Virus record (IMG/VR): IMGVR_UViG_3300042889_001503
Coordinates: 208,438 to 272,437 of that record
Length of the DNA stretch: 64,000 nucleotides
Direction: 5' to 3' (one strand)
This document shows, piece after piece, positions 1 to 64,000 of the stretch (positions are counted from its first letter, which is position 1; every line of letters starts with the position of its first letter). The notes beneath the pieces were generated by a model, which was given only the letters and a program-made list of their open reading frames with translations, was not told the DNA's origin and ran no database searches. A program made the position numbers and the translations under genes.

Positions 1-524
1 ATCTTCCCATCATAGTTAATTGTTTTTCTATATGCTGTTGGAACGGTTGCTCCGGACGGTAACTTAATTGATTTTGGACCGAAGATACATCTGATTTCAA
101 CTACAACTACTTTATGTGTTTTTGATAGTTCTCGTTCTCTTACTTCAAGTAATCTCCACGTTGTTCTGTTAAGGTTCTCTTGTTGTAGAGAACAATTCAG
201 GTAAGTGAATGTTTTGAATAGAGTTTCTTTATCACAATTAAAGTCGGCCGCGGGAGCTAAATGACCTTTATCGTAAGGGTTTTTTTCGTAATCTTTAGCG
301 TCAGATGTTTTAATTGAATCACAAACATAAAAGTCCATCCCGGTTCTTGACGCAGTTCCATTTGGACATTGAACGGTGTAACGAATAAATTTAGGTTGTT
401 CCAACTTCTCTGAATATACAATCTCAAACATTGGTGTTTTAACCACAATACTATCTCTTAATACTTTTTGTGAAAATGATGTGAATGTGATTAGGGTAAT
501 TAATACTAATAAAATGTTTTTCAT
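1..524 (-). CDS. DNA/RNA non-specific endonuclease (NucA/EndoG family) with signal peptide; 3' end outside window
   Basis: Manual translation MKNILLVLITLITFTSFSQ...YDKGHLAPAADF...QENLNRTTWRLLE; DxGH His-Me motif. Absent from ORF track because no stop lies in the window (the track's 257..448 ORF is an off-frame shadow). Confidence 0.85.
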   Translation of the reverse strand, partial: MKNILLVLITLITFTSFSQKVLRDSIVVKTPMFEIVYSEKLEQPKFIRYTVQCPNGTASRTGMDFYVCDSIKTSDAKDYEKNPYDKGHLAPAADFNCDKETLFKTFTYLNCSLQQENLNRTTWRLLEVRERELSKTHKVVVVEIRCIFGPKSIKLPSGATVPTAYRKTINYDGK

Positions 525-537
525 AATAATGTTTTAC

Positions 538-578
538 TATAAATATCGTAACCATTATTTGTTTTTGTTATATTTATA
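538..578. promoter_or_regulatory. Back-to-back TATTTATA motifs (putative late promoters) driving divergent genes
   Basis: TATAAATA at 538-545 (TATTTATA on minus strand) and TATTTATA at 571-578, 5 nt before ATG 584. Confidence 0.55.
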
Positions 579-583
579 GAGGT

Positions 584-2176
584 ATGAAATTATTAGAAAG
601 TATAAAACAAATTATTACTGAGGCTTCAAAGAAAAAAATCTTAATGGATAAGATTGGTTTTAATGAGGATAATGCTGACCTATTAGATAAATTGTGTGGT
701 CCGTTATCGGTTTGGATGGCAAAAAAAATGATGGAGTTCCAACAATATAGTAGTGGAAGGTTGGGTAATCAAGTAAAAACGGGTTCTGAATTAATAGACC
801 AAATGAATAACAATGGTGTTTTAAGAATGAAACAGAGTGGTATCCAATCTATTATGGATTGGGTTCGGGTTGGTTTAAACGGTAATTTGGGCGAATATAA
901 AGATTTACCTTTTGTTGACTTGGTTTTACAGTCAAAAGAATGGCACGATAATTTGGAAATTGGACAGGGTGATATTAATTATAAAGAACAAAACCCAACT
1001 ATATTAGATTTCACTGATGAAAATGGAAATGGGTTTTATTGGGCTGATTTGAATACAAAAAACTCATCAGAAGAATGTAATAGAATGGGACATTGTGGAA
1101 GAAGTTCTTATGGATATCTTTATTCATTAAGACAAGTAATTCCGATTAACAACAAATATAAATTAAACAAATCAGTTCTAACTGCGGCAATTGGTGAGGA
1201 TGGTATTATGTATCAGTTGAAGGGTGTTAAGAACTCAAAACCAAAAGATGAATACCATCAATACATTCAACCGTTATTCTATGTGTTAGGTGGTGAAGGT
1301 GAAGAAGATGATTATCTAATTCAAGGTTTTGGAACGGAGTACGCATCTGAACAGGATTTTAAATTGTCTGACTTACCGGAACAAACAATCAAAGAATTGT
1401 ATCAAAATAGACCGGAGTTGTTCTCGTCAAGACCTATGCAACGATTGTTAGATAAGATGGGTATTATTGAAATGGAACCATTACCAACAGGATTCTCATT
1501 AGAAATTAAACCTGAGGATTTTGATGATTATGTTGATGGATGTACCTATCGTACTTATACTAATAGAACAACCGGAAAACAAACAAGAACAAGTATTTTT
1601 GTTGAAATAATGGCTGGTGATGCTTGGGATTTGTGGAATCAAGACGGTTACGAAGATTTTGGTAGTTATTTCCAATATACAGTAGACAAACCAACCGAAG
1701 AAAGATTGTGGGATATTGTTAGAAAAATGGCAGAAAGAGATGGTGTTGAATTAGATGAGGATTTAGATTTAGAAGATTCTATCAAACAAGTGGATGATGA
1801 TTGGGAAATAAGAAATGCTATTGGTGGTGCGATAAATGATGCTGACGCAAATGATTATGTAGATTTTCTACAGAAAGAAATTGAGTCGGCGTTAGAGTTT
1901 TATGGTAATGTATATGAATTTAATGACACCGGAGCCAAAATTCAAGTCGATTTAGCTAATTTAGTTGATATTGATGAAGGTTGGGTTGATGAAATATTTG
2001 AAAATCATATGAATAGGGATGGTAAGTATGATTTAGAAGGAATATTTAATGAATTATTATCTGAAAGTCATATTGATAAACCTGACTTTGACCCCGATGA
2101 CAGATGGTATCCATCACCTGATGATAGTGTTGTAAATGAAAATGTTAATTATAGATTAGATGATATAAGTATATGA
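584..2176 (+). CDS. Hypothetical protein, leader-bearing, acidic C-terminal half
   Basis: 530 aa ORF; MKLLESIKQIITEAS leader; ECNRMGHCG motif; D/E-rich C-terminus. Confidence 0.8.
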   Translation: MKLLESIKQIITEASKKKILMDKIGFNEDNADLLDKLCGPLSVWMAKKMMEFQQYSSGRLGNQVKTGSELIDQMNNNGVLRMKQSGIQSIMDWVRVGLNGNLGEYKDLPFVDLVLQSKEWHDNLEIGQGDINYKEQNPTILDFTDENGNGFYWADLNTKNSSEECNRMGHCGRSSYGYLYSLRQVIPINNKYKLNKSVLTAAIGEDGIMYQLKGVKNSKPKDEYHQYIQPLFYVLGGEGEEDDYLIQGFGTEYASEQDFKLSDLPEQTIKELYQNRPELFSSRPMQRLLDKMGIIEMEPLPTGFSLEIKPEDFDDYVDGCTYRTYTNRTTGKQTRTSIFVEIMAGDAWDLWNQDGYEDFGSYFQYTVDKPTEERLWDIVRKMAERDGVELDEDLDLEDSIKQVDDDWEIRNAIGGAINDADANDYVDFLQKEIESALEFYGNVYEFNDTGAKIQVDLANLVDIDEGWVDEIFENHMNRDGKYDLEGIFNELLSESHIDKPDFDPDDRWYPSPDDSVVNENVNYRLDDISI

Positions 2177-2883
2177 GTTTAAGTAAGGATTTAACAATTG
2201 TAATCCCCTGTAAAAATGAGGGATTAATCATAAAGAAAACTTTAGGATTGTTAAACTTGCAAAATAATATTAAAGGTGTAAATGTAATGGTTGCCGATTC
2301 TTCAACGGACGATGGATTCACACAGAAATGTATTCTTGGTTCATACCATACCAACATCAATGTAAAAATAGTTAAAGGGGGATTTCCGGCTGAAGCCAGA
2401 AACAATGGTGTCAAAAAGATAAAAACTCCTTATGTTTTATTTTTGGATGCCGACATATTCATCAACCAATATTGTTTATTAAATTGTATGGTTGAAGTTA
2501 TGAAAGAAAATGATTATCATTTGTCAACAACTAAAATGAGAACTGACGATGGTGATTACAATTATGTGTACAAATCATTTGATGTTATCCAATACTTAAC
2601 CAAATTCTCCACACCCTTTGCGGTTGGAGGATTTATGTTATTTAATTTAGAGGAATTCAATTCATTGGGAGGATTTAATCCGGATGACAAGTTCGCTGAG
2701 GATTATCATTTAAGTTCAAAAATAAAACCAAATAAGTTTTATGTGGCAAACAAAATTGTTTATACCACATCAAGACGATTCAAGAACAAAGGTTTATTCT
2801 ATATGGTTAAGATGATGATTAAATCTTGGTTTAATAGAAATAATGATGAGTTCTTCACAAAGGAACATAATTACTGGACATAA
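2173..2883 (+). CDS. Glycosyltransferase family 2
   Basis: IVIPCKNE, VADSSTD, ARNNG, LFLDAD, GGF...FAED GT-A motifs. Confidence 0.9.
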   Translation: MSLSKDLTIVIPCKNEGLIIKKTLGLLNLQNNIKGVNVMVADSSTDDGFTQKCILGSYHTNINVKIVKGGFPAEARNNGVKKIKTPYVLFLDADIFINQYCLLNCMVEVMKENDYHLSTTKMRTDDGDYNYVYKSFDVIQYLTKFSTPFAVGGFMLFNLEEFNSLGGFNPDDKFAEDYHLSSKIKPNKFYVANKIVYTTSRRFKNKGLFYMVKMMIKSWFNRNNDEFFTKEHNYWT

Positions 2884-3602
2884 TGAAATACAAAACAATA
2901 ATTCTATCAGACATTCACTTGGGTTCCAAATCAAGTAGAGCCAACGATGTTATAGAATTTCTTGAAAACAACACCACAGAGACATTAATATTAAATGGGG
3001 ATATCGTTGATGGTTGGGCACTCAAAAGAGGTGGTAAATGGACCGAAAGTCATACCAAAGTATTGAGAAAGATAATGAAGATGAGTGAGAAAGGTGTGAA
3101 TGTTATTTGGCTTAGAGGAAATCACGATGAGTTCCTAAAAGATTTCATTCCATTTCATTTATCCAATCTAACAATCACGGAGGATTATACCTTCACATCC
3201 ATAGATGGTCGTAAGATGTATGTGTTTCACGGAGATGTATTGGATGTATTCATTACCAAAGCAAAATTTTTAGCTCACATCGGTTCAATAGGTTATGATA
3301 TAGCATTATGGATGAATAGAGTTTACAACAAATATCGTGAGATGAGAGGGTTACCTTATTATTCCATCTCCAAAGATATTAAAAGTGGGGTTAAGAAAGC
3401 CGTTAATTTCATAAATGATTTTGAACATAACGCAATACTATTGGCTTACAAAAAAGGATGTGATGTTGCCGTATGTGGACACATTCATCAACCGGAGTTA
3501 AAAGACAATTATATGAATAGCGGGGATTGGTGTGAAAACTGTACCTCATTAGTGGAAACAAAAAAAGGAACGTGGAAAATAATAGAGTTTCACAAAAAAT
3601 AA
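2883..3602 (+). CDS. UDP-2,3-diacylglucosamine hydrolase-like metallophosphoesterase (LpxH/YbbF-like)
   Basis: SDIHLG, LNGDIVD, RGNHD, FHGD, CGHIH, NSGDWCE motifs. Confidence 0.85.
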   Translation: MKYKTIILSDIHLGSKSSRANDVIEFLENNTTETLILNGDIVDGWALKRGGKWTESHTKVLRKIMKMSEKGVNVIWLRGNHDEFLKDFIPFHLSNLTITEDYTFTSIDGRKMYVFHGDVLDVFITKAKFLAHIGSIGYDIALWMNRVYNKYREMRGLPYYSISKDIKSGVKKAVNFINDFEHNAILLAYKKGCDVAVCGHIHQPELKDNYMNSGDWCENCTSLVETKKGTWKIIEFHKK

Positions 3603-3603
3603 A

Positions 3604-3783
3604 ATGGAATATAAGATAAATACCGAAAATAAAACTATCACAATAACTGATAGTGCTGGAAGAGTTGATGAGATTAAATCATTGATGACTTTATTCCCTG
3701 ACTATACCCTAATTACAGGTATATTCAAGAAGGAATGTGTCTGTAATCCATCCAAAGGTGGTGACGGAATTTGTAAATGTTAA
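3604..3783 (+). CDS. Small hypothetical protein (Cys-rich C-terminus)
   Basis: Manual ORF of 59 aa MEYKINTENK...CVCNPSKGGDGICKC, followed by terminator. Confidence 0.55.
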   Translation: MEYKINTENKTITITDSAGRVDEIKSLMTLFPDYTLITGIFKKECVCNPSKGGDGICKC

Positions 3784-3790
3784 AAAAAAT

Positions 3791-3821
3791 AACCCTAAGA
3801 GTTGAATTCTTGGGGTTTTTT
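3791..3821 (+). terminator. Intrinsic terminator
   Basis: AACCCTAAGA/TCTTGGGGTT stem plus T-run. Confidence 0.7.
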
Positions 3822-3836
3822 ATTTATATTTGTGCT

Positions 3837-3983
3837 ATGGATAATTTAAAAAACTTTATAGTAAATAATAAATACGACTTTTTATCTTTAGGTTGTATAA
3901 TTTTAATGTTCTCTGTTAGTGCGGTATTTGCCATACCATCACTTGTTTTTCTTGTAATCGGAGTAAGTGAATCAAAAAATTAA
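3837..3983 (+). CDS. Small membrane protein
   Basis: MDNLKN start after TATATTTG box (3825-3832); hydrophobic stretch; track start 3777 overlaps the terminator. Confidence 0.6.
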   Translation: MDNLKNFIVNNKYDFLSLGCIILMFSVSAVFAIPSLVFLVIGVSESKN

Positions 3984-4498
3984 TGGGTAAGTTATTACCT
4001 GTACCATATCCCGGTCAATCTATGGATGAATACCGGGAACAATTAGTTAACTTCCAAAAGAATTATTGGAGTTTCTTAAAACCATCCAAAGGTGGAAGTA
4101 AGTTCATCCCTTTACCACCATTAACATTAATCAAAAAAACAAAAGAAATGAGTTCAAAAAAATTAAGCGAACACGTCGAACAAGAATTATTCGACAAAGA
4201 AAAAAGAGTTATACCAAGTGTTTCACCTGAATACAGAGTGAAATTAAACGAAGGAGTTGACCCTAAAAAAGTTATTAAAACAACACCTGTAATCCGTAAA
4301 GAATCTGTATTGGGGTCAGTTGAGGATAAACCGGTTAAAAAGAAAAAACCATACTACAGAAAAAAATACAACAAACCAAAACCTGTTGAGGTTGTGATTC
4401 CGGAATCAACTAACCCAAACACTTTTGTTAGAGGATTTGTAATTGGGGTTATTGTTGGTATTATATTAACATCAATTATTGAAACAATTATAAATTAA
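3983..4498 (+). CDS. Hypothetical protein with basic region and C-terminal TM helix
   Basis: 171 aa; KKKKPYYRKK; FVIGVIVGIILTSII. Confidence 0.65.
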   Translation: MGKLLPVPYPGQSMDEYREQLVNFQKNYWSFLKPSKGGSKFIPLPPLTLIKKTKEMSSKKLSEHVEQELFDKEKRVIPSVSPEYRVKLNEGVDPKKVIKTTPVIRKESVLGSVEDKPVKKKKPYYRKKYNKPKPVEVVIPESTNPNTFVRGFVIGVIVGIILTSIIETIIN

Positions 4499-4513
4499 AA
4501 AACTATTATTTGT

Positions 4514-4633
4514 ATGTGGTTCTATATTTTAATTGTAATATTTGTTGGTTTAGGTGTTGGGTCTTGGTTGTATATAATGTTTGAGTTATTTAGAAATATT
4601 GTTAGACGATTAAAAGAAAAAAAAGATGTTTAA
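4514..4633 (+). CDS. Small membrane protein
   Basis: Manual ORF of 39 aa MWFYILIVIFVGLGVGSWLY. Confidence 0.45.
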   Translation: MWFYILIVIFVGLGVGSWLYIMFELFRNIVRRLKEKKDV

Positions 4634-4943
4634 AGAGGGTGATAAGTATATCCACTTTACCAAGTATGGTGGGATAAATAAAGGTGTTGTTAGTGAATTT
4701 TTTAATACACATTGTATTGATACTAAAAACTGTGTTGCGTATGAAGTTCCCCACGTTAGAAATGAGAATGGAATTGTATTAAATCTTAGAGAAGATGGAC
4801 TTATTTATAAGATAACGCACGAATATTCGGAAGAAGAGTGTGAAAATATAAGAAAAGTTGGGAAATATTATCAAAATAGGAAACAAAACAAAATAGATGA
4901 ATATTTATCCGATGAAGATGTATTAATCTTCCCTAATCTATAA
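4626..4943 (+). CDS. Hypothetical protein
   Basis: 105 aa ORF in co-oriented block. Confidence 0.7.
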   Translation: MFKEGDKYIHFTKYGGINKGVVSEFFNTHCIDTKNCVAYEVPHVRNENGIVLNLREDGLIYKITHEYSEEECENIRKVGKYYQNRKQNKIDEYLSDEDVLIFPNL

Positions 4944-4958
4944 GTAATTCCAACAAAA

Positions 4959-5117
4959 ATGAAATTCATTGCACCTGTCGCAATTCTAGTGATTTTAGTG
5001 TCGCTAGCTCTTTATTTAGTAAAGAAAAAACCTAAACAAATTGTTTCAGAGGAAGTGGTTATTGAACCACCGGTGAAGAAGAAAAGAGTGTATAAAAAGA
5101 AAACAAAGAAGGTATAA
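4959..5117 (+). CDS. Small membrane-anchored basic protein
   Basis: Manual ORF of 52 aa MKFIAPVAILVILVSLALYL...KKKRVYKKKTKKV. Confidence 0.55.
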   Translation: MKFIAPVAILVILVSLALYLVKKKPKQIVSEEVVIEPPVKKKRVYKKKTKKV

Positions 5118-5195
5118 TGGTAACACCTGACCCTTCCGCACCACTACCGTTATTAATCGGTGTGATTTGTTTGTTTGTGATAATAGTGTTGAGAG

Positions 5196-5369
5196 ATGAG
5201 TTTAAAAAAGATAAAGATAAGAGTTAAATTATTATTTGTGTTCCTTGGATGGTGTGTATCAGATATCCGAGAGAACTACGGTGATATGAAATCTCGTTAT
5301 GTTTTGGAAACCGACCCTGAATTATTTGAACTTCAAGAATTTGTTAAAGAACTAATTAAGAAAAAATGA
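5196..5369 (+). CDS. Small hypothetical protein
   Basis: Manual ORF of 57 aa MSLKKIKIRVKLL. Confidence 0.45.
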   Translation: MSLKKIKIRVKLLFVFLGWCVSDIRENYGDMKSRYVLETDPELFELQEFVKELIKKK

Positions 5370-5480
5370 ATGATTGTGTAACTTTTTTGATGTCTGTTAC
5401 GTATAATAACTGACAATAAAGTTGATGAGATAATAAATAAAAAAAACTTTAAAAAAGTTTGGTAGTATTAAAAAAAGTGT

Positions 5481-5488
5481 TATCTTTG
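5481..5488 (+). promoter_or_regulatory. Bacteroidota-type sigmaA promoter -7 box
   Basis: TATCTTTG with upstream TTTG/TTGG near -33. Confidence 0.7.
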
Positions 5489-5494
5489 TCAAAC

Positions 5495-5673
5495 AAATAA
5501 GGAATAAAAGATTATGTCGAAAAAGAGGGGCGGAAACCCAAATACGTCGAAAGATGGTGACAAGGAATGTTAGGCAATCCTAAAACCTAACTGCTAAGAA
5601 TCAAGTGTTATGATTCGGGTTAACAACCTCAACTTATGGTGAAACAAAAAAAGGTTCCTTCGGGAACCTTTTT
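5495..5673 (+). ncRNA. Putative structured non-coding RNA of unknown family
   Basis: Own promoter and terminator; hairpins GGG-CGGAAA-CCC, CGTC-GAAA-GATG (5545-5556), GTTAGG/CCTAAC, GAATCA/TGATTC, GGTT/AACC; only a 19-aa ORF. Confidence 0.5.
5646..5673. terminator. Bidirectional intrinsic terminator with UUCG tetraloop
   Basis: AAAAAAAGGTTCC-TTCG-GGAACCTTTTT between convergent units. Confidence 0.85.
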
Positions 5674-6157
5674 AATTGGGCATATTTCTTGTAAACACAT
5701 CACCATATCTATCAACAATAATTGTTGGGGATTCGTTAACTCTAAATTTAAGATGGTTAGGGTGTTGAATTGATGTATTTATAATTATTTTAATCCTATT
5801 ATGTGTTCCATTTAACCACATATGATAATCAATACCCGCTACATTGTCGATAACATTAATTGAACATCTAACAACACATTCTTGCATTATTCTTCTTGCT
5901 GATTGTATTATTGTTGATTCTATATCCATTATAGAATCGTTAATTTCATCTGGGTCAACTCTTTGAAATGAACTACTAGAACCGACAGACTCCTGAGAAT
6001 GGGGGTTTTTATACAAGTTAATTAAACTATTTTCACTTCTATGTAATCTTCTAATAAAATCTTGTTCACCTAAGATATTATTTACAACAATTTCATATAT
6101 TAAAATTGGTTTTGGTTCTGTATATTCCCTTAATATCTGTCTAATTAATTCCTTCAT
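5672..6157 (-). CDS. Hypothetical protein, leader-bearing
   Basis: Probable start MKELIRQILREY just after TATTTAT on minus strand (6162-6168); track start 6196. Confidence 0.7.
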   Translation of the reverse strand: MKELIRQILREYTEPKPILIYEIVVNNILGEQDFIRRLHRSENSLINLYKNPHSQESVGSSSSFQRVDPDEINDSIMDIESTIIQSARRIMQECVVRCSINVIDNVAGIDYHMWLNGTHNRIKIIINTSIQHPNHLKFRVNESPTIIVDRYGDVFTRNMPN

Positions 6158-6261
6158 AGTAATAAATATATATTTTTTCAATAAATGCTTGTGCAATTAA
6201 AGTAAATGTGTTACTTTTGTCCTATCAAACTGAAACAATAACCTTAACACATACAGAAACT

Positions 6262-6375
6262 ATGAAAACAATTACCTTCACAATGCAAGAGATATGGGCG
6301 GCTTCTCGTCCATCTGTTCAAAAAAGTAAAAAAGCTTACAACAGAAAACCAAAACACAATAAAGATAAGTACTAA
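6262..6375 (+). CDS. Small basic protein, ArfA-like C-terminus
   Basis: Manual ORF of 37 aa MKTITFTMQEIWAASRPSVQKSKKAYNRKPKHNKDKY; own TACTTTTG promoter (6212-6219) and terminator. Confidence 0.6.
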   Translation: MKTITFTMQEIWAASRPSVQKSKKAYNRKPKHNKDKY

Positions 6376-6379
6376 TATC

Positions 6380-6404
6380 AAACCCATCTCCGGATGGGTT
6401 TTTT
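6380..6404 (+). terminator. Intrinsic terminator
   Basis: AAACCCATC-TCCG-GATGGGTTT plus T-run. Confidence 0.8.
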
Positions 6405-6527
6405 ATTTAACGAGAGTAAAAAGTTAAAATAATTACCTTCGTTTTATTTTGGGGAGTAAAAAATTGATAAAATTACCCTCGTAATATAAACGAGAGTAAT
6501 TTTTACCTTCTTGTTATATTTATAGAT

Positions 6528-6896
6528 ATGGATGTTAAAATTAGTGAGGGGAAGTTAGAGTTTTTAATGGATACTATCTTTGATGGTTTGGGTGTAGATG
6601 TCAATCGTCTATCACACAATTTCCAAGTAAGAATGAGTTATTTAGAATTTTTAGCTTCTGTAACAACAAGACGAGAAATGGTTGCTAAATATGATTTTGA
6701 GTGGAATTACATAATTGTGTTTGATGATAAGTTTTATGATTTGGTTAAACCTTGGGTTTCTCGGAAAGTTTATGATGTAATTAAAGAAGATTTAATTAAG
6801 AGAATTTTTAAGGTGTATACCAAGAAATATAAATCAATATATAAAGAGGAGCCTAAATCAATTAAATTTGTTGATAAGGATTTTAATAAAGTTTAA
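6528..6896 (+). CDS. Hypothetical protein, leader-like start
   Basis: MDVKISEGKL; TATTTATA at 6517-6524. Confidence 0.7.
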   Translation: MDVKISEGKLEFLMDTIFDGLGVDVNRLSHNFQVRMSYLEFLASVTTRREMVAKYDFEWNYIIVFDDKFYDLVKPWVSRKVYDVIKEDLIKRIFKVYTKKYKSIYKEEPKSIKFVDKDFNKV

Positions 6897-6906
6897 TAAA
6901 AAAAAG

Positions 6907-6934
6907 AAGGAAGTAGTTGTTACTTCCTTTTTTT
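6907..6934 (+). terminator. Intrinsic terminator
   Basis: AAGGAAGTA/TACTTCCTT stem plus T-run. Confidence 0.75.
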
Positions 6935-6951
6935 ATGCCTACTTTTGTCGA

Positions 6952-7443
6952 ATGGAAATGGACTTTACAAAATACTCGGTAGAAGAATTAAGAGAACTTC
7001 AAAACAAGATTGGTTATTATTTACAAACTCGTAATGATGATTTTGTTTATATCTGTGAGATTAGGTCGTATGGTAAAAATTGGGTGAATAAATACACCAA
7101 TGAACTTGCTGTGAATGATTTGTGTGCTGATTACGATGGTTATGATGGTATCGTGGATGTATATACAACCAATCCGGACGCTAACATTAGTAACTATGGT
7201 GAGGTTAATTACATTAAATCTGAGGACCAATACCGTAAGTGGAAACAGAGTGAGACATTAATCTCTCAGATAAAAAGTGCGGAAGATAAGTTGGCGAAAT
7301 GGAATGATAGAGATAACATCCCATTCCATTCAAGACCAACCTTTGCTCCGATGTGGACAGAACAAGATATCCTTGGGTGGAGAAATGAATTAGAAACAAT
7401 TGAGTGGGATTATGAAGAGCCCGTTTCAATTAAAAAAAAGTGA
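6952..7443 (+). CDS. Hypothetical protein
   Basis: Probable start MEMDFTK after TACTTTTG (6940-6947); track start 6868. Confidence 0.7.
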   Translation: MEMDFTKYSVEELRELQNKIGYYLQTRNDDFVYICEIRSYGKNWVNKYTNELAVNDLCADYDGYDGIVDVYTTNPDANISNYGEVNYIKSEDQYRKWKQSETLISQIKSAEDKLAKWNDRDNIPFHSRPTFAPMWTEQDILGWRNELETIEWDYEEPVSIKKK

Positions 7444-7859
7444 AGACGATTATGATGAATAACGATTCTTATACAGGAAATGAAATGGGTGATAAACCGA
7501 AAGAGTTGACTATGAAAGAGATTAACGAGAAATATGTTAATCGTATTATTGAGTCATTAGAGAATGACAAAGAACTTTGGGTGAGAGAAGTCATGTGTGG
7601 AATGGGAGGATGTTTTGTGGATTATTATAGTCCAAAATATTCAACTAAAGATGGAGGAACTTTACAATTCTCGGACAAGGAATATGCCAAAGCTCATATT
7701 GATGGGAGACCTGCTTGGGAAATTCCATTTTGGATGTATCATAACCCATTTAGTGACAAGTCAAGAAGATTAAGAAGAGCGATGGATGTAATGAGAGTAT
7801 ATCTTATTAACAAGAAAGACAACGAGTATAAAGATAAATTAAGTAAATCAATTGAATAA
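7440..7859 (+). CDS. Hypothetical protein
   Basis: 139 aa ORF overlapping neighbours. Confidence 0.65.
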   Translation: MKTIMMNNDSYTGNEMGDKPKELTMKEINEKYVNRIIESLENDKELWVREVMCGMGGCFVDYYSPKYSTKDGGTLQFSDKEYAKAHIDGRPAWEIPFWMYHNPFSDKSRRLRRAMDVMRVYLINKKDNEYKDKLSKSIE

Positions 7860-8061
7860 TATGTGGGTAGAAACTAAAATAGTGATGGATGGTGGTTACC
7901 AAGAGGCAATCATCTCACAAAATGAAACACAAAACGCAATTGTCTTAAATATTGTTGAGGTTGAAGAACCGGGTTCGGCAAGATTGTATATGTCTTATGA
8001 TGAGGCGTTAAGATTGGCAAATGAGTTAATAGATTTTGTAAGTAAAAACAGAGGGAAATAA
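7852..8061 (+). CDS. Hypothetical protein
   Basis: 69 aa, translationally coupled. Confidence 0.65.
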   Translation: MNNMWVETKIVMDGGYQEAIISQNETQNAIVLNIVEVEEPGSARLYMSYDEALRLANELIDFVSKNRGK

Positions 8062-8669
8062 TGGAAGGATACATTTATTTAGGGGAATATTACGATGTGA
8101 TTGGTAGACCTGTTGCTTTACCGGATAAAAAAATAGGGTTTTCTAAAGTTCCGGTTTCAAGAGAATATCAACTCAATAGAACTAAGTCTCCGATTGGATA
8201 TAGAGTTCTTGAAGTTTATAAGGTTGATAATATGAATAAGGTTGAAAAAATGTTACATTCCATATTGGATAGCCGTAGGTTAGTTGGGGAGTGGTTTAGA
8301 GATGATGAAGATACATTAACCGGTGACTTTATTAACTTTATGATTTCTTATGGTGGTGTAGTATCAAGTATTAGTGAGATTAAAGAATCAAAAGAATTTT
8401 TAGAATCTACTCCTGATACAAGATTAATTGATTTGGCAAACAAATTATGTAACGATACAATATTAATTAGAACTTATTTAGGTAATGACTATGAAGTGAC
8501 CCTTACAACGAAAGGCATGTTGGTATTCAATGGGGAGTCATTTGACACACCAAATAAGTTATACAATAATGGGGTGGTAAAGTTTGTTAAAGGTGTTAAA
8601 GGTGGTAGTGGAACAAATAACCTATCACAATTTAAATTTAAATTAACGGGTGAGCGTTTAAAAGATTAA
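8061..8669 (+). CDS. T5orf172/GIY-YIG-superfamily domain protein
   Basis: GYIYL...KKIGFSK...VEKMLHSIL...RLVGEWF. Confidence 0.7.
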   Translation: MEGYIYLGEYYDVIGRPVALPDKKIGFSKVPVSREYQLNRTKSPIGYRVLEVYKVDNMNKVEKMLHSILDSRRLVGEWFRDDEDTLTGDFINFMISYGGVVSSISEIKESKEFLESTPDTRLIDLANKLCNDTILIRTYLGNDYEVTLTTKGMLVFNGESFDTPNKLYNNGVVKFVKGVKGGSGTNNLSQFKFKLTGERLKD

Positions 8670-8671
8670 TT

Positions 8672-9007
8672 ATGGAAAAGAAATTAGGAAAGATTGAGTC
8701 AATAAGTTTTGGTCTTGGTGGTTATCAGGGAGCAATGATTGGTCTTCACGTTACATTAGGTAATGGAAGTTGGGGTGTTGGAGATTCAAGAGCCAATTGG
8801 GATGCGGAGCAAATAAAGTGGTCCGAACATAGCAAATGGACAGAAGAAGATAGAGACGGTTGGTATGCTGAAATTATGAGATATGTTTCATCGTTACTAA
8901 AAGACGCTAAGGTTAACTCAGTTGACCAATTAAAAGGAAAACCGGTTGAGGTAACCTTTGATGGTAATATGTTAAAGAGTTGGAGAATACTAACTGAAGT
9001 ATTATAG
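8672..9007 (+). CDS. Hypothetical phage protein
   Basis: 111 aa ORF. Confidence 0.7.
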   Translation: MEKKLGKIESISFGLGGYQGAMIGLHVTLGNGSWGVGDSRANWDAEQIKWSEHSKWTEEDRDGWYAEIMRYVSSLLKDAKVNSVDQLKGKPVEVTFDGNMLKSWRILTEVL

Positions 9008-9011
9008 TATT

Positions 9012-9221
9012 ATGGGGTGGAAATCAACAATTGATATTAGTCGTGAAGAAGCAATTAAATTAATTCAGTCAAAGATGTCTGATGAGGTTTTTAAGTCTAT
9101 GTTAAATAGAGATATTGAGTATATGATGGAAGATATGGGGTTTGGAGACAATCCGGATTGGGAATATTTTGGTCATAACTTCTTTGTTGTGAATGAAGTA
9201 AAGGAATATGAAAATGACTAA
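9012..9221 (+). CDS. Hypothetical protein
   Basis: 69 aa ORF. Confidence 0.65.
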   Translation: MGWKSTIDISREEAIKLIQSKMSDEVFKSMLNRDIEYMMEDMGFGDNPDWEYFGHNFFVVNEVKEYEND

Positions 9222-9408
9222 GTTTAACTACGCAAAGATAGAGACTCCGGATGGTGAACTTGTAGGGTATATTGCTATGGAGATTGACACAGAGAATGAA
9301 GTGGCGGTGTTAGATTATGTTGCAGATAATGGATACGTTTTAATCAAATCCACAAAGGAAGAATATGATGGTGCCGATGATGAATACACCGAAATTGAGA
9401 TAAGATAA
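9208..9408 (+). CDS. Hypothetical protein
   Basis: 66 aa ORF followed by terminator. Confidence 0.6.
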   Translation: MKMTKFNYAKIETPDGELVGYIAMEIDTENEVAVLDYVADNGYVLIKSTKEEYDGADDEYTEIEIR

Positions 9409-9412
9409 TAAT

Positions 9413-9438
9413 AACCCCCACAATGATTGGGGGTTTTT
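9413..9438 (+). terminator. Intrinsic terminator
   Basis: AACCCCCA/TGGGGGTT plus T-run. Confidence 0.8.
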
Positions 9439-9460
9439 AATTTATATGATATTTATTGTT

Positions 9461-9655
9461 ATGAAGTTAATTATAACAGAGTCACAATATGAAACCATCA
9501 ACGAGATGATTAAACTTAACATTAAGGTAGGTGATACCATTATGGGTGGAAAATTTAAGAACAAGAAGGTTGTTGTGAAGACAATCGACAAGAATGAAAA
9601 GGGGGATATTACAATAAACGGTAAACCATTGTTACGTTTTAGAATCATAGAATAA
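9461..9655 (+). CDS. Small SH3/KOW-like protein, leader-bearing
   Basis: MKLIITESQYETINEM...IKVGDTIMGGKFKNK; TATTTAT at 9450-9456. Confidence 0.7.
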   Translation: MKLIITESQYETINEMIKLNIKVGDTIMGGKFKNKKVVVKTIDKNEKGDITINGKPLLRFRIIE

Positions 9656-9984
9656 TGAAGATATTGATTAAAGAAGATAAAAGAGATAGAATTGCCAAAC
9701 GGTTATTAACTGAGGAATTCTCCGGAATGTATGAAGATGTTAATTATATGACAGATTCACGGGGGGAACACAAAACAATCGAATACCGTAATGGTGAAGG
9801 AATCATAATGATTTACGGTAATACTGATAATATTTTATATATCTGTGAAGATGTCACTCGTCCACTTAATCTACTTAGTTACACACCAAAACAACTTAAA
9901 GATGTTATTGGTGAATGGTTCTCAGAGTTTTTTGAATTACCGGTTCAATATATTCATCACGTAAATAAATCAGTGTTAAACTAA
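9655..9984 (+). CDS. Leader-bearing hypothetical protein (working name WF family)
   Basis: MKILIKEDK; C-terminal IGEWFSEFFELPV. Confidence 0.75.
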   Translation: MKILIKEDKRDRIAKRLLTEEFSGMYEDVNYMTDSRGEHKTIEYRNGEGIIMIYGNTDNILYICEDVTRPLNLLSYTPKQLKDVIGEWFSEFFELPVQYIHHVNKSVLN

Positions 9985-9985
9985 T

Positions 9986-10579
9986 ATGAAAGAGTTAATT
10001 AAAAAAATATTACGAGAGGAAGTTCAGAAGAGATTTACAAAATCTAATCAAAGTTTTGAGCGTCTTATTATTAAACAGATGGAGTCTTTAATATCCGAAA
10101 CAAATAGAGTTGTTGTCCCACCTGAAGAGAATTATGGAAACTTTAATGAGGAGTGGTGTAAAGGTGATAAAATTATTATGCAGGCAAGATACTTTTTCAG
10201 TAGTGAAGATAGTGATGAAGAAAAGTTTTTTGGTGGTGATTTATATGTTAATAAAGAAGAAATTGATTTTTTATCTCAAATGTTACAGGTTAGAAAACCC
10301 TATTTACTTAATGTAATTACCGAATGGTATGATGAGAAATACGCTACCAAGTTTGGTCAAGAAACCGGACACCCGGAATTGGAGATTGATGAGACTCACG
10401 AAACGGATAGTGACCATAAATGTTATAAAATGATTAATACTTCAAACCTAAGTAGAGAATATATGATTGATTATATTGATACAAATACATTATATAAACT
10501 TAGTGAATTGGAAAAACTACCTGATGATGAGTTAGAAAGAAAATACCGAAGTGTTTATAATATCCAATTAAATAAGTAA
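9986..10579 (+). CDS. Leader-bearing hypothetical protein (WF family)
   Basis: MKELIKKILREE; ITEWYDEKY. Confidence 0.75.
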   Translation: MKELIKKILREEVQKRFTKSNQSFERLIIKQMESLISETNRVVVPPEENYGNFNEEWCKGDKIIMQARYFFSSEDSDEEKFFGGDLYVNKEEIDFLSQMLQVRKPYLLNVITEWYDEKYATKFGQETGHPELEIDETHETDSDHKCYKMINTSNLSREYMIDYIDTNTLYKLSELEKLPDDELERKYRSVYNIQLNK

Positions 10580-10959
10580 TGAAAGTATTAATAACTGAGA
10601 GCAGATTAGAAAGTTTAATCATTGATTACTTAAATGATTCGTATTACCCTGATTATGGGTGGGCAAATCCTGATGTTTATCAAAAAGATGTTAAACAATA
10701 TGGTGATGTTCTTTTCTTTGTTGATGACCGAGAATCTTATATTTATTATGGTTGTAATGCAAACGCCGGTCCGGAAGATGAGTTCTTTGCGGGTTATGGT
10801 CATCTACATAATTATAAATGTCCTTTACTGTCAATATACCCCCTTATAACTCAAAGATTGGATTCTACTTTTGGTGACATATGGAAACCAATATTCAAGA
10901 AATGGTTTGAAGATAATACAGGGTTAGAGGTTACTCAATTAACAACAAATTTCATATAA
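10579..10959 (+). CDS. Leader-bearing hypothetical protein (WF family)
   Basis: MKVLITESR; FKKWFEDNTGLEV. Confidence 0.75.
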   Translation: MKVLITESRLESLIIDYLNDSYYPDYGWANPDVYQKDVKQYGDVLFFVDDRESYIYYGCNANAGPEDEFFAGYGHLHNYKCPLLSIYPLITQRLDSTFGDIWKPIFKKWFEDNTGLEVTQLTTNFI

Positions 10960-11258
10960 TGAAAGTATTAATAAAGGAAAGTAAGTATAATAATTTAATT
11001 GAGAACTATATCCTCAATGGTTATCCTGTAGTTAAAAACGTGACATTTACAACAAAGGATGTTTACTTGGCTAGTGGTAATAAAAGTGAGAGAAGAACAA
11101 TTCAAAGAAACATCATTAATGTTGGGTTTAGAGGAGGTGAGATGCAGAATAGTCCAACACGAACATTAAGAGAAATTAGAGCTGATATTAATCGTATGTT
11201 TGGTTTGGATATTGATATGTCAGGTTCACATTGGGGTATTGAGTATAAAATGTTGTAA
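10959..11258 (+). CDS. Leader-bearing hypothetical protein
   Basis: MKVLIKESK. Confidence 0.7.
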   Translation: MKVLIKESKYNNLIENYILNGYPVVKNVTFTTKDVYLASGNKSERRTIQRNIINVGFRGGEMQNSPTRTLREIRADINRMFGLDIDMSGSHWGIEYKML

Positions 11259-11260
11259 GT

Positions 11261-11590
11261 ATGAGAATAGTAATCACAGAAAATAAAAGAGATATGTTAT
11301 TTAGAGAGGAGTTTAAAAACCTGTTTAATAAATTAACTCCAACAAGAGCCGGACATACCGAGAACATTATCTACATATACTTTGATGAGGTATATGATGA
11401 TAATGCGGTTACAGGGTTGGTATATAGACCAAGTAATCGTCAATTAATTATATATCCGGATTACTTTATTAGTTTAAGAATGTTTGTTTCATCTGAAGAA
11501 GAACTAAAGGAAATGATAGGAATATGTTATGAGGAATTAACTGATAAAATAGTTAGATATTCTTGGATTTGGATAGATAATGAGTTATGA
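11261..11590 (+). CDS. Leader-bearing hypothetical protein (WF-like)
   Basis: MRIVITENK. Confidence 0.7.
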   Translation: MRIVITENKRDMLFREEFKNLFNKLTPTRAGHTENIIYIYFDEVYDDNAVTGLVYRPSNRQLIIYPDYFISLRMFVSSEEELKEMIGICYEELTDKIVRYSWIWIDNEL

Positions 11591-11916
11591 AAATATTAAT
11601 CACAGAAAATAAAAGATACCAATTAGCCTACAAGATATTAGACGATATTTTGAATGGATTGACTCGTGAGGACATTGATTTAAATAAGGATTCCGTATTT
11701 AGTAACCAACAAATAATATTCAGAGATAACAGCGATGACATTTTTATGTGGTGGTCCGAAAAATACGATTTATTGGAAGTTAATAAAGTTATGTGGGAAC
11801 CACTAAGATTGTTCTCATTCAGTGGAGAAGAACTTGAAAGAGTTATTCATTGGTGGGTTAAAAATAGATTAAGAATAGAACCGGAGGAGATTAATTTAAT
11901 TGGTGACTATTATTAA
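11587..11916 (+). CDS. Leader-bearing hypothetical protein (WF family)
   Basis: MKILITENK; IHWWVKNRLRI. Confidence 0.7.
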   Translation: MKILITENKRYQLAYKILDDILNGLTREDIDLNKDSVFSNQQIIFRDNSDDIFMWWSEKYDLLEVNKVMWEPLRLFSFSGEELERVIHWWVKNRLRIEPEEINLIGDYY

Positions 11917-11967
11917 ATGTCTTTTATTCTGAACAAAAACAATAATAATGTCCGTAATAACGGACAT

Positions 11968-12025
11968 TTACATTTATTCCTACGTAAAAGTGTTGCCAAT
12001 TACATTTATTCCTACGTAAAAGTGT
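11968..12025. repeat. 26-bp direct repeat, two copies (period 32)
   Basis: TTACATTTATTCCTACGTAAAAGTGT at 11968-11993 and 12000-12025; preceded by an AATGTCCGT/ACGGACATT hairpin. Confidence 0.9.
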
Positions 12026-12088
12026 AATCAACAAATATATTTCATTTGTATAACTCCACACAATGTGTAGTGGAACGCAAACAGAATA

Positions 12089-12367
12089 TTACTTCATATT
12101 CTTTAACACAGCCTCCAACATAGAGATAGATTCCTTATCTTTTTTTGATTTCACTGACTTAGAATTAAGATACTCCAACGACTCAACCATCTCCTGTTTT
12201 TTATCCATAGGTTTGAAAGGGGAGTTTGGAACATTAATAGACTGTTTAACAACTTGTGGTTGATAAACGGGAGGAGTCACGTTAGGGTATAACGTATTAT
12301 ATACCTTGATGGCATTATCGGACCCCTTAGTGGTTAGACGAATGATTAAGTATTTAAGTAGTTTCAT
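12089..12367 (-). CDS. Hypothetical protein
   Basis: 92 aa; TATCTTTG on minus strand at 12372-12379. Confidence 0.65.
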   Translation of the reverse strand: MKLLKYLIIRLTTKGSDNAIKVYNTLYPNVTPPVYQPQVVKQSINVPNSPFKPMDKKQEMVESLEYLNSKSVKSKKDKESISMLEAVLKNMK

Positions 12368-12415
12368 ATTTCAAAGATACAACATATTTTTTGTTCTCAC
12401 AAGATATTTATCACT

Positions 12416-12823
12416 ATGGACATACAGGAAAACGTATATAGAATTAAACAAATAATGACTGAAGGTAAGGACGCTTATGTCTCAAGAGCTCGTTCTGACC
12501 AAGAGTATGAGGAAGAATATCCAAAATGGAAAAAAACTATAATTAAACTTTTAGAGATGGAAATAGATTCAAAGGCAGAAATTAACAATGGTAAAATAAT
12601 AGTTTTGCTTAATGGGAAAAACCTTGACAAAAATCTAATTAAATATGATAAAATAAATGAAAGATTATGGTATGATTATTCCTTACAAGAAAATTTGGAA
12701 GGTTATATACCATACGGTTATTTATCAAGACATTTTAAATACGGACTTCAGGACTTCTTCAAAAAACATTTCCCGGACTATGGTGTTAGAGAACTAACGG
12801 CTGCGAGTTTAGTAAGTTACTAA
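12416..12823 (+). CDS. Leader-bearing hypothetical protein (WF family)
   Basis: MDIQENVYRIKQIMTEG; TATTTAT at 12405-12411. Confidence 0.75.
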   Translation: MDIQENVYRIKQIMTEGKDAYVSRARSDQEYEEEYPKWKKTIIKLLEMEIDSKAEINNGKIIVLLNGKNLDKNLIKYDKINERLWYDYSLQENLEGYIPYGYLSRHFKYGLQDFFKKHFPDYGVRELTAASLVSY

Positions 12824-12828
12824 TGAAA

Positions 12829-13230
12829 TTATTCCAATAAATGTTTAACATCGTTATAACTTTTATTGTTATCCATACAAAAATCATATAGTTTTATAAC
12901 ACTATCAATCTCGGGGTGTTTATTTTTAATCCATTCCATCATAACAATATTAAATTTGTCAGAAGGTAAAGATAACATAGGTGCAAGTAGGTTTGAGAAT
13001 CCGTAAATACCTTTGACAGTATAACCATCATTTATATATGTTACATTCTGACCGGTCCCAAATATTTTTTTCTTACGTCGTTTAATTCCGATAATTGATT
13101 GTTTCCCATAAGAAAATAAAAAATAACCATTCATACTGACAACCAATACTTCTTCCAACGAGGTTATCTCGTTAATTTTAGGATAGAATACACTAATGTA
13201 TTTGTCTATTATTTTAAGTTGGTCCAACAT
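12829..13230 (-). CDS. Hypothetical protein (WF-like C-terminus)
   Basis: 133 aa; MMEWIKNKHP. Confidence 0.65.
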   Translation of the reverse strand: MLDQLKIIDKYISVFYPKINEITSLEEVLVVSMNGYFLFSYGKQSIIGIKRRKKKIFGTGQNVTYINDGYTVKGIYGFSNLLAPMLSLPSDKFNIVMMEWIKNKHPEIDSVIKLYDFCMDNNKSYNDVKHLLE

Positions 13231-13508
13231 TACACTTTGAAGATAAATTCTTTAGACATATTCTTTTTACACTCAGTTCCGATTGGGAACATACCTTGAC
13301 TATTAGAAACATCTTCACAGTCAACAGCAAGCCAATCAGTAGTCATATGAACCATAAACTTTACTTGTTCCGGTTTCATAGGTTTGTTACAACAAACACA
13401 TCTCTCGGTGTGTCCATCCTTTTGTAATCTTTCGTTTTTATCGAAGTTAGGGCTGATGTATAGTTCGGTAGTGTTCATAATAATATCATTTAGATTACAA
13501 AGATACAA
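13230..13508 (-). CDS. Hypothetical Cys-containing protein
   Basis: RCVCCNKPM...FPIGTEC; real start probably the downstream MNTTEL, since TATCTTTG lies at 13498-13505 on minus strand. Confidence 0.65.
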   Translation of the reverse strand: MYLCNLNDIIMNTTELYISPNFDKNERLQKDGHTERCVCCNKPMKPEQVKFMVHMTTDWLAVDCEDVSNSQGMFPIGTECKKNMSKEFIFKV

Positions 13509-13520
13509 TTATATTTTTAT

Positions 13521-13549
13521 TTGACAAAATAACTTTCAATGATTATTAT
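13521..13549 (+). promoter_or_regulatory. Housekeeping-sigma-like promoter
   Basis: TTGACA-N17-TATTAT upstream of the Pth2 gene. Confidence 0.55.
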
Positions 13550-13555
13550 TGTTGT

Positions 13556-13804
13556 ATGAGAATTAAAGCGATATATAAGAAAAACTTAAAGATGAGTGAG
13601 GGTAAAGTGGCGGCACAGATTGCTCACGCAGTTAAGAATTTGGGAATAACACCGGTTGATAGTGATATCATAGTATTAAAGGTGTCAGATAAGAAGTTTG
13701 ATGAGTTAACATCACAGAATGATTGTTACATTCAAACAGATAAAGGTATGACCGAGGTGGAGTCGGGAACACAAACCGCGGCGGCGTGGATAGAAATACA
13801 ATAA
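13556..13804 (+). CDS. pth2: Peptidyl-tRNA hydrolase, Pth2 family (compact)
   Basis: NLKMSEGKVAAQIAHA and TDKGMTEVESGTQT motifs. Confidence 0.75.
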   Translation: MRIKAIYKKNLKMSEGKVAAQIAHAVKNLGITPVDSDIIVLKVSDKKFDELTSQNDCYIQTDKGMTEVESGTQTAAAWIEIQ

Positions 13805-14085
13805 TGATATTACCTGCTGACTACACAAAATTAACCCAACCACAAAGGAGGGAAGTTAGACTACAATATATCAAGGAACAGAATAATCTTTGTATGTATT
13901 GTGGTGAAACATTATATGAAGGCGCACCCGAAAGAATAACAAAAAAACCAATTACTTGGGGTTTATTTCCTCCGGGATTTTTAGACCACCCAATCCATCT
14001 TCAACATTGTCATAAGACTAATATGACTGAAGGTGCCGTCCATAGTTATTGTAATGCCGTTCTATGGCAATACGAGGGGAGATAA
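13804..14085 (+). CDS. Endonuclease VII-like His-Me finger protein
   Basis: CMYC...HLQHCH...GAVHSYCN; track start 13786. Confidence 0.6.
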   Translation: MILPADYTKLTQPQRREVRLQYIKEQNNLCMYCGETLYEGAPERITKKPITWGLFPPGFLDHPIHLQHCHKTNMTEGAVHSYCNAVLWQYEGR

Positions 14086-14094
14086 AATTAAACG

Positions 14095-14120
14095 AGGGAA
14101 AGTAATTTTTCCCTTTTTTT
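14095..14120 (+). terminator. Intrinsic terminator
   Basis: AGGGAAA/TTTCCCT plus T-run. Confidence 0.7.
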
Positions 14121-14133
14121 TATATTTATAGTT

Positions 14134-14904
14134 ATGAACTTACACGAAGATATACAAAGAATAAGACAAATGATGATTTCTGAGGAGATGGTCCAATCAG
14201 ATGCGTGGAAATCAATCAAAAAAACATTAGACATTCTTAAAAAGAAAAAGAAAGTTTTAATCTTAAGTTGTTCCAATAGATATAATTGGGATGAAAAAAA
14301 CCTTGACATACCAAAATCAAAGATGATTGCAATGTATCTTAACGATGAGTTAAAAGACTCAGTGTTAATTGATGTTTCCGAACTTAACATTGTTCCTTGT
14401 GAGGGGAATGTATCAAGAAAAGACGGGAACAGTTGTGGATTACTTAAATCTATGCTCAAAGATAAGAAAAAGAATCCATCCGGAGACCATAGATGTTGGG
14501 CAAGTTATAACAATCCAAAGGATGAGTTATGGAAGATATCCAAAGAGTTATTTGAGTCAGATGCTGTTGTATTCTTTAGTTCAATTAGATGGGGACAAAC
14601 CAATATGTTCTATCAGAATTTAATTGAGCGATTGACTTGGATTGAGAACAGACACGCAACATTGGGGGAATCAAATCTTGTTAAAGATATTGAGACAGGA
14701 TTCATTTGTGTTGGACAGAATTGGAATGGTGAGAACGTAACTGAAACACAGAAAGAAGTTCATAAGTTTTATGGATTCAAACCAAACAATGACTTGTATT
14801 GGAATTGGCAATATACCAAAGATGTGAATGATGAAACTCAAAAATCATATAAGGATTCACACAAGAAGTTTATTAAAGATACAAAATTACCTGAAGATAA
14901 ATAA
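14134..14904 (+). CDS. Flavodoxin-fold NAD(P)H-dependent FMN reductase-like protein, leader-bearing
   Basis: MNLHEDIQRIRQMMISEE leader; ILSCSNR, IVPCEGNVS, SDAVVFFSSIRWG, LIERL; TATTTATA at 14123-14130. Confidence 0.7.
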   Translation: MNLHEDIQRIRQMMISEEMVQSDAWKSIKKTLDILKKKKKVLILSCSNRYNWDEKNLDIPKSKMIAMYLNDELKDSVLIDVSELNIVPCEGNVSRKDGNSCGLLKSMLKDKKKNPSGDHRCWASYNNPKDELWKISKELFESDAVVFFSSIRWGQTNMFYQNLIERLTWIENRHATLGESNLVKDIETGFICVGQNWNGENVTETQKEVHKFYGFKPNNDLYWNWQYTKDVNDETQKSYKDSHKKFIKDTKLPEDK

Positions 14905-15629
14905 TGAACTTACGACATGACATAAAAAGAATATTAAGGGAAGAAACAAATAAAGATTTAACTTCGGTAATAGAAATGTTATTAGAGGGATTTGTTAATG
15001 ACCACAAAGACATTCTTTGTAAGGTTGAGGTTAAGCACCCGGACAAGAGAACCAAACTACCACATTCGGATAATGTTTATGAGAATTACAGAGCAACATT
15101 TTATTTAATTGCTCATAAAGGTGGGTATTCAACAACAAGAGCTCAATTGATGGATAACGTAATGAATGAGGTGTGGGATTTGGTATATAATTATACCGGA
15201 CAGAAATTAGATATGTTTACCAAACACGTAAAGAGTTGTGACGATATTATAAAAGAGAGTAAAGATAATAGTATTTCTGATATGATAAAAACTTTGGGGG
15301 TTTCTGATGCCATTAAGTATTTTGGGAATTACTACACAATTGAGCCATACTTAAAAGTGGTTGATAAAGTTAATTTTATTAAAGAAAAAGTTAGAGAATT
15401 AAGTGATGATGGTAGTGGTGTTGGTTTACACGAGATAAATGAAGAGCCACTTCATTATAGTGATGAAGATGGGGAGGAACATCAAATAGAATGGTTAGGA
15501 CTAACAAGTGTAGACATTAGTGTATATGAAGATGAGTATAGTGGTCATTTAAGGGACTATTATTCTAAGTATGAAAGTTTACCTGTGCAAATAATTGAGG
15601 AATTGGTTGAGATATTATTAAACCACTAA
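14904..15629 (+). CDS. Leader-bearing hypothetical protein (triplicated family)
   Basis: MNLRHDIKRILREE; LGVSDAIKYFG, HQIEW, YESLP shared with next two ORFs. Confidence 0.75.
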   Translation: MNLRHDIKRILREETNKDLTSVIEMLLEGFVNDHKDILCKVEVKHPDKRTKLPHSDNVYENYRATFYLIAHKGGYSTTRAQLMDNVMNEVWDLVYNYTGQKLDMFTKHVKSCDDIIKESKDNSISDMIKTLGVSDAIKYFGNYYTIEPYLKVVDKVNFIKEKVRELSDDGSGVGLHEINEEPLHYSDEDGEEHQIEWLGLTSVDISVYEDEYSGHLRDYYSKYESLPVQIIEELVEILLNH

Positions 15630-15632
15630 GAT

Positions 15633-16178
15633 ATGAATTTAAACGAGAACATACATAGAATCCATCAGATGATGGGTGTAGTGAGTGAAGATGTGAGTCC
15701 AAACACTGTTAAAACAATAATTGATATATTAGGTATTAGAGATGCTATTAATTATTATGGGGGTTATGAGAACCTTAAAAAATATCTAAATTTGGTTTAT
15801 GATAGGAAGAGTGGTAAATGGGTGCACGCGAGTACATTACAGACCAATCCTGTTGATTTAAATACTATTACATCAAGAGAAGATAAGATTGAGTTTATTA
15901 AGGATACAATTTTTACTCAATACTACGGATTGTTTACTTATGGAGATGAAGGTTGGGACGAGAGTGATTATTCTGTGTTAGAGAGTACTGAAACTTATGA
16001 AAAGGTAGCATTTACATACTATACTGATGAATTAAATGTAACAACATTTTATAGAAATGAGAATGGTGAGTTTTCATCTCAAACCGAAAATGATGACCAT
16101 AGTGAAACAATTAAATATGAGGATTTACCGGATGATATGATTAATAACGCATTTGAGTTTATAGCTAAAAAAATTTAA
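15633..16178 (+). CDS. Leader-bearing hypothetical protein (triplicated family)
   Basis: MNLNENIHRIHQMMG; LGIRDAINYYGGY, YEDLP. Confidence 0.75.
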   Translation: MNLNENIHRIHQMMGVVSEDVSPNTVKTIIDILGIRDAINYYGGYENLKKYLNLVYDRKSGKWVHASTLQTNPVDLNTITSREDKIEFIKDTIFTQYYGLFTYGDEGWDESDYSVLESTETYEKVAFTYYTDELNVTTFYRNENGEFSSQTENDDHSETIKYEDLPDDMINNAFEFIAKKI

Positions 16179-16180
16179 TT

Positions 16181-16639
16181 ATGAATTTAAACGAGAACAT
16201 ACATAGAATCCATCAGATGATGGGGATTATCAATGAGAATAAAGTGGTTGATGTTGTTCAAGAAATGGGGTTATACCAAGCCACTCGTTATTTTGGGGGT
16301 TATGACAAAGTTACAAAATTAATGGGGGATTATGTGTTCTCAAATGAAGAAATGATTGATTTTATTAGAGAGGCTATAAAACATTTAGCTTACAAACATA
16401 ATTCAACCGGGATATCTACGTATGAATTAAATATGAATTCTATTCCATATGGTTCTCCTGATGAGGAGTTACATCAAATTGAGTATTTCAACCCGGAGTA
16501 TGTTACCATAGATGTTTATGGTGGTGAAGAGTATGAAAGACACAGAAGTAGTTATACTGAACGATATGAGGATTTGGATGATAATACATTAGATGAGGTT
16601 TTCCTGTTTATGGTTGACGCAGTAGAACACTACAAATAG
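16181..16639 (+). CDS. Leader-bearing hypothetical protein (triplicated family)
   Basis: First 44 nt identical to ORF 15633; MGLYQATRYFGGY, HQIEY, YEDL. Confidence 0.75.
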   Translation: MNLNENIHRIHQMMGIINENKVVDVVQEMGLYQATRYFGGYDKVTKLMGDYVFSNEEMIDFIREAIKHLAYKHNSTGISTYELNMNSIPYGSPDEELHQIEYFNPEYVTIDVYGGEEYERHRSSYTERYEDLDDNTLDEVFLFMVDAVEHYK

Positions 16640-16641
16640 AT

Positions 16642-17055
16642 ATGAGTTTACAAGATACCATAAGAAGAATATTAAGAGAGGAATCCTATTCTCCGGCGAG
16701 TGATGAATATACTCCGGGGGAATATATTGTTCATAAATCAAATCCTATATGGAGAGACAACATAGAACTTACCGGATTACAAACATCGGTGGGGGAATGT
16801 TATCAATCACACGTCGGTGACGATGAAGAATGTAAACCATCCATATTTGCAACAGATTCATTAGATGAAAAAGATATGTTTGATTCCACATATGACGATG
16901 ACATTTGGATTATCAATACGGAATGTGCCGGGGTTACTTGGTATAAAGACAAACATTTTGATGGTGGATATTACAAACATCATATAGTTACATTCGAGAA
17001 CATATCACCGGACTGTCTTAGATTATTATATAAAGGAACGGGGAAAAGTTATTAA
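16642..17055 (+). CDS. Putative ADP-ribosyltransferase-fold protein, leader-bearing
   Basis: MSLQDTIRRILREE; VHKS...NIELTGL...IFAT...IWII...ENISPDCL pattern. Confidence 0.45.
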   Translation: MSLQDTIRRILREESYSPASDEYTPGEYIVHKSNPIWRDNIELTGLQTSVGECYQSHVGDDEECKPSIFATDSLDEKDMFDSTYDDDIWIINTECAGVTWYKDKHFDGGYYKHHIVTFENISPDCLRLLYKGTGKSY

Positions 17056-17116
17056 TGTATATTATAATATACAAAACACAATAAAAACGGGGATAATGTA
17101 TATTATAGTATACATT
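17056..17116. repeat. Pair of palindromic operator-like sites
   Basis: TGTATATTATAATATACA (perfect, 17056-17073) and AATGTATA-N6-TATACATT (17095-17116). Confidence 0.7.
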
Positions 17117-17123
17117 TAACACT

Positions 17124-17381
17124 ATGGAGGCAGTATTAAAAATAGTAGATAAGTTAATAGATAAATTCATATTACCTATGGATGATGATATTATGGAATA
17201 TCACATAACATCATATGATGATACAATAGAGATTACATTTTGGATGGCAGGAACCGAATCGGAAGTTGAGGAGGAGATTGTGGAAGAATGTTGGACCGTT
17301 TTAAGTACACTTGGTTCAATACCCTACAGATTTTTATTTAGATTCACTACAGAGGGGGACAATTTCTACGAATACTCATAA
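17124..17381 (+). CDS. Acidic hypothetical protein
   Basis: 85 aa ORF. Confidence 0.65.
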   Translation: MEAVLKIVDKLIDKFILPMDDDIMEYHITSYDDTIEITFWMAGTESEVEEEIVEECWTVLSTLGSIPYRFLFRFTTEGDNFYEYS

Positions 17382-17433
17382 TATAAGTCCTAAACCTTAT
17401 AAACCACTAATATAAGTCCTAAACCTTATAAAC
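17379..17433. repeat. 26-bp direct repeat, two copies (period 29)
   Basis: TAATATAAGTCCTAAACCTTATAAAC at 17379-17404 and 17408-17433. Confidence 0.9.
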
Positions 17434-17439
17434 GTGGGA

Positions 17440-17793
17440 TTAATCAATATGATATTTAGTGATATGATATCTACCACATTTATTACAATGCCAAGTAGTA
17501 TATACAACCTTTTCAACGTGTAGATTATATCTTTCCATAAACCAAGGGATAAAGATATCGTTTATATCATAACCACTTGTAACACCAAACATAGATACTA
17601 ATTGATTTGATATCTCCTCAGATAATTCAACTATTCCATTATCACGATTAAATGTGAAAGACATATCGTCACCACTATCTTTATAGATAATAAATCTATG
17701 ACCAACGGAATACTTCCTTAAGTTACCATAGTCCATATCCAACCATTTGGTAACGACATTTTTTCTCTTGTTCTCTGTGATTATTACTTTCAT
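17440..17793 (-). CDS. Leader-bearing hypothetical protein (WF family)
   Basis: MKVIITENK; FIPWFMERYNLHV; C-terminal CNKC. Confidence 0.75.
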   Translation of the reverse strand: MKVIITENKRKNVVTKWLDMDYGNLRKYSVGHRFIIYKDSGDDMSFTFNRDNGIVELSEEISNQLVSMFGVTSGYDINDIFIPWFMERYNLHVEKVVYTTWHCNKCGRYHITKYHID

Positions 17794-18095
17794 ATTTGTT
17801 CTACTCTATGACATTTCTTGGCTCTAAACCCAAACTTTTTATTACCCCAATCCAATAACAACTCACTAACTTCATCGTTATCAAATCCGAACATACTACG
17901 GATAAAATCCCATATTTCATTTAAAACATAGAATCCTTTTACTCTACTGTTGTAAAGCATTTTGAACATTCCCTTATCGGATATGAATACTCCTTCGTGT
18001 GAGGGGAATATCATCTTTTTTAAGTCGGGATATTCCTCTTCTAACCAATTAATGGCGAGACGGATTCGTTTGTTCTCTGTGATTATAATCTTCAT
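17790..18095 (-). CDS. Leader-bearing hypothetical protein (WF family)
   Basis: MKIIITENK; LLDWGNKKFGF; TATTTAT on minus strand at 18101-18107. Confidence 0.75.
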   Translation of the reverse strand: MKIIITENKRIRLAINWLEEEYPDLKKMIFPSHEGVFISDKGMFKMLYNSRVKGFYVLNEIWDFIRSMFGFDNDEVSELLLDWGNKKFGFRAKKCHRVEQI

Positions 18096-18165
18096 ATCAA
18101 ATAAATATCTAACAAAGATAAAACATTTTATTGATTATCCGGGGGGAATTATATATAATTAGAGT

Positions 18166-18342
18166 ATGGAAGAATTAACATTATTAGAAGCGTTATGTAT
18201 TGTGAGAACAGGTTTTGCCACAGAGGAGGAAAAACAACTTCTTTTTATGGCGGAAGATGTTATACAACAGGAAAGTAGAAGGTTACACTTAATATATAGA
18301 AAAGCGTTAATAGAAAACGAACTAAAACAAATAAATAAATAA
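18166..18342 (+). CDS. Small hypothetical protein
   Basis: Manual ORF of 58 aa MEELTLLEALCIVRTG. Confidence 0.55.
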   Translation: MEELTLLEALCIVRTGFATEEEKQLLFMAEDVIQQESRRLHLIYRKALIENELKQINK

Positions 18343-18346
18343 TACT

Positions 18347-18970
18347 ATGGAATTAATAGAATCGTTACAGTGGAGATATGCCACCAAGAAAATGAATGGG
18401 GACAAAATCCCACAAGATAAATTAGAAAGAATCTTAGAGGCGACAAGATTGGCTCCGAGTTCATATGGGTTAACACCGTATCAGGTAATCGTGGTGGAGG
18501 ACCAAGAATTAAAGGAGAGATTGGTGGGAGCTTGTTACGGACAAACTCAATTAAAGGATTCATCAGCTGTATTGGTATTTGCGGTGTGGGACGAGATTAC
18601 TGAATGGGCGGTGGAGAATTATATCAATGATATTGCAAACCAAAGAAATATCCCGGTAAATGTATTAGAGGATTTCAAAGGAATGATGATAGGGACAATC
18701 TCCAATATGACGGAGGAACAAAAACAAACGTGGGCTCAGAAACAAACGTATATAGGATTAGGATTCTCATTAGTAGCATCAGCAGTAGAAGGTGTGGATT
18801 CAACTCCAATGGAGGGATTCTTACCTAATAAAGTAGATGAGGTATTAGGATTAAGAGAATTAGGATTAAAGTCTACATTAGTTCTTACATTAGGATATAG
18901 AGATACAGAAGGAGATTCATTATCTACAATGAAGAAGATAAGAAGAGATAATCTATTCATCAGAAAATAA
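18347..18970 (+). CDS. NAD(P)H-dependent nitroreductase family protein
   Basis: WRYATKK, RLAPSSYG, DSTPMEGF, LTLGYR. Confidence 0.9.
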   Translation: MELIESLQWRYATKKMNGDKIPQDKLERILEATRLAPSSYGLTPYQVIVVEDQELKERLVGACYGQTQLKDSSAVLVFAVWDEITEWAVENYINDIANQRNIPVNVLEDFKGMMIGTISNMTEEQKQTWAQKQTYIGLGFSLVASAVEGVDSTPMEGFLPNKVDEVLGLRELGLKSTLVLTLGYRDTEGDSLSTMKKIRRDNLFIRK

Positions 18971-18981
18971 TAGATAGAAAG

Positions 18982-19010
18982 AACCTCACCAATTAAAGGT
19001 GGGGTTTTTT
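18982..19010 (+). terminator. Intrinsic terminator
   Basis: AACCTCACC/GGTGGGGTT plus T-run. Confidence 0.75.
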
Positions 19011-19019
19011 ATTATAAGA

Positions 19020-19800
19020 TAAAATACTAAACGATAAATCTATTCGTTCATAGTCCTACACTCCGTTCCGGAATTCACTCATAGTTTCATCCTTTACTAT
19101 TTTCTTATGTATAAGAAATCCATTTATTTATACACGTCAACTTCCATATGTATAAAAAACTCAATAATTTATACATAACAGTTTACAGTTTACTATAAAC
19201 AGTCAATAGTAAACAATCCCCCCACTTATACCGGGGGAACAGAGTTCCCCCCTCTGAAGAAGGGGACAATAAAGGGACACGATTAGTTATCCGGTATGGT
19301 GTTCATTATTAATGAATGTTCATTTGCAATGAACAATAAGATTAAATGAACATTGTAATGGATATTACGGTAACTTGTATTACGGTATCGATTAAAAAGT
19401 TATGTTTTGTATCAATACAGTCAGTTTTAAACTCACAAGAGTGATACGAAACATAAGTTTTAATGGTATTTTGTGTCTCTATGGTGTCCCATATATAAAT
19501 CATTTAGTTCGTCCATTGTAGGGTATTTAATTGTCCCCTAACGGTTCGTTGAAGTAATCTTCCTAACACCTAACGGTTCCCACGCATCATACACCATTAC
19601 TGACATTTATCGCTGGGAAACACCTATAGTAAAATAATTAGTCCTGAGAGTATCGTCAGGGGGAAAAAATTGACTTCTCACTATGCTGGAACACAATAAT
19701 GGTGGGAGAAAGTGGTAAACTAAGGTAAGTCTGTGGTATTAAAAGGGGGAAAAGGATTATCCCCAATGACGAAAGAGACTGACATTTTGTCAAAAACAAG
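19020..19800. other. Long structured intergenic region (candidate ncRNA or replication origin)
   Basis: No ORF of 60 aa or more; several inverted repeats and duplicated motifs. Confidence 0.45.
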
Positions 19801-19817
19801 AATTTTAACATAAAAAG

Positions 19818-19889
19818 TTATTAACAATTCCCCCTGACAGTGTTGATAAGTGGATTGTTGATAACTATATTTAGAAAAAGTTATTAACA
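19818..19889. promoter_or_regulatory. Cluster of four DnaA-box-like 9-mers
   Basis: TTATTAACA (19818, 19881) and TGTTGATAA (19841, 19856). Confidence 0.5.
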
Positions 19890-19892
19890 ATT

Positions 19893-20186
19893 ATGGTACC
19901 AAAACAATACTTAACCGGATTTACCCCTACTGTCAGTGTGTCAGGTGATACATATATAGTGGATTATGAGATAGGGGAATGTGTATACACCTATTCGAGG
20001 GTGGGGAAAAGAATAAAACAGGAGGTCCTTCAACTTATCAAATGTGATATGTGGAAGGTGATTACATTAATTAATGAGGACAACCAATTAGACGAGGGGG
20101 ATTATAGGGATATCAATATGGAAATCCGGAATCATTCCCTACGTTATGTGACTGAGTTTATAAATGGTCAGAGTCTTCATCTATAA
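19893..20186 (+). CDS. Hypothetical protein
   Basis: 97 aa ORF. Confidence 0.55.
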   Translation: MVPKQYLTGFTPTVSVSGDTYIVDYEIGECVYTYSRVGKRIKQEVLQLIKCDMWKVITLINEDNQLDEGDYRDINMEIRNHSLRYVTEFINGQSLHL

Positions 20187-20637
20187 TAGTTCTCTTCCAC
20201 CACTTCAGGAACTTGTTATCCGGAGAAAGGTGGGGGATGATAAGTTTGTCTATCAATATCATTATGATGGATAGAGAACCCATTACCATTAGGAAGATTA
20301 AAAATGTCAACATAGTTTATATTATTAAGAGTTACCGGTGATAATCACCGTCAATTAGTAAAGATACAAATAAATTATGACATTCTCAACAAAAGGGGGG
20401 ATTGTTTAATAATAATATTAAATAAAAAAAATAAACCCTTAGTGTGATTATGAGATTCGTAATAAAATGGGGGATTTATATAAAAAATATAAAGCAGGTT
20501 GGAGTCTACTCTTCCACCACTCGGTCCGCCCCCTGTCGGGTTGATTACCGATTCAGTGATACAAATATACGACTAATAATTTACACCACCAAACAAAACC
20601 GGGGATTATTTAATATTATTTCAATATATTTATCTGT

Positions 20638-21120
20638 ATGGCAAAAGAAGAAACACCAAAGGACATTACCCCAAAGAAAAGAAGGGGAATAGATATTGCA
20701 GTCAATGGACTAAGAAAGACATATCCATTTGTAATAGGGTATGAGGATGACCCGGGAGACCAATACGCAGCATCACACTACATTGATTTAATAATAGACC
20801 TACAGAAACTATCTGACTATATGGATGTTCCTGTTAATCCCTATTGGGTGAACTTCGCAAGTCATCCGGACTATAGAAGGATATACTCCTTATGGTCCTA
20901 CCTGAAGTTCCCCGAGGAAATTGAGGTTACATATGATAGAGACATATCAAACCATCCCGGATATAAATTGGGGAAGGATGTAATCTATCTACTTGAATCT
21001 ATATATGAATACATCCCCGAGGAATACAAACTGTTCTATGAGTTCACCTCTGAGTTTGCCCCCGACAAACCTATGACACTCCCCGTGACTCTAAAGGTTA
21101 ACGGATACATTATGACATAA
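20638..21120 (+). CDS. Hypothetical protein
   Basis: 160 aa; TATTTAT at 20627-20633. Confidence 0.65.
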   Translation: MAKEETPKDITPKKRRGIDIAVNGLRKTYPFVIGYEDDPGDQYAASHYIDLIIDLQKLSDYMDVPVNPYWVNFASHPDYRRIYSLWSYLKFPEEIEVTYDRDISNHPGYKLGKDVIYLLESIYEYIPEEYKLFYEFTSEFAPDKPMTLPVTLKVNGYIMT

Positions 21121-21125
21121 GGTCA

Positions 21126-21192
21126 TGTTCATAACCTGTTGATAACTTCTTATCATAAGTTATTAACAACTGTCACCCTGTCATGTTGATAA
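21126..21192. promoter_or_regulatory. Second cluster of four DnaA-box-like 9-mers
   Basis: TGTTCATAA 21126, TGTTGATAA 21137 and 21184, TTATTAACA 21160. Confidence 0.5.
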
Positions 21193-21214
21193 CTTTATTT
21201 GGATATATCGAATA

Positions 21215-21500
21215 CACTCCCTACCCCCCTATAATTACATAGGGGGTTTTTTTGACCCCTCCCCGGTAAACACCCCCCATACCCCCTCCCTTACTACCGT
21301 GGGGGTATCCCCCCTCCCCTCCCTCCCCCTATAATAGTCCAAATAGGGGGGATAATCCCTTCTGCAACGTCTAAGGGTAAAAAAAACTTTATATGAAAAT
21401 CGTTTTAAAATTTCTAAAAAAATTTTTGGGAAAAAATCCCCCCAATTAATGGGGTGTCCGGATAGTGAAAAAAAATTTTTGGAAAAATTTGGTGGGAATT
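21215..21500. repeat. Poly-C/poly-G island with G-quadruplex-type motif and A/T tracts
   Basis: CCCCCCTCCCCTCCCTCCCCC at 21309-21329; two CCCCCTAT...ATAGGGGG hairpins; AAAAAATTTTT tracts. Confidence 0.7.
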
Positions 21501-21532
21501 ATGGAATGTATTATCTTTGTAAAAAATAAGAT

Positions 21533-21781
21533 ATGGGAAAAGAAACGGTTGAGCAGGGGTTTGATAGAATATACGATTCAATGGATTTTACTGAATTTTG
21601 TTTTCCTTCATTTAAGTTGGGGGTTAAATGGGAACAAGAACAAAATGGTTTAACTATGGATGAGGGGATTGACTTTGGTAAGGAGTTATCTAAATGGGGT
21701 TACAATAAGGGTAATTCAATTGATGTTGAGATTTTGGTTAATGAGATACTTCCGGATTTATTCAAACAATTTAATAAATAA
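21533..21781 (+). CDS. Hypothetical protein
   Basis: 82 aa; TATCTTTG at 21512-21519. Confidence 0.65.
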   Translation: MGKETVEQGFDRIYDSMDFTEFCFPSFKLGVKWEQEQNGLTMDEGIDFGKELSKWGYNKGNSIDVEILVNEILPDLFKQFNK

Positions 21782-21784
21782 GAT

Positions 21785-22540
21785 ATGAGAAATATATTTT
21801 TAATCCCCACTTCAATGGAGAGTAGATTGTGGAGGGATTTGGATTCCAATAAATTGACGTTTGAAAATTTATCGAAACCCAATAGTAATGAATGTACCAA
21901 GTGTTCCAATGAGTATGTGTATATTACCTCTGATGAGAAATTTGTTAGAGATGAATATATAACTGATGGACTTGAGGTAATTAAGGCAACACCAAAGTTG
22001 GTTGATGCTCAAGGATTGGTTAATAGAAGAGAATGGAAGAAAATCGTTATGACCAATGACTTGGAATTAACTGAGAATGGTATTCAACAGATTGGGGATT
22101 TATTTTTCCGATGGTTTGTTTTGAATCCTACCTGTGAGGAAGTTGAGATTGGTAAAACCAATAAACTCCTTGATGTATATGAGGACAAGTGGGAAGTGAG
22201 ATATCACATTTACGATATACACGAGAAACCGAAAAAGAATTTCTATTGTGGGGATGAGGTTGACTATGGGGAACAGTGTGACTTTCAATGTGAGAGATGT
22301 GTTAATTGTACCGGAGTTGATTATGGATATCTTCCAAAGGAGGATTTGGGTTATACCACTAAGATTGGGATTAAGGTTGTCGATGGTATGGTTAGACCTC
22401 TTATGGTTCCAAAGAAATATTTTGGTGAAGTTGAACATATACATTATAGTTCGGTATTTGATTGGTTATCTAAAAAGGATTACCTATCTGATAAACGAGA
22501 AGATATACAGAGAGAGTTTGAACAATACTTAAATAAATAA
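21785..22540 (+). CDS. Hypothetical phage protein
   Basis: 251 aa; Cys cluster CDFQCERCVNC. Confidence 0.7.
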   Translation: MRNIFLIPTSMESRLWRDLDSNKLTFENLSKPNSNECTKCSNEYVYITSDEKFVRDEYITDGLEVIKATPKLVDAQGLVNRREWKKIVMTNDLELTENGIQQIGDLFFRWFVLNPTCEEVEIGKTNKLLDVYEDKWEVRYHIYDIHEKPKKNFYCGDEVDYGEQCDFQCERCVNCTGVDYGYLPKEDLGYTTKIGIKVVDGMVRPLMVPKKYFGEVEHIHYSSVFDWLSKKDYLSDKREDIQREFEQYLNK

Positions 22541-22549
22541 TATTGATAT

Positions 22550-22578
22550 ACCCCCGCTTATGTAGTTGGGGGTTTTTT
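22550..22578 (+). terminator. Intrinsic terminator
   Basis: ACCCCC/GGGGGT plus T-run. Confidence 0.65.
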
Positions 22579-22635
22579 ATTTGACATTGGGGATATAATT
22601 GATTATTCTTTAATTCCATAAGGTATATAACAATT

Positions 22636-23043
22636 ATGGTAAAAACAAAATCAATTTCGTTTCTCAAATACAATAGGTTTGAGTTCGGAGAACAAATCGT
22701 TAGTCAATTCGTGGTCTTTGAATGTAAGTGGCTATTCTCAATCATCTTCTTTTATTTTCATAAATCTCTTGGTAGTCAGGATAGGTTTCATACCCACGCT
22801 TTTAACGCGTGGTCTGTAAAACTGTTTGGGGGATATGATGAGCACATCTTGGATGACGAGGTTGGTGGGGAATATCATATTGTTAGACGTGAGAAGGTCT
22901 TGGTTTACTTCCCCCGGGATTCGTATCATCGGATATCTAATAGTGATGGATGTATGACGGTATTGTTCTCGGGTCCTTGGAAAAAGACTTGGAAGGAATA
23001 TGTTAATGGGGAAGTTGTTCACTACGGTTGGGGTCGGGAATGA
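22636..23043 (+). CDS. Cupin-like protein
   Basis: FHTHAF...GYDEH...DSYHRI metal-binding His pattern. Confidence 0.55.
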   Translation: MVKTKSISFLKYNRFEFGEQIVSQFVVFECKWLFSIIFFYFHKSLGSQDRFHTHAFNAWSVKLFGGYDEHILDDEVGGEYHIVRREKVLVYFPRDSYHRISNSDGCMTVLFSGPWKKTWKEYVNGEVVHYGWGRE

Positions 23044-23054
23044 CGGACCTCTGA

Positions 23055-23096
23055 CCACCCGAACTCCCTCCGGTCGTATTCAAATCCCCCCGCCCC
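23055..23096 (+). repeat. 42-bp dispersed GC-rich repeat, copy 1
   Basis: CCACCCGAACTCCCTCCGGTCG-TA-TTCAAATCCCCCCGCCCC. Confidence 0.9.
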
Positions 23097-23165
23097 CTTT
23101 TTTTGAAAAAATATTTGTTAATATAAACTTTTTATATTATCTTTGTGGTATTAAAATAAACTACT

Positions 23166-24242
23166 ATGATAAATCAGGAATTATTGGCTGAGGCAACAAA
23201 TAAATTTAAGACATCGAATGACGACATTAAGTTAGAGGGGAATATTATTGACCTATTGATGAAATGTTATATTAAGTATGACCCATCAAAGAGGGGGAAT
23301 ACTCTTCAGAAGTTGATTATCGAATATTTGGGTAAAGACGTTCTTACGATTCCGGCTACTTGGAACTGTGGGGACTTTGCGTTGGGTGTAGAATCATTCA
23401 AGGGGAATAAGTTATTGAGTAAGATTTTAAAGAAATTGGATTATATCATTGGGGAGACTAAGGTTAAGGATTCTAAATCTATGATAAAGATGAGAAATGA
23501 CATTATTCAAAGATTCTTTGAAATTGTTTCAACCTTCTATGAGATTAAGACATCTTATTTGAATGATAAGGGTTCCTACACAATTGGGAACATTAGGACA
23601 TATCAGAATTATCACAACTTGATTGTTTTATTGGTTGACTGTGAGGATTCGTTTAATTATAAACTTCTTTCAATTCCGAAGGAGGATTTAAAGGAGTTTA
23701 AGATGCACCACCAACACGGAACTAAGGAATCTAACAATGATACAAAGAACCCCCATTTATCGTTTCACGTTAAGAAGGGTTCTGATATTGAAGATAGTTT
23801 AAAGAAGTGGGAGTTACCGGGAGGTTTTGAGGGATTGAACAAGGTATGTAAGATTCAAAGTAGTAAAGTTCGTAGAAATAGTTCAAAGTTGACAAAGGAA
23901 CAATATGATTACATCATAAATGATGAGGTTAAGTTATTCTTTAGTGAACGTGGTTTTGAGGATTATGTAATTGACAATGAGATTGACATTATTCCGTATA
24001 TCTACAAGAAATTCCGTAACATTAAGAAAAGTTCATATAGTAGAGGGGAATCTTATTGGGAGAATGACATGGGTGAGGTTTTATTTTATTATCAGAACCG
24101 GTCTTACATTGTATATGATAGTGTACTTGAGGATATATCTGAAAAGTTTAATTTAACTTATAAGGATGTTATGAATTATCTATCCGTATATTTTGATTTG
24201 AGGTATCCTAATTTGAAACACTATCAGGTTTTGGAGAATTAG
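23166..24242 (+). CDS. Putative PD-(D/E)xK nuclease-like protein with C-terminal WF-like domain
   Basis: CGDFAL...YEIKTS; TATCTTTG at 23138-23145. Confidence 0.45.
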   Translation: MINQELLAEATNKFKTSNDDIKLEGNIIDLLMKCYIKYDPSKRGNTLQKLIIEYLGKDVLTIPATWNCGDFALGVESFKGNKLLSKILKKLDYIIGETKVKDSKSMIKMRNDIIQRFFEIVSTFYEIKTSYLNDKGSYTIGNIRTYQNYHNLIVLLVDCEDSFNYKLLSIPKEDLKEFKMHHQHGTKESNNDTKNPHLSFHVKKGSDIEDSLKKWELPGGFEGLNKVCKIQSSKVRRNSSKLTKEQYDYIINDEVKLFFSERGFEDYVIDNEIDIIPYIYKKFRNIKKSSYSRGESYWENDMGEVLFYYQNRSYIVYDSVLEDISEKFNLTYKDVMNYLSVYFDLRYPNLKHYQVLEN

Positions 24243-24250
24243 ATATATTG

Positions 24251-24282
24251 AACCCCCCGCTTTTATTGGTTGGGGGTTTTTT
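24251..24282 (+). terminator. Intrinsic terminator
   Basis: AACCCCC/GGGGGTT plus T-run. Confidence 0.65.
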
Positions 24283-24322
24283 ATTTGAAATTAATTGTTT
24301 ATACTTAAGAAAAAAAGTTATT

Positions 24323-24748
24323 ATGAAAAAGTTATTGTTATTATTTGCTCTGTTGTTGATGATTGGGTGTAATATGCCTGTTTATAAAACATATCACACA
24401 GATAAAATTTATTTAAGACAATTGGTGAATCGTGATGTTACGGAAACTCATACTTCGGGTTCGTTCTTTTTGATTGCCGGTTCGGTTAGTTCGGATAGTG
24501 AAACCCAAACTGTTATAAAAGTTATGGGTGAGGTTAATGGTGAATATCGTTTTATGCAATTTGATTTTACTAAAGCAAGAATCAAAATTGATAATAAGGT
24601 CACCACCCCATATATTGTTTTGAATTATGTGGACGATGAAAATAAATCAGTTGATTACTTATTGGAATACGATTACAACGTAAAGTCCGTTACCATTATT
24701 TGTCCGGAACAATATTTACCTGAGAAATTATTACCAATTCAAATATAG
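24323..24748 (+). CDS. Putative lipoprotein
   Basis: MKKLLLLFALLLMIGC lipobox-type signal; track start 24248 lies in the terminator. Confidence 0.65.
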   Translation: MKKLLLLFALLLMIGCNMPVYKTYHTDKIYLRQLVNRDVTETHTSGSFFLIAGSVSSDSETQTVIKVMGEVNGEYRFMQFDFTKARIKIDNKVTTPYIVLNYVDDENKSVDYLLEYDYNVKSVTIICPEQYLPEKLLPIQI

Positions 24749-24755
24749 AGATATT

Positions 24756-25205
24756 ATGGAAAACGAAGATAATATAATAAACCTTGCCAACTTTTATGAT
24801 GGACCTTATGGTGGTGTTCCATCTCGGATTGCAACACCTCAACCCACCTTTAATGAGTTCCCGGATAACAAGGAAATTGATGTCCCCGAAAAATTAAAGG
24901 ATGTTGTTAAGAAGATGTGTCCCGAGATTTTGAATATTGTTTCGGTTGGGTATAGAGAACAAACTGTTTATAACCCTATGAACTTTGAACCGGTATACAA
25001 GTATTTGGTTGGTGTTGATTTATATTTTGATAATCATAATGGAATGAAAAAAGGTAAACACGAATATAGTAAGGAAATTGATGATTATTTTAAAATGACA
25101 TACGGTAGTGAGATGGATTTTATATCCTTTCACGTTCAGTCATTTATCTTTCCCCCCGAGAAGACCACTAAGGACAAGTTCTTTGAGTTGTTTGGTAAGG
25201 TGTAA
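24756..25205 (+). CDS. Hypothetical protein
   Basis: 149 aa ORF. Confidence 0.65.
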   Translation: MENEDNIINLANFYDGPYGGVPSRIATPQPTFNEFPDNKEIDVPEKLKDVVKKMCPEILNIVSVGYREQTVYNPMNFEPVYKYLVGVDLYFDNHNGMKKGKHEYSKEIDDYFKMTYGSEMDFISFHVQSFIFPPEKTTKDKFFELFGKV

Positions 25206-25207
25206 CC

Positions 25208-25249
25208 CCACCCGAACTCCCTCCGGTCGATTTCAAATCCCCCCGCCCC
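25208..25249 (+). repeat. 42-bp dispersed GC-rich repeat, copy 2
   Basis: CCACCCGAACTCCCTCCGGTCG-AT-TTCAAATCCCCCCGCCCC; 2 differences from copy 1. Confidence 0.9.
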
Positions 25250-25292
25250 TTTTATTTTGGAGTTGGGGGATATTTATTATAAAAGATATATT

Positions 25293-25625
25293 ATGTTTTC
25301 AGCAGGTGGAGTTTATGTAATGGTAGCAGGAATCCTATTGGGATTAGCTGTTATAGGTGGGTCAGTTTATTATGTTAATAAAATGTTTGCTGATAACACT
25401 CAGGAAATATTGGTTCGGTTTATTTTATTAATATTCACCTCATTGGTTGCGTTATTTATTGTTGATAAGGTAATTGCTTGGCAGGTTAAACTATTGAGTG
25501 ATGAGCAGAATGGGCAATTATTTGATTTGATTAAAACATTGGTGTTAATGATATTCTCGTATTACTTTGGAACTAAAGAAGGAGTTGAAACCAATGGTGA
25601 CCAAAATAAGAAAGATAAAGAATGA
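25293..25625 (+). CDS. Small 3-TM membrane protein (holin-like topology)
   Basis: Three hydrophobic segments, FSYYFGTK end motif, charged tail; TATTTAT at 25271-25277. Confidence 0.5.
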   Translation: MFSAGGVYVMVAGILLGLAVIGGSVYYVNKMFADNTQEILVRFILLIFTSLVALFIVDKVIAWQVKLLSDEQNGQLFDLIKTLVLMIFSYYFGTKEGVETNGDQNKKDKE

Positions 25626-25927
25626 AAATTATTATAACAGAAGAACAGTATGGTAGAATGTTTAATTCCAAACTTTGGTTAAGACGTAACTATGATTTGG
25701 TTAAACAGGAGTTGAAGGCTACAATGGACTTCACCCGGGACCGTATCTGTGATAAAGATGAATTTGAAAATTTTGAATATTATTTCTTCTCCGTGTTTAT
25801 GGATTGCCTTCACCCTTATTATTATGAGGAAGAGAATTTTGATTATAAGGAATTTCAAACCACGTTAACTGATATGTTCTATGTTGAATGTACCGAGTTT
25901 TATTTTAACGGTAGAGAGAAATGTTAA
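25622..25927 (+). CDS. Leader-bearing hypothetical protein
   Basis: MKIIITEEQ; C-terminal half similar to ORF 26643. Confidence 0.75.
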   Translation: MKIIITEEQYGRMFNSKLWLRRNYDLVKQELKATMDFTRDRICDKDEFENFEYYFFSVFMDCLHPYYYEEENFDYKEFQTTLTDMFYVECTEFYFNGREKC

Positions 25928-25961
25928 CACCCCTTTTAAAGTTAAGGGATATTTATTTGAT

Positions 25962-26327
25962 ATGAGAATTATTATAACAGAAAGTAAATTTAAAAGTATG
26001 GTTACCAAAATGGTTGGGTATGATTTATCCCACCGTATTGAGATGATTACAAGTTGGGAGAATTTAACCGGTTCGGAAAAACATAATGTATTTGGTGATA
26101 ATAAATCTATTTTTGTTCAGTATCAAAACCATTATGGTCCGATGTATATATTTTCAAATTTTAAAGGACATAATTATTTGGCTCAAAATCAAAAAGGTAA
26201 ACTATGGTTTATTGTTGATACAAGTACTGGATACGAAATAGATTACTATGATTTTTTACAAATGCTTAATCTTGATATGACGGGTATTAGTTTAAGAAAA
26301 ATAATCGATGAATTTGCTGAAGAATGA
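25962..26327 (+). CDS. Leader-bearing hypothetical protein
   Basis: MRIIITESK after TATTTAT 25950-25956; track start 25881. Confidence 0.75.
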   Translation: MRIIITESKFKSMVTKMVGYDLSHRIEMITSWENLTGSEKHNVFGDNKSIFVQYQNHYGPMYIFSNFKGHNYLAQNQKGKLWFIVDTSTGYEIDYYDFLQMLNLDMTGISLRKIIDEFAEE

Positions 26328-26662
26328 AAATAATAATTACAGAAAGTAAAGTTGGGCAAGTAAAAAATTTAGTACAAGAAATTATTGATGATGAGTTAAA
26401 TAACTTACGTCAAGAGGCTGATGAAGAGTGGGGTTTGGGTGAAATGGATGAGATAAATGAGGTTGGTTCTGTTGAAAAGATTGTTGTTGATGAAATAAAA
26501 ACAACTGATGGTATTAGTGTTAATGTCAATCTTTATTTAAACACAGATAGAGAAGATTTTGAAATAATTTTACCAATGATTGAATATACTATTGAGCAAT
26601 GGATTCCTAATGCTAAAATTCATATAAACAAAATATATCTAAATGAAAATAATAATTACTGA
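26324..26662 (+). CDS. Leader-bearing acidic hypothetical protein
   Basis: MKIIITESK. Confidence 0.75.
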   Translation: MKIIITESKVGQVKNLVQEIIDDELNNLRQEADEEWGLGEMDEINEVGSVEKIVVDEIKTTDGISVNVNLYLNTDREDFEIILPMIEYTIEQWIPNAKIHINKIYLNENNNY

Positions 26663-26963
26663 GAGACAGAATAATTTATTGATGGAGGATTTACCCATTA
26701 GTCTTCGTAGACGAATTAATTATAATATTCTTAAAGACCATTTGGATTTTTCCATATTAGAATCCGTTAATCCTTGTGATTATAGTACATTAGGGGATTT
26801 TATTGGTGAGATGTGTGATATGATGGTTGTGGATTTTTTAGATGATTTTGAATATGATAGCGGTCTAAAAGTTAGTCCAAAAGATAAAGATGATTTTTAT
26901 TATTTTATGACTGATAATTTTGCTGATTACCTTCAAGAATTTTATGATAAACAATGTGCGTAA
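26643..26963 (+). CDS. Leader-bearing acidic hypothetical protein
   Basis: MKIIITERQNNLLMED. Confidence 0.75.
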   Translation: MKIIITERQNNLLMEDLPISLRRRINYNILKDHLDFSILESVNPCDYSTLGDFIGEMCDMMVVDFLDDFEYDSGLKVSPKDKDDFYYFMTDNFADYLQEFYDKQCA

Positions 26964-26991
26964 CCGATATATTTATATTAAAACAAATTAT

Positions 26992-27483
26992 ATGAAAAAA
27001 ATTGTAAGATTAACTGAAGGAGAGTTAACAAATTTAATAAAAAGAATATTAAAGGAGGATTCGACAAAAAATAATTGTCATAAAGAATATACAAACCCTG
27101 AATCCAATACAGACCCATACATATATAGAATGGGTCCGGAATGTATTTGGCAAACTAAAAGTGATAAAACAAAAAAACAAATAGGTAAAGAAATACCTGA
27201 TTGGATTTCATTATATAAAAATGAAAAGGCAAACCAAAAACTTGATAAATGGTTCCCAAACGCTAAATCGGATTGTTCAAAATGTAAAAATGGTGGTATT
27301 AAAAAAACCCCACCATCTGATTTAATTAAGAAAAAAGTTGATTTAGTTAAGGGTAAAATTGGTGAAAATAAATGTCCTAAAACCATAAATTGTATGCCGT
27401 CACCTAATGGTAAACCTAACCCTTGTGATGATTTTTTTATTAGTTACTGTATCAAATCAGGTAAGACTTCGGCAACATATTAA
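26992..27483 (+). CDS. Leader-bearing Cys-rich hypothetical protein
   Basis: MKKIVRLTEGEL...ILKED; TATTTATA at 26970-26977. Confidence 0.7.
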   Translation: MKKIVRLTEGELTNLIKRILKEDSTKNNCHKEYTNPESNTDPYIYRMGPECIWQTKSDKTKKQIGKEIPDWISLYKNEKANQKLDKWFPNAKSDCSKCKNGGIKKTPPSDLIKKKVDLVKGKIGENKCPKTINCMPSPNGKPNPCDDFFISYCIKSGKTSATY

Positions 27484-27488
27484 TAATT

Positions 27489-27950
27489 ATGAAAAAGAAA
27501 ATTATAAAATTAACGGAATCAGATTTAAAAAACATTGTGATGAGAATTATCAATGAACAATTTGATATGGACTACTACGACATTATTTTGGATTTATATA
27601 ACGAGGTTGGTCTTGAGGGTATGACTGATGAAGAAATTGAATATTTGAAAAGTGGCGGTGAGAGTAATGTCCCTGAAAGATTTTTGGGTGGAGACTTGGA
27701 TATTGATTCTGAGGAATCTGAAGATTTTGGTGGACTTGATAGATTCAAGGAAATTATGGACGGATACAATCATAAGATTGTGGATACCGCTCCCGACGGT
27801 AAGTTGAGAGTTGTCTTTAGAGAAAACCCTGAGATATTGGAAAGACTTGATGGTGTGGTTCCGGAATCATTAATAGAAGTTAGACAAGGACATATAATCA
27901 TTCTTGTTCCTGAAAATTGGACGGATGATATTTTCGGAGAAGAAATATAA
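27489..27950 (+). CDS. Leader-bearing acidic hypothetical protein
   Basis: MKKKIIKLTESDL...IINEQ. Confidence 0.75.
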   Translation: MKKKIIKLTESDLKNIVMRIINEQFDMDYYDIILDLYNEVGLEGMTDEEIEYLKSGGESNVPERFLGGDLDIDSEESEDFGGLDRFKEIMDGYNHKIVDTAPDGKLRVVFRENPEILERLDGVVPESLIEVRQGHIIILVPENWTDDIFGEEI

Positions 27951-27954
27951 TTTA

Positions 27955-27982
27955 AGACCCCACCTTGACAGTGGGGTTTTTT
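27955..27982 (+). terminator. Intrinsic terminator
   Basis: GACCCCAC/GTGGGGTT plus T-run. Confidence 0.7.
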
Positions 27983-28012
27983 ATTTCTATCTTTAGACAA
28001 AACTTAAACATT

Positions 28013-28195
28013 ATGTCAAAACATTATCAGGTAGATTATTATTTAATCTATGAAGGAGGGGGTAAAGCATCTCAATCAACAACACTAATTATGGAATCAG
28101 ACTCTGATTCGGAAGCAATTAGAAAAATTAAAGGTAAGAATAATTTAACATCCAATGTTAAAGAAATTCAAATAATTAAAATAAAAAAATCTTAA
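28013..28195 (+). CDS. Hypothetical protein
   Basis: Probable start MSKHYQV; track start 27965. Confidence 0.6.
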   Translation: MSKHYQVDYYLIYEGGGKASQSTTLIMESDSDSEAIRKIKGKNNLTSNVKEIQIIKIKKS

Positions 28196-28199
28196 CATT

Positions 28200-28484
28200 A
28201 TGTCAGAACAAACACCAAAAACAATTGCAGTATTCGCTACAGAATATTATGAAACATCAATCACCAGAGAACCGGTAGAATTAACCCTTGCAGATTATCC
28301 TGAATTGGAAGGTATGTCACAGGACGAAGCTATTAACTATGTTGAATTAAATGCTTCGGATATGGCATCAACAAATCCTGATATGTATGAATCATTGGAG
28401 GAAGAATTAAATGATATGGATATTCGTAGAGACAAAATCACGAATGAAACCCAAGAAATTAACGCGGTAGCTGAAATGTTTTAA
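28200..28484 (+). CDS. Acidic hypothetical protein
   Basis: 94 aa ORF. Confidence 0.7.
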   Translation: MSEQTPKTIAVFATEYYETSITREPVELTLADYPELEGMSQDEAINYVELNASDMASTNPDMYESLEEELNDMDIRRDKITNETQEINAVAEMF

Positions 28485-28489
28485 GAATT

Positions 28490-28523
28490 AAACCCCAATT
28501 ATTTATTTAGTTGGGGTTTTTTT
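28490..28523 (+). terminator. Intrinsic terminator
   Basis: AAACCCCAA/TTGGGGTTT plus T-run. Confidence 0.75.
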
Positions 28524-28537
28524 ATTATCTTTGTCAA

Positions 28538-28798
28538 ATGAAAAAGTTGGTATTCAAATATTTTGACACATTTTGTTACGGGGAACTAATTCCGGATGAG
28601 GGTGACTCTAATTGGATGAAACCATTTATTGAGTATAATGCGTTTGGATATTCAATTAACGAAAACTATCTATTTTATAATGGAGGTTTGATGGACGATG
28701 TTATGGGGATGTTTAGTGTCGGTAAAGCTGACTTTAGAGAATATTTAATGGAGTGGTTTCAAAATAGATATAATTTACCGGTATCAAATGTTGTGTAA
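28538..28798 (+). CDS. Hypothetical protein (WF family, no leader)
   Basis: LMEWFQNRYNLPV; TATCTTTG at 28526-28533. Confidence 0.7.
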   Translation: MKKLVFKYFDTFCYGELIPDEGDSNWMKPFIEYNAFGYSINENYLFYNGGLMDDVMGMFSVGKADFREYLMEWFQNRYNLPVSNVV

Positions 28799-28815
28799 TA
28801 AATAAAAATAAAAAA

Positions 28816-29094
28816 ATGAATGAGTTAACAGTTGCTGTAACGTGGAGACGAAAAGATAAAACAAATTATTTTGATATTAAATTCCCAAAGGACCAAGAGT
28901 TATTATCGGTTAAGGAATCAATAATGATGTTGGCTGCCGGTATGTCTATGTTAATTAAAGCCGGACACAAACGAGGAGATTTTAAAGATTACGAAATGTT
29001 TGAACACGTAATTGATTATATGAAAAGTGAGTTTGTTTCTACAGAATCATTTGAAGACGCTACTATCCAACCAAACACAATTAAGAGTGAGTAA
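28816..29094 (+). CDS. Hypothetical protein
   Basis: 92 aa ORF. Confidence 0.65.
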   Translation: MNELTVAVTWRRKDKTNYFDIKFPKDQELLSVKESIMMLAAGMSMLIKAGHKRGDFKDYEMFEHVIDYMKSEFVSTESFEDATIQPNTIKSE

Positions 29095-29347
29095 TAAAAG
29101 AGAACAAAACATTTTTAAATTTTTAGATATTACCTATGGTAGTTGTATATTATTTGAAAACGATACGTGTTACTATATTGCCGGTGTTTGTATCTATTAC
29201 AAAAGTTCTAAACAAGTTGGGTGGACAGGTGTTACTCATTTAGATTTAGTTAGAACTTTTGGTGAAGGAAGATACTACCCCCAACTAAACAAATGGTTCT
29301 CTGAGAAATATAATTTAGAAGTTATTAAAACCCCCATCTTTAATTAG
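29027..29347 (+). CDS. Hypothetical protein (WF family, no leader)
   Basis: LNKWFSEKYNLEV; start may be GTG at 29087. Confidence 0.6.
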   Translation: MSLFLQNHLKTLLSNQTQLRVSNKREQNIFKFLDITYGSCILFENDTCYYIAGVCIYYKSSKQVGWTGVTHLDLVRTFGEGRYYPQLNKWFSEKYNLEVIKTPIFN

Positions 29348-29367
29348 ATTGGGGGATATTTATTTAT

Positions 29368-30495
29368 ATGAATATTAAGATAAGTAAAAATCAATACGAT
29401 AAATTAAAAAAGAAAATACAATTGACAATTGATTTCCCAAAAGAAATCGTTGTTAGGTTTGGAGGTTTTAAACCCGACGACTATTACCAACCAACATTTG
29501 TGTATCTTGATGAAATGCCTGAAGATGATATTCTTAAACTAAAAGAGTTAAAAGATAGAAACGAGGGTTTAACCGTTAAACTTAATAATATTTACACAAA
29601 AGAAGAATTTGATTTCCCGTTGGAAATTATAAATTTCACTAAATCACGAGGTAATCCATACATATTTAAATCAGAATACGAAAAGATTGAATCCGAACTT
29701 GAATCCCACGAACTTATATTAAGTGCTGATTTATTAAAAAAATCAATTTCAAAATTTCCTCAATTTATGTTGAATACGTTATATGACCTATATCCAAATA
29801 ATATTGGTAAAAATAGTTTCATTGATGGTGATGGTATTTGTAATAGTGAAGATGGGTTGATAGATATTCCAAACACAAATGTTCCCGGACAAACTTGGTC
29901 AATCCTTAATTATTTTGATACCAATCCAATGGTTATCAAAAAACTTATTGAATGGTTTATGCACGGGGTATTTAATAATAATGAGACACCAAAGATAGTT
30001 TCTAACGAGAAATTTAAGGAATGGATTAAAAATAATTCATCCTCATTGTTTAAAGATGGTGAATACTTGGAGGAACTCGTTAACATTAATCTTAAATCAT
30101 ATAAGTCAGGGGTAAAAACCGAAAATTCGGCAATTAAAAAATTAACTGAATCACCATTTAATATTGATGGAAAAAACATTAAACAATATTGTTCAGGTTC
30201 AAAACAAGATAGAGTTGATGGTAAAGATATTGAAATAACGACTACTGAAGGTGTTCGTTATGCTCAGATTAAACCATTATCGGGGTATAAGGTTAATGAA
30301 ATTACAATAGAAAATAAAATTACAAAAGAATATGAGGTTAACACTTATCAAATGAAAAACTATAAGAGTAAACCAATTCAATATCTTATTTTCTCAAACG
30401 CAAAAAATATTTTAATATTTGAAAATAATAATTACAAAATTATTGGTACCGGTTTAGTAGTGTTTAAAAATCCACCATTATCTAATTTAGATTAA
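29368..30495 (+). CDS. Hypothetical protein, possible C-terminal PD-(D/E)xK-like nuclease domain
   Basis: MNIKISKNQ leader variant; DRVDGKDI...YAQIKP; TATTTAT at 29357-29363. Confidence 0.45.
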   Translation: MNIKISKNQYDKLKKKIQLTIDFPKEIVVRFGGFKPDDYYQPTFVYLDEMPEDDILKLKELKDRNEGLTVKLNNIYTKEEFDFPLEIINFTKSRGNPYIFKSEYEKIESELESHELILSADLLKKSISKFPQFMLNTLYDLYPNNIGKNSFIDGDGICNSEDGLIDIPNTNVPGQTWSILNYFDTNPMVIKKLIEWFMHGVFNNNETPKIVSNEKFKEWIKNNSSSLFKDGEYLEELVNINLKSYKSGVKTENSAIKKLTESPFNIDGKNIKQYCSGSKQDRVDGKDIEITTTEGVRYAQIKPLSGYKVNEITIENKITKEYEVNTYQMKNYKSKPIQYLIFSNAKNILIFENNNYKIIGTGLVVFKNPPLSNLD

Positions 30496-30496
30496 T

Positions 30497-30817
30497 ATGA
30501 GGGTTATAATTACAGAAGATAAAAGGGAACGTCTTATTGATAATTTTTTATCTGAGGAATATGGTGGATTAATCCGATATGAACCTAAAAACAGACCTGA
30601 CCTTATTTTTTTTGTAAAAGACACGGGAAAAGACCCTATAAAAAGAGATATTGTATTATTTTACAATAAAGATGACCAATATGCTTTTATTAATTGGAAT
30701 ATTGTGGATAGTATTAGAATGTTCACCGGTGATGAATGGGACTCAGAACAATTTGTTAAAAGATGGTTAAAGAAAACTTACGGGATTGACCCGATTAAAT
30801 TATACAACAATTTTTAA
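30497..30817 (+). CDS. Leader-bearing hypothetical protein (WF family)
   Basis: MRVIITEDK; VKRWLKKTYGI. Confidence 0.75.
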   Translation: MRVIITEDKRERLIDNFLSEEYGGLIRYEPKNRPDLIFFVKDTGKDPIKRDIVLFYNKDDQYAFINWNIVDSIRMFTGDEWDSEQFVKRWLKKTYGIDPIKLYNNF

Positions 30818-30818
30818 T

Positions 30819-31634
30819 ATGAACAAAAGATTAAAATACTTATCTCTTATTAAGAAATTAATTTCTTGCGAAAGTCGTGAGCAATTATCCGACACTATTA
30901 AAGAAATTAATGAATTTAATAAAGAATATTCTATTACCTCAACGTCGGAAGAATTTAAAAAATTTGAAATTGCTATTGCAGTAATGAGAGTTAAATTAAA
31001 ACGTAAACACGATATTATAGAAAACCAATTGAGGGGTCAAAAACAAAATAACAAGACTAATATGAAAATAGTAATTACAGAAAGACAAGAAGATTTATTA
31101 TTCAGTTTACTAACCGAAGGGGAAAACAAACCAACCAACCCAAAGTTATGGGCACAATGTCTTGCTTGGGCAAGGTCAAGATATAAAGTATGTCCAAGTG
31201 CGTATTGTAATGGAGCTGCTGCCAAACGATATAAATCAAAAGGTGGTGGATGGAGAAAAAATAAAAAATCCACTAATGAGGCATCAAGTCCAACACAACA
31301 AGCGGCGATTGCCATCAATATGAAGAAGAAAGGGGTTGAACCAAAGAACGAAAATGTTAATGAAGATTTGAAAAGATGGTTTAAGGAGAAGTGGGTTGAT
31401 GTAAGCAAAAAAGTTGACGGGAAACATCCACCCTGTGGAAGAAAGGACGCTGATGGTAAGTCATATCCAAAATGTCGTCCATCAAAAAAGGTTTCATCTG
31501 AAACACCTAAGGTGGCTTCATCATATGATAAAGATGAGAAGAAAGCGATGACACAACAAAAACGAAGAGCTGAAAAGAAAGACCCAAAAGTGGGAACAGG
31601 AAATAAACCAACAATGACACATTACGAAAAATGA
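30819..31634 (+). CDS. Multi-domain basic protein with internal leader (DUF5872-like C-terminal domain)
   Basis: Internal MKIVITERQ at 31062; KVCPSAY, QQAAIAINMKK and LKRWFKEKWVD...CGR...YPKCRP modules. Confidence 0.65.
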   Translation: MNKRLKYLSLIKKLISCESREQLSDTIKEINEFNKEYSITSTSEEFKKFEIAIAVMRVKLKRKHDIIENQLRGQKQNNKTNMKIVITERQEDLLFSLLTEGENKPTNPKLWAQCLAWARSRYKVCPSAYCNGAAAKRYKSKGGGWRKNKKSTNEASSPTQQAAIAINMKKKGVEPKNENVNEDLKRWFKEKWVDVSKKVDGKHPPCGRKDADGKSYPKCRPSKKVSSETPKVASSYDKDEKKAMTQQKRRAEKKDPKVGTGNKPTMTHYEK

Positions 31635-32002
31635 AAATAGTGATTACAGAATCTCAATACAACAAACTATTCAACGACTTAGACGATAGTTTTTTTGGAA
31701 CCGTAGAAGAAACCAACTTTGTTGTTGGTGACTTACTGACTGAGGCGGAATATCAGGGACGCAAAGTTCAACTTGGTAAAATTATGCAAGGGGATGTTAA
31801 AAAATTCAAAGTGTATGTTAAGAACGACAAAGGAAATGTTGTTAAGGTTAACTTTGGTTTTGGTGGTAAATCGGCAAAAGGAAAACGAATGGTTATCAAA
31901 AAAAATAATCCGGCTAGAAGAAAATCTTTTAGAGCAAGAATGAATTGTGATAGTCCGGGACCAAGATGGAAAGCAAGATACTGGGCTTGTAGAACTTGGT
32001 AA
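31631..32002 (+). CDS. Leader-bearing basic phage protein (DUF6321-like)
   Basis: MKIVITESQ...LTEAEYQGRKV...KVNFG...RRKSFRARMNC...ARYWAC. Confidence 0.65.
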   Translation: MKIVITESQYNKLFNDLDDSFFGTVEETNFVVGDLLTEAEYQGRKVQLGKIMQGDVKKFKVYVKNDKGNVVKVNFGFGGKSAKGKRMVIKKNNPARRKSFRARMNCDSPGPRWKARYWACRTW

Positions 32003-32003
32003 T

Positions 32004-32375
32004 ATGGATGTAAAAATTAAATACGATAAATTGTTTTCCACGTTTGAAAAAATGATGGAAGAGTATTCCAATTTGGACCACACCGAAAAATCTTACGATT
32101 CTTGGATTCAGGAAAAGGGTGGTTATATTGATTTGGATGTTATAAATTTTTATCGCGATATTGAAGAAGATTATGAAGATGATGATTGGGTTATGCAATA
32201 TCAAGATAGTTCAGGTGATGAAGGAAGAGATGAAGATTTACCAATATTAAGATATGGTGATGGTTATTCATTTAAATCTGAACAGTCAATGTTTGGGCAT
32301 CACTTTGATGAGTTATTAAAAGATTGGTTTGAAAAAGTATACGGGTATAATGTTAAAACAATTGAAAGGATATAA
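32004..32375 (+). CDS. Hypothetical protein (WF family)
   Basis: MDVKIK; LKDWFEKVYGYNV; track start 31947. Confidence 0.7.
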   Translation: MDVKIKYDKLFSTFEKMMEEYSNLDHTEKSYDSWIQEKGGYIDLDVINFYRDIEEDYEDDDWVMQYQDSSGDEGRDEDLPILRYGDGYSFKSEQSMFGHHFDELLKDWFEKVYGYNVKTIERI

Positions 32376-32767
32376 TGAATATAGAAGATGAAATAGTTCC
32401 CAAAATGATTACCAAGTATATGAATACTTTTGGTAATAAAAAAATAAATGAAATGACTTGTTCCGACACAAAGTATAACTTCAGTGTTCATATTGTTAAT
32501 TTGTATAAAGGTGAGGAACGTTGGAAGTTTGATGATAGTTGGAGAAATACATACGACTATGTTCTTGTTATTGATTCTGAGATTCCGGTCCCTAATAATA
32601 TCTGTGATGAGTATAAAGAAAAACATTTTAAGGATGAAAGAGCTTTAAAATACCCGTTATTGTGGGCGTTTGACACTGAAATGATAGATGATTTAAAATA
32701 TATGGGGGTTGATTTAACCTCTTGGTCATTTGGTAAAGCGGGGTTACATTTTAAAAATAGAGAATAG
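32375..32767 (+). CDS. Hypothetical protein
   Basis: 130 aa ORF. Confidence 0.65.
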   Translation: MNIEDEIVPKMITKYMNTFGNKKINEMTCSDTKYNFSVHIVNLYKGEERWKFDDSWRNTYDYVLVIDSEIPVPNNICDEYKEKHFKDERALKYPLLWAFDTEMIDDLKYMGVDLTSWSFGKAGLHFKNRE

Positions 32768-32792
32768 TGATACTTATTAGTAAATCATTATT

Positions 32793-32909
32793 ATGTCAAA
32801 ATCAAAAAAAATAGGGAAACCTAAAAAAAACAGAGTAAATGTTGTTAAGAAATTAAAGATAATGAATAAAAACAACGAAATCCTTTCAAGATTAAAATCT
32901 GAATTGTAA
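32793..32909 (+). CDS. Small basic protein
   Basis: Manual ORF of 38 aa MSKSKKIGKPKKNRVNVVKK. Confidence 0.5.
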   Translation: MSKSKKIGKPKKNRVNVVKKLKIMNKNNEILSRLKSEL

Positions 32910-32913
32910 AATT

Positions 32914-32941
32914 AACCCCATCCTAAACGGTGGGGTTTTTT
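32914..32941. terminator. Terminator between convergent genes
   Basis: AACCCCA/TGGGGTT plus T-run. Confidence 0.75.
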
Positions 32942-33645
32942 AATTTATCTTCCATCATCGAATATACCTTCTCCTTTAATTTTTTGGTGTCCTTAATTGT
33001 TAACCCGTCAACACTAACCTCATCTAAAAATACAACACGATTTATTCCCGGAGTTAACCCAAACAAACTTGAATGATGAAGACGTTTATCTGTGTCCAAC
33101 AATAACATTGGTTTAATAGGTGTTTGAGTTTCAATAGCAATTCTAAATGCTCCGTCAAAGAAATCACATAACGTATCATCCGTATCATTAAACTTACCTT
33201 CCGGAAATAAAAATATTGAAATCCCTTTTGAAATTTCTGATTTTAATTTTCTGATACTCTCAACACGACTACTTGACTCAGTCCGTTTAATTGTTATTAC
33301 ACAGGTTTTCCAAATGTAACCCAACAAAGGTATTGATGATGTTTCGTGTTGACCCAAAACTCTAAAAGGTTGATTGATACTCAACGCAATTGATGGTGCG
33401 TCCATATAGGATTTATGGTTTGAGATAAAAACATATTGTTTATTCTTATCGTGAGGTTTGTCGTAAATTATTTTGTGACGAATACCAATTAAGAAGAACC
33501 AAGATTTTGCCCACAGGTTAACCACCCGGTAATTCATATTGGTCCCTTTCATACCAAAAAATGAAAATACAAATATGATTGGTGATATCAATAACATTAT
33601 TAAGACAAATGTTATTAACGAATAAATTGTAAATATTTTTTTCAT
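32923..33645 (-). CDS. plsC: 1-acyl-sn-glycerol-3-phosphate acyltransferase (LPLAT)
   Basis: SNHKSYMD (HxxxxD), FPEG, N-terminal TM; probable start MKKIF. Confidence 0.85.
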   Translation of the reverse strand: MKKIFTIYSLITFVLIMLLISPIIFVFSFFGMKGTNMNYRVVNLWAKSWFFLIGIRHKIIYDKPHDKNKQYVFISNHKSYMDAPSIALSINQPFRVLGQHETSSIPLLGYIWKTCVITIKRTESSSRVESIRKLKSEISKGISIFLFPEGKFNDTDDTLCDFFDGAFRIAIETQTPIKPMLLLDTDKRLHHSSLFGLTPGINRVVFLDEVSVDGLTIKDTKKLKEKVYSMMEDKLKNPTV

Positions 33646-33646
33646 A

Positions 33647-35080
33647 TCAAATTTGTTTTCCATATTCAATAACGGTTTCAGTTTTTTCTTCTTGACGGTG
33701 ACCGCCAACATAAGTTCCACATACTTTATTACCATTATCAATCACGTCCTCAATTTGAGTCTCCCATCTAATATATAGAAGACTTGTTGATGGGTCGGTA
33801 TAATTTCCTGACATAGTTTTTTTTACACCGTTTTTAATCACACCATTAATTCTTCCTTTGTGGTGATATACATCTTCATAGGTTTCTTTAACACCTTCAC
33901 TAATAACGTCCTTTATTAAATCTGTTGGGACATCCCAATCACATTCAATGGTGTCCGTAATACCTTTGTTAATAATCTTATCAATTATGTTTTCACCAAC
34001 ATATTGACGTGGGGTGGAACTTCTCACACCATCTCTAACGACAAGATGTGATTCTAAAATAAGTTCTCTACCGCTAGTATCTAAAATCAGAAGAGCATTC
34101 TTTTTTTGTTTTGTTTCTTTTACACCATTTTTAAGTGCGTCTTCCATTTTATTATCAAAAAATTTCATCACATCAACGTGACTAGTTTCTTTAACACCAA
34201 TATCAATCACTTTATAAGCATCAACCCTAAGTTTTGACATATGATATTTAGTTTCCTTCACACCCTTATCAATTACTTCTTCACATAAAAATTGGAATTT
34301 ATCTCCCGATTTGGTTTCTTTCACACCTTCTTTAATGACACCATTAATCCAACTTTGATTTTCGTACTCACTATATTGAGTGTCTCTCACACCATTTTGA
34401 ATAACATCTTTAACGTCACCTCTAAATCCTTTATACTCGTAAATTTCTTTCACCCCATTTTGAATGATGTCGTTAATATCTCCAAGTTTTTTATCTGAAC
34501 TTCCGTTATCGGTATCTTTAACAAGGAATGGTCGATGGAAATGGAGGGGGTCAGTTTTCTTCACACCATTTTCAAGAGTACCCTCAACTGATAAGGTTCT
34601 TTTATCGCCCCAATAATCGGTGTTCTTCACCCCATTTTGAATGATATCGTCAACCCCAAGAAGAGTACGTCGTAATGTGCTATTAGTTTCTTTCACCCCA
34701 TTCTCAATGGTATCGTCAACGGACCAACACGTTTTCATATGAGCCATCTTAGTTTTATTTACACCATTTTCAAGAGTATCTTCAAATTGTTGTTTTCTAT
34801 CCCGGGCATCTCTAAAGAGTGTAACATAAGTTAACTCTTTATTTATAATATTGTCTTCCACCCATTTTGTGATGAGGTGTTGATTCTGAACGCAATCCAA
34901 CGAAGCGTAAGCAAAAACACTTTTAAAAAAGTTGTAATTATACCACAGAGTTTTATTCTCAGTTAATTCAATCACCCATTGTTTAGTCTCAGTAAAGATT
35001 AACCAAGTGGAATCATTGTGGGTGTAGGTATCCACACCTTCGGTAAATTCGTTGATTAGTTTATGTATAATTTTTTCCAT
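33647..35080 (-). CDS. Tandem-repeat protein, about 15-16 repeats of roughly 22 aa
   Basis: Recurring D(I/V)IxNGVK(E/K)T scaffold with variable linkers; N-terminal WF-like domain; TATCTTTG on minus strand at 35085-35092. Confidence 0.85.
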   Translation of the reverse strand: MEKIIHKLINEFTEGVDTYTHNDSTWLIFTETKQWVIELTENKTLWYNYNFFKSVFAYASLDCVQNQHLITKWVEDNIINKELTYVTLFRDARDRKQQFEDTLENGVNKTKMAHMKTCWSVDDTIENGVKETNSTLRRTLLGVDDIIQNGVKNTDYWGDKRTLSVEGTLENGVKKTDPLHFHRPFLVKDTDNGSSDKKLGDINDIIQNGVKEIYEYKGFRGDVKDVIQNGVRDTQYSEYENQSWINGVIKEGVKETKSGDKFQFLCEEVIDKGVKETKYHMSKLRVDAYKVIDIGVKETSHVDVMKFFDNKMEDALKNGVKETKQKKNALLILDTSGRELILESHLVVRDGVRSSTPRQYVGENIIDKIINKGITDTIECDWDVPTDLIKDVISEGVKETYEDVYHHKGRINGVIKNGVKKTMSGNYTDPSTSLLYIRWETQIEDVIDNGNKVCGTYVGGHRQEEKTETVIEYGKQI

Positions 35081-35136
35081 ACAACAAAGATACTAAAACT
35101 ATTTCTTATTATCTAATAATAATTTATATTTTTACA

Positions 35137-35433
35137 ATGAAGAAGTTGATTATTATCAGAAAAGTGTTTAAGGAATTATATCCTGAGTTAAAGGTGCTTG
35201 TCCGGTATAACCAAAAAAAGTATTTTGAAATCATTCTCAAAAATGTTAAAGGGTCTTATGTAGACGACACTTCATTTAAATATATGCTCACCATCCCGGG
35301 TTCTGAAAATATTGTAATTGAAGATTTTGTTAATTCTTTATTTGGGTATTGTTCCATTCTCAATGAGGATAATTGTATAATAAAGTATTTGGATAAAAAA
35401 GGTTCCCGAACAATCACTAAAATATTACAATAG
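35137..35433 (+). CDS. Hypothetical protein
   Basis: 98 aa ORF. Confidence 0.6.
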   Translation: MKKLIIIRKVFKELYPELKVLVRYNQKKYFEIILKNVKGSYVDDTSFKYMLTIPGSENIVIEDFVNSLFGYCSILNEDNCIIKYLDKKGSRTITKILQ

Positions 35434-35444
35434 ATTATTGATAG

Positions 35445-35651
35445 ATGAATAAATTTTATCTATACTTACCTATGGAAGAATCTAAAATAACAAGAACTAT
35501 TAAGTTCGTAGACAAAAAATGTGTTATGAAACCAATGGATGGAGAAACCGGTTTAACTGAAACTTGGAACACCCACCCAACCGTTGACAATCCAAGAGAT
35601 GTTTTTTTTAAACAAGAAGGAACCACATATTATTTAGTTTCATCTAAATAA
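35445..35651 (+). CDS. Hypothetical protein
   Basis: 68 aa ORF followed by terminator 35656-35681. Confidence 0.6.
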   Translation: MNKFYLYLPMEESKITRTIKFVDKKCVMKPMDGETGLTETWNTHPTVDNPRDVFFKQEGTTYYLVSSK

Positions 35652-35695
35652 TTCTAACCTCCGGTTAAACGGGGGTTTTTTAATTTAATGAAAAT

Positions 35696-36190
35696 ATGAA
35701 ATTTATTATTTGTTTATTGTTTTGTTTGGTTGGGTATTCACAGATTCCCAATAACATTATTATCGGAGATTCCCAAACTCCATACGTTGATAGAAACTCA
35801 AAAAAAGTAGAGAGGGTGGTTGGACTATGGAAAGGTGGGATTGCTGTCCCATACCTTACAAAAATGGTTCAGAGATATAAAGTTTCACCCAATGTCCAAA
35901 ATGTTTTTTTGTGTATTGGAACCAACGACTTATATGTGGATAAAGGAATTGATAAATTATTTAAGTCAATACGGATTACATTTCCAAATACCAAGATTTA
36001 TGTTATTCAGGGTTCTTGGGGTTGGGGTGGTGTTACTCACACCAAGTATGATAAGATTAAAAAATATTATAAACGATATCAAGAATTGGGTGGAACAATA
36101 ATTGGACCACCAATTGGTAAAGGTGACCCCCATTGTGATTGTCCTGTATATAAAGAAATCGGAAAAGTTATTGATAATATCTTGTTGTGA
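35696..36190 (+). CDS. SGNH/GDSL-like hydrolase with signal peptide
   Basis: IIGDSQ, IGTND, DPH; signal MKFIICLLFCLVGYSQ. Confidence 0.65.
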   Translation: MKFIICLLFCLVGYSQIPNNIIIGDSQTPYVDRNSKKVERVVGLWKGGIAVPYLTKMVQRYKVSPNVQNVFLCIGTNDLYVDKGIDKLFKSIRITFPNTKIYVIQGSWGWGGVTHTKYDKIKKYYKRYQELGGTIIGPPIGKGDPHCDCPVYKEIGKVIDNILL

Positions 36191-36203
36191 GATATTTATT
36201 GAT

Positions 36204-36596
36204 ATGAAAATTATAATAACTGAGAGTAAATTAAATCAAGCGGTCATTGATTACCTGAACGAGACATACGATACCAATAACATTGGTTGGACATATGGTA
36301 TTGATGATTGGGGTAATGAAGTGGACTACGCAATTGAATTTTATACTGACGATTATGATGAAGGTGATAATACTTTATTTAGATGGTATGGTGAAGATTA
36401 TTGGGATAGTGATGATGCTGATGGTTGGGGTGAACCATATCGTAGCGAATTAAAAAGTAAATCTCCTTTGTTAATATTTGAAAATGATGATGTTTTTATT
36501 GCTTTAAACGGTTATTTTGGTGATAAATGGAAACAACCATTTATTGATTGGTTTTGGGATAAATTCCACGTACCGGTTAAGACAATCAATAAGTAG
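36204..36596 (+). CDS. Leader-bearing acidic protein (WF family)
   Basis: MKIIITESK after TATTTAT 36193-36199; FIDWFWDKFHVPV. Confidence 0.75.
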   Translation: MKIIITESKLNQAVIDYLNETYDTNNIGWTYGIDDWGNEVDYAIEFYTDDYDEGDNTLFRWYGEDYWDSDDADGWGEPYRSELKSKSPLLIFENDDVFIALNGYFGDKWKQPFIDWFWDKFHVPVKTINK

Positions 36597-36677
36597 TGGA
36601 AAATAATTGATAAAATACCTCTTTTAGTGGAAAAAAACGCCATAAATGGTATAAAATTTGATATTTAATGGAAAACT

Positions 36678-36938
36678 ATGAAAAAAATTGTATTACTTTT
36701 AATGTTGGTTTTGTTAACTTCTTGTGAAGGTTATCAGACTATGGTTTACGCTTACGGTATTCGTCAAAGACCAGAACCACAACCAAGACCAAAACGAGTG
36801 TATCATTATTACACACCATACACTTATTATCCGGTAGTGACTCCGGTTTATGTTTATCCACGAAGATTTTCCGCACCATATTTTAATGTTAGAGGGAACA
36901 ACTTTGAACAACAACATCAGGGGGGAAGAAGACGTTAA
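36678..36938 (+). CDS. Putative Tyr/Pro-rich lipoprotein
   Basis: MKKIVLLLMLVLLTSC lipobox-type signal. Confidence 0.65.
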   Translation: MKKIVLLLMLVLLTSCEGYQTMVYAYGIRQRPEPQPRPKRVYHYYTPYTYYPVVTPVYVYPRRFSAPYFNVRGNNFEQQHQGGRRR

Positions 36939-37061
36939 TTTTTTTTAATCAATTTGGATTTTTATTTTTTTGAGATATTTATAAAAACTAGAGCATTATA
37001 TTACTAGTTTTTTTTATTAAATTTATTCTTATTATTAAGATAAAAATATCAAGACCCAAAT

Positions 37062-37085
37062 TCCCTCCTGTCCGGAGGGTTTTTT
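37062..37085 (+). terminator. Intrinsic terminator
   Basis: CCCTCC/GGAGGG plus T-run. Confidence 0.7.
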
Positions 37086-37107
37086 ATTTACACAGATATT
37101 TATAGTT

Positions 37108-38226
37108 ATGAAAATTAAGATTACCGAAACTCAATATAAAAATTTAGACGAAGCCGTTGGTGTCCCAACCAATATTATTTCCGTCTCCCAACAACTATAC
37201 GATAAGATGATGTTGGAACTTAGACCCAACGCCAATTTAAACGCTCAATTCCAAAAAACAATTACCTTAAAAGGTGATTTTCAAATTAACGAATATAAGT
37301 TTGACACAATAAAATTATCTTTTAATGTTCACGATTTGGATGATTATGAATTTGACGGTATAGAAAAACCTAAAGTGTTGTTAAATGGTATGACACACCA
37401 CGGGAAGGTTAAGATGAATGCTAAGTTTAATTATGAGGCAAACCAAAATATGAACAAAATTGAATTGTCAATTACTTTTGTTGTTGATAATGATGCGACA
37501 AGTCAAGACGTTATTGATGAGTTTAAGAAAGAACGAACATTAATGATTTCAAGTTTGGCTCACGAACTAAAACACGCTTATGATGAATCTGTTAACCCAA
37601 TAGTTCAAACACATAAAAGAGTTGATTATAATATTGGGACTCAAAGAAGATTTGGGAATATCCCACCGTTAAATAAATTATTAAATTATATGTATTTTGC
37701 TCACACCACAGAAAATTTGGTTAGAGCAACTGAAGTATATGCCGCGTTGGAAGAGAGTGGAATCACAAAGGAAGATTTTCTTAAATTTATCACAAACCAT
37801 AAAGTTTACGTTGCCTATAAAGATGGGATTAATTTAACTTACGAGGGATTAAAAGAAGATTTAAAGAATATTATTCCTCAAATTAAACAAACTTTTGACG
37901 ATAGTGGTATTAGTTATCCGGAGGACGCATCTGATGATGAGATGGTTGAAGTGACATTAGAGGTATTCTTTAAAACATTATTACAATGGAAAGCTGGTGG
38001 TATGAGAGATTTTTTAACCGATGATTTTATGGAAGAACTATTTGGATTCAGAGGTGCTAAACAAAGATATTTTGATAAGTATCTTAGTAAGATTACTCGA
38101 TTTGGTAACGACTACGAGAAATTCTTCAAATATGAGATTAATCAAACAAGAAACATTTGTCTTAAGATGACAAAAAAATTAAGTAAATTATATTCCTTAA
38201 TAAAAGACAAAAACCCCCAACAATAG
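37108..38226 (+). CDS. Leader-bearing protein with HExxH zinc-protease motif
   Basis: MKIKITETQYKNLDEA; LAHELKHAYD; TATTTATA at 37097-37104. Confidence 0.6.
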   Translation: MKIKITETQYKNLDEAVGVPTNIISVSQQLYDKMMLELRPNANLNAQFQKTITLKGDFQINEYKFDTIKLSFNVHDLDDYEFDGIEKPKVLLNGMTHHGKVKMNAKFNYEANQNMNKIELSITFVVDNDATSQDVIDEFKKERTLMISSLAHELKHAYDESVNPIVQTHKRVDYNIGTQRRFGNIPPLNKLLNYMYFAHTTENLVRATEVYAALEESGITKEDFLKFITNHKVYVAYKDGINLTYEGLKEDLKNIIPQIKQTFDDSGISYPEDASDDEMVEVTLEVFFKTLLQWKAGGMRDFLTDDFMEELFGFRGAKQRYFDKYLSKITRFGNDYEKFFKYEINQTRNICLKMTKKLSKLYSLIKDKNPQQ

Positions 38227-38240
38227 TTGAGGGTTTTTTT
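38211..38240. terminator. Terminator between convergent genes
   Basis: AAACCCCCAAC/GTTGAGGGTTT plus T-run. Confidence 0.7.
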
Positions 38241-38244
38241 ATTA

Positions 38245-38577
38245 TTAAGATTTAAATTTTTCTCCTTTAACTTTCACCCATTCCAAATCACCATCTAAAA
38301 TTAAGACATCACTATATGATGGGACATCTTTAGTGTTTTCCTCGGTGTGTTTATCATCATAATCATCCCCAATAGATGGGATAACTTTAACAAAATCAGA
38401 ACCTTCTTCGGTGATTGTTATTTTCCATTCACCATTATATAAAATAGTTCCTTTAGTCCCTAATGAAGTTTTAAACTTGATAGGTTTTCTCTCGGATGAG
38501 TAAGCCTCGACCTCATCAATAATTTGTCCGTCAATCTCAATTAAATCATCGGACGCTCCGTAAATCCTTGTTATCAT
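38245..38577 (-). CDS. Hypothetical phage protein
   Basis: 110 aa MITRIYGASDDLIEIDG. Confidence 0.7.
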   Translation of the reverse strand: MITRIYGASDDLIEIDGQIIDEVEAYSSERKPIKFKTSLGTKGTILYNGEWKITITEEGSDFVKVIPSIGDDYDDKHTEENTKDVPSYSDVLILDGDLEWVKVKGEKFKS

Positions 38578-38578
38578 A

Positions 38579-39313
38579 TTATCGTTTTAAGATTTCTTTA
38601 GAGTAAAATTCATCAAACCCAACCATCATTTCTGTCATAGATTTGTTTGTCTCTAATCCAACGATGTTATCAATTAAACCAAACTTTTTCGCCTCATCTG
38701 AGTTGAACCATTTGTCATTTCTTGATGACTCATACATCTCGTCAAATGTTTTCCCACAATTCTCCGCCAAGATTTTGAATAACATATAGTTATACTTCTC
38801 CGCCTCCAATTGGTTGATACGAGTGTCCTGAACATTTCCTTGTGTTCCGTGAGATACCATATGTGTCATAATTTTTGAGAAGATTAATGAACTTCTTTTT
38901 CCTTTGGCTCCTGACGATACTAATACGGAACCCATAGACGCACACATCCCAACATTTAATGTTGCAACATCCGGTTTGATGTAGTTCATAGTATCTCGGA
39001 TTCCAAGACCTGACAATACGGAACCTCCCGGAGTGTCAAGATACATACTGATATCTTTTTTATCTGTGGTTTCCAAGAAGATAAGTTGAGCTTGTATGAT
39101 AGATGCCATCTGACTCTCAACCGGTCCGGAAACCCAAATAATTCTGTCCATCATAAGTCGGGAGAAAATATCAAGTTGAGTTGCTCTCATCTCTCTTTCT
39201 TCCAAAATGTATGGAGTAACACTCTCGATGTGTTTTTGGTAGTAATCCAAATTAAGTCCTGAAATACCTCTGTCGCTCATCGCGAACTTTTGAAACTCTT
39301 TTCCGTAATTCAT
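38579..39313 (-). CDS. clpP: ATP-dependent Clp protease proteolytic subunit
   Basis: DIFSRLMMDRII, YLDTPGGSV, GMCASMGS (catalytic Ser), IMTH, AKKFGLID. Confidence 0.95.
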   Translation of the reverse strand: MNYGKEFQKFAMSDRGISGLNLDYYQKHIESVTPYILEEREMRATQLDIFSRLMMDRIIWVSGPVESQMASIIQAQLIFLETTDKKDISMYLDTPGGSVLSGLGIRDTMNYIKPDVATLNVGMCASMGSVLVSSGAKGKRSSLIFSKIMTHMVSHGTQGNVQDTRINQLEAEKYNYMLFKILAENCGKTFDEMYESSRNDKWFNSDEAKKFGLIDNIVGLETNKSMTEMMVGFDEFYSKEILKR

Positions 39314-39537
39314 TATGCTTTTTGTTTGGTTGGTACTAATGTTAATGCTTTTGCAACGGCAGCATCTTTGGACTTTAATCCTTTCTCAATAAGTTTTCCG
39401 TTTTTGTAGATTCGGAAATCATACGTCATTGAATACCCGTGTTTTTTTGTTGTATCTGGTTTTGACGTTGCTAACACATAAATGTCATTAAGACCCACTT
39501 TAACAACATACTTCCCTTTTGAACTTTGTTTTCCCAT
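39313..39537 (-). CDS. Small basic hypothetical protein
   Basis: Probable start MGKQSSKGK; TATCTTTG on minus strand at 39568-39575. Confidence 0.65.
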   Translation of the reverse strand: MGKQSSKGKYVVKVGLNDIYVLATSKPDTTKKHGYSMTYDFRIYKNGKLIEKGLKSKDAAVAKALTLVPTKQKA

Positions 39538-39636
39538 CTTTAAATGTTTTAGATTATTAATATTGGACAAAGATATACAAAAAATGTTATTACAACAACT
39601 TTTAATTAAAAATATTTTTATTATACTTGTGGTATT

Positions 39637-39870
39637 ATGGAGCAGAAAAAATTTGAAAAGATATTATATTCATTATATCCCGACCTTGAGGTTATGGACT
39701 ACACCTTGTTTGAGAGGTATGACGTTGGTGAGGATGGTCAATTTGAGAATAAAATGACTTCGGCAATTTTTGTTACGGTTAAAGGTGAGTTTCAAAGTAC
39801 CGGTGTTAGTATTGGTGAAGATATTAGTCGTATGGCAAATATTGAAGTTGTTGTAGATAAATTTGAATAA
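39637..39870 (+). CDS. Hypothetical protein
   Basis: 77 aa ORF. Confidence 0.65.
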   Translation: MEQKKFEKILYSLYPDLEVMDYTLFERYDVGEDGQFENKMTSAIFVTVKGEFQSTGVSIGEDISRMANIEVVVDKFE

Positions 39871-40290
39871 ATGGAGAAGAAACCGGATTTAGTTGTTTGG
39901 AGTGAAAAGGATGGTTACGACGCAAAATTAAAGTCGTATCCGACGAGTGCTGGTGGTCAAGGTTTTGACTTACCTAATGTTCCGTTGTTTAGAGAACAGT
40001 CATCAAAAAAGATGATGGATGTCTTTAACAGGGAACATCAAGAAATAAAAGAAAGGATTGAAAAGATGTATGATGAGTATAATACTTCCATTATGGTGTG
40101 GGAATCTAAAATTTCTTTTGAGCCGATAGTAGGAAAGTCATATTTTTTATATAACTTTGCAGGAGAATTAACATTATCTCTTATTGCACCCAATGAATGG
40201 AGACGAGGAGACGATTTTGTTGGTGAGTATTTATTAAATTCTGATAACAAATGGATAACAAAAAATCTTGCAAAGAATGTCCCTGGATAG
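39871..40290 (+). CDS. DUF2452-like protein
   Basis: YPTS, FEPIVGKSYFLY, LSLIAPNEW. Confidence 0.6.
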   Translation: MEKKPDLVVWSEKDGYDAKLKSYPTSAGGQGFDLPNVPLFREQSSKKMMDVFNREHQEIKERIEKMYDEYNTSIMVWESKISFEPIVGKSYFLYNFAGELTLSLIAPNEWRRGDDFVGEYLLNSDNKWITKNLAKNVPG

Positions 40291-40472
40291 TTAGGAATCA
40301 CTTTAACGATATGATTATCGGACATTCAATGAAACACGACAAGTCCCACAATTGTCATATGATACCTCCGGATAAAAGAGGTGGTCTGTGGGAAACAAAA
40401 GAAGAAACTAAATGTATTGGTAGAAAACAATTTGAAAAACAAAAAGAATATGAAAGCAACATTATCGTATAA
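40251..40472 (+). CDS. Small Cys/His metal-binding protein
   Basis: CKECPW...HNCHM...KCIG. Confidence 0.6.
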   Translation: MDNKKSCKECPWIVRNHFNDMIIGHSMKHDKSHNCHMIPPDKRGGLWETKEETKCIGRKQFEKQKEYESNIIV

Positions 40473-40698
40473 CTTAAACGACCCGGATGACAGAATGGCT
40501 CATATGAGAGCGGTTAAATCTTTGGATATGGCATCCGCATTATTTGAAATTACAAGAAACCTAAAAAAACAAGTTGAAAGAAAGTTTGAGAATGATGATA
40601 AAGAATATGACGAATTTGATGGTATCCAAGAGGTATTTGAAAGAATTTACGAAATATTGGGAGATAACAGTATAGATATAGATGAATTAATTAATTAA
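40450..40698 (+). CDS. Hypothetical protein
   Basis: Probable start MKATLSYNL; track start 40381. Confidence 0.65.
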   Translation: MKATLSYNLNDPDDRMAHMRAVKSLDMASALFEITRNLKKQVERKFENDDKEYDEFDGIQEVFERIYEILGDNSIDIDELIN

Positions 40699-40701
40699 GG
40701 T

Positions 40702-40905
40702 ATGGAACAAACAGAATTAGAATTTATGTTCTTTATGAAAGGAACATCAGGGTCATTTATGACAAACTTATTTAAAACCATAATGAATGCTGATATAGGT
40801 AATCAAGTAAAACTATCATTGGGATTCCCTAACGAAGTTGAGGTGGTTCGTAGATATCAAAACGAAGATGGTTATTGGCAAGAATTACAAAAAAAATTAG
40901 GGTAA
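40702..40905 (+). CDS. Hypothetical protein
   Basis: 67 aa ORF. Confidence 0.65.
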   Translation: MEQTELEFMFFMKGTSGSFMTNLFKTIMNADIGNQVKLSLGFPNEVEVVRRYQNEDGYWQELQKKLG

Positions 40906-40906
40906 T

Positions 40907-41293
40907 ATGAAAAAAAATACACGAATAGCGGTAATTGCTCACGACGGGAAAAAAGCGGATATGGTCGCCTTTATTATGAAGAGATTAGATTTCTTTAAAA
41001 AGGTTGATGTTATGGCAACAGGTACAACTGGAAAACATATTGAACACGCGGGACTTGATGTGAATTGTCTTAAATCAGGTCCTTTAGGTGGTGATGCTCA
41101 AATTGCTTCGTTAATATCTGATGGTAAAATAGACGCTGTTGTGTTTTTTATTGACCCATTAGGTCTTCATCCCCATCAGGTAGATGTGAATATGTTATTA
41201 CGAATTTGTAATGTTTATAATATACCATTGGCGACAAATTATTCCACAGCATCTTTAGTAATAAGTGGACTTAAAAAAAAATTAAAACTGTAA
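40907..41293 (+). CDS. mgsA: Methylglyoxal synthase
   Basis: IAVIAHDGKK, ATGTTG, SGPLGGDAQI, HPHQVDV, LLRICNV..IPLATN. Confidence 0.95.
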   Translation: MKKNTRIAVIAHDGKKADMVAFIMKRLDFFKKVDVMATGTTGKHIEHAGLDVNCLKSGPLGGDAQIASLISDGKIDAVVFFIDPLGLHPHQVDVNMLLRICNVYNIPLATNYSTASLVISGLKKKLKL

Positions 41294-41307
41294 CGTTAAA
41301 TTAAATT

Positions 41308-41760
41308 ATGAAAAAGTTAGTATTATTATTGTGTTTAGTATTGTCATCGTGTTATGTTCCTGAAGTTCACGAAGGACCAATAGATAACACCGGACCAATT
41401 ATCGTAAATCCCCCACCGGGTAGTGGAGGCGTTATCACAACACAAAGTTTGGTTGGTCAAACTTGGAAAATATTTTATTACCGAGTTGGTCCGATGGGAA
41501 CGGTTATGAGTGCGAATGACACGTTAATCTTTTTAACCTCATCGACTTACACTTATAACGGATATCAATCAACATACTACTTAACCCCAACCGGTTCCGG
41601 ATATAATTTAAGTTTGTATGAAACTCCTTGGGGTAATTTGAGTGGTTCAATATTATCAAACAATATAACTCAGGGACAAATATTGGGAACCAAGTTTGTG
41701 GACATCTCAACCGGGTCGTCAAATACCACTGAGTATTACTTGTGGATGAACAAAATATAA
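41308..41760 (+). CDS. Putative lipoprotein
   Basis: MKKLVLLLCLVLSSC lipobox-type signal. Confidence 0.7.
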   Translation: MKKLVLLLCLVLSSCYVPEVHEGPIDNTGPIIVNPPPGSGGVITTQSLVGQTWKIFYYRVGPMGTVMSANDTLIFLTSSTYTYNGYQSTYYLTPTGSGYNLSLYETPWGNLSGSILSNNITQGQILGTKFVDISTGSSNTTEYYLWMNKI

Positions 41761-41807
41761 CGATGTCTCCGACATTGATGTCGGGGACATATTAAAAAAA
41801 TAATAAA

Positions 41808-42362
41808 ATGGATAACGCAATTTACGAATACATAAAAAACGGAATAACTATTAATGGTAATCCAATTGATGGATATACTGTTTTCACAATCCCAACCCAA
41901 CATTTCAAAATTGATAATTTGGATGAATTAACGAAATGGACTTTTGAAAATGAGATTAGAAAACAGAAAGAACACGATGAATTAACTTCTGAGATATTCA
42001 AGGAAGTTCAAAAAGAAATTGACCAAGAGATTCTAAACCAATTACGTGGTGGTGAACCTAACCCGGATTTCATCCCAATGAATACGACTGATAGATTATT
42101 TCATAAATTTTTGGATGCTCCTGACCCCGATGCTGACCCGGACGTAATATGGGGTAAAAACCAATTTGTTAATATGTTATTAACCGATGATGACTTCTAC
42201 CAAAAGTGGGGTGAGAATTGTTGTGAAGAATTAACTTACGAAGAAAGATATAAATATTGGTTTTCACATAACTATGAAACCGGATTTGAATATACACCAA
42301 CTATTGAACCCGATTTTGATAATGATTATTTTGAACCAACACCAAAAAGAAAATTAAAATAA
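41808..42362 (+). CDS. Hypothetical protein with ThyA-insert-like motifs
   Basis: TDDDFYQKWGE and ELTYEERYKYW. Confidence 0.65.
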   Translation: MDNAIYEYIKNGITINGNPIDGYTVFTIPTQHFKIDNLDELTKWTFENEIRKQKEHDELTSEIFKEVQKEIDQEILNQLRGGEPNPDFIPMNTTDRLFHKFLDAPDPDADPDVIWGKNQFVNMLLTDDDFYQKWGENCCEELTYEERYKYWFSHNYETGFEYTPTIEPDFDNDYFEPTPKRKLK

Positions 42363-42363
42363 A

Positions 42364-43026
42364 ATGGAATTAAGTGTAATGGAAAGGTATGTTGCATTCA
42401 TTTGTAGTGAACTACCAAAAACAAGAAGAGTATTACTAACGCCACCACCTCCAATGGAAAACGGAGAGTATGGGTATAAGAGAATGAGTAAAGTCGGACC
42501 TCACGTTTATATGCCTGTGGAAATTGAGATTGTTGAAACATATACTCGTTCTGCTAAGTTGTGTGTCAAATTTGAGGATTATCAAATGAATGATATTTTC
42601 TATATGTCCCGTCATAAAGGACCGGATAAATTATTGGAGGAAATTGACAAGAAGATTGATAAGATTGTTAATAGAACCTTGATTGATGATGGAAGACAGG
42701 AGTGGGTTAGAGAACAATATAAAATCAAGAGTGATGATTTCCCGTTATTTAAACTTCGTCCGGGAGTTGAGGTTGATGTGTATGGTGATTTGTATAAGAG
42801 GTATCTTGTACATACTATTGAAGGTGTGAAAAATGGTTTTGATAGAATAAAAGGTTATTTAGATAATTGTTTAGTTGAGTTTGATGGTTCATATGAACAC
42901 TTCTCTAACCCATCATTCCAATATGGGTATAGACCTCATACACAAGAAGAATTTATTGAGAAGTTAAAAACCGACGAGGAGTTTAACAAAAAGTGGGGTG
43001 GTATGAGAAAAAATATTGTTGAGTAA
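42364..43026 (+). CDS. Hypothetical protein with ThyA-insert-like C-terminus
   Basis: TQEEFIEKLKTDEEFNKKWG. Confidence 0.7.
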   Translation: MELSVMERYVAFICSELPKTRRVLLTPPPPMENGEYGYKRMSKVGPHVYMPVEIEIVETYTRSAKLCVKFEDYQMNDIFYMSRHKGPDKLLEEIDKKIDKIVNRTLIDDGRQEWVREQYKIKSDDFPLFKLRPGVEVDVYGDLYKRYLVHTIEGVKNGFDRIKGYLDNCLVEFDGSYEHFSNPSFQYGYRPHTQEEFIEKLKTDEEFNKKWGGMRKNIVE

Positions 43027-43204
43027 TATGGAAATTAAAATAAGTAGTTTAGACCCAACCGGTGTATCAGATGAAATTTTCTCAACTGATACACATATAA
43101 AGTATTTTCGGTTTTTAGTTGAAATAGACGGAGTTAAATATATGTTAACCAAATTTGACTCTTACGTAATTGAAAATAATAACCCAAATAAAACTGAAGA
43201 GTAA
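43016..43204 (+). CDS. Hypothetical protein
   Basis: 62 aa ORF. Confidence 0.55.
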   Translation: MLSNMEIKISSLDPTGVSDEIFSTDTHIKYFRFLVEIDGVKYMLTKFDSYVIENNNPNKTEE

Positions 43205-43395
43205 TGTATATCATAGTTTGGAGAAATAGTCACCGGGAACCATTTATTGATGTGAATCATAGTCAATTTATGGAATCGTATTATAGTTACGAGGAGGCTA
43301 AGGCTGTTGCCGAAGAAATTGTTAAGAACGAAAGTGAGGGTGAACCAAGTCCTTGGTATTTTGATTATAAAATTTATGAAGAGGCAAATGGATAA
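43204..43395 (+). CDS. Hypothetical protein
   Basis: 63 aa ORF. Confidence 0.6.
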   Translation: MYIIVWRNSHREPFIDVNHSQFMESYYSYEEAKAVAEEIVKNESEGEPSPWYFDYKIYEEANG

Positions 43396-43561
43396 AAAAT
43401 TAGACATTAGTTGGAAATCTTATTCAAAAACCTTACCTTTGTCCAGAGAGATATATTTGGAAGTATTTGGTGAGCCAAAGACCCACGCAGAATGGGCGGA
43501 TAGTTTTAATAAAATAGGAAGAATAAACGGATTAATAATAAAACACACAAATGGCAACTAA
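43388..43561 (+). CDS. Hypothetical protein
   Basis: Probable start MDKKLD; track start 43307. Confidence 0.55.
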   Translation: MDKKLDISWKSYSKTLPLSREIYLEVFGEPKTHAEWADSFNKIGRINGLIIKHTNGN

Positions 43562-43868
43562 AAAAGAAAAGAAAGTTAGAGAAATAATTGATTTGGACCA
43601 CGATACCCTTATGGACTTGTGGGACAATGTTGGTTATAAAGGTGATAGTCACGAATTAAATGGTGAGACATATACTCACGTTGATAAAATAAACACATCG
43701 GATAAGTCCGACGGTGATTCTTGGGATTACATTATACAAAGAAAATCAGATGGGAAACATTTTAAATTTAATGTTTGGGATGCTGGTTCACATAATGGAT
43801 ATGTCTTTGAAGATAAGTTCTTAAAAGAAGTATTCCCTAAAACAGTTACAACAACCAAATATAAATAA
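43551..43868 (+). CDS. Hypothetical protein
   Basis: 105 aa ORF. Confidence 0.65.
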   Translation: MATKKEKKVREIIDLDHDTLMDLWDNVGYKGDSHELNGETYTHVDKINTSDKSDGDSWDYIIQRKSDGKHFKFNVWDAGSHNGYVFEDKFLKEVFPKTVTTTKYK

Positions 43869-43869
43869 A

Positions 43870-44373
43870 ATGGCGAAATACGATAATAAAAACAGAAAAC
43901 CCCACTTAGGATTACTAAATTTTGAGGGTGACACATTCAGAGCATACAAACTTGGTGTTTCTGATTACGTAATTGTGGATGACCACCACGAGATAATTGA
44001 ATTTACCAATACAAAAGGTATAATCTTTATTATGAATGGTGGTAAATCTTTAACAACAAGTTATGGTAGAACATATACCATCCCAAACGAACACGAGAAC
44101 GCAAGACCATCTGACGAACAATTAAGAAGTTTCTTGGGGTTGGCATCTTTGGAACAAGAAGAAGATGATTTGGAACTTTGGGAGTCCGTTCAATATAGAA
44201 TGGATGCAGAAGGTTTTGACTATTGTTTTGAGAGTTATAGTCATTGGGATGAAATCAAAGATGAAGAATTCCACCGGTTAAGAAAAGAGTTTTTAAGAAC
44301 GATGGAAGAACTGAGAAACTATATTGATAATAAAGTTGATGAAGGAAGACAAAAAGAGTGGGATGGGGAATAA
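43870..44373 (+). CDS. Hypothetical protein
   Basis: 167 aa ORF. Confidence 0.7.
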   Translation: MAKYDNKNRKPHLGLLNFEGDTFRAYKLGVSDYVIVDDHHEIIEFTNTKGIIFIMNGGKSLTTSYGRTYTIPNEHENARPSDEQLRSFLGLASLEQEEDDLELWESVQYRMDAEGFDYCFESYSHWDEIKDEEFHRLRKEFLRTMEELRNYIDNKVDEGRQKEWDGE

Positions 44374-44512
44374 TCCACAAGTAATTCACGATGAATTGTG
44401 GGACCATTACAGCGGGTTACCAAATCCGATGTGGTATCAACATATTACAGAATTAGAAGATGAAGAAGAAGATACAAGTGATAGTGATGATACTGAAGTT
44501 ACTACTGAATAA
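44363..44512 (+). CDS. Small acidic protein
   Basis: MGNNPQ...LWDHYSGLPNPMWY; track start 44324. Confidence 0.5.
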   Translation: MGNNPQVIHDELWDHYSGLPNPMWYQHITELEDEEEDTSDSDDTEVTTE

Positions 44513-44536
44513 AATAAAACAAAAAAGAAAAAGTAT

Positions 44537-44710
44537 ATGGGATTTATAGATAATCTTTACGCTGTGTATGAAAAAGTACCAGCACACGGGAGTAAAGAAC
44601 ATAATGTAATCTTGGCTCCTTTCAAAACTAAAGAAGAAGCAGAACAAAGCAGAATTAAATATGGTTATAACACCGATAATTATTACGTAGATATTTTGAA
44701 ATATGAATAA
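44537..44710 (+). CDS. Small hypothetical protein
   Basis: Manual ORF of 57 aa MGFIDNLYAVY. Confidence 0.5.
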   Translation: MGFIDNLYAVYEKVPAHGSKEHNVILAPFKTKEEAEQSRIKYGYNTDNYYVDILKYE

Positions 44711-45974
44711 ATTAGACAAAACATATCAGGACTTACTCCAAGACATTCTTGACAACGGAGTAGTAAAACAAGACAGAACAGGGACGGGAACAATCTCGGT
44801 ATTCGGAAGACAAATCAGACATAAAATGTCAGAAGGATTCCCATTACTTACAACCAAAAAAATGCCATTCAAAACAATCGTAACAGAACTTCTTTGGTTC
44901 TTAAGAGGTGATACCAACATTAAGTTTTTGGTTGATAATGGATGTAATATTTGGAATGGTGATGCTTATAAGAACTACATAAATAACCCAGCTTACAAAG
45001 CTGAATCTGTTGCCGATTTAATGGGTTCACAAGCAGGTCAATTGGTAAAATGCTCAACACAAGAAGAGTTCATCAACAAAATAAAGACAGATGATGAGTT
45101 TGCTAAGAAGTGGGGTGAATTGGGTCCAATTTACGGTAAGCAATGGAGAAATTGGGGGAGGTTTGAGTATGAAGGTTTCACCCAAGAAGGTAGCGAAACA
45201 TTAAATAACATAGATGTAAATTGGAAAATACCAACAGACCAAATCCAAAACCTAATCAACGACCTTAAAACAAATCCAGACTCAAGACGATTGATGGTTA
45301 ATGCTTGGAATGTTGGAGAACTGGACCAAATGGTTCTTCCACCTTGTCATTATGGATTTCAAGTTTATACAAGAGAGTTGAGTAATGAAGAACGATTAGA
45401 TTGGATGAGAGGTAATAAGTCTAAAGTAATCTTACCAATGAGAGACCCTAATATTGAGTTTTCTATGGATGAATGGTTTAGACCATACGGAGTTCCTAAA
45501 CGAGCAATCTCTTTAATGTGGAATCAACGTTCAGTAGATACATTCTTAGGATTACCATTCAACATTGCTTCTTATGGATTGTTATTAGAAATAATTGCAA
45601 AAGAAGTTAATATGGTTCCTGACCAGTTGATTGGGAATCTTGGTGATGTTCATTTATATTCAAATCATATTGAACAAGCCAAAGAACAAATTGGAAGAGA
45701 ATATACTCACCAAGAAAGAGATGAATTGTTACAACAAGAGATGGGTAGAGAAAGATATAATAAGGCGGTTGATGAATTGATGCCGTTCGGTGGGGGATTA
45801 AGTGGATATTATGAATTTTATAAAATTCCATATAGAACAAGAGAACCTTATCGATTACCAACATTAGTAATGGTTACTAACCCCGATTTAAAGTTTGATG
45901 AATATGTTTATGATAATTTAAAACTTGTAAACTATCAATCACATCCAACCATTAAAGCACCTTTAAGTAATTAA
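44703..45974 (+). CDS. thyA: Thymidylate synthase (ThyA type) with large in-frame insertions
   Basis: DRTGTGT, FPLLTTKK, ELLWFL, LGPIYG.QWR, MVLPPCH, QRSVD.FLG.PFN, GDVHLYSNH, IKAPLSN. Confidence 0.95.
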   Translation: MNKLDKTYQDLLQDILDNGVVKQDRTGTGTISVFGRQIRHKMSEGFPLLTTKKMPFKTIVTELLWFLRGDTNIKFLVDNGCNIWNGDAYKNYINNPAYKAESVADLMGSQAGQLVKCSTQEEFINKIKTDDEFAKKWGELGPIYGKQWRNWGRFEYEGFTQEGSETLNNIDVNWKIPTDQIQNLINDLKTNPDSRRLMVNAWNVGELDQMVLPPCHYGFQVYTRELSNEERLDWMRGNKSKVILPMRDPNIEFSMDEWFRPYGVPKRAISLMWNQRSVDTFLGLPFNIASYGLLLEIIAKEVNMVPDQLIGNLGDVHLYSNHIEQAKEQIGREYTHQERDELLQQEMGRERYNKAVDELMPFGGGLSGYYEFYKIPYRTREPYRLPTLVMVTNPDLKFDEYVYDNLKLVNYQSHPTIKAPLSN

Positions 45975-45976
45975 AA

Positions 45977-46213
45977 ATGTTAATACATATTCAGACACAG
46001 GAATTGGAAAAAGAGTTTATAAATCCGGTTAAAAATGGGTTTGTATTTCAACCGGCAATTGATTACCAAACAAATGCCATCCACGCACAATTTGAAGGGA
46101 AAGATGTTATCATCTTTAACTTCAAAAAGTATGGATGGTTTAACGATAACAGATTTAACACCTACAACCTATCATTAGGACCGGCAGGTATAACAATTGA
46201 AATACTATTATGA
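45977..46213 (+). CDS. Hypothetical protein
   Basis: 78 aa ORF. Confidence 0.65.
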   Translation: MLIHIQTQELEKEFINPVKNGFVFQPAIDYQTNAIHAQFEGKDVIIFNFKKYGWFNDNRFNTYNLSLGPAGITIEILL

Positions 46214-46416
46214 CTATAACACAAATAACGACACCTACTTTTGAATATGACGGTGAAAAATATAGTGTATTTATCCGAAGGTTTATAGATTTTAATGATT
46301 TTCAAAATTACTTGGAAAGAAAGGAAAAATTAGGTAAAACAAAATTATTCATTCATTCCATATTTACATTACCTGAACAAACAGAAATTTGGATTAAATA
46401 TCAAATACTATTATGA
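46210..46416 (+). CDS. Hypothetical protein
   Basis: 68 aa ORF. Confidence 0.6.
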   Translation: MTITQITTPTFEYDGEKYSVFIRRFIDFNDFQNYLERKEKLGKTKLFIHSIFTLPEQTEIWIKYQILL

Positions 46417-46631
46417 TAGTTAACGAAAAGGTGGATGATAAAGGTAGAGTTGTTGAAAAGAAAATAACAGGTTCTTACTATAATTCCATTTGGAGTTATA
46501 TCTATGACGATAAAAACCAAACCGTAACCCAAAAAAGAAGTGATTCACCTTTTTATAAAATTATTACGGATTTAATAAGTAAAACAAGTAAAATCGTTTG
46601 GAACGATGGTAAAGAAGAACAAATAATATGA
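46413..46631 (+). CDS. Hypothetical protein
   Basis: 72 aa ORF. Confidence 0.6.
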   Translation: MIVNEKVDDKGRVVEKKITGSYYNSIWSYIYDDKNQTVTQKRSDSPFYKIITDLISKTSKIVWNDGKEEQII

Positions 46632-46894
46632 AAAGTCCATTAACCGGAAAAGAAATGAAACTAATGTCGGAACCATCCACAATGGATTATAAAGGTAAGA
46701 CATACAATGTGATTCACCACCATTATCTGTGTGAATTAACAAATGAACAATTCACAACATCAGAGTTAGATGAAATGAATTTATTAGAACTAAACAAACA
46801 AGTTAAACTTGATTTTTTAGACCAATTCGAGGCAACTGAGGGGAAAATTAACATAGCAACCTTATACGAAGGTAAAGATAAACAAACAATATGA
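46628..46894 (+). CDS. MqsA/YgiT-type antitoxin N-terminal domain, stand-alone
   Basis: MKSPLTGKEM...YLCELTNEQFTTSELDEMNL; no HTH domain. Confidence 0.55.
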   Translation: MKSPLTGKEMKLMSEPSTMDYKGKTYNVIHHHYLCELTNEQFTTSELDEMNLLELNKQVKLDFLDQFEATEGKINIATLYEGKDKQTI

Positions 46895-47082
46895 AAGAAT
46901 CGACAGAATTTGAAATGATGAGGTCACTCCATACATTATGGGTGAAAGGGTTAATAACTTTTGAACAAGTTGAACTATTATTAATTCAAAATAACCAATT
47001 AGAACTAACATTCTTAAATAAGAATGAATTTATGGCAGAAACATTAGATGGAAAAACAAAATATAGACTCGGAGAACAATAA
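46891..47082 (+). CDS. Hypothetical protein
   Basis: 63 aa ORF. Confidence 0.55.
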   Translation: MKESTEFEMMRSLHTLWVKGLITFEQVELLLIQNNQLELTFLNKNEFMAETLDGKTKYRLGEQ

Positions 47083-47401
47083 TTACTTTAAGAAAAATAA
47101 AGTAAAAATTAATAAAATTGTTAAGGAATATGAAAATGCCACCACAAAAGAAGTTTGGGAAGGTGTAAGAGATAATTTTACCTTTGGGTTCATAGGAGCT
47201 ACCTTAGTAGTTTTCATAGCAACACGGACAGATATTGCAGTTTTAATGGGGTATATAATATATTACTTCTTTATGGGTAAGATTGTGAACCGACCAAAAT
47301 ACGTGACTGATTTGGGTAAGTTAATTGTATTCCCGATACCGTCAGCGTTGGGTGCATTTGCCGGATATAAATTAAGTTATGTTCTACTACATTTAATATA
47401 A
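47048..47401 (+). CDS. Membrane protein
   Basis: Three hydrophobic segments. Confidence 0.65.
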   Translation: MEKQNIDSENNNYFKKNKVKINKIVKEYENATTKEVWEGVRDNFTFGFIGATLVVFIATRTDIAVLMGYIIYYFFMGKIVNRPKYVTDLGKLIVFPIPSALGAFAGYKLSYVLLHLI

Positions 47402-47425
47402 AAAAAACCGACTGATGTCGGTTTT
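47401..47425. terminator. Terminator between convergent genes
   Basis: AAAACCGAC-TGAT-GTCGGTTTT. Confidence 0.75.
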
Positions 47426-47431
47426 GTTGTT

Positions 47432-48199
47432 TTAAGCCAAATTCAAATTAGCACTTGTCATAACTGAAGCTACTTTATCTTGATTATGTAAATTTGTACT
47501 TTTTCTATCGGAAATTGCTTGTTTAATTAATTCTTCATCAGATTTACCTGATTTAATACCTTCATCTAAACTTTTTGCAAATTTCTTAAAATATCCCGGA
47601 CCATTCCAGCAAGCGTATGAAAAGTGCATTAATAAACTATCATTAGCCTCAACACGTTTTTTAAGTTCAGGATTTGTAAAATAGTTTTTTGAATTAGTGT
47701 CATATTGATTTTTCATTATTTTAGCGGCTAAAGTTTTTAATGTATCCTCTAGTTGACCCCCTCTATAATAATGTTTCCAAGTTTTACAAAACTGTTGCAT
47801 ACCTAAGTCAGTTTTTTCTTTATCAATAATTCTAAAAAATTCCTTACCCTCAGGTGAACTTTCAATACTACCATTGTATCTGTCAAGACCAAACATAGTT
47901 TCTGTTGATACACCCATTCCTTTAGTTGAATGTCCACATTTAGGATTCCAGTAACCACCTTCAAATTCGTCAATCACTTTTTTGGTTACGTTTTCCCATT
48001 TAGAATCAACAGACCCTGAACTTAAATCAAATTTTCCAATTGCCGATTTTATTTTATTTCCAAAATCACCGGTTTTAAGCATATTAACAATTGTATCTGC
48101 CAAACCTTTAAGTGCGTCACCGGCTCCTTGTTCGTTAATATTATATAATGATTTAATATTGTTTTTTTCTTCTTCGGTTATTAATAATTTTTTTGACAT
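47432..48199 (-). CDS. GH108-like lysozyme, leader-bearing
   Basis: MSKKLLITEEEK...INEQ leader; VIDEFEGGYWNP...ETMFGLD. Confidence 0.6.
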   Translation of the reverse strand: MSKKLLITEEEKNNIKSLYNINEQGAGDALKGLADTIVNMLKTGDFGNKIKSAIGKFDLSSGSVDSKWENVTKKVIDEFEGGYWNPKCGHSTKGMGVSTETMFGLDRYNGSIESSPEGKEFFRIIDKEKTDLGMQQFCKTWKHYYRGGQLEDTLKTLAAKIMKNQYDTNSKNYFTNPELKKRVEANDSLLMHFSYACWNGPGYFKKFAKSLDEGIKSGKSDEELIKQAISDRKSTNLHNQDKVASVMTSANLNLA

Positions 48200-48216
48200 A
48201 TCAAATTTTCTTTTAT

Positions 48217-48248
48217 TATAAATACTAACATATTTTAATATATTTATA
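48217..48248. promoter_or_regulatory. Back-to-back TATTTATA motifs (putative late promoters)
   Basis: TATAAATA at 48217-48224 and TATTTATA at 48241-48248, 3 nt before ATG 48252. Confidence 0.55.
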
Positions 48249-48251
48249 AAT

Positions 48252-48641
48252 ATGAAAATAACGATTAAACATATTGATTCGGATGTCCCAAAAGAGAATT
48301 ATGAATTTTATAATGATTTTATCCAATATCTACAAAAATCTTATCCGTTAAAAAATAATATAATAATTAAGTTTGTTGGAAAAAGAGTTGGAGGTATGAC
48401 TACCGGACAAAGAAATACTCAAAATGAGTTAATAATATTATCTAAAGGTAGAATGAATAGGGACATTTTAAGAACACTTGCTCACGAATGGGTTCACGAA
48501 TATCAAAGAACCATTTTAAATCGAGACCAAGGTCCTGATATAGGTGGAAAGAATGAAGATGAAGCAAATTCTGAGTCAGGTTCGATAATTAAGAAATTTG
48601 AACAATCTCACCCTAAGGATGAGAAAAAAATGTATGAGTAA
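48252..48641 (+). CDS. HExxH metallopeptidase-like protein
   Basis: RTLAHEWVHEYQ...EDEAN. Confidence 0.6.
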   Translation: MKITIKHIDSDVPKENYEFYNDFIQYLQKSYPLKNNIIIKFVGKRVGGMTTGQRNTQNELIILSKGRMNRDILRTLAHEWVHEYQRTILNRDQGPDIGGKNEDEANSESGSIIKKFEQSHPKDEKKMYE

Positions 48642-49202
48642 TTACGTTCCTTTAATGTATACCCAATTTTTTTGATAATTTTTATTCTTTATACAGAATA
48701 ACGCATATCCGTTAACAATAGGTCTCCCGGTATTATAACATCCGCAAACTAAACCCCAATTTCCGTATCTACCGTATAATTGATTAAGTAATTTCATACT
48801 TGTCCGGATATTGAGTTCAATGTTATTTTTTAAATCCCCTTTTGATATTTTTTGTTTATGAATATAATTTGCTGTTGATGGCATAATTTGCATTGGTCCC
48901 ACAGCACCGGCAAATGAAGTTTGTCCGGGTTTATATTTCCAATCAAATGGTCCTTTATAGTGAGTTTCTAAATACGCAACATTAAAGGCGATGTATTTGG
49001 GTATTTTGTAAATATTGGAGTAGTGGTCAATTAACTCGTACATCTTTAACGGAGTTGGGGAACTCACATCCGAGTTCCCCAATTCTGAAAGTTCAATACT
49101 TAGTTTTTTTTCTACTTTATTGTTCATCAGTTTGAACGACATTGTTATAATCATTGTCGACAAAATCAGTGTCGTAAATAAGATAATTCCTCGTATTTTC
49201 AT
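48642..49202 (-). CDS. Lytic transglycosylase (SLT family) with N-terminal signal/anchor
   Basis: AYLET, GAVGPMQIMPSTA, CYNTG; probable start MKIRG. Confidence 0.85.
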   Translation of the reverse strand: MKIRGIILFTTLILSTMIITMSFKLMNNKVEKKLSIELSELGNSDVSSPTPLKMYELIDHYSNIYKIPKYIAFNVAYLETHYKGPFDWKYKPGQTSFAGAVGPMQIMPSTANYIHKQKISKGDLKNNIELNIRTSMKLLNQLYGRYGNWGLVCGCYNTGRPIVNGYALFCIKNKNYQKNWVYIKGT

Positions 49203-49207
49203 AGTTT

Positions 49208-49549
49208 TTATTTTATAGTTGATGTCGAAACAGGGTTGTTTTGACCCCATACGTTTTTGGCGTATAGTTTAAAAATTGTTTTACCAATTGAGTCTTGGTA
49301 TATACTATAATTACCTGTTTTTTTCTCAATAACGATTAAATGGTTATTTTCATCTATCGCAAGATTGACTTCTGACTTAACAATTGTTCTCACTTGAACC
49401 TTTGAAATCTTGTCTTTGTTTATCATTTGGTTATAAAATATCCCGATAAAGAACGACGCAGTTACAGAACATAAGATAATTCCGTAAATTGTTACACTTT
49501 TAAAAAAAGGTGTAATTTTTTCTTTTAAACTTTTTAGTTTTTCATTCAT
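49208..49549 (-). CDS. Membrane-anchored hypothetical protein
   Basis: Single TM segment near N-terminus. Confidence 0.65.
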   Translation of the reverse strand: MNEKLKSLKEKITPFFKSVTIYGIILCSVTASFFIGIFYNQMINKDKISKVQVRTIVKSEVNLAIDENNHLIVIEKKTGNYSIYQDSIGKTIFKLYAKNVWGQNNPVSTSTIK

Positions 49550-49634
49550 AATTTTTAATTTTTAATGTTTTGACAAAAATAAAGCTAAGAAACGAGTCCA
49601 CCAACTTTATTAACAAAAAGTTGTTAATATCTCA

Positions 49635-50060
49635 TTACGAGATACTAACAACTTCTAAATCAAAGATTAATTTTTTTCCTGCTAAAGGATGATTGGCGTC
49701 TAAAGTAACAGTTTCTTCGTTAACTGCAATTACTAGTACATTCACCGGTCCTTGAGGTCCATTACCTTGTAATGATTCACCAACTTGAATTCCTTCAGGA
49801 ACATTAGCTCTTGGAACTTCGTTAATAAACTCAGGTTTTGGTTCACCGTAAGAATCTTCAACAGAAAGCTCAATAGTTTTTTTATCACCTTCAACCATAT
49901 CGATTAAACCTGATTCAAATCCTTTAATAAGTTGTCCTAATCCTAACTCAACCTCTAATGGTTCACGACCTTCAGCGATTGATGTGTCAAAGATTGTTCC
50001 GTCTTCTAATCTTCCTGTGTAATGTACTTTTACTTTACTCGTTGTTTCTACTTTTTTCAT
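49635..50060 (-). CDS. FKBP-type peptidyl-prolyl isomerase (SlyD/FkpB-like)
   Basis: VKVHYTGRLEDGTIFD, GQLIKGFE, LDANHPLAGKKL. Confidence 0.95.
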   Translation of the reverse strand: MKKVETTSKVKVHYTGRLEDGTIFDTSIAEGREPLEVELGLGQLIKGFESGLIDMVEGDKKTIELSVEDSYGEPKPEFINEVPRANVPEGIQVGESLQGNGPQGPVNVLVIAVNEETVTLDANHPLAGKKLIFDLEVVSIS

Positions 50061-50181
50061 AAATTAAATGTTTTTGATAATAATAAGATTAATAAAAATA
50101 AAAATCAAACATTATTGATTAAAAAACAAATAATCACTATAATTATATTAATAATTAACCCCCAAAAACCCTTATAATCTT

Positions 50182-50376
50182 ATGTCAAACGAAGAACACG
50201 TTGAGGAAATGTACTATTTCGCTCACATTTCAGGAGTATTTAAAGAATTCTCAAATGAAGTAACTAAAATTAGAAATAATGACCCTAAAAAACATTTTTC
50301 GGAGGTTGTTGAAGACGTGTTTAATAAATTTGTTAACGGAGGATTAATTCAAAGTGATTTACACCTATTTATTTAA
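50182..50376 (+). CDS. Hypothetical protein
   Basis: 64 aa ORF. Confidence 0.6.
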   Translation: MSNEEHVEEMYYFAHISGVFKEFSNEVTKIRNNDPKKHFSEVVEDVFNKFVNGGLIQSDLHLFI

Positions 50377-50674
50377 CATCAATTGTTGATGTTAGGTTAA
50401 TATTTTCTTTTTTACCCATATATTTCCAACCTTCTAAGACCAAATGTTCCATTCCTACCGGAAATGACTCTAAACATAATTCAGGGTCGGTGGTGAGTAA
50501 CTTACAATCAACGGTAAAACATTTATTATTAGTAGAATATCGGATAAAATTGACTACAATGACGCTACCCACACCAAATAATAGTTCAAGGTCGTCTTTT
50601 AGGACAATATTTATAAAAAATTCAAAAGCTTTCTTCATATTATTAAATATAGGTGGAAAAATAGGTTTTTCCAA
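50369..50674 (-). CDS. Hypothetical protein
   Basis: 101 aa ORF. Confidence 0.55.
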   Translation of the reverse strand: MEKPIFPPIFNNMKKAFEFFINIVLKDDLELLFGVGSVIVVNFIRYSTNNKCFTVDCKLLTTDPELCLESFPVGMEHLVLEGWKYMGKKENINLTSTIDVK

Positions 50675-50724
50675 TTAACCATTTGATTTATATTAAATCA
50701 TTATTTATAATTAAAGAAAAAACT

Positions 50725-50973
50725 ATGTATTTAAATGTAATTTTAACGATTTTCGTGGTTGTCCAAGTTGCCACACTAGTATTAATCTATAAATGGTGGG
50801 ACAAATACGGAAGAAAACTATTCACATCATTTACTGATATGAAAAAAGGATTTTCAGATAACCCATTTGTTGGTCCCACGAGTAAAGGTCCAAACCCATT
50901 TGGAAATATTCCGGATATGAGTCAAATGATGAAACAATTTGAATCTATGACCAAAAATATGGGAAAAAAGTAA
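50725..50973 (+). CDS. Small membrane protein
   Basis: MYLNVILTIFVVV; TATTTATA at 50702-50709; terminator 50993-51028. Confidence 0.65.
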   Translation: MYLNVILTIFVVVQVATLVLIYKWWDKYGRKLFTSFTDMKKGFSDNPFVGPTSKGPNPFGNIPDMSQMMKQFESMTKNMGKK

Positions 50974-51067
50974 GTTATAACTGAGAAAAATAGAAAAAGG
51001 AGTTAGTTTTTTACTAATTCCTTTTTTTATTTGGAAAAATGTCTTATCTTTGTAAAAAATATTAAAA

Positions 51068-51703
51068 ATGGAGCCAGAAAAAGACATATTCGACGAATGG
51101 GCGGACGAAAGAAAAAAAGAATCGTGGATTATGAGAAAACTACGTTTTATTCCGGCATGGTGGGACCACGATGGTCAATATTACCATAAATACGTTAAAA
51201 TGGGTGTAAAAAACCTAATTTATTGGTTCCCAATCATATGGAAAGACAGAAATTGGGATAGTCATTACATCTTTGATATAATGAAACATAAATTATCGGG
51301 ACAAGCTGATTATATTGGACGTAGAGATTTACATACACGTGCACAAGAAGACGCAAAAAGAATGAGGTTATGTGTAAAATTGATGGGTTTGGTTCAAGAG
51401 GAGTTTTATTCTTCTGAATACTCCGATTTTCATAAAACCAAACATTGGTTTGAACCTGTTCCGGATAAACCAAATTTATCATCTTGGGAATCACGATTAT
51501 TAGAAGAAAATTTTGATGATTACTTCAAAAAATACCCATTAATTTACAAAAGAGTGTTAAATGGCGAGGGAGTATTTAATAGAGAAGGTCGTGAGGAAGA
51601 TAAACAAATCATTGCGATGAACATTGGACATATAAACCACGACAGAGCAAGAAAATTGTTATTCAAAGTGATGGAAGAAAATATCGAGAGATGGTGGGAT
51701 TAA
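51068..51703 (+). CDS. Hypothetical phage protein
   Basis: 211 aa; TATCTTTG at 51045-51052. Confidence 0.75.
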   Translation: MEPEKDIFDEWADERKKESWIMRKLRFIPAWWDHDGQYYHKYVKMGVKNLIYWFPIIWKDRNWDSHYIFDIMKHKLSGQADYIGRRDLHTRAQEDAKRMRLCVKLMGLVQEEFYSSEYSDFHKTKHWFEPVPDKPNLSSWESRLLEENFDDYFKKYPLIYKRVLNGEGVFNREGREEDKQIIAMNIGHINHDRARKLLFKVMEENIERWWD

Positions 51704-51704
51704 T

Positions 51705-51878
51705 ATGAGCACATTTGATGAAGTTTGGGATAAAGTTGCGGAAGAACTCCGAGGAAATCTAACTGTTGAGGAATATAAAGAGTTAATCACTCTTGAATAT
51801 GTATTAACTTGGGGTTATGGAAGTCCTGAAGACGATGAACGGTTTAAAGAATTAAGAATTAAAAAACACGGAGTGTAA
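51705..51878 (+). CDS. Small hypothetical protein
   Basis: Manual ORF MSTFDEVWDKV. Confidence 0.5.
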   Translation: MSTFDEVWDKVAEELRGNLTVEEYKELITLEYVLTWGYGSPEDDERFKELRIKKHGV

Positions 51879-52034
51879 TGAGTAACGAATTAATTTTTAC
51901 AATAGTATTTGGGTTAGCTTATTTGGGTGTAATAATTCTATGGGTAGAAGGGATTGATTATATGAAAAAAAATCATCCTGATTATAAAGGTGAAGATTTA
52001 TTTAACGAAGAAGAAGGTAAAGACGAAGAAAAAA

Positions 52035-52343
52035 ATGATTGAAGATACAAAAGGACATTCAACAAGACATAAGGCTAAAGAATATCCATTAACATATAAA
52101 AAAAATATGAAAAACTATGTAGTTGGAATTTTAAGTATGTATGAAAATGACTTAAAATTATTTAAAGTTGAAGCTGAAGACAAATATGAGGCTTTAAAAA
52201 AAGGGATGGTGGATTTTACTTCGGAAGAGTATAAAGAACACGAACTTGAATTCCAAAATGGTGCGATATGTCCCCCCAATTTTGAATCATTAACCGGATT
52301 TTATAATGTTGGAGATATAATGACAAATGTTATAGAAATATAA
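52035..52343 (+). CDS. Hypothetical protein
   Basis: Within track ORF 51990..52343; start uncertain. Confidence 0.55.
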   Translation: MIEDTKGHSTRHKAKEYPLTYKKNMKNYVVGILSMYENDLKLFKVEAEDKYEALKKGMVDFTSEEYKEHELEFQNGAICPPNFESLTGFYNVGDIMTNVIEI

Positions 52344-52377
52344 TATTTTTTATTATCTTTGTAAAAAAATAGAAATA

Positions 52378-53070
52378 ATGAGAGTTACATTTATAAGTGA
52401 TACACACAACAAACACAAACAAGTCACACAGGATTTACCTGGTGGAGATTTACTAGTGCATAGTGGAGATTTAACATCTATGGGTTACGAACACGAAATC
52501 AGAGAGTTCTGTAAGTGGTTTAATAACATAGAAGGTTATACTCACAAGGTATTCATCGCCGGAAACCACGATTGGGGTTTTCAAGATAACGTTGACAAGG
52601 TAAAAGAGATATTAGATTTCTACACCGGAATCACATATCTTCAAGATAGTGCATTGGTAATCAAAGTTGGGGATGAAAGAGAAGTAAAAATCTATGGTAG
52701 CCCTTGGCAACCTTGGTTTCACGATTGGGCATTCAACTTACAAAAAAATGGTATGACGTTGGCAGGTAAATGGGAAGGAATCCCTGATGATACTGACATC
52801 TTACTTACTCACGGACCAGCGTTCGGAATCTTAGACACTGTTGACGGTAGAAGATACGATAATTTAGGTTGTGAGTTATTATCTGAGAGATTAGAAAGAT
52901 TAAACGTTAAACTTCATAATGTTGGTCATATCCACACCGGATATGGTTACGTTAAAAAAGGGGACACACATCACTTTAACTCTGCGGTATTAGATGAGAG
53001 ATACATCTACACTCAAAAACCAATGACTGTTGATTGGAATCCGGATACAAACGAAGTAGAGTTTGTTTAA
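52378..53070 (+). CDS. Calcineurin-like metallophosphoesterase (MPPED2-like)
   Basis: SDTH, HSGD, AGNHD, YGSPWQP, LTHGP, GHIH; TATCTTTG at 52354-52361. Confidence 0.9.
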   Translation: MRVTFISDTHNKHKQVTQDLPGGDLLVHSGDLTSMGYEHEIREFCKWFNNIEGYTHKVFIAGNHDWGFQDNVDKVKEILDFYTGITYLQDSALVIKVGDEREVKIYGSPWQPWFHDWAFNLQKNGMTLAGKWEGIPDDTDILLTHGPAFGILDTVDGRRYDNLGCELLSERLERLNVKLHNVGHIHTGYGYVKKGDTHHFNSAVLDERYIYTQKPMTVDWNPDTNEVEFV

Positions 53071-53072
53071 TA

Positions 53073-53101
53073 AAAAACCCCCTTAATTGGGGGTTTATTT
53101 T
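53073..53101. terminator. Terminator between convergent genes
   Basis: AAACCCCC/GGGGGTTT. Confidence 0.75.
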
Positions 53102-53287
53102 TTAAGACATAATCTGTTGTAACTTATTCATTATACGACCCTGTTCTTCTTGGAGTTGTCTAATTTTCAGTAACTGATTTGAATTTAGGTCGATACTCTC
53201 ACCTTTAATTGAGGCGATTTCGTTAGACAGCTTATCAAAACTATAAGTTAATTGGCTGTACAATTGGGCTTTTTGGTCGTTGTTCAT
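53102..53287 (-). CDS. Small coiled-coil protein
   Basis: 61 aa ORF. Confidence 0.6.
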   Translation of the reverse strand: MNNDQKAQLYSQLTYSFDKLSNEIASIKGESIDLNSNQLLKIRQLQEEQGRIMNKLQQIMS

Positions 53288-53362
53288 ATCCCAATAATAA
53301 ATAAGTAAATTAAAAAGTAAAACATATTGATTTTTTATCTGAGTATAGTATATTTATTACCA

Positions 53363-53444
53363 ATGACGAGATACAAACTATACACGCCGAACAATTATAT
53401 TACTTAACAAGTAAGTCCCTATTTTATTTTAGGGACTTTTTTTT
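53363..53444 (+). promoter_or_regulatory. Leader peptide plus terminator (putative Asn-sensing attenuator)
   Basis: ORF MTRYKLYTPNNYIT (53363-53407); terminator AAGTCCCTA/TAGGGACTT plus T-run (53413-53444); competing ACTTA/TAAGT pairing. Confidence 0.55.
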
Positions 53445-53480
53445 GCCCATACGTAAACAATTAAAATTAAATATAAAACT

Positions 53481-54308
53481 ATGAAACAAACAAAAACTTA
53501 CCACGAATTGGTACAAAAAATGAGAACGTTCTTTGTAAACAAGAACTTTATTGAGGTTCCATCTCAATCACGATTATCTATTTTAGCTGCTTGCGAAAAT
53601 CCACATTCAGTTAAAACATTTGAATATGGAGGTGAAATTTGGCCGTTACCACAGACAGGACAAATGTGGTTGGAATATGAATTATTGAAAAATCCTGAAT
53701 GGGACGGTGTATTCTGTATATCAACATCATACAGAGAAGAGAAAAATCCAATCCCGGGTCGTCACGAATTAATCTTCCCAATGTTTGAATTTGAATCAAA
53801 AGGAACGATGGAAGATTTGGTTGCATTAGAACTTGAATTGTTACAATTCTTAGGATTTGATTCACCGGTTGAGGTAAACTATGAAGATGTGTGTAAAGAA
53901 TACGGTGGTGTATCCATTTTAGAGGACGAACACGAATCAAGAATGTGGAAAGAAAAAAGTGAGGTTATTTCATTACAAAACTTCCCAATTAGAACAAACC
54001 CATTTTGGAATATGAAACATAATTCAGATAACATCTTCAATAAGGTTGACGTAATCCTTTTTGGGCAAGAAACAATTGGTTCAGCTGAGAGAAGTTGTGA
54101 TGTTGTTAAGATGAGAGAGATGTTCTATACCATAGAAAATGGTGGTTACTCTCAGAAACTATTTGAATTATTTGGGAAAGATAGAGTTGAGAAAGAATTG
54201 GAAGAATTCTTATCTTTGGACTTCTTCCCACGTTTTGGTGCGGGGATTGGTCTAACAAGATTGGCGAGAGCTTACAATATAAATAAAGAATTAGTTGAGA
54301 CATATTAA
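53481..54308 (+). CDS. Class II aaRS catalytic-domain-only protein (AsnRS paralogue, asparagine synthetase AS-AR type)
   Basis: LPQTGQMWLE, STSYREE...RH...FPMFEFE (motif 2), ETIGSAERS, GAGIGLTRL (motif 3); no anticodon-binding domain. Confidence 0.8.
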   Translation: MKQTKTYHELVQKMRTFFVNKNFIEVPSQSRLSILAACENPHSVKTFEYGGEIWPLPQTGQMWLEYELLKNPEWDGVFCISTSYREEKNPIPGRHELIFPMFEFESKGTMEDLVALELELLQFLGFDSPVEVNYEDVCKEYGGVSILEDEHESRMWKEKSEVISLQNFPIRTNPFWNMKHNSDNIFNKVDVILFGQETIGSAERSCDVVKMREMFYTIENGGYSQKLFELFGKDRVEKELEEFLSLDFFPRFGAGIGLTRLARAYNINKELVETY

Positions 54309-54328
54309 AATGAATAGTATTTATTACT

Positions 54329-54526
54329 ATGAAGAAATTTTTAACATTTTTAATAATATGGATTGGTAGTAATTTGGCAGTACCTTTTTGGGTTGTTGGT
54401 CACGTTCATTTAAGTTTGAATATCTATAAAGATATTTATGAAATCTTGGCTTCTTGTGGTATGAACATATTAGTTTTGTTGGCTTTTTGGTTTGAATGGA
54501 AAAAAGAGAAAAAAAAAGAAAATTAA
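54329..54526 (+). CDS. Small membrane protein
   Basis: Two hydrophobic segments; TATTTAT at 54318-54324. Confidence 0.6.
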   Translation: MKKFLTFLIIWIGSNLAVPFWVVGHVHLSLNIYKDIYEILASCGMNILVLLAFWFEWKKEKKKEN

Positions 54527-54562
54527 TTTTGAAATGTCATAAAGATTATTTAATTTTGTCCT

Positions 54563-54742
54563 ATGAGTAAAGTAGTAAAAGAAATAGGGAAAAAATGGGA
54601 ACAAGTTTATGATGATATAGACGAGACGATTATTTGGAGATACGACACTTCAAAAAGCACATTTGGACCGTATGAGGTCGAAATAAAATATAAACGACCG
54701 GTGGTTAAAACCAAGAAGGTAATAAGGAAAGTCACAATATAG
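54563..54742 (+). CDS. Small hypothetical protein
   Basis: Manual ORF of 59 aa after TAATTTTG (54551-54558); terminator 54728-54753. Confidence 0.55.
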   Translation: MSKVVKEIGKKWEQVYDDIDETIIWRYDTSKSTFGPYEVEIKYKRPVVKTKKVIRKVTI

Positions 54743-54776
54743 TGACTTTTTTTGGTTTATAAAATATTTATGAATT

Positions 54777-55120
54777 ATGGAACAAACAAGAATGTCAGAA
54801 ATTAATCAACTATTTGAGGAAATTAAAAGTCAAACTAAATTGAAAGAAGTTAAACCTTTATTAGTTGAATTGGAAGAAATAATTACCAAAAAAGAGGAAT
54901 CAAATCAAAATAAAGTTATCCAACTACAACAGGAAATCAATCGACTTAGTCATCTGTAACATCCGGTGATAATTCTACACCAAAAACTAATAACTCCACA
55001 ACACCAAATTATAATAACTCCACAAGGAATCAGGTTGGGTATACCCATAATTCACAACTTCAGGGGTATAATAATCAAATTTCACCAATTATACCTAATT
55101 TTCACGGTTTACCAATATAA
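54777..55120 (+). pseudogene. Coiled-coil protein with apparently frameshifted Asn/Ser/Thr-rich tail
   Basis: ORF 54777-54959 stops; an adjacent frame is open from 54950 to TAA at 55118-55120. Confidence 0.35.
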
Positions 55121-55201
55121 CACAAAAAAAAATAAAAGAAATAGTTAATACAATTATTTGTTGATATTTATTAGTAACCAAATCTATAAAACACAACAAT
55201 T

Positions 55202-56323
55202 ATGAAAAACCTATCAAAAGAAGAATTATTAAGCCGTCTTGAGGCAATTAACAGAAGTAATGCTATTATTTATTTCGATTTATCGGGAATTATATTAGGT
55301 GTTAATGACATTTTTTTGGTGGCAATGGGGTATGGAATCGGTAATCACGATGAACTTATTGGTAAACACCATAGTACTTTTGTATGTGAAGAATATGCAA
55401 AGTCACCTGAATATGAAAAATTTTGGGACATATTAAGAAGTGGTAAGTACTACCAGGGAGAATTTGAAAGGAGAAGAAAAGATAGAAGTCTTATAAATCT
55501 TCAAGCGACTTATAATCCTATTTTTGATGATAGTGGTAAGATTACTAAAATAATGAAAATCGCTACTGACATTACGTCAATTGTTGATAGCAAGAAACAA
55601 ATAGACGCAATTAACCGAAGTACTGCTCTTATTAATTTTAATACAGATGGATTTATATTAGATGTAAATTCTATATTTTTAGAAACTATGGGGTATAAAC
55701 CCAACGAAAAAAATAATTTAATAGGGAAACATCACAGTGTTTTTGTAAGTTACGAGTATTCAAAGTCCGATGAGTATATTAAGTTTTGGGAAAATCTAAG
55801 AAAGGGTAAGTTTTTTGATGGAATATTTGAAAGAAGAAAAGTAGATGGTTCTATTGTTTATTTACAGGCATCTTATAATCCTGTGGTTGACAGTAAAGGA
55901 AATATTACTGAAGTAGTTAAAATTGCGACAGATATTACTGAGTCAGTAAATAATAAGAAAAAAATAAATGAACTTACGACTAATTTGACAATTGAGTTGG
56001 AAAACTCTCAAAAACTTAAACACTCAATTGAATTAGAAAAAAATGCCGCTCTGAATGATTTAGATGTAGTATTGAAAAAGAGTCAAAATGAGTTAATAAA
56101 AATAATTGTTAAATGTGCATTGGCTGTTATAGTTGGTGTTGGTATTGTGACAACTATGTTATATTGGGTGGCTATTGTGACAAATCAAGATACACAAATT
56201 ATTGGTTCAACTTGGTCAAATATGTTTAGTGTATTATTAACTAACGCATTTTCAATCGTTGGTACAATTATGGGAATTAAATACGCCACGCAGGATGGTA
56301 GTAATAAACCCTCAAGTAATTAA
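55202..56323 (+). CDS. Tandem PAS/PAC sensor fused to coiled coil and two C-terminal TM helices, no output domain
   Basis: Two AINRS...IGKHHS.FV...FW..LR.GK...F.RR.......LQA.YNP..D..G.I....KIATDIT repeats; TATTTAT at 55165-55171. Confidence 0.85.
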   Translation: MKNLSKEELLSRLEAINRSNAIIYFDLSGIILGVNDIFLVAMGYGIGNHDELIGKHHSTFVCEEYAKSPEYEKFWDILRSGKYYQGEFERRRKDRSLINLQATYNPIFDDSGKITKIMKIATDITSIVDSKKQIDAINRSTALINFNTDGFILDVNSIFLETMGYKPNEKNNLIGKHHSVFVSYEYSKSDEYIKFWENLRKGKFFDGIFERRKVDGSIVYLQASYNPVVDSKGNITEVVKIATDITESVNNKKKINELTTNLTIELENSQKLKHSIELEKNAALNDLDVVLKKSQNELIKIIVKCALAVIVGVGIVTTMLYWVAIVTNQDTQIIGSTWSNMFSVLLTNAFSIVGTIMGIKYATQDGSNKPSSN

Positions 56324-56349
56324 AATTTACCACAAATAACTAAAATTGA

Positions 56350-56398
56350 ATTGTCTTTGATATTTATATTAATAAACTAATTAAATATCAAAGACAAT
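56350..56398 (+). promoter_or_regulatory. Perfect 17-bp hairpin covering the endolysin initiation region, with TATTTATA in its 5' arm
   Basis: ATTGTCTTTGATATTTA (56350-56366) / TAAATATCAAAGACAAT (56382-56398); ATG at 56399. Confidence 0.8.
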
Positions 56399-57223
56399 AT
56401 GTTATTAAAAGTAGGGTCGAAAGGTGACGACGTAAAAAAACTACAAACAAAATTAGGGACAACCTCTGATGGTAATTTTGGTCCCGGTACCGAGAAATTG
56501 GTTAAAGAATGGCAAACCAAAAACGGATTAACTGCTGACGGAATAGTTGGTGAAGGAACTTGGAAAAAAATGTTTCCGGGTGAGATAATCAAAGAAGATG
56601 TTGTGATTCCAACAGGTGGTCCATTTAAATTAGAAAAATTAAAAGGACATATCCCTGAATCAGTAATTGCTCAGATTCCGGACACAGCAAAAAAATTCAA
56701 CATTACTAATCCATTAAGATTAGCTCACTTCTTAGCTCAATGTGGTCACGAATCAGGTGGATTCAAATCAGTGTCGGAAAACTTAAATTATTCAGCAAAA
56801 GGTTTAAAAGACACATTTAAAAAATATTTTATAAGTGAAGCTGCGGCAACACCTTACGCAAAAAACCCTGAAAAAATCGCATCAAAAGTATATGGTGGAA
56901 GAATGGGTAATGGTGATGAATCTACAAAGGAAGGTTATAAATTCAGAGGTAGAGGATATATCCAATTAACTGGTAAAGACAACTATAAAAATTTCACTAA
57001 ATTCATCGGAGAAGATTGTATTGGAAATCCTGATTTAGTTGCAACAAAATATCCGTTAGCGTCTGCGGCATTCTTCTTTGACTCAAATAAATTATGGTCT
57101 ATTTGTGATAAAGGCTCGGATGATGCTACGGTAACGTCGGTTACTAAAAGAGTAAATGGTGGAACCATTGGTTTACCTGACAGAATTAAACACTTTAAAG
57201 AATATTATAACTTATTAAAATAA
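56399..57223 (+). CDS. Endolysin: peptidoglycan-binding domain plus GH19 catalytic domain
   Basis: LKVGSKGDDV..LQ..L...DG.FG..T; RLAHFLAQCGHESG; RGRGYIQLTG; VTKRVNGG..GL.DR. Confidence 0.92.
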   Translation: MLLKVGSKGDDVKKLQTKLGTTSDGNFGPGTEKLVKEWQTKNGLTADGIVGEGTWKKMFPGEIIKEDVVIPTGGPFKLEKLKGHIPESVIAQIPDTAKKFNITNPLRLAHFLAQCGHESGGFKSVSENLNYSAKGLKDTFKKYFISEAAATPYAKNPEKIASKVYGGRMGNGDESTKEGYKFRGRGYIQLTGKDNYKNFTKFIGEDCIGNPDLVATKYPLASAAFFFDSNKLWSICDKGSDDATVTSVTKRVNGGTIGLPDRIKHFKEYYNLLK

Positions 57224-57266
57224 TTTTATATATTTACGGTATATTTATAATAAAAAACAATTAAAA

Positions 57267-58145
57267 ATGAATAAGAAATTAATTAAAGAAGACATTGCAA
57301 ATATGAAATACCTTTTTGGTTATAAACCGGGAAGAGTTATTTCTGAACAAGATATTGATTACACTACTGACGATTATTTAGATACTAACGACACTGAATT
57401 AGAAGAAAGTAACCCATTCAAAATTGGTGGGGGATTTGAAGATTACAATTTCCCTGATAAATTAAAAGATAGATTAAGTGACATTTATGATTTATTAGAT
57501 GAAGTAATGGAAGACCCGGATAACGACCCATCTGATTATTCAGATATGTATGATTTTGCGGGTGTAATAATTAGTCAAGTCTTAAATAAATTACGTGATG
57601 AATTTGGTGAGGATTTTGAAGAATACGAAGATGATGTTGATGATTATCTTAGAAATAATGAAGATGAAACAATATTTGATTTTTATAATAGTCGTTCAGG
57701 TTTTGACGATGAAGATGATGAAGATGAATTTGATGAGGATATGAATGAACAATATGACAACCAAAATGGTATGAATTGGGTTCAAAATACTACAATGGAT
57801 AGACAAAGTCCAATAGATGATGACAATGATGTTGAAGGGGGTGTGATATCAATCCTTAAAAAACATCGTTTACTTGATAACGTAGTAGAACCGGATGATG
57901 CAAGAATATTACTTAGAAATCAATCATCTGAAGTTGTTCAAAAGATTTTATCACTTTTACCTTCATTTACTGAATTAGGGTTTTTAGCGTTTATAAATTG
58001 TGAATCAGCAGATTTTTCTGATGTGGACATTTGTAGTTTACCTAACTTAGCTTTTATAAACTTAAATGGTACTGAAAATAATTTTGAAGAACAAGATTAT
58101 GAATGTGCTAACACAGAAGATTCACCTTTTTATTTCCTTGAATAG
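57267..58145 (+). CDS. Very acidic leader-bearing protein
   Basis: MNKKLIKEDIANMK...ISEQ; D/E-rich tracts; LRR-like C-terminal fragment; TATTTATA at 57242-57249. Confidence 0.75.
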   Translation: MNKKLIKEDIANMKYLFGYKPGRVISEQDIDYTTDDYLDTNDTELEESNPFKIGGGFEDYNFPDKLKDRLSDIYDLLDEVMEDPDNDPSDYSDMYDFAGVIISQVLNKLRDEFGEDFEEYEDDVDDYLRNNEDETIFDFYNSRSGFDDEDDEDEFDEDMNEQYDNQNGMNWVQNTTMDRQSPIDDDNDVEGGVISILKKHRLLDNVVEPDDARILLRNQSSEVVQKILSLLPSFTELGFLAFINCESADFSDVDICSLPNLAFINLNGTENNFEEQDYECANTEDSPFYFLE

Positions 58146-58158
58146 ATATTAAAAAAAT

Positions 58159-58184
58159 AAAACCCCCAATTTAGGGGGTTTTTT
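58159..58184. terminator. Terminator between convergent genes
   Basis: AAAACCCCC/GGGGGTTTT. Confidence 0.75.
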
Positions 58185-58186
58185 AT

Positions 58187-58879
58187 TTAAGATAAGTCTT
58201 TGGACATATTGATTGCAGCTTGTAAAGCCATTCCCATATCCTCAATTACTAATTTACCACGTTTCTTATATGGTATAACATAAGATATACCGGATTCTCT
58301 CATCCATTTTTTATCTAACTTGTCAGATTTACCATATAATTCAAGATACTTATATTCCCAACCAGCCCATTCCCACTCTTCGTAGTCTTCTTCTTTTGGT
58401 TTATAGTCGGCATCAAATAATCTATCCCCAATTTTAAATGTTTGACCTCCTCTGTGTGTATATCCGTGGTAACCAATTAGTTTATTATTATCGTCATATA
58501 CTTCAGCAACTCCGTGAGGATATTCCTCACAAACTTTCATTTTGTTTTGGTAATACCACCAACCACGTTCAATATCACCAACATATTCATCATCTTTGGT
58601 TAAAAATGAATTTGGTAAATGTTGTTCTCTTTTTAATTCTGGGGTATCTCCAAAATAATGAGAACCAATTTTTCCTCCGGTATATTTTTGTATAAAATAA
58701 ATACATTCCGGATTTATTAACCACCCATTTAAATCTCGGTGTGGAGTAATTCGGGACACTAGTTTTGTGAAACCTAAATTAATGTGAATTTTGTTTAATT
58801 TAGATTTTCCGGTATATTCAGGGTATTTTTCAAACTTTAATTTGATTTTCCCAATGTAGGGAGTTGTATTTTTTATCAT
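58187..58879 (-). CDS. Hypothetical protein
   Basis: Probable start MIKNTT; track start 58954. Confidence 0.7.
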   Translation of the reverse strand: MIKNTTPYIGKIKLKFEKYPEYTGKSKLNKIHINLGFTKLVSRITPHRDLNGWLINPECIYFIQKYTGGKIGSHYFGDTPELKREQHLPNSFLTKDDEYVGDIERGWWYYQNKMKVCEEYPHGVAEVYDDNNKLIGYHGYTHRGGQTFKIGDRLFDADYKPKEEDYEEWEWAGWEYKYLELYGKSDKLDKKWMRESGISYVIPYKKRGKLVIEDMGMALQAAINMSKDLS

Positions 58880-58927
58880 AATATAAAATTTTATGTAATG
58901 ATATGAAATTTCAAAGTATTTATCAAT

Positions 58928-59167
58928 ATGAAAATTAGAATAACTGAATCGCAAATAAAAAAAATCGAAGAAGGTATCTTTTGGGATGAGGAGAACTTAA
59001 ATGCGTTAAAAGGTATTACGGGAACCAAACAACAAAAAGAAGTCTTTAATGTTGAGGTAATAGAACCATTTTCAATAACATTGACGGATTCAATTCAATA
59101 TCATAGATTAGTTTATATATTAAGAACAAATGGTGTTAAATTTAAAGCTAAGGTTGATAAAATATGA
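58928..59167 (+). CDS. Leader-bearing hypothetical protein
   Basis: MKIRITESQIKKIEE; TATTTAT at 58917-58923. Confidence 0.7.
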   Translation: MKIRITESQIKKIEEGIFWDEENLNALKGITGTKQQKEVFNVEVIEPFSITLTDSIQYHRLVYILRTNGVKFKAKVDKI

Positions 59168-59622
59168 AACTAATAATTACAGAAAGTCAGTATAGAAAAA
59201 TAATCAAAGAAGATACTCAATTAGAATACACTAGTGAATTTTTGGATGGTGTTACGGTTGTTGTGGTATTTGAGGATGACCCATTATACGAACAAGTTAA
59301 AGGATACTTTGAGGAGTATGGGTTTGGGTTTATGGTTCCCGGTAAGAATTTAATCATTATTGATGGTGAAATATTAGTGGGACAACCGGACGCTAAAAGT
59401 GTTTTAAAATTTATTGAAGCTCACGAGGTTACCCACGTATTATTAAGTCACGATGGTCCAAGAGATGAGAAAGATGAGTTGGAGGCTGACTTGGGAGCTT
59501 ACCTATTATTACAAGATAAAGGATATTACGAATCAATCCGAACATTACTAGACCACTTCCAAGAAAGACACGGAGTTGAGTTTGATGAGAGTATGTTGGA
59601 CGATATAAAAAATAGAATGTAA
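59164..59622 (+). CDS. Leader-bearing HExxH metallopeptidase-like protein
   Basis: MKLIITESQYRKIIKED; IEAHEVTH...ELEAD. Confidence 0.65.
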   Translation: MKLIITESQYRKIIKEDTQLEYTSEFLDGVTVVVVFEDDPLYEQVKGYFEEYGFGFMVPGKNLIIIDGEILVGQPDAKSVLKFIEAHEVTHVLLSHDGPRDEKDELEADLGAYLLLQDKGYYESIRTLLDHFQERHGVEFDESMLDDIKNRM

Positions 59623-59634
59623 AAAAAAACAATT

Positions 59635-59889
59635 ATGACAGAAATAAATTACCCTTCAGAAAAAACGTATTTCATTGGATATAATGAAAACGATGATAAT
59701 GTTCATTATGGAATAATAGATGTTGACCAATGTATGGTGACAGGAAAAGAAACCGTTTATACAACAACAGTGGAACAGGAATATATTGACGAATTATTAG
59801 TTCATAATATAATATATGAAGATACTTTACCAAAATCGTTGGATTTACCTGAAGGTTTATCTGGATTGACTCACACTTTAACAATTTAA
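59635..59889 (+). CDS. Hypothetical protein
   Basis: 84 aa ORF. Confidence 0.6.
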   Translation: MTEINYPSEKTYFIGYNENDDNVHYGIIDVDQCMVTGKETVYTTTVEQEYIDELLVHNIIYEDTLPKSLDLPEGLSGLTHTLTI

Positions 59890-59898
59890 ACACAATAC

Positions 59899-60005
59899 CT
59901 GACAAAATAACAAACTAACCTGACATCTTGTCAGGTTTTTTGTTTTGGCACGATTTTGATAAAATGAGATTTGTGCTTGACACATTATAAATTAATATAT
60001 ATACT
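59899..60005 (+). promoter_or_regulatory. dnaK upstream region: TGACA-N3-TGTCA palindrome and TTGACA-N17-TATACT promoter
   Basis: AACCTGACATCTTGTCAGGTT inverted repeat; TTGACA at 59977-59982; TATACT at 60000-60005. Confidence 0.6.
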
Positions 60006-60025
60006 TTAACAAAACTTATTAAACT

Positions 60026-61894
60026 ATGGGAAAAATTATTGGAATTGACTTAGGAACAACTAACTCGTGTGTCTCTGTAATGGAGGGTAACGAACCGGTT
60101 GTAATAGCAAATTCAGAAGGTAAAAGAACAACACCTTCAATCATCGGTTTCATCAACGAAGGAGAAAGAAAAGTTGGTGACCCGGCAAAAAGACAGGCGG
60201 TAACCAACCCGACTAAAACAATATCATCAATTAAACGATTTATGGGTTCTACCTATGACGAGAGTAAAAACGAAATTGGGAAAGTTCCTTACTCTGTTGT
60301 AAACGAAGGTTCTCAACCAAGAGTTCAGATTGACGATAGAAAATACTCACCACAAGAATTGTCGGCAATCATCTTACAAAAGATGAAACAAACTGCCGAA
60401 GATTATTTAGGTGAATCAGTAACTGATGCGGTAATCACCGTCCCAGCTTACTTTAACGATGCCCAACGTCAGGCTACAAAAGAGGCGGGTGAAATTGCCG
60501 GATTAAATGTTCGTCGTATTATCAACGAACCAACCGCGGCGGCTCTTGCGTATGGACTTGACAAAAAAGGTGATAGTAAAATTGTTGTGTTTGACTGTGG
60601 AGGGGGAACTCACGACGTGTCTATTCTTGACTTAGGTGGTGGTGTATTTGAGGTATTATCTACCGATGGAGACACACATTTAGGAGGGGACGACTTTGAC
60701 AGAGTCATTATTGATTTCTTGGTTGAAGAATTTAAGAACGATAATGGTGGTTTAGACATCTCAAAAGATGCTATGGCATTACAAAGGTTAAGAGAAGGTG
60801 CTGAGAAAGCGAAGGTTGAATTATCTTCATCACCTCAGACAGAAATCAACTTACCTTATTTAAGTGCTGATGCTACCGGACCAAAACACTTGGTAAAAAC
60901 ATTAACAAGAGCGAAGTTTGAACAACTTGCGGCTGAGTTAATCAAAAGAACCATTGACCCTTGTAAAACGGCATTGAAAAACGCGAAACTTAAGGTTTCC
61001 GATATTGATGAGATTATCCTTGTTGGTGGAACAACAAGAATCCCGGCAATACAAGATGCGGTTAAGAAGTTCTTTGGTAAAGAACCATCAAAAGGTGTTA
61101 ATCCGGATGAGGTAGTTGCGTTAGGTGCGGCTATTCAAGGAGGTGTATTGGCTGGTGATGTGAAAGACGTGTTGTTATTAGACGTAACACCACTTTCATT
61201 AGGTATTGAAACAATGGGTGGTATTTTAACACGACTTATTGAGGCAAATACCACAATCCCAACCAAAAAGTCACAAGTGTTCTCAACAGCTGTTGATAAT
61301 CAACCTTCTGTAGAGATTCACGTCTTACAAGGAGAGAGACCAATGGCAAAAGACAACAGAACGATGGGTAGATTCCATTTAGATGGTTTACCACCATCAA
61401 TGAGAGGTGTTCCTCAAATTGAGGTAATCTTTGATATTGACGCGAATGGTATCATCAATGTATCTGCAGTTGACAAATCAACAAACAAAACACAATCAAT
61501 TAGAATTGAGGGTTCAACGGGATTATCTCAAGAGGATATTGAAAGAATGAAGGCTGAAGCTGAAGAAAATGCTGAAGCGGACAAAAAACTTAAAGAGGAT
61601 GTGGACACATTAAACTCCGCTGACAACCTGATATTCCAAACAGGTAAATCTTTAACGGATTTAGAGGATAAGATTTCTGAAGAACAAAAAACAGAAATAA
61701 CAACTCTTCTTGATACCTTGAAAGAATCTCATTCTAATAAAGATGTGGAAAATGTTAAAACGATTATGGAAGAACTTACCCAAAAGTTTCAAACCATCAC
61801 ACAGGAATTATACAATAGTGTAAATGAGAGTGAGACTCCGGAATCAGATATTAACGCTTCTGACGTAGAGTTTGAAGAAGTTAAACCTGAGTAA
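60026..61894 (+). CDS. dnaK: Hsp70 chaperone DnaK
   Basis: [57 protein letters not shown]. Confidence 0.98.
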
Positions 61895-61915
61895 CATTTT
61901 ACGATAATGTTTTTT

Positions 61916-61946
61916 AATCCCAATAATTTTTTTATTGGGATTTTTT
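61916..61946 (+). terminator. Intrinsic terminator
   Basis: AATCCCAATAA/TTATTGGGATT plus T-run. Confidence 0.75.
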
Positions 61947-61977
61947 GTTTATCTTTGTTCCATAAATAAATAATATT

Positions 61978-62388
61978 ATGAAAGGAATATTGAAAAAAAC
62001 GACAGGTGGTTTTTTTGTTTGGTATGATAAACCGGTTGATGAGGTTGCCACGGCATATGACTCACTTCCATTACATCCAAAGGCGACTGAAGGGTGGTCG
62101 GTAACGGAACGAGAAGATTTCTTCAAAAAATTTGTTGGTAAGACAATTGAATTTGAAATTGTTAATGAAACCATTACCGGTGAGTTTAGTTCTATGGGTG
62201 GTGGATATACAAATTACCAAGTTCAGTTAGCTAAACCAATTAAACCAAAATTTGATTGGGAATATTGGAAAAATAGATGTTTGGCTGCCGAACTTTTTAT
62301 TGAGAAAAGTCCTTGTGACCCGGATATATATCCAAAACAAATGGAGGCGTATAACGAATGGCAAAAATGGGTAGAAGATGAAAGGTAG
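61978..62388 (+). CDS. Hypothetical protein (N-terminal domain paralogous to next ORF)
   Basis: MKGILKK...LPLHP...IEF; TATCTTTG at 61950-61957. Confidence 0.7.
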   Translation: MKGILKKTTGGFFVWYDKPVDEVATAYDSLPLHPKATEGWSVTEREDFFKKFVGKTIEFEIVNETITGEFSSMGGGYTNYQVQLAKPIKPKFDWEYWKNRCLAAELFIEKSPCDPDIYPKQMEAYNEWQKWVEDER

Positions 62389-63175
62389 ATTAAAAAAAAT
62401 TGATGATAAGTGGGTTATTGAATACTCAGGTGTTTCATATAAAGGTGGTAATCCAAAACAATTAGGTAATTACACAAAAAAAGTTGAGAAAAAAACTTTA
62501 CCATTACATCCTAATTTTGTTACAATGACAGATTATGTTTGGGTTAAAGGTATTAAGGTTTACGATGGTGACGAGGTTGAATTTACTCAAGTATTAGTTA
62601 ATCCTATGGGAAGAGAAGTTGACCCGAATGATTTAGGTAAAAATCTCTCAAAATGTAAATGGTACGCTAAACCCTCTTTAGTAGAAAAAGAAGAACAAAA
62701 ACAACATCTAATTGATATGATGAAATCTGATGAAGAGTTGGGTTTGTATGATGAACCTAAACAAGAATTATCTAAAGATGAAATTGATAAGTTTTTTGTT
62801 GATATGATTTGTAATCCTAAACAAGAATTATCTGTAAGACTACAAAATTCATTAAAACAATTCAATCTAACTTTAGAAGAAGCAATGAATACAGAAACGT
62901 ACAAACTAAAACAAATTGGATTTGGAAACAGAAGTATTATTGAGTTGCAAAGTTTTAAATCTAAACAAGAAATTAAACTTGAGGATATCTTTAACGATGA
63001 GAAAAGAGAAGGAGCTAAAAGAGTAATTCATCAACATAAAGTTTTGAAAGGTTTGTATTTAATCAACCCTGTTCATTTGGAAATGACAAGTGATGGTCAC
63101 GGAGAATTTCCGGATGGTTATAAATTGACTCATAAAGGTATTCAATATATTATTAACCAATTAAATAAAGAATAA
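62378..63175 (+). CDS. Hypothetical protein
   Basis: MKGRLKK...LPLHP...VEF; repeated PKQE motifs. Confidence 0.7.
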   Translation: MKGRLKKIDDKWVIEYSGVSYKGGNPKQLGNYTKKVEKKTLPLHPNFVTMTDYVWVKGIKVYDGDEVEFTQVLVNPMGREVDPNDLGKNLSKCKWYAKPSLVEKEEQKQHLIDMMKSDEELGLYDEPKQELSKDEIDKFFVDMICNPKQELSVRLQNSLKQFNLTLEEAMNTETYKLKQIGFGNRSIIELQSFKSKQEIKLEDIFNDEKREGAKRVIHQHKVLKGLYLINPVHLEMTSDGHGEFPDGYKLTHKGIQYIINQLNKE

Positions 63176-63178
63176 AAA

Positions 63179-63595
63179 ATGAGCGAGAATAACAAACCAA
63201 GAGTGTATACTTCAGAAATCTTAAAAGATATGATATCAAAAATCACACCGGAAGAATTGGCGTTAACTGAGATTGAAATGATGAATATGGTTTATGAGGA
63301 TACCTACACCAATAAAGAAATTAGAACTTGGTGGTTAAACCAAACTGAGGAAAGAAGACGAAATATGGTTCGTGAATATTTCAAAGGTGGTAATAGTGAA
63401 AACATCAACACATTATACGGAATTATGCCGGAAGAAATGGAGGAAATGTATAACATTAATGTTGATGTTGTTATAATGGATTGGGAAGAAATCTTATTTG
63501 ATTTTATAGATTTTTACCCGTGTCAATTACCTGACGAATTATTTGAATGGTTAAAAGAAAATTACGAAATACCAAAGAAAAAAAATGGATTATAA
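63179..63595 (+). CDS. Hypothetical protein
   Basis: 138 aa ORF. Confidence 0.7.
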   Translation: MSENNKPRVYTSEILKDMISKITPEELALTEIEMMNMVYEDTYTNKEIRTWWLNQTEERRRNMVREYFKGGNSENINTLYGIMPEEMEEMYNINVDVVIMDWEEILFDFIDFYPCQLPDELFEWLKENYEIPKKKNGL

Positions 63596-63731
63596 TTATT
63601 GGCACAAACAAGTTATGATAAAGATGGGGATTCCTTTTACGGGATATCCGGTGATTATTGAGACGGAATGGGAAACTTTGGTGTTAAATAAAAATAATGG
63701 TAAATTTATAAGAAAAGATGGAAAAGATTAA
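63585..63731 (+). CDS. Small hypothetical protein
   Basis: Manual ORF of 48 aa MDYNYWHKQV. Confidence 0.45.
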   Translation: MDYNYWHKQVMIKMGIPFTGYPVIIETEWETLVLNKNNGKFIRKDGKD

Positions 63732-64000
63732 AGTTATATTTTTAGACATAGATGGAGTTCTTAATGTTTACTCCCACGACCACGATGAGTTTGGTAGTCA
63801 ATTTCAACCCCAATTCGTCAATAACCTTAAACGAGTTATTGAAGAAACCGGAGCCAAGATTGTAATATCATCAACTTGGAGATATGCGGGTCTTGATAGG
63901 ATGAAAGAAATGTGGGAAAAGAGAAACTTACCTGGTGAGGTGATTGATATCACAGAGGATTGTACTTACTTATTTAATGAAGGTTTATTTGAATGGTTAG
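63718..64000 (+). CDS. HAD-superfamily protein (RNA-repair-associated HAD-like); truncated by window
   Basis: MEKIKVIFLDIDGVLN...IIEETGAKIVISSTWR. Confidence 0.8.
   Translation, partial: MEKIKVIFLDIDGVLNVYSHDHDEFGSQFQPQFVNNLKRVIEETGAKIVISSTWRYAGLDRMKEMWEKRNLPGEVIDITEDCTYLFNEGLFEWL

What the first reader, a model, noticed from the sequence alone, without database searches (positions are those of the whole stretch)
56350..56401. Endolysin translation-blocking hairpin with the late motif embedded in its 5' arm
Seen: a perfect 17-bp inverted repeat (56350-56366 / 56382-56398, 15-nt loop) whose 3' arm ends at the base before the endolysin ATG; TATTTATA (56361-56368) overlaps the end of the 5' arm. 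Known: T4 lysozyme gene e is silenced on long read-through mRNAs by a hairpin that sequesters the initiation region, while a late promoter within the structure yields a short transcript unable to fold it. Inference: the same logic here, blocking premature endolysin from PAS-gene read-through. This independently supports TATTTATA as a promoter.
Basis: partly seen in the sequence, partly recalled or inferred. Interest (0 to 1): 0.68.

Follow-up and report, generated by a model that had tools for sequence, protein, structure and literature searches.

The report
Promoter-embedded hairpin masking an endolysin start
A perfect 17-bp hairpin sits directly against the start codon of a jumbo phage's cell-wall-lysing enzyme and carries a phage promoter-like box in its upstream arm. 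Long read-through RNAs should therefore be untranslatable while the gene's own short RNA is open: the logic known from phage T4 lysozyme, here in an unrelated phage of Bacteroidota-type hosts.

Summary
Arms 56350-56366 and 56382-56398 pair perfectly, the loop is 15 nt, and the endolysin ATG is at 56399. This is the longest perfect hairpin in the 272-kb phage genome.

It gives the endolysin the most occluded start of 330 genes: 19 kcal/mol to open, against a median of 3.8. An RNA starting in the loop is unstructured (2.7 kcal/mol).

TATTTAT is a real, positioned intergenic signal. It sits upstream of tail sheath, portal and many other genes, is conserved upstream of the endolysin in most relatives, and the phage encodes its own sigma factor. 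The predicted start of transcription, about 56372-56374, lies in the loop.

Six natural haplotypes keep the stem, with two compensatory pair changes. Other clades carry differently sequenced hairpins that also pair the promoter region with the endolysin start. Other TATTTAT-preceded genes of this genome do not show this.

The T4 gene e-like reading is therefore the best explanation (about 0.55), but three things weaken it:
- No transcription start site has been mapped.
- "Late" timing is unproven, and the upstream PAS gene has the same box.
- In the nearest hairpin-bearing relatives the upstream gene is not the PAS gene and is even divergent.

Many relatives have no hairpin. I class this as a new, non-homologous member of a known regulatory kind.

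The parts
56350..56366 (+). 5' arm of the hairpin. It contains an extended -10-like TG (56358-56359) and the first six bases of TATTTATA.
   Evidence: The TTTGATATTTAT context recurs upstream of other genes in the genome.
56361..56368 (+). TATTTATA promoter-like box, a phage-specific -10 or -7 type element.
   Evidence: TATTTAT lies 12-40 nt from the ATG in 46 distinct upstream sequences of endolysin relatives. The phage encodes a sigma factor.
56367..56381 (+). 15-nt loop. It holds the conserved ATAAAC (56372-56377) and the predicted transcription start, about 56372-56374.
   Evidence: ATAAAC is conserved 3-7 nt downstream of TATTTAT in several otherwise divergent clades. The start-site position is inferred from the Bacteroidota -7 box geometry of -12 to -5 (PMC9723704). 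It has not been mapped.
56382..56398 (+). 3' arm, covering positions -17 to -1 of the endolysin translation initiation region.
56335..56340 (+). 5' half of an outer 6-bp helix. It pairs with 56401-56406 and exists only in long read-through RNA.
   Evidence: Minimum-free-energy structure.
56401..56406 (+). 3' half of the outer helix, covering the G of AUG and codons 2-3.
   Evidence: Minimum-free-energy structure.
56399..57223 (+). Endolysin gene (PG_binding_1 plus GH19-like domain, 274 aa).
55202..56323 (+). Upstream gene: two PAS domains, a coiled coil and two C-terminal TM helices. It is the source of possible read-through, and no terminator separates it from the hairpin.
55165..55171 (+). 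TATTTAT box of the PAS gene, in the same TTGaTATTTAT context, 30 nt before its ATG.
57242..57249 (+). TATTTATA box of the next gene (57267-58145), a typical short-leader form with no hairpin. It serves as an internal comparison.
   Evidence: opening cost 0.8 kcal/mol.
58159..58182 (.). First canonical, bidirectional intrinsic terminator downstream. It marks the end of the PAS-endolysin-next-gene unit.

Best explanation
The hairpin is an RNA-level insulator of endolysin translation, built around the gene's own promoter.

1. RNA that enters from upstream contains both arms. This could be RNA from the PAS-TM gene, since no terminator lies between it and the hairpin.
2. That RNA folds a 17-bp stem, about 21 bp with the inner loop pairs, plus an outer 6-bp helix. 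The fold buries positions -17 to -1 and flanks the AUG.
3. Bacteroidia ribosomes do not use Shine-Dalgarno pairing and depend on an unstructured, A-rich initiation region, so this RNA should be essentially untranslatable for endolysin.
4. Host RNA polymerase, probably directed by the phage's own sigma-70-family factor, recognises TGaTATTTATA in the 5' arm and starts in the loop, at about 56372-56374.
5. That RNA lacks the 5' arm, has a roughly 27-nt unstructured A-rich leader, and is translated.

Shown here: the structure, its energetics, the motif statistics, the covariation, and the recurrence in relatives.

Inferred: the start-site position, promoter activity and timing, the existence of read-through RNA, and the translational effect.
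For: - **Geometry and significance:**
- **Occlusion of the start:** the endolysin start is the most occluded of 330 genes, 19.0 kcal/mol against a median of 3.8.
- **The occlusion depends on the 5' arm:** opening cost is 19.7 kcal/mol with it and 2.7 for an RNA cut at the predicted start, z = 9.4 against shuffled upstream sequence. The short RNA folds no better than shuffles (-4.7 kcal/mol, z = -0.04).
- **TATTTAT is a positioned intergenic signal:** 115 of 242 copies are intergenic, top among composition-matched 7-mers, with spacing peaks at 4, 14-18 and about 31 nt from ATGs. It precedes tail sheath and portal genes.
- **Phage sigma factor present, no phage RNA polymerase beta subunit found:**
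- **Covariation:** six haplotypes keep the stem. Pair 12/58 is U-A, A-U, G.U or A.A. Pair 17/53 is U-A or C-G. 98% of cells are paired. The covariation score is 0.094 against 0.041 in shuffles, reached by 7 of 500.
- **The hairpin travels with the endolysin:** it persists where the upstream gene differs.
- **Recurrence in other clades:** differently sequenced hairpins pair the promoter region with the endolysin start, some including the AUG. All open to 2.7 kcal/mol or less when cut at the predicted start.
- **Chimera test:** native upstream-plus-start combinations cost 6.9 kcal/mol against 4.4 for chimeric ones across 46 haplotypes (none of 20,000 permutations reached the native mean). The 48 other TATTTAT genes of this genome give 3.7 against 3.5, p = 0.18.
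- **No terminator between the PAS gene and the endolysin:**
- **Precedent and host biology:** T4 genes e, soc, 49 and I-TevI (PMC3014915). Bacteroidia lack Shine-Dalgarno use and tune initiation by structure (PMC6847099, PMC3155529).
Against: - No transcription start site or expression timing is available. The metatranscriptome data are short assembled contigs, mostly from relatives. The listed pieces include one near-identical contig that begins at 56389 and none that bridges the hairpin, which is only weakly consistent.
- The PAS gene has the same promoter-like box, so read-through may not be early.
- In L009 the upstream gene is divergent, so the source of long RNAs there is unknown.
- About half of the relatives have no occluding structure. 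L051/53/54/58 place the endolysin 11 nt after an upstream gene with neither motif nor hairpin.
- The covariation rests on 2 pairs and 6 haplotypes. The inner stem and loop are partly fixed by my search patterns.
- AT-rich, partly palindromic promoter sequence (TATTTATAAATA) makes some pairing easy.
- A strand test for RNA-level selection is weak: the + strand is more stable in 13 of 18 strong haplotypes, by a mean of 0.7 kcal/mol.
Confidence: 0.55

Rival explanations
1. The feature acts at the DNA level. The inverted repeat would be an operator for a dimeric regulator, or a cruciform-prone site, that overlaps and controls the endolysin promoter. The RNA hairpin would be incidental.
For: - The repeat straddles the promoter-like box.
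- Relatives of the L008/L009 type carry further direct and inverted copies of the roughly 11-bp arm unit just upstream, which resembles iterated binding sites.
- The short-leader promoter consensus TATTTATAAATA is itself palindromic.
- Symmetric half-site changes would also look like covariation.
Against: - The arm word occurs nowhere else in intergenic DNA of the 272-kb genome.
- Other clades achieve the same occlusion with unrelated arm sequences, which a sequence-specific protein site would not allow.
- G.U pairs occur on the + strand in several designs.
- 17-bp half-sites with a 15-bp spacer are atypical for operators.
Confidence: 0.12
2. The hairpin is an RNA processing or stability element. 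It would be an RNase III-type cleavage site or a protective hairpin that separates the PAS and endolysin cistrons and sets mRNA half-lives, rather than a simple translational block.
For: In long RNA there is a near-perfect duplex of 17-21 bp between two co-transcribed genes. Phage intercistronic hairpins are classic RNase III substrates (general knowledge, not tested here).
Against: - The stem abuts the ATG exactly and, in relatives, includes it. Processing does not require this.
- In L009 there is no co-oriented upstream cistron.
- The enrichment is specific to endolysin starts.
Confidence: 0.1
3. The hairpin is an intrinsic terminator or attenuator that stops transcription coming from the PAS gene before it enters the endolysin.
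For: The hairpin lies 27 nt after the PAS stop codon and is followed by AUGUUAUU, which has 5 U in 8. L003/L004 have a GC-stem hairpin followed by a T-run (read from the sequence as a terminator; my script did not flag it) at the equivalent place.
Against: - Only 3 G-C pairs in 17, and no T-run.
- The terminator scan did not flag it, while canonical GC-stem/T-run terminators abound in this genome.
- The tail after the stem is fixed by coding (MLLK).
- Other hairpin designs have no U-rich tail.
- In L009 it occurs with a divergent upstream gene.
Confidence: 0.08
4. The palindrome is non-adaptive. It would have been generated by template switching or duplication at a recombination-prone module junction, as with the mobile promoter/stem-loop cassettes of T4-type phages, and would have no regulatory role.
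For: The upstream context of the endolysin is highly mosaic among relatives, and the break point lies at the promoter region. Tandem and inverted arm copies in L008/L009 suggest slippage. Quasi-palindrome correction can mimic compensatory change.
Against: - Mismatch and wobble intermediates together with compensated states across six haplotypes suggest selection for pairing.
- Independent designs recur at endolysin but not at 48 other TATTTAT genes.
- The stem is in exact register with the ATG.
Confidence: 0.1

Closest known systems
Phage T4 gene e (lysozyme) leader hairpin with internal late promoters (McPheeters et al. 1986, PMC311593; reviewed in PMC3014915); also T4 soc, 49 and I-TevI
   Same: A stable stem sequesters the translation initiation region of a lysis enzyme on long upstream-initiated RNA. 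A phage-specific promoter lies in the DNA that encodes the 5' strand, so the gene's own transcript lacks that strand and is translated. Related phages keep similar leaders.
   Different: - There is no sequence or protein homology: GH19 plus PG_binding_1 here, against T4 lysozyme.
- The phage is an unrelated jumbo phage with Bacteroidota-type signals.
- There is no Shine-Dalgarno sequence to hide. The stem covers -17 to -1, and the AUG as well in relatives.
- The promoter box is TATTTATA, the reverse complement of T4's TATAAATA, and is probably read by a sigma-70-family phage factor.
- Timing of the upstream transcripts is unknown.
- The start site and the translational effect are not measured.
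Aeh1 mobE hairpin that sequesters the ribosome binding site (Gibb and Edgell 2009, PMC2655525, cited in PMC3014915)
   Same: An RNA hairpin blocks translation of a phage gene on read-through transcripts.
   Different: It controls a homing endonuclease rather than a lysis gene. It is a T4-type phage in a host that uses Shine-Dalgarno sequences.
Canonical intrinsic terminator followed by a promoter, as upstream of many genes in this genome and of the endolysin in relatives L003/L004
   Same: It insulates a gene from upstream transcription, and the promoter box follows directly.
   Different: Those have GC-rich short stems with a T-run and lie upstream of the promoter. Here the stem is AT-rich, 17 bp, has no T-run, and encloses the promoter and the leader.

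Membership tests
T4 gene e-type promoter-embedded translation-silencing hairpin | A stable RNA helix occludes the translation initiation region on long transcripts. | tested here: met
   In silico only. The stem is 17 bp and covers -17 to -1. Opening cost is 19-19.7 kcal/mol, rank 1 of 330 genes.
T4 gene e-type promoter-embedded translation-silencing hairpin | A phage promoter lies in the DNA that encodes the 5' strand or the loop. | tested here: met
   Met at the motif level. TGaTATTTATA lies at 56358-56368. The motif is validated as a positioned intergenic signal and is conserved in relatives.
T4 gene e-type promoter-embedded translation-silencing hairpin | The gene's own transcript starts downstream of the 5' arm. 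| not testable with these tools
   Only assembled metatranscriptome contigs were available. Among the listed pieces, one near-identical contig begins at 56389 and none spans the arms. The start at about 56372-56374 is predicted from geometry.
T4 gene e-type promoter-embedded translation-silencing hairpin | Upstream-initiated transcripts read into the gene, and do so earlier than the internal promoter fires. | tested here: inconclusive
   No terminator lies between the PAS gene and the endolysin. However, the PAS gene has the same box, and the upstream gene in L009 is divergent.
T4 gene e-type promoter-embedded translation-silencing hairpin | Long RNA is poorly translated and short RNA is well translated. 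| not testable with these tools
   This needs reporter fusions, toeprinting or ribosome profiling.
Rho-independent terminator | A GC-rich stem with a short loop, followed directly by a U-tract. | tested here: not met
   3 G-C pairs of 17, a 15-nt loop, and a tail of AUGUUAUU. It was not flagged. Genuine terminators of this genome are listed.
Any curated RNA family (Rfam 15) | A covariance-model match. | tested here: not met
   There is no match at 56300-56450 at E <= 1.
Bacteroidota sigma-A type promoter (-7 box TAnnTTTG at -12 to -5) | An 8-mer TAnnTTTG, with TTTG near -33. | tested here: not met
   TATTTATA shares the TA and the central T, but not the TTG. True TATCTTTG boxes occur upstream of other window genes. 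The motif is therefore better read as the target of the phage sigma factor, which is an inference.

The most novel reading that the evidence does not exclude
Hairpins that occlude the start and have the promoter built into them may be a recurrent, convergently evolved solution for endolysin control across a large clade of freshwater jumbo phages with Shine-Dalgarno-independent hosts. About eight different stem designs are seen. They may act together with a phage sigma factor and a phage-encoded PAS sensor / two-component module fused or adjacent to a holin-like membrane protein. That would amount to a sensor-gated lysis cassette in which the endolysin is translated only from its own promoter.
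Probability: 0.3. Interest if true: 0.68.

Novelty: new member of a known kind. Interest (0 to 1): 0.5.

Why it matters
If confirmed, the T4 lysozyme trick (hide the start on read-through RNA, place the promoter inside the stem) would not be a T4 peculiarity. It would be a general way for phages to decouple endolysin synthesis from upstream transcription, found here in an uncultivated 272-kb phage whose hosts do not use Shine-Dalgarno sequences.

It would give a clean natural test of how much secondary structure alone controls initiation in Bacteroidia. It would also anchor a phage-specific promoter (TATTTAT) and its sigma factor, and provide an annotation rule for lysis genes in metagenomic phages. 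The neighbouring PAS-TM gene, and the histidine kinase plus receiver genes in relatives, point to sensory control of lysis, which would be the more surprising result.

Tried and rejected
- **Terminator reading.** Rejected as the main role.
- **Known RNA family.** None found.
- **Genome-wide operator.** The arm word is unique in intergenic DNA.
- **A general property of TATTTAT genes.** Rejected. The 48 other such genes show no native-versus-chimeric excess. Only minor cases exist, at G000 125346, 75470 and 72774.
- **RNA evidence.** The look-up of sequencing runs gave six metatranscriptome runs with small shares. Read laying was run once on 3,401 bases, within the 6,000-letter limit. It returned only short assembled contigs, mostly of relatives, so no start site, strand or read-through evidence could be drawn.
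- **Metagenome pattern scan for more haplotypes.** Most of the 48 hits were unrelated coding sequence. One new haplotype, L149, came from the viral scan.
- **Strand asymmetry test for RNA- versus DNA-level selection.** Weak: 13 against 5.
- **Hairpin strength against upstream gene orientation.** Only a trend: 9 of 15 co-oriented against 4 of 15 divergent (my count from the table). No statistical test was run and relatedness was not corrected for.
- **RNA thermometer.** Considered and set aside, because the stem is perfect and about -20 kcal/mol.
- **Family searches on the TM module.** PHROG and Pfam searches of the PAS protein's membrane module and of the downstream gene found nothing.
- **Not used.** The large protein searches, structure prediction and complex prediction were not needed. 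No alternative genetic code was used.

Full report
**Setting**

The window is the last 64 kb of a single-contig, 272,437-bp virus record, G000:C1:208438-272437. GC content is 32%, and CheckV estimates 91% completeness.

The endolysin core has its only nucleotide matches in Flavobacterium and Cellulophaga phages and in two huge uncultured phages. Upstream regions show Bacteroidota-type -7 boxes (TATCTTTG) and no Shine-Dalgarno motifs. The host is therefore most likely a member of the Bacteroidota/Flavobacteriia. This is an inference.

**Observation**

- Searches confirm a perfect 17-bp inverted repeat, 56350-56366 with 56382-56398, and a 15-nt loop.
- The 3' arm ends at 56398 and the ATG of a 274-aa ORF is at 56399.
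- TATTTATA is at 56361-56368.
- The ORF is an endolysin with PG_binding_1 and a GH19-like domain.
- Its start codon and N-terminus are conserved in 80 IMG/VR relatives at 77-100% amino-acid identity, so the start assignment is secure.

**Is it more than chance?**

- The RNA fold of 56320-56440 is -25.8 kcal/mol with z = -5.25.
- The stem is the longest perfect hairpin in the whole genome. The runners-up, at 15 and 13 bp, are GC-stem/T-run terminators.
- Twenty Markov shuffles of the genome gave longest stems of 11-15 bp, and none reached 17.

**Effect on the start region**

For every one of 330 ORFs I computed the free energy needed to make -18 to +6 single-stranded within a -60 to +20 context.

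- The endolysin ranks first, at 19.0 kcal/mol. The median is 3.8 and the 95th percentile is 10.3.
- If the RNA is cut at the start predicted from the motif, the cost falls to 2.7 kcal/mol.
- An RNA starting at 56372 folds no better than shuffles: -4.7 kcal/mol, z = -0.04.
- In long RNA an outer 6-bp helix, 56335-56340 with 56401-56406, also covers the G of AUG and codon 2.
- The PAS gene's stop codon (56321-56323) lies 27 nt before the stem. By my estimate of ribosome reach, a terminating ribosome would not melt the main helix. This is an inference.

**Is TATTTAT(A) a promoter?**

The window count alone is weak. The genome-wide picture is much stronger.

- 115 of 242 TATTTAT copies lie in the 7% of the genome that is intergenic. 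This is the highest share among all composition-matched 7-mers, which range from 13% to 29%.
- Copies upstream of genes fall into sharp spacing classes:
  - 4-6 nt before the ATG: 28 genes, with an A immediately before the motif in 82% (often gaTATTTAT). These are possibly leaderless RNAs.
  - 12-20 nt: 34 genes, consensus TATTTATAAATAAAA, including many very large ORFs.
  - About 30 nt: the endolysin, the PAS gene and the tail sheath gene (portal at 29).
- The box often follows a canonical terminator directly.
- It precedes the tail sheath, portal and an adaptor-like gene.
- The phage encodes a sigma-70-family factor with regions 1.2, 2 and 4 (PHROG 351) at G000:C1:163675-164475, and no RNA polymerase beta subunit was found.
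- In relatives, TATTTAT lies 12-40 nt upstream of the endolysin ATG in 46 distinct upstream sequences, although the surrounding sequence and even the upstream gene differ.

I conclude that TATTTAT is a phage-specific promoter element, preceded here by an extended -10-like TG at 56358-59. "Late" is plausible but not shown.

With Bacteroidota geometry (box at -12 to -5; PMC9723704) or ordinary sigma-70 geometry, position +1 falls at about 56372-56374. That lies in the loop, at a hexamer ATAAAC (56372-56377). This hexamer is conserved 3-7 nt downstream of the box in several divergent clades.

**Covariation in the same hairpin**

The protein-based search and the pattern searches gave six haplotypes of this hairpin (alignment A1).

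| Pair (alignment columns) | States seen |
|---|---|
| 12/58 | U-A (window, L149), A-U (L009, L008), G.U (L088), A.A (L086) |
| 17/53 | U-A (window), C-G (all others) |
| 16/54 | C-G in all, except C.A in L008 |

- Overall 98% of cells are paired, and two pairs change on both sides.
- The covariation score is 0.094 against 0.041 in shuffles, reached by 7 of 500. Slid registers give 31-47% pairing.
- In L009 the stem extends into the AUG.
- Caveats: there are few independent events. The inner stem and the ATAAACTAAT part of the loop were fixed by my search patterns for some sequences.

**The hairpin belongs to the endolysin, not to the PAS gene**

- The PAS gene is adjacent only in the window's near-identical copies (L001/L002) and in L003/L004.
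- L003/L004 have a GC-stem hairpin with a T-run, which I read as a terminator, followed by the promoter box, and no occluding stem.
- In L009 the upstream gene is on the other strand, with a 170-nt spacer. In L008/L014 no PAS gene is detected upstream.
- In L051/53/54/58 a 225-aa coiled-coil/TM protein ends 11 nt before the endolysin, with neither box nor hairpin.

**Recurrent designs**

Folding the upstream regions of all distinct relatives showed other, unrelated stems that pair the promoter region with the endolysin start:

- A 14-bp stem whose 5' arm contains the box and whose 3' arm contains the AUG (the L060, L063, L069, L070, L010-L016 group).
- Palindromes centred on the box with an outer helix reaching the AUG (L052, L042, L039). 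Their inner pairs covary: TAAT/ATTA, CAAT/ATTG, TGAT/ATCG.
- Further designs in L035, L012, L026/L080, L027 and L062.

All of these open to 2.7 kcal/mol or less when cut at the predicted start.

I then ran a chimera test that keeps natural sequence statistics.

| Set | Native upstream plus start region | Chimeric | Permutation result | Sequences where at most 1 chimera reaches the native value |
|---|---|---|---|---|
| 46 endolysin haplotypes | 6.9 kcal/mol | 4.4 kcal/mol | 0 of 20,000 reach the native mean | 17 of 46 |
| 48 other TATTTAT genes of this genome | 3.7 kcal/mol | 3.5 kcal/mol | p = 0.18 | 2 of 48 |

Haplotypes are phylogenetically related, so the permutation result overstates independence. 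I count about eight independent designs. Roughly half of the relatives have an unusually open leader instead, so the feature is recurrent but not universal.

**Rivals**

- **Terminator.** The stem is not flagged and is unlike the genome's terminators. Other designs lack any U-rich tail.
- **Operator or cruciform.** The arm word is unique in the genome's intergenic DNA, and different clades use different arm sequences. On the other side, extra arm copies upstream in L008/L009 and the palindromic promoter consensus keep this possibility alive.
- **RNase III or stability element.** Not testable here.
- **Non-adaptive palindrome at a mosaic junction.** Argued against by the compensated states and by the specificity for endolysin.
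- **Strand asymmetry.** It favours + strand RNA only weakly.
- **Known RNA family.** No Rfam family matches.

**RNA data**

Six metatranscriptome runs hold small parts of the stretch. One read-laying run on 3,401 bases returned assembled contigs only. Among the listed pieces, one near-identical contig (97%) starts at 56389 and runs into the gene, and none bridges 56350-56398. This is compatible with a start inside the hairpin but proves nothing.

**Comparison with the known**

The logic matches T4 gene e, and also soc, 49 and I-TevI. There, the start region is sequestered on early RNA, late promoters lie in the DNA that encodes the 5' strand, and lysozyme synthesis is reduced about 100-fold (PMC3014915; McPheeters 1986, PMC311593).

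The differences are:
- The phage and the enzyme are unrelated to T4 and its lysozyme.
- The host does not use Shine-Dalgarno sequences, and structure tunes initiation there (PMC6847099; PMC3155529).
- The promoter box is different.
- Timing is unknown.

Membership in that functional class is met for the two sequence-testable features and untested for the start site, the read-through and the translational effect.

**Verdict**

Novelty: a new, non-homologous member of a known regulatory kind. Interest is moderate (0.5), raised by the convergent recurrence and the sensory lysis-gene neighbourhood.

Noticed in passing
window 55202-56323 (+); L051 265-2989: The gene upstream of the endolysin encodes two PAS domains, a coiled coil and two C-terminal TM helices. 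In relatives L051/53/54/58 the coiled-coil/TM module is a separate 225-aa gene that ends 11 nt before the endolysin. There it is preceded by a PAS histidine kinase (532 aa) and a receiver-only response regulator. This looks like a sensor-linked, holin-like lysis module. The TM module has no Pfam or PHROG match.
   Followed up: partly
G000:C1:163675-164475 (outside the window; L150 1330-2130): The phage encodes a sigma-70-family factor with regions 1.2, 2 and 4 (PHROG 351). No RNA polymerase beta subunit was found. It is the likely reader of the TATTTAT boxes.
   Followed up: partly
whole genome; for example window 6517-6530, 14123-14136, 37097-37110, 48241-48254: 28 genes have TATTTAT only 4-6 nt before the ATG, with an A immediately before the motif in 82% (often gaTATTTAT). 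With -7 or -10 geometry, transcription would start at or next to the AUG, which suggests a large class of leaderless phage mRNAs in a phylum where leaderless mRNAs are rare, about 5%.
   Followed up: partly
whole genome; for example G000 2371-2400, 26935-26980, 168520-168565: The short-leader promoter consensus TATTTATAAATAAAA contains a perfect 12-bp palindrome (TATTTATAAATA). It also contains TATAAATA, the T4 late-promoter box, and the reverse complement of TATTTATA is TATAAATA (checked by eye).
   Followed up: no
window, many sites; for example upstream of 21533, 23166, 28013, 28538, 33647(-), 51068, 52378, 61978: Host-type Bacteroidota -7 boxes (TATCTTTG, some with TTTG near -33) precede many small genes of the window. 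These are probably early genes read by host sigma-A.
   Followed up: no
G000:C1:125297-125345 and 75425-75465 (outside the window): Two weaker cases of the same architecture. One is an 11-bp inverted repeat whose 3' arm abuts the ATG of an 1884-aa gene, with TATTTAT in the loop. The other is an 11-bp repeat that ends 4 nt before the ATG of a 415-aa gene.
   Followed up: partly
L008, L009, L014, L081-L089, L149, about 60 nt upstream of the endolysin ATG: Relatives carry extra copies of the roughly 11-bp arm unit just upstream of the hairpin, one inverted and one direct. These form an additional small palindrome and may be slippage products or binding-site iterations.
   Followed up: partly
window 58187-58879 (-): A 230-aa protein matches Pfam Tad6, a type I Thoeris inhibitor (E = 6e-13). 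It is a candidate anti-defence gene next to the lysis region.
   Followed up: no
window 60026-61894 (+) and 53481-54308 (+): The phage encodes a full-length Hsp70/DnaK homologue (847 bits) and a class II aminoacyl-tRNA-synthetase-like protein (tRNA-synt_2).
   Followed up: no
window 57267-58145, about 57640-57740: The gene downstream of the endolysin has an acidic GAT/GAA-rich repeat. Its length is variable among metatranscriptome contigs, with joints skipping 42-96 nt. The protein has no family match.
   Followed up: no
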